14,084 nucleotides of DNA, taken from Naegleria gruberi (lineage: Eukaryota). This document shows positions 1 through 14,084 of this stretch, one piece after another. The notes below the pieces were generated by a model. That model had not been told where the DNA came from. It did no database searches and saw only the letters and a list, made by a program, of their open reading frames with translations. Made by a program: the position numbers and the translations under genes. Every line of letters starts with the position of its first letter. Within the stretch, counting starts at the first letter, position 1. Location: assembly GCA_000004985.1 (NCBI GenBank), contig GG738977.1; one strand, written 5' to 3'.

Positions 1-205
1 TTGTATCACAAATTACATTATTCGAATCATTGTCTACATTAGATGTTTCGTACGATGTCTGAGTGGAAACTTTTTGGTTTTCTTCCAACACTTGTGGATT
101 ACTGGCACTTATTGTTTTATCAACTTGTATTTGTTCAAGATTAGTTTGAGTTTCTGCCAGCAGTGTCAAGTATAATCTCATCAAATTATCAAATAAGCGA
201 TCCAT
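1..205 (-). CDS. hypothetical protein, N-terminal part (partial; continues past window start)
   Basis: The reverse complement of 1..205 has an ATG at 205..203 (plus-strand cat at 203-205), followed by 68 stop-free codons (MDRLFDNLMRLYLTLLAETQTNLEQIQVDKTISASNPQVLEENQKVSTQTSYETSNVDNDSNNVICDT...) to the window edge. It is absent from the ORF track only because no stop lies inside the window. Sixty-eight open codons are unlikely by chance in about 30% GC DNA. No family was recognised. Confidence 0.35.
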   Translation of the reverse strand, partial: MDRLFDNLMRLYLTLLAETQTNLEQIQVDKTISASNPQVLEENQKVSTQTSYETSNVDNDSNNVICDT

Positions 206-856
206 TGAATTGGTTTTCATTCTTTTTTCTTTTAATGCTCTAAAGACTAAGGAAAGATGTTGAAAGAAGTTTATCCTCCCTATTTAAAGTGATACAATAA
301 TCCAGTTTTTAAACCTCCCTTTCAGATAGTTTCGTATATTGCATCCATGAAGAGAAAGTTGATAAATACTTCGCATAAGAGATGTTAACCACAGTTTTTT
401 AACGAATACCTGTTCGACTTGTATAGAATTCAAAAACACCAAAAATTTTTAAATTCTTTTTATTCGAATAAACAAACTTCATGAATCTTTCTACAAAAAT
501 GGACAAATTTAAGAAGAGACTGAATATAGAACACAACTCAATGCAGATGAGATGAGGATTTTGTCATACAATTCAAGAACCATTGGCCATATACTCTGAT
601 ACTGTCAAACAGAGAACATGTCAACTGTATTGAAAAAGTTTTCTCAGTTTTTTATTGGTCAACTGTTATCTGGCTACTCTCTCCAACAAACGGCTCCATG
701 AGAGATGTGTTAAGTTCAGGAGAAGACTTACGCTATCTGTCTCCACATTATTCGAAATGAAATTAATTGCCATTGATAATGTTATCAGAATGCTGTTAAT
801 CCTCACCACCCTAACTTTACAAAATATTCTTTACAATCAAATAATTTTAAAAAAAA
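206..856. promoter_or_regulatory. divergent intergenic region between the minus-strand ATG at 205 and the plus-strand ATG at 857 (putative bidirectional promoter)
   Basis: This 651-bp non-coding stretch separates two divergently oriented ORF starts. It is A/T-rich and contains a TATTTAAA-like motif near 281-290. No specific elements were verified. Confidence 0.3.
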
Positions 857-1537
857 ATGTCTGTAAAGGTTGAGCTGATAGATTTTCTTCCGTCCCAATT
901 TACTTCCACTGATGATGATCATCACGATAATAATAATTTAATTAACCTCCTAAAATATAAAATTAATATCATCCCCACCAAACGATACTCTCTCGAATTT
1001 TCATCACTGAATGTTAGTGGTTATTATTCTGCATGGCATGTTGGTCCGAATTGTTTTGATATTGTTCTTTCCAATGATTATTATAGATTTATTGTAACGA
1101 ATGGTTCGGCACTGAGTGTTTTTCCGAGAGCAGAGACAGCTGAAGAGTATGAAAACAAGTTAATTGGAAGGGAGGCCTTGTTTGAAGTTGTGTTTGAGGA
1201 AATTACTTGTTTTAATTGTTTGAAATTGATTAAGGAGAAGGATGAGGAATATATTTATGCATCTACTGATCCATATGTTGTAAAGATTAAGGTTTCTGAT
1301 ATAATGAGGAAGAATCCACTTCTTGTTTGGAAATCTAAAGAAACTTACTATAATATCTGGGGATTGGATGTTATGGGATCCCAACTCTATGTTGTGGATT
1401 ATGAAAAATCAGTTATGATATTAGATCGTGAACATGGAGATCATTTACAATATTTAGATGATGATATTGGGAAAATTGAGGGTGGTGGTTTTGGTATTCA
1501 TTGCTTTTCTGAGAATGAAATATTAATGAGTCATAAT
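857..1537 (+). CDS. hypothetical protein, 5' part (ORF runs into the N gap)
   Basis: The ATG at 857-859 follows an A-run (aaaaaaaaATGtct), which is the recurring start context in this window. From there 226 stop-free codons reach the gap edge at 1537. The protein (…NIWGLDVMGSQLYVVDYEKSVMILDREHGDHLQYLDD…GGGFGIHCFSENEILMSHN) looks vaguely like beta-propeller repeats but I do not recognise it. Confidence 0.55.
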
Positions 1538-4500
1538 NNNNNNNNNNNNNNNNNNNNNNNNNNNNNNNNNNNNNNNNNNNNNNNNNNNNNNNNNNNNNNN
1601 NNNNNNNNNNNNNNNNNNNNNNNNNNNNNNNNNNNNNNNNNNNNNNNNNNNNNNNNNNNNNNNNNNNNNNNNNNNNNNNNNNNNNNNNNNNNNNNNNNNN
1701 NNNNNNNNNNNNNNNNNNNNNNNNNNNNNNNNNNNNNNNNNNNNNNNNNNNNNNNNNNNNNNNNNNNNNNNNNNNNNNNNNNNNNNNNNNNNNNNNNNNN
1801 NNNNNNNNNNNNNNNNNNNNNNNNNNNNNNNNNNNNNNNNNNNNNNNNNNNNNNNNNNNNNNNNNNNNNNNNNNNNNNNNNNNNNNNNNNNNNNNNNNNN
1901 NNNNNNNNNNNNNNNNNNNNNNNNNNNNNNNNNNNNNNNNNNNNNNNNNNNNNNNNNNNNNNNNNNNNNNNNNNNNNNNNNNNNNNNNNNNNNNNNNNNN
2001 NNNNNNNNNNNNNNNNNNNNNNNNNNNNNNNNNNNNNNNNNNNNNNNNNNNNNNNNNNNNNNNNNNNNNNNNNNNNNNNNNNNNNNNNNNNNNNNNNNNN
2101 NNNNNNNNNNNNNNNNNNNNNNNNNNNNNNNNNNNNNNNNNNNNNNNNNNNNNNNNNNNNNNNNNNNNNNNNNNNNNNNNNNNNNNNNNNNNNNNNNNNN
2201 NNNNNNNNNNNNNNNNNNNNNNNNNNNNNNNNNNNNNNNNNNNNNNNNNNNNNNNNNNNNNNNNNNNNNNNNNNNNNNNNNNNNNNNNNNNNNNNNNNNN
2301 NNNNNNNNNNNNNNNNNNNNNNNNNNNNNNNNNNNNNNNNNNNNNNNNNNNNNNNNNNNNNNNNNNNNNNNNNNNNNNNNNNNNNNNNNNNNNNNNNNNN
2401 NNNNNNNNNNNNNNNNNNNNNNNNNNNNNNNNNNNNNNNNNNNNNNNNNNNNNNNNNNNNNNNNNNNNNNNNNNNNNNNNNNNNNNNNNNNNNNNNNNNN
2501 NNNNNNNNNNNNNNNNNNNNNNNNNNNNNNNNNNNNNNNNNNNNNNNNNNNNNNNNNNNNNNNNNNNNNNNNNNNNNNNNNNNNNNNNNNNNNNNNNNNN
2601 NNNNNNNNNNNNNNNNNNNNNNNNNNNNNNNNNNNNNNNNNNNNNNNNNNNNNNNNNNNNNNNNNNNNNNNNNNNNNNNNNNNNNNNNNNNNNNNNNNNN
2701 NNNNNNNNNNNNNNNNNNNNNNNNNNNNNNNNNNNNNNNNNNNNNNNNNNNNNNNNNNNNNNNNNNNNNNNNNNNNNNNNNNNNNNNNNNNNNNNNNNNN
2801 NNNNNNNNNNNNNNNNNNNNNNNNNNNNNNNNNNNNNNNNNNNNNNNNNNNNNNNNNNNNNNNNNNNNNNNNNNNNNNNNNNNNNNNNNNNNNNNNNNNN
2901 NNNNNNNNNNNNNNNNNNNNNNNNNNNNNNNNNNNNNNNNNNNNNNNNNNNNNNNNNNNNNNNNNNNNNNNNNNNNNNNNNNNNNNNNNNNNNNNNNNNN
3001 NNNNNNNNNNNNNNNNNNNNNNNNNNNNNNNNNNNNNNNNNNNNNNNNNNNNNNNNNNNNNNNNNNNNNNNNNNNNNNNNNNNNNNNNNNNNNNNNNNNN
3101 NNNNNNNNNNNNNNNNNNNNNNNNNNNNNNNNNNNNNNNNNNNNNNNNNNNNNNNNNNNNNNNNNNNNNNNNNNNNNNNNNNNNNNNNNNNNNNNNNNNN
3201 NNNNNNNNNNNNNNNNNNNNNNNNNNNNNNNNNNNNNNNNNNNNNNNNNNNNNNNNNNNNNNNNNNNNNNNNNNNNNNNNNNNNNNNNNNNNNNNNNNNN
3301 NNNNNNNNNNNNNNNNNNNNNNNNNNNNNNNNNNNNNNNNNNNNNNNNNNNNNNNNNNNNNNNNNNNNNNNNNNNNNNNNNNNNNNNNNNNNNNNNNNNN
3401 NNNNNNNNNNNNNNNNNNNNNNNNNNNNNNNNNNNNNNNNNNNNNNNNNNNNNNNNNNNNNNNNNNNNNNNNNNNNNNNNNNNNNNNNNNNNNNNNNNNN
3501 NNNNNNNNNNNNNNNNNNNNNNNNNNNNNNNNNNNNNNNNNNNNNNNNNNNNNNNNNNNNNNNNNNNNNNNNNNNNNNNNNNNNNNNNNNNNNNNNNNNN
3601 NNNNNNNNNNNNNNNNNNNNNNNNNNNNNNNNNNNNNNNNNNNNNNNNNNNNNNNNNNNNNNNNNNNNNNNNNNNNNNNNNNNNNNNNNNNNNNNNNNNN
3701 NNNNNNNNNNNNNNNNNNNNNNNNNNNNNNNNNNNNNNNNNNNNNNNNNNNNNNNNNNNNNNNNNNNNNNNNNNNNNNNNNNNNNNNNNNNNNNNNNNNN
3801 NNNNNNNNNNNNNNNNNNNNNNNNNNNNNNNNNNNNNNNNNNNNNNNNNNNNNNNNNNNNNNNNNNNNNNNNNNNNNNNNNNNNNNNNNNNNNNNNNNNN
3901 NNNNNNNNNNNNNNNNNNNNNNNNNNNNNNNNNNNNNNNNNNNNNNNNNNNNNNNNNNNNNNNNNNNNNNNNNNNNNNNNNNNNNNNNNNNNNNNNNNNN
4001 NNNNNNNNNNNNNNNNNNNNNNNNNNNNNNNNNNNNNNNNNNNNNNNNNNNNNNNNNNNNNNNNNNNNNNNNNNNNNNNNNNNNNNNNNNNNNNNNNNNN
4101 NNNNNNNNNNNNNNNNNNNNNNNNNNNNNNNNNNNNNNNNNNNNNNNNNNNNNNNNNNNNNNNNNNNNNNNNNNNNNNNNNNNNNNNNNNNNNNNNNNNN
4201 NNNNNNNNNNNNNNNNNNNNNNNNNNNNNNNNNNNNNNNNNNNNNNNNNNNNNNNNNNNNNNNNNNNNNNNNNNNNNNNNNNNNNNNNNNNNNNNNNNNN
4301 NNNNNNNNNNNNNNNNNNNNNNNNNNNNNNNNNNNNNNNNNNNNNNNNNNNNNNNNNNNNNNNNNNNNNNNNNNNNNNNNNNNNNNNNNNNNNNNNNNNN
4401 NNNNNNNNNNNNNNNNNNNNNNNNNNNNNNNNNNNNNNNNNNNNNNNNNNNNNNNNNNNNNNNNNNNNNNNNNNNNNNNNNNNNNNNNNNNNNNNNNNNN

Positions 4501-6697
4501 NNNNNNNNNNNNNNNNNNNNNNNNNNNNNNNNNNNNNNNNNNNNNNNNNNNNNNNNNNNNNNNNNNNNNNNNNNNNNNNNNNNNNNNNNNNNNNNNNNNN
4601 NNNNNNNNNNNNNNNNNNNNNNNNNNNNNNNNNNNNNNNNNNNNNNNNNNNNNNNNNNNNNNNNNNNNNNNNNNNNNNNNNNNNNNNNNNNNNNNNNNNN
4701 NNNNNNNNNNNNNNNNNNNNNNNNNNNNNNNNNNNNNNNNNNNNNNNNNNNNNNNNNNNNNNNNNNNNNNNNNNNNNNNNNNNNNNNNNNNNNNNNNNNN
4801 NNNNNNNNNNNNNNNNNNNNNNNNNNNNNNNNNNNNNNNNNNNNNNNNNNNNNNNNNNNNNNNNNNNNNNNNNNNNNNNNNNNNNNNNNNNNNNNNNNNN
4901 NNNNNNNNNNNNNNNNNNNNNNNNNNNNNNNNNNNNNNNNNNNNNNNNNNNNNNNNNNNNNNNNNNNNNNNNNNNNNNNNNNNNNNNNNNNNNNNNNNNN
5001 NNNNNNNNNNNNNNNNNNNNNNNNNNNNNNNNNNNNNNNNNNNNNNNNNNNNNNNNNNNNNNNNNNNNNNNNNNNNNNNNNNNNNNNNNNNNNNNNNNNN
5101 NNNNNNNNNNNNNNNNNNNNNNNNNNNNNNNNNNNNNNNNNNNNNNNNNNNNNNNNNNNNNNNNNNNNNNNNNNNNNNNNNNNNNNNNNNNNNNNNNNNN
5201 NNNNNNNNNNNNNNNNNNNNNNNNNNNNNNNNNNNNNNNNNNNNNNNNNNNNNNNNNNNNNNNNNNNNNNNNNNNNNNNNNNNNNNNNNNNNNNNNNNNN
5301 NNNNNNNNNNNNNNNNNNNNNNNNNNNNNNNNNNNNNNNNNNNNNNNNNNNNNNNNNNNNNNNNNNNNNNNNNNNNNNNNNNNNNNNNNNNNNNNNNNNN
5401 NNNNNNNNNNNNNNNNNNNNNNNNNNNNNNNNNNNNNNNNNNNNNNNNNNNNNNNNNNNNNNNNNNNNNNNNNNNNNNNNNNNNNNNNNNNNNNNNNNNN
5501 NNNNNNNNNNNNNNNNNNNNNNNNNNNNNNNNNNNNNNNNNNNNNNNNNNNNNNNNNNNNNNNNNNNNNNNNNNNNNNNNNNNNNNNNNNNNNNNNNNNN
5601 NNNNNNNNNNNNNNNNNNNNNNNNNNNNNNNNNNNNNNNNNNNNNNNNNNNNNNNNNNNNNNNNNNNNNNNNNNNNNNNNNNNNNNNNNNNNNNNNNNNN
5701 NNNNNNNNNNNNNNNNNNNNNNNNNNNNNNNNNNNNNNNNNNNNNNNNNNNNNNNNNNNNNNNNNNNNNNNNNNNNNNNNNNNNNNNNNNNNNNNNNNNN
5801 NNNNNNNNNNNNNNNNNNNNNNNNNNNNNNNNNNNNNNNNNNNNNNNNNNNNNNNNNNNNNNNNNNNNNNNNNNNNNNNNNNNNNNNNNNNNNNNNNNNN
5901 NNNNNNNNNNNNNNNNNNNNNNNNNNNNNNNNNNNNNNNNNNNNNNNNNNNNNNNNNNNNNNNNNNNNNNNNNNNNNNNNNNNNNNNNNNNNNNNNNNNN
6001 NNNNNNNNNNNNNNNNNNNNNNNNNNNNNNNNNNNNNNNNNNNNNNNNNNNNNNNNNNNNNNNNNNNNNNNNNNNNNNNNNNNNNNNNNNNNNNNNNNNN
6101 NNNNNNNNNNNNNNNNNNNNNNNNNNNNNNNNNNNNNNNNNNNNNNNNNNNNNNNNNNNNNNNNNNNNNNNNNNNNNNNNNNNNNNNNNNNNNNNNNNNN
6201 NNNNNNNNNNNNNNNNNNNNNNNNNNNNNNNNNNNNNNNNNNNNNNNNNNNNNNNNNNNNNNNNNNNNNNNNNNNNNNNNNNNNNNNNNNNNNNNNNNNN
6301 NNNNNNNNNNNNNNNNNNNNNNNNNNNNNNNNNNNNNNNNNNNNNNNNNNNNNNNNNNNNNNNNNNNNNNNNNNNNNNNNNNNNNNNNNNNNNNNNNNNN
6401 NNNNNNNNNNNNNNNNNNNNNNNNNNNNNNNNNNNNNNNNNNNNNNNNNNNNNNNNNNNNNNNNNNNNNNNNNNNNNNNNNNNNNNNNNNNNNNNNNNNN
6501 NNNNNNNNNNNNNNNNNNNNNNNNNNNNNNNNNNNNNNNNNNNNNNNNNNNNNNNNNNNNNNNNNNNNNNNNNNNNNNNNNNNNNNNNNNNNNNNNNNNN
6601 NNNNNNNNNNNNNNNNNNNNNNNNNNNNNNNNNNNNNNNNNNNNNNNNNNNNNNNNNNNNNNNNNNNNNNNNNNNNNNNNNNNNNNNNNNNNNNNNN
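1538..6697. other. run of 5160 N (assembly gap or masked sequence)
   Basis: The Ns are directly visible. The 1963-aa plus ORF and the 1723-aa minus ORF in the track are artifacts of translating N as X. Confidence 1.
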
Positions 6698-6838
6698 ATC
6701 AACTCGTATGGTAAAATGGAAGAATTATTAAGTTATTGGAATAAATAATTTTAAGTATAGACAAGAAGATTACCTTTCATGGATGGTATTTGTACAAATC
6801 AAATGCACGAAAGAAAATGAATTTTTTCTTTTTATACT

Positions 6839-7762
6839 TCAGTACACTTCAAGATCAATTAAATATTTCAGTTCAGTACAGATATATTCCTTGCCTATTT
6901 TGCCAATGTTATTATTCTTAATATTGAGCTGTGTTAATTGTTTCATTTCACAAATGTATTTAGCTCCTGCTTCACTTATTTCAACACCTGAAATACTTAA
7001 TCTAGTCAATTGATTCAATTTCTTAATATGTTTAGCTCCTTCATCACCAATTACATTCTCACCAATGTTAAGATCAGTTAATTGTTTCATTTCGCTAATG
7101 TATTTAACCCCCTCAACTCTGACATTGTTATAACTAATAGAAAGCTTGGTTAAATGCTTCAATTGACTAATGTATTTGGCACCTTCAACACCAATGTAAT
7201 TGTTTCCAATTTTGAGATTTTTCAATTGTTTCAATTCACTAATGTGTTTTGCACCCTCGTCTCCAATATTATTAAAACAAATATCTAGGTTTGTCAATTG
7301 TTTCAATTGACTAATGTATTTGGCTCCTTCCACTCCAACAAAATTACCACTCACTCCAAGAAAAGTTAATTGTTTCAATTGACTGATGTGTTTAGCCCCT
7401 TCAACACCAATATCATTAAAACAAGCTCGAAGATGTGATAAACGTTTCATCAGACCAAGTATTTGATAATCAAATTCGACAGTTCCAAATCTCACCACCA
7501 AAGTTGCAATATTTTGTAAAAATCGACCTTTCAAATTGTTACTATAACATCGAAAACAAAGTCTTGATCTTTCCAATATGACATTCAACCACTGTTTCGA
7601 AACTAATGCACAATTCAATACAATGAATTTAAAATCATCATAGAAGGATAAAATTTCACCCAGAATATCATCATTGAAAACTTCATGAGTGAGTTTCGTC
7701 TTTTTTGTTTCAGATCCAACATTTGCTTCATCAACAAGAGTTTCAATTGTTCGTTTTATCAT
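6839..7762 (-). CDS. F-box domain protein with 8 tandem RNI-like leucine-rich repeats
   Basis: The track ORF 6839..7789 begins at a TTG. The first in-frame ATG is at 7762..7760, in the context aaaaaaATGata. The N-terminus has an F-box-like motif, DDILGEILSFYDDFKFIVLNCALVSKQW (compare the consensus LPxEILxxIFSYLxxxDLxxxxLVCKRW). Eight 24-aa units of the form LxxLxxLxIxxNxIGxEGAKxISxLKQ follow, which is the ribonuclease-inhibitor type of LRR. The stop codon TGA lies at 6841..6839. Confidence 0.75.
   Translation of the reverse strand: MIKRTIETLVDEANVGSETKKTKLTHEVFNDDILGEILSFYDDFKFIVLNCALVSKQWLNVILERSRLCFRCYSNNLKGRFLQNIATLVVRFGTVEFDYQILGLMKRLSHLRACFNDIGVEGAKHISQLKQLTFLGVSGNFVGVEGAKYISQLKQLTNLDICFNNIGDEGAKHISELKQLKNLKIGNNYIGVEGAKYISQLKHLTKLSISYNNVRVEGVKYISEMKQLTDLNIGENVIGDEGAKHIKKLNQLTRLSISGVEISEAGAKYICEMKQLTQLNIKNNNIGKIGKEYICTELKYLIDLEVY
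6865..7441 (-). repeat. 72-bp periodic tandem repeat block within the coding sequence (8 LRR units)
   Basis: The DNA-level periodicity is visible as recurring caattgtttcaattgactaatgtatttggc...cc-ttc-acaccaat blocks. Each block matches one 24-aa LRR unit of the F-box/LRR protein. Confidence 0.75.
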
Positions 7763-7832
7763 TTTTTTAAAAAGTTTCAAATCATTCAAATGTCCAGATT
7801 TGGATTTATATTTTAAATGGCTTTACAAAACG

Positions 7833-10328
7833 NNNNNNNNNNNNNNNNNNNNNNNNNNNNNNNNNNNNNNNNNNNNNNNNNNNNNNNNNNNNNNNNNNNN
7901 NNNNNNNNNNNNNNNNNNNNNNNNNNNNNNNNNNNNNNNNNNNNNNNNNNNNNNNNNNNNNNNNNNNNNNNNNNNNNNNNNNNNNNNNNNNNNNNNNNNN
8001 NNNNNNNNNNNNNNNNNNNNNNNNNNNNNNNNNNNNNNNNNNNNNNNNNNNNNNNNNNNNNNNNNNNNNNNNNNNNNNNNNNNNNNNNNNNNNNNNNNNN
8101 NNNNNNNNNNNNNNNNNNNNNNNNNNNNNNNNNNNNNNNNNNNNNNNNNNNNNNNNNNNNNNNNNNNNNNNNNNNNNNNNNNNNNNNNNNNNNNNNNNNN
8201 NNNNNNNNNNNNNNNNNNNNNNNNNNNNNNNNNNNNNNNNNNNNNNNNNNNNNNNNNNNNNNNNNNNNNNNNNNNNNNNNNNNNNNNNNNNNNNNNNNNN
8301 NNNNNNNNNNNNNNNNNNNNNNNNNNNNNNNNNNNNNNNNNNNNNNNNNNNNNNNNNNNNNNNNNNNNNNNNNNNNNNNNNNNNNNNNNNNNNNNNNNNN
8401 NNNNNNNNNNNNNNNNNNNNNNNNNNNNNNNNNNNNNNNNNNNNNNNNNNNNNNNNNNNNNNNNNNNNNNNNNNNNNNNNNNNNNNNNNNNNNNNNNNNN
8501 NNNNNNNNNNNNNNNNNNNNNNNNNNNNNNNNNNNNNNNNNNNNNNNNNNNNNNNNNNNNNNNNNNNNNNNNNNNNNNNNNNNNNNNNNNNNNNNNNNNN
8601 NNNNNNNNNNNNNNNNNNNNNNNNNNNNNNNNNNNNNNNNNNNNNNNNNNNNNNNNNNNNNNNNNNNNNNNNNNNNNNNNNNNNNNNNNNNNNNNNNNNN
8701 NNNNNNNNNNNNNNNNNNNNNNNNNNNNNNNNNNNNNNNNNNNNNNNNNNNNNNNNNNNNNNNNNNNNNNNNNNNNNNNNNNNNNNNNNNNNNNNNNNNN
8801 NNNNNNNNNNNNNNNNNNNNNNNNNNNNNNNNNNNNNNNNNNNNNNNNNNNNNNNNNNNNNNNNNNNNNNNNNNNNNNNNNNNNNNNNNNNNNNNNNNNN
8901 NNNNNNNNNNNNNNNNNNNNNNNNNNNNNNNNNNNNNNNNNNNNNNNNNNNNNNNNNNNNNNNNNNNNNNNNNNNNNNNNNNNNNNNNNNNNNNNNNNNN
9001 NNNNNNNNNNNNNNNNNNNNNNNNNNNNNNNNNNNNNNNNNNNNNNNNNNNNNNNNNNNNNNNNNNNNNNNNNNNNNNNNNNNNNNNNNNNNNNNNNNNN
9101 NNNNNNNNNNNNNNNNNNNNNNNNNNNNNNNNNNNNNNNNNNNNNNNNNNNNNNNNNNNNNNNNNNNNNNNNNNNNNNNNNNNNNNNNNNNNNNNNNNNN
9201 NNNNNNNNNNNNNNNNNNNNNNNNNNNNNNNNNNNNNNNNNNNNNNNNNNNNNNNNNNNNNNNNNNNNNNNNNNNNNNNNNNNNNNNNNNNNNNNNNNNN
9301 NNNNNNNNNNNNNNNNNNNNNNNNNNNNNNNNNNNNNNNNNNNNNNNNNNNNNNNNNNNNNNNNNNNNNNNNNNNNNNNNNNNNNNNNNNNNNNNNNNNN
9401 NNNNNNNNNNNNNNNNNNNNNNNNNNNNNNNNNNNNNNNNNNNNNNNNNNNNNNNNNNNNNNNNNNNNNNNNNNNNNNNNNNNNNNNNNNNNNNNNNNNN
9501 NNNNNNNNNNNNNNNNNNNNNNNNNNNNNNNNNNNNNNNNNNNNNNNNNNNNNNNNNNNNNNNNNNNNNNNNNNNNNNNNNNNNNNNNNNNNNNNNNNNN
9601 NNNNNNNNNNNNNNNNNNNNNNNNNNNNNNNNNNNNNNNNNNNNNNNNNNNNNNNNNNNNNNNNNNNNNNNNNNNNNNNNNNNNNNNNNNNNNNNNNNNN
9701 NNNNNNNNNNNNNNNNNNNNNNNNNNNNNNNNNNNNNNNNNNNNNNNNNNNNNNNNNNNNNNNNNNNNNNNNNNNNNNNNNNNNNNNNNNNNNNNNNNNN
9801 NNNNNNNNNNNNNNNNNNNNNNNNNNNNNNNNNNNNNNNNNNNNNNNNNNNNNNNNNNNNNNNNNNNNNNNNNNNNNNNNNNNNNNNNNNNNNNNNNNNN
9901 NNNNNNNNNNNNNNNNNNNNNNNNNNNNNNNNNNNNNNNNNNNNNNNNNNNNNNNNNNNNNNNNNNNNNNNNNNNNNNNNNNNNNNNNNNNNNNNNNNNN
10001 NNNNNNNNNNNNNNNNNNNNNNNNNNNNNNNNNNNNNNNNNNNNNNNNNNNNNNNNNNNNNNNNNNNNNNNNNNNNNNNNNNNNNNNNNNNNNNNNNNNN
10101 NNNNNNNNNNNNNNNNNNNNNNNNNNNNNNNNNNNNNNNNNNNNNNNNNNNNNNNNNNNNNNNNNNNNNNNNNNNNNNNNNNNNNNNNNNNNNNNNNNNN
10201 NNNNNNNNNNNNNNNNNNNNNNNNNNNNNNNNNNNNNNNNNNNNNNNNNNNNNNNNNNNNNNNNNNNNNNNNNNNNNNNNNNNNNNNNNNNNNNNNNNNN
10301 NNNNNNNNNNNNNNNNNNNNNNNNNNNN
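7833..10328. other. run of 2496 N (assembly gap or masked sequence)
   Basis: The Ns are directly visible. The 903/841/895-aa ORFs in the track that span it are artifacts. Confidence 1.
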
Positions 10329-10609
10329 AACACCAATATTAAATATACGAGAAATCCTTCCTGCTGCTCTTTAATAAAACATAGCCATAATTTTTCTTGA
10401 CCATATGTGAGTTGAATACTTGCTCTATATCTTGATTTTGCAATTGTAAACCATTGCTTGGAAATTAGGCAACAATTCAATAAAACATCTTTCCAAGCTA
10501 GCCATTGCATAATTTCTTCACAAATATCATCGGGGAATAAGTTATCCTACTCCTTTCCTTCCATCATGATTGAATTACGATCAAATTCTTCTCTCATTCG
10601 CTTCTTCAT
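10329..10609 (-). CDS. F-box domain protein, paralog of the 6839..7762 gene; N-terminal 93 codons up to the gap, with one in-frame TAG (possible pseudogene or sequencing error)
   Basis: The ATG is at 10609..10607, in the context aaaaaaaATGaag. It reads MKKRMREEFDRNSIMMEGKE, then TAG at 10549..10547, then continues in the same frame as DNLFPDDICEEIMQWLAWKDVLLNCCLISKQWFTIAKS... The F-box motif spans the stop and the N-terminus (M-K/I-KR...) matches the neighbouring gene, so both sides belong to one reading frame. The track ORF 7823..10510 begins at the internal ATG of ...EEIMQW. The 3' part of the gene is hidden in the gap. Confidence 0.55.
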
Positions 10610-10739
10610 TTTTTTTAAATAAAAATTAATAAAAATAGATAGTATTGTTTAAAATAAGTGAAATATTATAGATAAATTATTATTTATTATTGTAAAATTA
10701 ACTATTTCAAAATAAACAAGAAATAAGGTGTTAGATTGT

Positions 10740-10743
10740 AAAA
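10740..10743 (-). terminator. Pol III T-run (TTTT) about 7 nt downstream of the tRNA-Lys 3' end
   Basis: After the tRNA 3' end the minus strand reads ATTCTATTTTACAATC. Four Ts is the minimal Pol III terminator. Confidence 0.45.
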
Positions 10744-10749
10744 TAGAAT

Positions 10750-10822
10750 CGCCCACCGTGGGGGTCGAACCCACGACCACAAGGTTAAGAGCCTTGCGCT
10801 CTACCGACTGAGCTAGACGGGC
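10750..10822 (-). tRNA. tRNA-Lys (anticodon CTT)
   Basis: The minus strand reads GCCCGTCTAGCTCAGTCGGTAGAGCGCAAGGCTCTTAACCTTGTGGTCGTGGGTTCGAACCCCCACGGTGGGCG (73 nt). It has a 7-bp acceptor stem with two G-U pairs, a GCTC/GAGC D stem, a CAAGG/CCTTG anticodon stem with loop CTCTTAA, a GTGGG/CCCAC T stem with a TTCGAAC loop, and discriminator G. A box (TAGCTCAGTCGG) and B box (GGTTCGAACCC) are present. It is nearly identical to eukaryotic tRNA-Lys(CUU). Confidence 0.9.
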
Positions 10823-10898
10823 TACATTGATTAACAAAACGTTTCCTTAATAACGATTTCTATGGTAAAATTCAAGTTTACTAATTGATTAACAAATT

Positions 10899-11284
10899 TC
10901 AATGTTCTGCAATTCTACAATAATCAGATTTTGATACATCAACTGCAATTCCTATTTTGTTGAATTCCTCTTCAATTTGTTGAATCACGATATCCCTATT
11001 CGGATTATTTTCAAGTTGAATATTATTATATCTCAAATCAACAAATTCTAACAATGTGAATTCTTTTCTCTGTAATTGGATTTGCTCTGCAATAAATAGA
11101 GCATCATTTTCTGTTATTGAACCTGATAATGATAAATCCAATACTCGAACTCTTTTTGCAATATTTGATTTCATAATAAGTGGTAAGAGTTGCGGAATAT
11201 TATAAGTATTTCTCAGACCAAAATATTCTGATGTTGGATACTTTCCATTCTCTGATTCTGAAAGCAGTTCTGTTAAATTTTTTT
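10899..11284 (-). CDS. terminal exon of a spliced gene; LRR-like C-terminal region (…IPQLLPLIMKSNIAKRVRVLDLSLSGSITENDALFIAEQIQLQRKEFTLLEFVDLRYNNIQ…AEH*)
   Basis: The track ORF 10899..11174 is open upstream in the same frame to a TAA at roughly 11307..11305. Three in-phase CAG acceptors lie upstream (exon start at 11284, 11269 or 11257). The candidate at 11257 has a TTTAAC branch-like motif 12 nt upstream. The stop is TGA at 10901..10899. Exon start is uncertain by about 30 nt. Confidence 0.55.
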
Positions 11285-11472
11285 CTGTGACAGGTCGATC
11301 ATTTTACTTCTTATTTGACAGGGTGACCCAGCTAGATAGAGAAATTTAAGATTTTTGAAATATTTTAGTATTGAAATAGAAGTATAACAGGAATTTCGTA
11401 CATAATCATTGGTTGACTTGGTATTTTCTACATAAAATTTTTTCAAACTTGAAAGAAGAAGAATAAACTAAC
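11285..11472 (-). other. putative intron (GTTAGT...CAG), 188-215 nt depending on acceptor choice
   Basis: The donor GTTAGT at 11472..11467 sits exactly where the upstream ORF hits TAG (the TAG overlaps the donor). Exon phase is 1 and matches the phase of the downstream open frame, so splicing joins ...ISMRG to E(K/L)... without a frameshift. Confidence 0.45.
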
Positions 11473-11731
11473 CTCGCATGGAAATAATATTATCCAACTC
11501 AATTGGTTCGTAAGCTTCCTGTTGTTCTATTATATAATTATTAAACGATTCATGAAAGTAATTAGAACTTGGATAGCTCAACGATAATTCTTCAAAAGTT
11601 TTCAATTTTTCAATAATGTCCTGTGTTTCCTTGACCAATTCAACTGCTGGTCTCATTTTCCCATCTCCTATTTGTGCACTTTTCAATTCATTTTTAAAGA
11701 ATTTTAATATATCCAATCTGTCTTTGATAAT
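11473..11731 (-). CDS. internal exon of the same spliced gene (…KIIKDRLDILKFFKNELKSAQIGDGKMRPAVELVKETQDIIEKLKTFEELSLSYPSSNYFHESFNNYIIEQQEAYEPIELDNIISMR-G)
   Basis: The frame is open from the TAA at 11782..11780 down to the donor at 11473. A candidate acceptor aaaaag|ATT at 11732 is preceded by a pyrimidine-rich tract. The 5' boundary is uncertain. Confidence 0.4.
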
Positions 11732-11951
11732 CTTTTTGATAATATTCAACAGTAACAAATAATATAGGAGGAGAGATTTTTAAATGAAATGTTTGTAGGA
11801 GAGAGGAGAGCAAAATCGGACAATTCTCGCTCCAATCATCACCATCAAACGTATCATTGTGCTGATGATAGTGATTATTCATTTTTTTTGATTTTTGTAA
11901 ATTAATAATCATATCCTTATTGCAATGGTAGAATAAGGTTTGACTCATCAC
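11694..11951 (-). CDS. possible 5' exon or ORF (MMSQTLFYHCNKDMIINLQKSKKMNNHYHQHNDTFDGDDWSENCPILLSSLLQ…), relationship to the downstream exons unresolved
   Basis: This is an 85-codon ORF starting at the ATGATG at 11951. It overlaps the internal exon by about 38 nt in a different frame. I could not find a convincing donor, so whether it is exon 1 of the same gene is unknown. Confidence 0.25.
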   Translation of the reverse strand: MMSQTLFYHCNKDMIINLQKSKKMNNHYHQHNDTFDGDDWSENCPILLSSLLQTFHLKISPPILFVTVEYYQKDYQRQIGYIKIL

Positions 11952-12012
11952 TTGGTTTTGTTCACTGTGAATATGGAATTGGGCTGATATTACACATTTT
12001 GAGGTAATGAAT

Positions 12013-12130
12013 GGCTACGGCCATATAATGATGAATGCACCTCATCCCGTCCGATTTGAGAAGTTAAGCATCGTCGAGCCACATCAGTACTGAGGTTGGG
12101 ACAACTTGGGAACCTGTGGTGCTGTAGTCT
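12013..12130 (+). rRNA. 5S ribosomal RNA gene
   Basis: The plus strand reads GGCTACGGCCATATAATGATGAATGCACCTCATCCCGTCCGATTTGAGAAGTTAAGCATCGTCGAGCCACATCAGTACTGAGGTTGGGACAACTTGGGAACCTGTGGTGCTGTAGTCT. It matches the eukaryotic 5S consensus blocks (GGCCATA, CCCGTCCGAT..GAAGTTAAGC, AGTACT, GGGAA..GGTGCTGTAG) and is collinear with S. cerevisiae 5S. Helix I pairs its 5' and 3' ends. Length is about 118 nt, with ends uncertain by about 2 nt. Confidence 0.85.
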
Positions 12131-12136
12131 TTTTTT
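12130..12136 (+). terminator. Pol III terminator (T7) at the 5S 3' end
   Basis: A ttttttt run lies immediately after ...GCTGTAGTC. Confidence 0.65.
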
Positions 12137-12152
12137 CATTTCAAAATTTGTT

Positions 12153-12195
12153 GCAGATTAACAGTCTGACGCTCTACCGACTGAGCTAGACGGGC
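12153..12195 (-). pseudogene. tRNA-Lys(UUU)-like 5' fragment (tRNA positions 1-43); anticodon loop reads GTT; no T arm or 3' acceptor strand
   Basis: The minus strand reads GCCCGTCTAGCTCAGTCGGTAGAGCGTCAGACTGTTAATCTGC. Positions 1-26 are identical to the intact tRNA-Lys at 10750..10822. The anticodon arm TCAGA-CTGTTAA-TCTG(C) resembles tRNA-Lys(UUU) (TCAGA-CTTTTAA-TCTGA) with a T-to-G change. Downstream sequence (AACAAATTTTGAAATGAAAAAAA) lacks any TTCGA T-loop and runs into the antisense tail of the 5S gene. Confidence 0.6.
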
Positions 12196-12209
12196 TACAT
12201 TTGATGACC

Positions 12210-12920
12210 TTAATTGTCCCTAATAATAGCTTGTTGGAAGAGTTTTTCTCTATCATAGTGAACTGAGGAAACATCCATAATTTCCTTGCTCTTTTCCAAA
12301 AGGGAAGAAGCTGTTGTAGTACGGCAAATGTAAAGAAGTTTTTTACAAAGGTCCAAATCATAGATAATACATCTTTCTGGATACATCAATTTCACACATT
12401 GGACAACCATATTTTCATAAGCATCCAAATCAGAGTCTAATTTAGAAATAGATTGAATGGTGTATGAGGAGAGTCTGAGCATTAAAAGTTTGTCTTGATT
12501 ACTTTGAGTTGATTCATATTCCTTCAATTTAGATTCAATTGCCGATTCAATTGATGAAATATCCTTCTTGTATTTCTTTGTTGATTCATTGAGAACTTGT
12601 TTGGCAACCTTGCAATATTCTCTGTTTACCAAAACAATATTAATGAGAACCTTCATCAACTTGGTATATTCAAGAGAGTATTCACTCTTCATCATTTTCA
12701 TATTTTCGCAATGTACTTTGTACAAGTTGAAGGCAAATTCGATATCATCATATGTAATTGGCTTTTCCTAGTCGCTTTCTTGCCACATGGTATGCAATTT
12801 CTTAGCAACTTGATAAACACGTAAATCTTCTTGACGATATTTGAGGAGAGGAGTATAAGATTCAGCAGCTCCCTGTTCGACGTGGTGAAGTGCTTGACGG
12901 ATTTTTGATTGTGTTCTCAT
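12210..12920 (-). CDS. hypothetical protein (236 codons) interrupted by one in-frame TAG
   Basis: The ATG is at 12920..12918. It reads MRTQSKIRQALHHVEQGAAESYTPLLKYRQEDLRVYQVAKKLHTMWQESD, then TAG at 12770..12768, then continues in the same frame as EKPITYDDIEFAFNLYKVHCENMKMMKSEYSLEYTKLMK…QQAIIRDN and ends with TAA at 12212..12210. The track ORF 12210..12725 is the part after the TAG and begins at a TTG. No family was recognised. Confidence 0.55.
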
Positions 12921-13014
12921 ATCACCTATTAGCTTCGAACTGTGAACTCAAAGTTCATACTATTATTTAAACTTTTCAAATTATATCATTTATTTTCAAA
13001 AAAACAAAGAAACA
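12921..13014. promoter_or_regulatory. 94-bp divergent intergenic region between the minus ATG at 12920 and the plus ATG at 13015 (putative bidirectional promoter)
   Basis: The region is A/T-rich and the plus-strand start sits in the context aaacaaagaaacaATG. No elements were verified. Confidence 0.3.
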
Positions 13015-13680
13015 ATGATCTCTTCATCCACCTCTAAGCAACCACATCTTGAAACCATTGATCCAAACAACATTTGGGTTATCAAGAATTTATTCTCCAC
13101 AGAAGAATGTTCGAAACTTTTGAAAGAAAGTGAAGAAATTGGTTATGGAGAAGCCCCAATTTCAACAGGTCCTACTTCATCTACCATTATGAAAGATGTT
13201 AGAAATAACTCTCGTGCCATGATTGATAAAAAGCAATATTCTGACATGCTTTACAAAAAATTAGAGAAATACCTGCCACAGAATGTGTCATCACTCAAAG
13301 TAGGTCCACAAGATGGTTTTAAATTGTGTGGTCTCAATGAAAGAATTCGTTTCTACAAGTATGCAGCTGGAGAATATTTTGCTCCTCATTATGATGGTTG
13401 TTTTCAGAGACCAACTCTTAATGTGGAAATTAATGGAAAGAAAATGAAAGTTGTGGAAAGATCTTTCATTACAGTTCTCTTATATTTGAATGATGTGGAG
13501 AGTGGAGGTGAAACTAACTTTCTCAATTCGAGATGTGAAATAATTCATAGTGTGAAACCACAAGCAGGTCAAGTCTTGATGTTTGTTCATTCGAATTATC
13601 ATGAAGGAAGTGTGTTGAGTGATCCAAATGAATTTAAATATGTCATGAGAACAGACGTCATGTATCGTAAAGAAAAATAA
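13015..13680 (+). CDS. prolyl 4-hydroxylase-like 2-oxoglutarate/Fe(II)-dependent oxygenase (P4Hc-type), apparently soluble
   Basis: This is a 221-aa ORF from the ATG at 13015 to the TAA at 13678-13680. It has the P4H signature layout: an N-terminal IWVIKNLFSTEECSKLL (the P4H-typical ...nfLs.eEC..li...), an HxD iron site in RFYKYAAGEYFAPHYDG, TVLLYLNDVESGGETNF (the classic LYLNDVEEGGET block) and a distal His in GQVLMFVHSNYHEG. The N-terminus MISSSTSKQPHLETIDPNN is hydrophilic, with no signal peptide or transmembrane segment evident. Confidence 0.8.
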   Translation: MISSSTSKQPHLETIDPNNIWVIKNLFSTEECSKLLKESEEIGYGEAPISTGPTSSTIMKDVRNNSRAMIDKKQYSDMLYKKLEKYLPQNVSSLKVGPQDGFKLCGLNERIRFYKYAAGEYFAPHYDGCFQRPTLNVEINGKKMKVVERSFITVLLYLNDVESGGETNFLNSRCEIIHSVKPQAGQVLMFVHSNYHEGSVLSDPNEFKYVMRTDVMYRKEK

Positions 13681-13775
13681 ACCTCTCCTCAGGTAAATTA
13701 AGAATTGTTGATGATACCCTTATTTCATTAATTTGTAAAAGAAAAATGAAAAATTTTATTAAAAATTAGAAAAAA

Positions 13776-14084
13776 ATGCTCAAAGTTCTCACAGCACAAA
13801 AATCTTGCAAATTTTCATCATCAATTTCTTTCCCTTTTAACAAGAATGGAAGAATATTCAAAAATTCATCATCATCTGCATCAACAATTCGTCATAATTC
13901 CATCAATTACAAGTATGCCTCTCGGGATGGATTGTGTTCTCTTCCTGCTATCAAATCCGATAGAGAAATGACTTTGGTTTTGGACTTGGATGAATGTTTA
14001 ATTGCTAGTTCGGAGAGACCATTCCATAATTCGTTTCCTTGTTATCCAGAATGTCATGTCATGTTGAGACCGGATGGAAGAGTT
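13776..14084 (+). CDS. NIF/FCP1-like HAD phosphatase domain protein, 5' part (partial; runs off window end), with a presequence-like N-terminus
   Basis: The ATG at 13776 (aaaaaaATGctc) follows an in-frame TAG at 13767-13769. From it, 103 stop-free codons reach the window end. The sequence ...REMTLVLDLDECLIASSERPF... matches the DxDx(T/V) motif I of CTD small phosphatase, Dullard and TIM50-type domains (LVLDLDETLIHS). The first 60 or so residues are rich in S/K/R with almost no acidic residues, which resembles a mitochondrial targeting sequence. Confidence 0.5.
   Translation, partial: MLKVLTAQKSCKFSSSISFPFNKNGRIFKNSSSSASTIRHNSINYKYASRDGLCSLPAIKSDREMTLVLDLDECLIASSERPFHNSFPCYPECHVMLRPDGRV

Follow-up and report, generated by a model that had tools for sequence, protein, structure and literature searches.

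The stretch of DNA analysed here (the window) represents an entire Naegleria gruberi NEG-M scaffold, 14,084 bp in length, 54% of which consists of runs of N (5,160 and 2,496 nt) that correspond to assembly gap. The sequence is AT-rich, and it carries tRNA genes and F-box/LRR genes. Its features are listed in Table 1. The minus strand contains an intact F-box/LRR paralogue, which served as a comparator, the 5' part of a further F-box/LRR gene copy, whose remainder is lost in the assembly gap at 7833-10328, an intact tRNA-Lys (CUU) gene and an open reading frame at 12210..12920. A 5S rRNA gene and an intact gene for a 2OG-Fe(II) oxygenase are located on the plus strand. The 5S rRNA match covers model positions 1-120, and the T run that follows it was read from the sequence. 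The tRNA-Lys gene is placed between the F-box copy and the block that contains the open reading frame. Directly after this block there is a truncated tRNA-like half whose anticodon position reads GTT and which has no T arm; it was not called by ARAGORN. The oxygenase is 98% identical to a protein encoded on a 304-kb N. gruberi scaffold (P0001), and a NEG-M protein (P0127, EFC35940.1) is identical to the oxygenase ORF of the window. The AT-rich composition and the presence of tRNA and F-box/LRR genes had at first raised the possibility of a giant virus, a bacterial symbiont or a ciliate as the source, which was dismissed on the strength of the 98% match. The main comparator for the F-box copy and its surroundings was L005, a contig of 1,492 nt obtained from another sample (ENA ERZ929261), which stems from a close relative or represents an allele and is not necessarily of the same genome. 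The tRNA-Lys gene is identical in this contig, and its positions 618-689 match positions 12155-12226 of the window at 84.7%.

Table 1. Features of the window, with the evidence on which each assignment is based
Feature	Position	Strand	Evidence
F-box/LRR paralogue, intact, comparator, TGA end	6839..7789	-	LRR_6, E = 2.9e-21
F-box/LRR gene copy, 5' part	10329..10609	-	Pfam F-box match and alignment with L005
1-nt deletion causing a frameshift, F-box copy	10354..10356	-	L005 alignment: GGAAGGAATTT to GGAAGGATTT
In-frame TAG, F-box copy	10547..10549	-	TAC (Tyr) in the L005 homologue
tRNA-Lys (CUU) gene, intact	10750..10822	-	66.4 bits
Putative 45-nt intron, GTTAGT...T-rich...TGTAG	11428..11472	-	Reading of the sequence and frame analysis
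5S rRNA gene, complete, then T run	12013..12130	+	RF00001, 90.6 bits, E = 7.7e-19
tRNA-like 5' half, truncated, tRNA-Lys type	12150..12195	-	Rfam tRNA, 25 bits, below threshold
Internal gene fragment of P0126, 683 nt	12225..12907	-	DNA alignment, 99.56% identity
In-frame TAG, gene fragment	12768..12770	-	TCG (Ser) in the parent; mismatch at 12769
Fortuitous ATG opening the apparent ORF	12918..12920	-	Comparison with L005: part of the intergenic spacer rather than of the captured gene
2OG-Fe(II) oxygenase gene, intact, TAA end	13015..13680	+	PF13640

The sequence-only reading of this DNA had drawn attention to two unrelated genes, the F-box copy and the ORF at 12210..12920, that are each interrupted by a single in-frame TAG. 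Both TAGs are indeed present on the minus strand, at 10549..10547 and 12770..12768, with the frame open on both sides, and the translations that flank them agree with those given there. It had also been argued that neither can be removed by splicing, and we agree. In the F-box copy, the candidate intron would cut out part of the F-box. In the other case, the 42-nt candidate encodes VAKKLHTMWQESDS, which is conserved at the protein level in N. fowleri, N. lovaniensis and Willaertia. A third TAG (11470..11468), which had been noted to coincide with a GTTAGT donor, is located at the start of a plausible intron that would contain it if the GTTAGT and TGTAG borders are used as their sequences suggest.

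In the F-box copy, the TAG is flanked by MKKRMREEFDRNSIMMEGKE on the N-terminal side and by DNLFPDDICEEIMQWLAWKDVLLNCCLISKQW... on the C-terminal side, and the Pfam F-box match (residues 25-61, E = 7.7e-4) begins just past it, as had been proposed. Alignment of the window with L005 at this site gives GGAGTAGGAT against GGAGTACGAT, and the translation of L005 continues across it without interruption (...EGKEYDNLFPDD...). The F-box gene of L005 contains no stop for 159 aa and continues into LRR_6 repeats. Apart from the TAG, the coding sequence of the window copy differs from that of L005 by a single further change, the deletion of one nucleotide: L005 has one extra A at 10355, and the indel lies within a run of A residues. 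Past this site, the frame of L005 reads ...QQEGISRIFNIGVDSFRV... and leads into the LRR repeats, while that of the window reads ...QQEGFLVYLILV. Both changes are located near the edge of the gap, the deletion at a distance of 26 nt and the TAG at 219 nt. An intact NEG-M copy of this gene was not found by a word-indexed protein search with the 93-aa F-box fragment, which gave no candidates, and phmmer, run exhaustively with the 73 residues that follow the TAG, returned five weak family matches only and no near-identical copy. The F-box copy is either a pseudogene, or it contains base-calling errors at a low-coverage contig end next to the gap.

In the case of the ORF at 12210..12920, an intact and intronless NEG-M gene encoding a protein of 369 aa (P0126, EFC46284.1) is present on a 530-kb scaffold and falls in the same 90% cluster. 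The similarity at the DNA level spans an internal part of this gene and breaks off abruptly on both sides, at 12907 and at 12225, so that the fragment lacks about 119 5'-terminal and 25 3'-terminal codons of the parent. There are three mismatches between fragment and parent, at positions 12769, 12741 and 12288; one is nonsense, one synonymous and one missense, numbers too small to test for relaxed selection. The nonsense change is the TAG itself. The alignment at this position gives GCGACTAGGAAAAG against GCGACTCGGAAAAG, and the translated fragment reads ...KKLHTMWQESD before the stop and EKPITYDDIEFAFNLYKVHC... after it, where P0126 reads ...QESDSEKPITY.... A serine is found at this position in P0126, P0122, N. 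fowleri and N. lovaniensis. The orthologues (360-396 aa) from N. fowleri, N. lovaniensis, an environmental Naegleria and Willaertia all reach far past both ends of the fragment, and all of them except that of Willaertia have the serine.

The surroundings of the fragment are informative as well. The spacer next to the oxygenase gene is uninterrupted in L005 exactly at the point where the fragment is inserted in the window (...GAAGCAATATGAAAACAC|GTTATTAAGG...), and the corresponding junction in the window reads ...GATATGAGAACAC|AAT|CAAAAATCCG.... The junctions showed neither a target-site duplication nor a poly-A tail or transposon ends, and any microhomology or filler at them is ambiguous and limited to 3-4 nt. 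Since the copied part is free of introns in the parent, an origin from DNA and one from cDNA are indistinguishable. A 163-aa 'predicted protein', whose start is placed at the first Met that follows the TAG, has been annotated on two NEG-M scaffolds (EFC35943.1 and EFC35681.1). Taken together, the ORF at 12210..12920 is not a gene but a truncated pseudogene fragment in an intergenic spacer, and the 163-aa protein is an ORF-calling artefact inside it. The sequence-only reading had considered a pseudogene less plausible for this ORF than for the F-box copy; the reverse is true, as it is the clearer pseudogene of the two. The truncation of the fragment and the frameshift near 10355 were both invisible from the sequence alone.

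Based on these comparisons, we consider it highly likely (with a probability of about 0.93) that each TAG is an ordinary nonsense change in a duplicate copy without function, and that neither is decoded. A close intact parent is present for both copies, one at 99.56% identity over 683 nt and the other, the F-box gene of L005, in another sample. Furthermore, each copy has disabling features besides its TAG, namely the truncation and the spacer-derived ATG in one case and the 1-nt deletion in the other. As to how this situation arose, a 683-nt internal piece of the 369-aa gene was copied into the spacer between the 2OG oxygenase gene and the tRNA, most probably by capture of a fragment during the repair of a DNA break. 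This copy lacks a promoter-proximal start as well as the N- and C-terminal coding parts of its parent, and it later gained the TCG to TAG change and two other substitutions. The F-box copy, a member of the large F-box/LRR family, has its TAC to TAG change and the 1-nt deletion either by mutation or by base-calling error. The idea that the capture of gene pieces beside Pol III genes (tRNA, 5S rRNA) may be an active and recurrent process in Naegleria seems very improbable to us; the same fragment is annotated on two scaffolds. A weaker variant would be that the F-box TAG is real and leaky.

Of the three explanations put forward in the sequence-only reading, those of pseudogenes and of assembly or sequencing errors stand, while that of UAG being reassigned or decoded as sense in a context-dependent manner is contradicted at these two sites: the near-identical intact copies have Tyr and Ser codons at the two sites, which points to gene decay or sequencing error and not to an altered code. 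We rate the probability of recoding, with both genes functional, as close to nil. What made it attractive was that both interruptions are TAG with an open frame beyond, and that all four unambiguous gene ends (6839, 10899, 12210 and 13678) are, as had been stated, TGA or TAA. However, TAC at the F-box site and TCG at the fragment site are each one base from TAG, and because they correspond to two different amino acids, no single meaning can be assigned to UAG. From the number of single-base changes that lead to each of the stop codons in the intact parents, we estimated that a random nonsense change yields TAG with a probability of 0.28 for the F-box gene and of 0.31 for the second gene, and hence in both with a probability of about 0.085. 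The pattern of two TAGs is therefore compatible with chance, and a sample of four gene ends is too small for any conclusion that termination by TAG is avoided. Among about 1,700 codons in the intact coding sequences of the window, L001 and L005, not one in-frame TAG was found; in other words, among the genes compared, in-frame TAG is absent from undamaged ones, and the two copies that carry it have other lesions. The additional damage, a frameshift in the F-box copy and, in the fragment, the absence of 119 codons from the N-terminal and 25 from the C-terminal part, also argues against both genes being functional. TAG does act as a terminator in related organisms: it ends one of the nine annotated N. 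fowleri genes in L006 (17114-18913) and an annotated RasGEF gene of a Naegleria sp. (contig L002, 5797-8334). The C-terminal tails of RasGEF orthologues are of low complexity, which makes their comparison uninformative on whether the terminator is conserved. No TAG-terminated gene of N. gruberi was seen in the small sample of gene ends compared. Within the window, no tRNA with a CUA anticodon was found. The tRNA-Lys gene was ruled out as a suppressor by its CUU anticodon, and the truncated tRNA-like half by its GTT and the absence of a T arm. Exact sequence patterns across each TAG, allowing for a sense alternative, had no match in JGI metagenome or GTDB genome contigs, and a search of the literature on stop-codon usage or the genetic code of Naegleria gave nothing directly on point. 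The annotation of N. gruberi uses the standard genetic code.

It is conceivable, if rather doubtful, that the TAGs, or at least that in the F-box copy, stem from errors of base calling in Sanger sequence of low coverage, the true genome having TAC and TCG. The large proportion of gap in the scaffold fits this possibility, as does the fact that the only differences between the F-box copy and L005 are located so near a contig end, as would be expected in read tails. The fragment, on the other hand, is poorly explained in this way. Its TAG is more than 1.3 kb away from any gap or scaffold end, and the annotation of the same 163-aa model on two NEG-M scaffolds suggests that its stop is carried by independent reads. 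Even if this TAG were an error, the ORF would remain a truncated fragment, and a chimeric read would not yield a fragment set between adjacent points of a spacer. A further alternative, programmed readthrough of the UAG in the F-box copy giving a low level of full-length protein, is in our view extremely unlikely. Its sole support is that the ORF runs past the TAG into a recognisable F-box. The intact homologue in L005, however, simply has Tyr at this position, the frameshift 190 nt downstream would still ruin the LRR part, and, to our knowledge, UAG-GAU-AAC is not among the contexts that promote readthrough.

Nonsense changes in non-functional copies thus being the preferred explanation, the outcome is mainly a negative one, in that a candidate for a variant code in a heterolobosean dissolves on comparison with intact relatives. 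What is left is the ordinary decay of genes or an error of sequencing. The locus of the TAGs is a rearranged and badly assembled part of the NEG-M genome. There are consequences for annotation: the 163-aa protein should not count as a gene. More generally, the small gap-rich NEG-M scaffolds hold rearranged duplicates, and in-frame stops found on them are no basis for proposing recoding.

Changes in the meaning of nuclear stop codons are well known. UAR encodes Gln in many ciliates, in diplomonads and in some green algae, and for a rhizarian and the fornicate Iotanema there are reports of changes restricted to UAG. Under such reassigned codes, in-frame TAG is common in intact conserved genes and stands for one amino acid, a CUA tRNA is present, and TAG is rare or absent as a terminator. 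In Blastocrithidia, UAR encodes Glu (PMC12153298). The likeness of the present case to nuclear UAG reassignment is superficial, being limited to an in-frame TAG beyond which the frame goes on; it differs in that one site corresponds to Tyr and the other to Ser, that the copies are broken and that the intact copies have no in-frame TAG. The F-box copy also resembles the low-quality ends of Sanger shotgun contigs, in that a single-base indel, which affects a short homopolymer, and a substitution are both found no more than about 220 nt away from a gap, although a low-quality contig end does not account for the truncated fragment at 12225-12907. There is likeness, too, to the duplicated gene fragments and the unitary or duplicated pseudogenes of eukaryotes, including the filler DNA found at repaired double-strand breaks. 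The present case differs from filler-DNA capture in that here the mechanism is one that we infer. As in duplicated gene fragments, a near-identical intact parent is located elsewhere, the boundaries of homology are sharp and lie inside coding sequence, the fragment is found in a spacer without a start or an end of its own, and a premature stop is present, together with a frameshift in the case of the F-box copy.

Both in-frame TAGs lie on the minus strand, at 10549..10547 in the F-box copy and at 12770..12768 in the 12210..12920 'gene', and the translations of their flanks agree with those quoted in the sequence-only reading. The F-box domain match indeed opens directly after the first of them. 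For the second, a protein search turned up orthologues in N. fowleri, N. lovaniensis, Willaertia magna and an environmental Naegleria, 360-396 aa in length. Among the N. gruberi matches listed in that search there was only the 163-aa model EFC35943.1, which, according to a protein cluster look-up, matches a portion of the 12210..12920 ORF residue for residue. Alignment showed that the orthologues overhang this ORF by ~130-150 residues at the N-terminus and ~25 at the C-terminus, and that they have Ser at the TAG position; only the Willaertia orthologue, which aligns less clearly there, departs from this. The 42-nt intron that might have removed this TAG had been judged implausible, and the orthologue alignment bears this out: those nucleotides are conserved coding sequence.

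The cluster of EFC35943.1 also includes EFC46284.1, a 369-aa NEG-M protein encoded on a 530-kb scaffold, which contains ...HTMWQESDSEKPITYDD... and whose DNA is present on the ENA contig L001. Window positions 12907..12225 match L001 613..1295 over 683 nt, ungapped, at 99.56% identity (mismatches in the table), and identity drops abruptly beyond 12907 and 12225, so that the window carries an internal fragment of the EFC46284.1 gene and not the whole gene. The apparent ATG at 12920 is part of the surrounding spacer, which in the related ENA contig L005 is unbroken (...GAAGCAATATGAAAACAC|GTTATTAAGG...) at the site where the fragment is inserted in the window. One junction has about 3 nt of filler, the other an ambiguous TATT/ATT overlap; the captured fragment showed neither a target-site duplication nor a poly-A tail or transposon ends. 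Our best guess is that it would have been captured as filler DNA at a repaired break. The annotated 163-aa protein begins at the first Met past the TAG, and the identical model is found on two NEG-M scaffolds (EFC35943.1 and EFC35681.1), which speaks indirectly for a real stop carried by independent reads. Since its ORF lies within a truncated fragment, this 'predicted protein' (12210-12701, minus strand) is an annotation artefact.

The parent gene occupies L001 261-1370, and its product is named 'methyl-accepting chemotaxis protein' at NCBI. This protein has no Pfam match and is conserved in Naegleria and Willaertia only, and the name therefore looks unfounded. Genes of this type adjoin a Rad21/Rec8 gene in four species or contigs.

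L005 (1,492 nt, sample ERZ929261) was reached through the oxygenase that it encodes, a member of the oxygenase cluster. The blastn matches to the window show that its layout is compact, with the F-box gene followed by tRNA-Lys and then by the oxygenase. The F-box gene of L005, at 478..2, encodes 159 aa and is stop-free. The window retains 281 nt of F-box coding sequence, in which alignment with L005 reveals only two differences: TAC (Tyr) in L005 versus TAG in the window, and GGAAGGAATTT versus GGAAGGATTT. The latter is a single-nucleotide deletion near 10355, and the gap edge lies 26 nt away. The frame that the window follows past this deletion is the wrong one, because the L005 frame continues into LRR_6-type repeats, as in the intact neighbour 6839..7789. 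Two lesions less than 200 nt apart disrupt the F-box copy of the window.

Features of the window and matches to L001 and L005
Feature	Position	Strand	Basis or remark
ORF start, 227 aa up to 5.2-kb assembly gap	857-1537	+	long ORF entering gap
Match to L005 197-664	10329-10828		blastn, 91.8%
tRNA-Lys (CUU)	10750-10822	-	tRNA prediction
Extra block, ~1.3 kb	~10861-12154		LRR-like gene in several frame segments and 5S rRNA gene
LRR-like gene, three frame segments	10899-11882	-	frame analysis
5S rRNA gene, complete	12013-12130	+	90.6 bits
tRNA-like 5' half, tRNA-Lys type	12150-12195	-	GTT at anticodon position, without T arm
Match to L005 618-689	12155-12226		blastn, 84.7%
Extra block, gene fragment	12225-12907		
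Mismatch, Arg to Ser	12288	-	window vs L001
Mismatch, synonymous	12741	-	window vs L001
Mismatch, TCG to TAG	12769	-	window vs L001
Match to L005 700-1492	12927-13710		blastn, 96%
2OG-Fe(II) oxygenase, 221 aa	13015..13680	+	ORF with domain match

Between tRNA-Lys and the oxygenase, the window contains two blocks that L005 lacks. One end of the ~1.3-kb block is marked by the intact tRNA-Lys and the other by the tRNA-like 5' half, whose upstream sequence is similar. This half has the same D arm as the nearby tRNA-Lys, and the ~30 nt upstream of the half resemble the sequence upstream of the L005 tRNA, which suggests that a duplicated or split tRNA locus bounds the block. The 5S rRNA gene, after which comes a T7 run resembling a Pol III terminator, stands tail-to-tail with the truncated half, ~100 nt from the captured fragment. 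Within the LRR-like gene, which has no Pfam match, a 45-nt GTTAGT...TGTAG stretch, a putative intron (11472..11428, minus strand), has a third TAG (11470..11468) in its opening nucleotides, and the frame switches at an A7 run near 11290; this gene may need more short introns or may be a decayed family member. Overall, duplicated pieces appear to form a patchwork around the Pol III genes of this region. The window (G+C ~30%) is eukaryotic nuclear DNA, one entire small scaffold of the N. gruberi NEG-M assembly, and N runs (1538-6697 and 7833-10328) account for 54% of its length; the ORF that enters the first run has no Pfam match. The oxygenase ORF is identical to the NEG-M protein EFC35940.1 and shares 98% identity with another N. 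gruberi protein, the next best matches being from other Naegleria species. The versions in the window, on a 304-kb NEG-M scaffold and on L005 are 3-5 residues apart pairwise, a difference that may mark the window as a divergent haplotype or as a recent segmental duplicate of the 304-kb scaffold locus.

Pseudogenes, assembly or sequencing errors, and reassigned or context-dependent UAG decoding had all been proposed for the two TAGs. The pseudogene explanation holds for the fragment. In the F-box copy, both differences fall in the terminal 220 nt of the contig abutting the gap and the remaining coding sequence is identical, so that a read-end error explains them as well as real decay does; assembly-end errors possibly compound the pseudogene picture. 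As for recoding, counting all single-base routes to stop codons in the intact parent sequences showed that a random nonsense change yields TAG with probabilities of 0.28 (F-box gene) and 0.31 (other gene), or ~0.085 for both, and the coincidence of two TAGs carries little statistical weight. The four gene ends in the window are TAA or TGA, as had been noted, but this says little because TAA predominates at gene ends in every Naegleria locus looked at. TAG itself ends an annotated N. fowleri gene (L006 17114-18913) and a gene on a Naegleria sp. contig (L002 5797-8334). The standard code is the one used to annotate N. gruberi. Within the window, to which the tRNA search applied, no tRNA has the anticodon CUA, and no in-frame TAG occurs in the ~1,700 codons of intact coding sequence formed by the window oxygenase, F-box/LRR and 857..1537 ORFs together with two L001 and two L005 genes.

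These results call for caution with small, gap-rich NEG-M scaffolds, and they flag EFC35943.1/EFC35681.1 as an artefactual gene model. A reassigned UAG would have one meaning and would be found in intact genes, whereas here the TAGs stand in for two residues, Tyr and Ser, each one base off the sense codon of a near-identical intact copy, and both carriers are otherwise disabled. Judged by these two defining features, a consistent amino acid and TAG in intact genes, the case is not a member of the stop-codon reassignments; it falls within a familiar class, that of duplicated gene fragments and pseudogenes.

Follow-up and report, generated by a model that had tools for sequence, protein, structure and literature searches.

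What has placed the 5′ part of a tRNA gene tail-to-tail with a 5S rRNA gene in the genome of Naegleria gruberi, and how did this part come to share 32 consecutive bases with an intact tRNA-Lys gene on the same scaffold? The stretch of DNA that we analyzed, referred to here as the window, is a complete scaffold of 14,084 bp from N. gruberi NEG-M that contains two large N gaps. We find that the locus is an ordinary genomic scar, and neither a new kind of gene nor a mobile element. The tRNA fragment, which we term the stump, is very probably a dead tDNA relic that sits within a patchwork formed at the DNA level, next to an ordinary 5S gene.

The 5S rRNA gene (12013..12130, plus strand) appears to be intact. 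It matches the full Rfam model RF00001 (positions 1–120) with 90.6 bits, where the gathering score is 38. Helix I is formed by nine pairs in the alignment, and no more than two pairs of the entire 5S are flagged as non-standard. A direct reading of the sequence places the Pol III terminator of the gene, a run of seven T residues, at 12130..12136 on the plus strand, where the first T (12130) is counted as the final base of the 5S. The call of a 5S gene made in the initial annotation is thus upheld both by the score and by the paired helix I, and the gene resembles, in its sequence features, an ordinary Pol III gene. The 257 nt on its 5′ side (11756..12012) return no match at E ≤ 1 in an Rfam search and show no similarity to any of the loci that we fetched. 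On the 3′ side, a gap of only 16 nt (12137..12152) separates the T run from the stump. A full-length tRNA at this position would overlap the 3′ end of the 5S gene, so the 5S gene and the stump, as they stand, are not one inherited gene pair; their tail-to-tail arrangement is best explained as a by-product of rearrangement.

The intact gene, copy A, is a tRNA-Lys(CUU) located at 10750..10822 on the minus strand. It is called by ARAGORN, scores 66.4 bits over the full Rfam tRNA model, and is identical to the tRNA at positions 586..658 of a sister locus, L030, to which we return below. Positions 1–26 of this tRNA and a 6-nt leader, AATGTA, make up the first copy of the repeat (10797..10828, minus strand), and the second copy lies 1,373 nt away on the same strand (12170..12201). 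We recomputed the comparison and obtained the same 32/32 identity, over the same leader and tRNA positions, that had been reported from the initial inspection. About 6e-11 exact 32-mer pairs are expected by chance with a match probability of 0.283 per base and 6,428 readable bases, and the identity of the block, judged from base composition, cannot be chance in a sequence of this readable length. The likeness reaches beyond what had been described at first, to about 31 nt 5′ of the tRNA: the upstream flank of copy A (−1..−31; 10823..10853, minus strand) carries TTATTAAGG at −31..−23, where the motif common to both copies is TTATTARGG, and between −31 and −7 the flanks of copy A and the stump agree, in register, at 14 of 25 positions (P ~0.003). 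The same 26-nt 5′ part is found with both CTT and TTT anticodon arms in six viral contigs, and in one of these the two stand side by side; since the 26-nt part accompanies both kinds of arm, 26 of the 32 identical bases are sequence that Lys isoacceptors often have in common. The one further Naegleria tRNA-Lys that we sampled, that of L030, has the leader AATGTA too, and L030 is a sister locus rather than an unrelated gene.

The stump, copy B, comprises 43 nt at 12153..12195 on the minus strand and has the anticodon GTT. Its positions 1–26 are those of copy A and are followed by an anticodon arm of the Lys(UUU)/Asn(GUU) type, after which the variable region, the T arm and the 3′ acceptor strand are all missing. 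When the tRNA model is aligned to this region (12111..12195, minus strand), positions 1–44 are placed and the T arm is skipped, and the 3′ acceptor strand in the alignment is spurious, as it is taken from within the 5S gene. Positions 1–43, which contain the A box/D arm and the anticodon stem-loop, align at maximum posterior probability, and positions 27–43 (TCAGA/CTGTTAA/TCTG(C)) pair into a 4-bp stem that closes a canonical 7-nt loop. Relative to copy A, the stump has no mismatches in the 32 positions of the block and seven in the 17 positions of the arm (Fisher p = 2e-4), and the changed arm still forms a stem. This agrees with the earlier observation that the sequence switches after position 26 to an arm with a GTT anticodon. 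The loss of tRNA character beyond that arm, also noted previously, is equally clear: the T arm and B box are absent, the fragment scores 25 bits against RF00005, below the gathering score of 29, and ARAGORN makes no tRNA call at the stump. Across the readable window, the B-box consensus GGTTCRANNCC occurs nowhere apart from the intact gene. The D arm and anticodon arm of the stump have exact matches in 19 metagenome loci, mostly bacterial tRNA-Asn(GTT), with two Lys(TTT) and the remainder Lys(CTT); because these matches lie in tRNA genes, the arm of the stump is the arm of a real tRNA species. A decayed local copy of the CTT gene was considered and rejected, as the 7/17 changes in the arm preserve the stem-loop and the adjoining 32 nt are unchanged. 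From these features we infer that the stump is a non-functional relic of the tRNA-Lys family.

Could the stump have a function all the same, as a gene for an expressed 5′ tRNA half, as one half of a split tRNA, or as an A-box element that acts on neighboring genes? It retains an intact A box and has a TATA-like motif at −30, a T4 run follows 6 nt past position 43 on the minus strand, and its tRNA part is conserved at 32/32 positions beside a flank that differs from L030 at 6 of 31. Even so, a functional element of any of these kinds is extremely improbable, as there is no B box and the predicted fold has no extra stability over shuffled sequence (z = −0.06). The split tRNAs of Nanoarchaeum and related archaea have 5′ halves with defined ends, beyond which comes a stretch able to pair with the leader of the 3′ half. 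The stump is likewise a separate 5′ portion of a tRNA, but its tRNA-likeness spans the whole anticodon arm to position 42–43 and stops after the anticodon stem, not at a known split position, and no matching 3′ half is present in the readable window. Had the 5S gene been inserted into a tRNA or its intron, the missing 3′ half might lie beyond it; a B-box search and permissive Rfam scans, which covered that side and the rest of the window, did not find one. In trypanosomatids, companion tRNA promoters place divergent A and B boxes ~100 bp upstream of snRNA and 7SL genes; the stump contains no B box, is convergent with the 5S gene and lies downstream of it, and a search upstream of the stump matched no small-RNA model in Rfam. 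As for the conserved tRNA part, 32/32 identity beside a flank with six differences is explained if both tRNA genes remained functional up to a truncation that happened recently. The adjoining piece of a gene, P0122, described below, matches its source at 99.6% identity.

The 5S gene and the half-tRNA might instead form a mobile or retroposed unit, either a SINE-like or dispersed-5S element or, for the stump by itself, a retrocopy of a pre-tRNA. The 6-nt leader common to both copies could be transcribed, and N. gruberi possesses 924 tDNAs (PMC2888827). We consider such an origin very improbable, since the two copies remain alike as far as −31, outside what Pol III would transcribe, and the copy is truncated at its 3′ end and not at its 5′ end. 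Position −31 is upstream of the normal Pol III start. SINEs derived from tRNAs have A and B boxes, a 3′ tail, target-site duplications and many copies. The stump is like them in having a tRNA-related 5′ part that gives way to unrelated sequence, but the hallmarks of B box, tail and target-site duplications are not seen at its ends. The 5S gene and the stump also lie on opposite strands. The 49-aa ORF that runs antisense to the 5S gene, looked up by exact match, has no second copy among the indexed assemblies, although such a look-up tests the idea only weakly. Retroposition was rejected for the flank similarity to −31, the lack of a tail and the truncation at the 3′ end. The initial annotation had proposed a segmental or retro-duplication; of these the retro-duplication falls away on the same features, including the missing A-rich tail and target-site duplication, and the segmental or recombinational origin is retained.

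The rearrangement is best approached through a locus that lacks the extra DNA. L029, L030 and L031 are short contigs from the ENA assembly of an N. gruberi-like strain, and our sister-locus comparison concerns one of them, L030, which comes from this different strain and is the counterpart of a paralogue on a 304-kb scaffold rather than of the window scaffold. In L030, the end of the same LRR gene is followed by a single tRNA-Lys(CTT), ~130 nt and an oxygenase gene. BLAST aligns L030 197-664 with 10329-10828 of the window (91.8% including indels, with the coding sequence nearly identical) and L030 700-1492 with 12927-13710 (96%). The latter part of the window contains the 2OG-Fe(II) oxygenase gene NAEGRDRAFT_54661, whose upstream region and CDS (12911..13680, plus strand) are 96% identical to L030 700..1492 and whose ORF (13015..13680) encodes an annotated NEG-M protein of 221 aa; a near-identical oxygenase, P0001 (98%), is present on the 304-kb scaffold. 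Because the window is colinear with L030 on both sides, it holds ~2.06 kb that are absent in L030, with colinearity resuming at the L030 position just 5′ of its tRNA flank. In N. fowleri, the locus with the oxygenase homologue contains no tRNA or 5S gene and its called neighbors differ, and two further environmental contigs contain no RNA genes.

The extra DNA is a patchwork, made up of a piece of a gene that we call gene X, the 257 nt described above, the 5S gene, the stump with its 29-nt flank, and the piece of P0122. The gene X piece (10884..11755, minus strand) is a degenerate partial copy that is annotated as P0125 (184 aa). It is 98.7% and 93.8% identical to contig L031, relative to which it has an internal deletion of 139 nt, and it is missing approximately the first 47 codons of P0127, which is encoded on a 695,587-bp scaffold; its 5′ limit (~11755) is deduced from the comparison of the proteins. 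At the other end of the patchwork, the upstream flank of the stump (−1..−29; 12196..12224, minus strand), which matches the flank of the L030 tRNA-Lys, is interrupted by a 683-nt internal piece of P0122 (12225..12907, minus strand) that is 99.6% identical to L029 613..1295. P0122 itself is a 369-aa protein encoded on a 530,355-bp scaffold. The piece sits cleanly within the tRNA upstream flank together with a 3-nt filler (12908..12910), and when both are removed the stump flank continues into the oxygenase upstream region exactly as it does in L030. We treat it as a separate, clean insertion into the upstream flank of the stump. The predicted protein P0121 (163 aa, within the ORF 12210..12725, minus strand) is a truncated version of P0122 whose last five codons and stop are supplied by the tRNA upstream flank; as the P0122 piece is inserted in this flank, P0121 is a chimeric ORF.

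A three-way comparison of copy A, the stump and L030 reveals a recombinant pattern. The leader and tRNA positions 1–26 are identical at 32/32 positions in all three pairs. In the anticodon arm (27–43), copy A agrees with L030 at 17/17 positions, whereas the stump agrees with L030, and with copy A, at 10/17. In the upstream flank, by contrast, it is the stump that is closer to L030: over positions −31..−7, two of which fall in the adjoining gene piece in the case of the stump, the agreement with L030 is 19/25 for the stump (P ~1e-6; 5e-5 empirical) versus 13/25 for copy A. Gapped flank scores, in a comparison that rests on 25–31 nt, are 32 for stump and L030 (32 also without gaps), 16 for copy A and L030, and 20 for copy A and stump. 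A second ATTAAGG unit is present in the stump flank and in L030 and is absent from the flank of copy A. The stump flank differs from L030 at 6 of 31 positions, and beyond −31 the flank of copy A has no significant similarity to L030 or to the window from 12911 onward; an apparent extra likeness to L030 in this part proved not to be significant. L030 therefore looks like the flank of the stump joined to the body of the intact gene, with a switch within the shared 32-nt block, and the window has exactly one 1,373-nt repeat period more. Since the single tRNA-Lys of L030 combines the stump flank with the intact body and lacks the 1,373-nt block, we infer one homologous exchange, and on balance we favor the view that a single such event, inside the shared 5′ half of the tRNA, separates the states of the window and of L030. 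A chimera produced by recombination between Lys-CUU and Lys-UUU genes had been one of the initial proposals; its recombinational part is supported by the three-way pattern and comes close to the account favored here, in which Lys(UUU) is the presumed source.

The main competitor dispenses with an exchange within the tRNA. It holds that a single mosaic of 2,057 nt (10854..12910), composed of the gene X piece, the 5S gene, a 72-nt piece of another tRNA locus and the P0122 piece, was inserted 32 nt 5′ of the resident tRNA-Lys, and that the 32 nt are identical only because the Lys 5′ half, the leader and an upstream promoter motif are conserved across the family. Both ends of the extra DNA do map to one position of L030, −32, and the remaining components are arbitrarily truncated copies from elsewhere. 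Isoacceptors in other genomic settings have the same 26-nt 5′ part, and two tRNA-Phe copies in a related contig also have a common leader and upstream motifs. In addition, the flank of copy A can be aligned to L030 with two indels of ~10 nt and few substitutions, and indels are the main type of difference between the window and L030 on the other side of the tRNA; as this is the usual mode of divergence here, a simple insertion fits almost as well. It does, however, leave the stump flank closer to L030 than is the flank of the resident gene (19/25 vs 13/25, and a score of 32 vs 16), and it makes a coincidence of the second ATTAAGG that the stump flank and L030, and not the resident copy, have in common. 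For these reasons we regard the single insertion as unlikely, while taking it more seriously than any other alternative.

Under the preferred account of one homologous exchange, the stump would most likely derive from a Lys(UUU)-type gene whose leader and first 26 nt were common to the neighboring tRNA-Lys(CUU). The stump and the intact gene carry 32-nt direct repeats on either side of a block of 1,373 nt that contains the degenerate partial gene copy, the 257 nt and the 5S gene. Such an exchange could have run in either of two directions, which appear equally possible. In the first, foreign DNA would have been acquired by integration or templated capture, with both ends anchored on tRNA-Lys homology; in the second, the block would have been lost from the sister lineage through a pop-out or single-strand-annealing deletion between the direct repeats. 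Recombination between direct repeats is known to yield deletions by single-strand annealing or pop-out, the reverse of which is Campbell-type integration; a repeat of 32 nt is close to the minimum that is commonly cited for such events. The Naegleria locus is alike in that 32-nt repeats enclose a block found at one locus but not at the other, and in that the single copy is a hybrid of the two flanks.

Either direction needs both parental tRNAs to have had the same leader and positions 1–26. The acceptor stem of copy A is still matched, so the partner is expected to have been a gene of the Lys family. The anticodon GTT needs an additional T34G change or else a donor of the Asn type, and with a Lys-family partner a Lys(UUU) origin followed by a later T34G change is favored over an Asn donor. 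A scan of metagenomes for tRNA-Lys(UUU) and tRNA-Asn(GUU) returned mostly bacterial tRNA-Asn and viral-like tRNA clusters, none of them from Naegleria, and a scan of viral sequences returned tRNAs of giant viruses or phages only.

As the pattern depends on how pieces are joined, we also considered whether the 3.7-kb contig that contains it could be an assembly artefact, in which reads from several loci were joined at a repeated tRNA sequence. The scaffold is only 14 kb long and has two large N gaps, its pieces match genes on three other scaffolds, and its variant proteins were not recovered from the ENA strain assembly. Joining reads wrongly at a repeat, however, gives one copy of the repeat, not two copies with four distinct flanks as observed here. 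Furthermore, the junctions between the 5S gene, the stump and the P0122 piece all lie within ~800 nt, the estimated length of one Sanger read, and P0121, the C-terminus of which crosses the junction between the P0122 piece and the flank, is annotated identically on two scaffolds. The two repeat copies with their four flanks, together with the occurrence of P0121 on two scaffolds, make a chimeric assembly improbable.

How does this locus compare with other arrangements of 5S and tRNA genes? A literature search for the organization of 5S genes in Naegleria found no description. In the dicistronic units of Yarrowia, the tRNA reportedly stands 5′ of the 5S on the same strand, is intact, and drives expression of the 5S; in the window, a truncated tRNA follows the 5S gene and is encoded on the other strand. 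Yarrowia has 5S genes that are scattered and forms dicistronic tRNA-5S Pol III units (PMC2566860). There, the 5S is physically joined to a tRNA, whereas the pair in the window is tail-to-tail on opposite strands and its tRNA part has no B box. The eleven 5S genes of Leishmania major, another discoban, are dispersed, and each of them has tRNA genes as neighbors (PMC2695483). The neighborhood is similar in the window, where the 5S gene is less than 1.2 kb from a tRNA-Lys, but the clusters of L. major consist of intact Pol III genes, and the nearest partner of the window 5S is a dead stump. A further parallel to the stump is offered by the relics and pseudogenes of tDNAs, which are common and are likewise truncated, sub-threshold tRNA-like sequences beside other genes (PMC2888827). 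Unlike such relics in general, the stump can be placed in a specific rearrangement by means of a sister locus that lacks it.

A count of 924 tDNAs is reported for N. gruberi, and the positions of tDNAs turn over rapidly (PMC2888827). It is conceivable, though we rate it as quite unlikely, that this tRNA family of 924 tDNAs provides homology anchors for break repair or ectopic recombination, by which short pieces of distant loci, whole 5S genes included, are captured and shuffled. If this were true, capture anchored on tRNA genes would provide a concrete mechanism for the dispersal of 5S genes beside tRNA genes in discoban genomes. A single case matters little by itself; were the pattern to recur across the genome, it would be relevant to the movement of dispersed 5S and tRNA genes. 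What the present locus offers is a clean example, complete with a sister locus free of the block, of a tRNA-bounded rearrangement in a protist whose complement of tDNAs is unusually large. Near-identical relatives of the window genes are spread over three other scaffolds (304 kb, 530 kb and 695 kb), and the predicted proteins P0121 and P0125 represent truncated versions of genes on other scaffolds.

The two sides of the tRNA were compared separately with L030, the sister locus of an N. gruberi-like strain in which one tRNA-Lys lies beside the oxygenase gene, using window positions 10329..10749 and 12911..13710, and the extent of divergence from L030 was found to differ between them. On the side of the leucine-rich repeat gene, the coding sequence is near-identical to that of L030, with a single substitution and a single indel over ~300 nt, whereas on the oxygenase side the coding sequence is ~4% diverged, and the upstream part more so. 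Such uneven divergence suggests different histories for the sequences on either side of the tRNA.

Next to the tRNA-Lys leader lies a 13-nt sequence, ATTGATTAACAAA (10826..10838), that is repeated directly 58 nt away in the 3' region of gene X (10884..10896), and it could be a case of microhomology, or of a small templated insertion, at the junction. The gene X copy itself (P0125; 10884..11755, minus strand) is missing the 139 nt that L031, the matching contig of the same assembly, has at 308..446, and it also lacks ~47 N-terminal codons of P0127, the fuller copy on the 695-kb scaffold. Although annotated as a protein, it is probably a pseudogene. A second annotated gene, P0121 (NAEGRDRAFT_76661; 12210..12725, minus strand), carries the label 'predicted protein' and is a truncated copy of P0122 (369 aa), which NCBI names 'methyl-accepting chemotaxis protein'; its final five codons and stop codon are provided by the tRNA upstream flank. 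A protein identical to P0121, EFC35681.1, is annotated on a second scaffold.

Over half of the scaffold is taken up by two runs of N (1531..~6700 and ~7830..~10330), and only 6,428 bases can be read. Between the two runs, an ORF on the minus strand (6839..7789) contains six tandem 72-nt units (6934..7489) of 24 residues each, which are 62–74% identical to the reference copy and encode leucine-rich repeats of the type ...IGxEGAKxISxLKQLTxL.... A second leucine-rich-repeat-like gene starts at 10510 on the minus strand and continues into the N gap.

Downstream of the oxygenase gene, a minus-strand segment (13804..13882) weakly matches the C/D-box snoRNA model snoZ159. It scores 23.8 bits (E = 0.33), whereas the model's gathering score is 39, and the match is probably due to chance. 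In L003, an environmental, Naegleria-like contig (ENA k141_91841), an oxygenase homologue with 57% identity is flanked by two copies of tRNA-Phe (1142..1214 and 2051..2111). One is an intact tRNA-Phe(GAA) and the other, at 61 nt, is missing 12 nt of the T arm; TTAACAAG serves as the leader of both, and the two also have in common an AGTAATC motif upstream and a trailer that includes a T run. L003 is thus a second Naegleria-like contig in which tRNA copies that have short flanks in common, one of them damaged, adjoin the oxygenase homologue.
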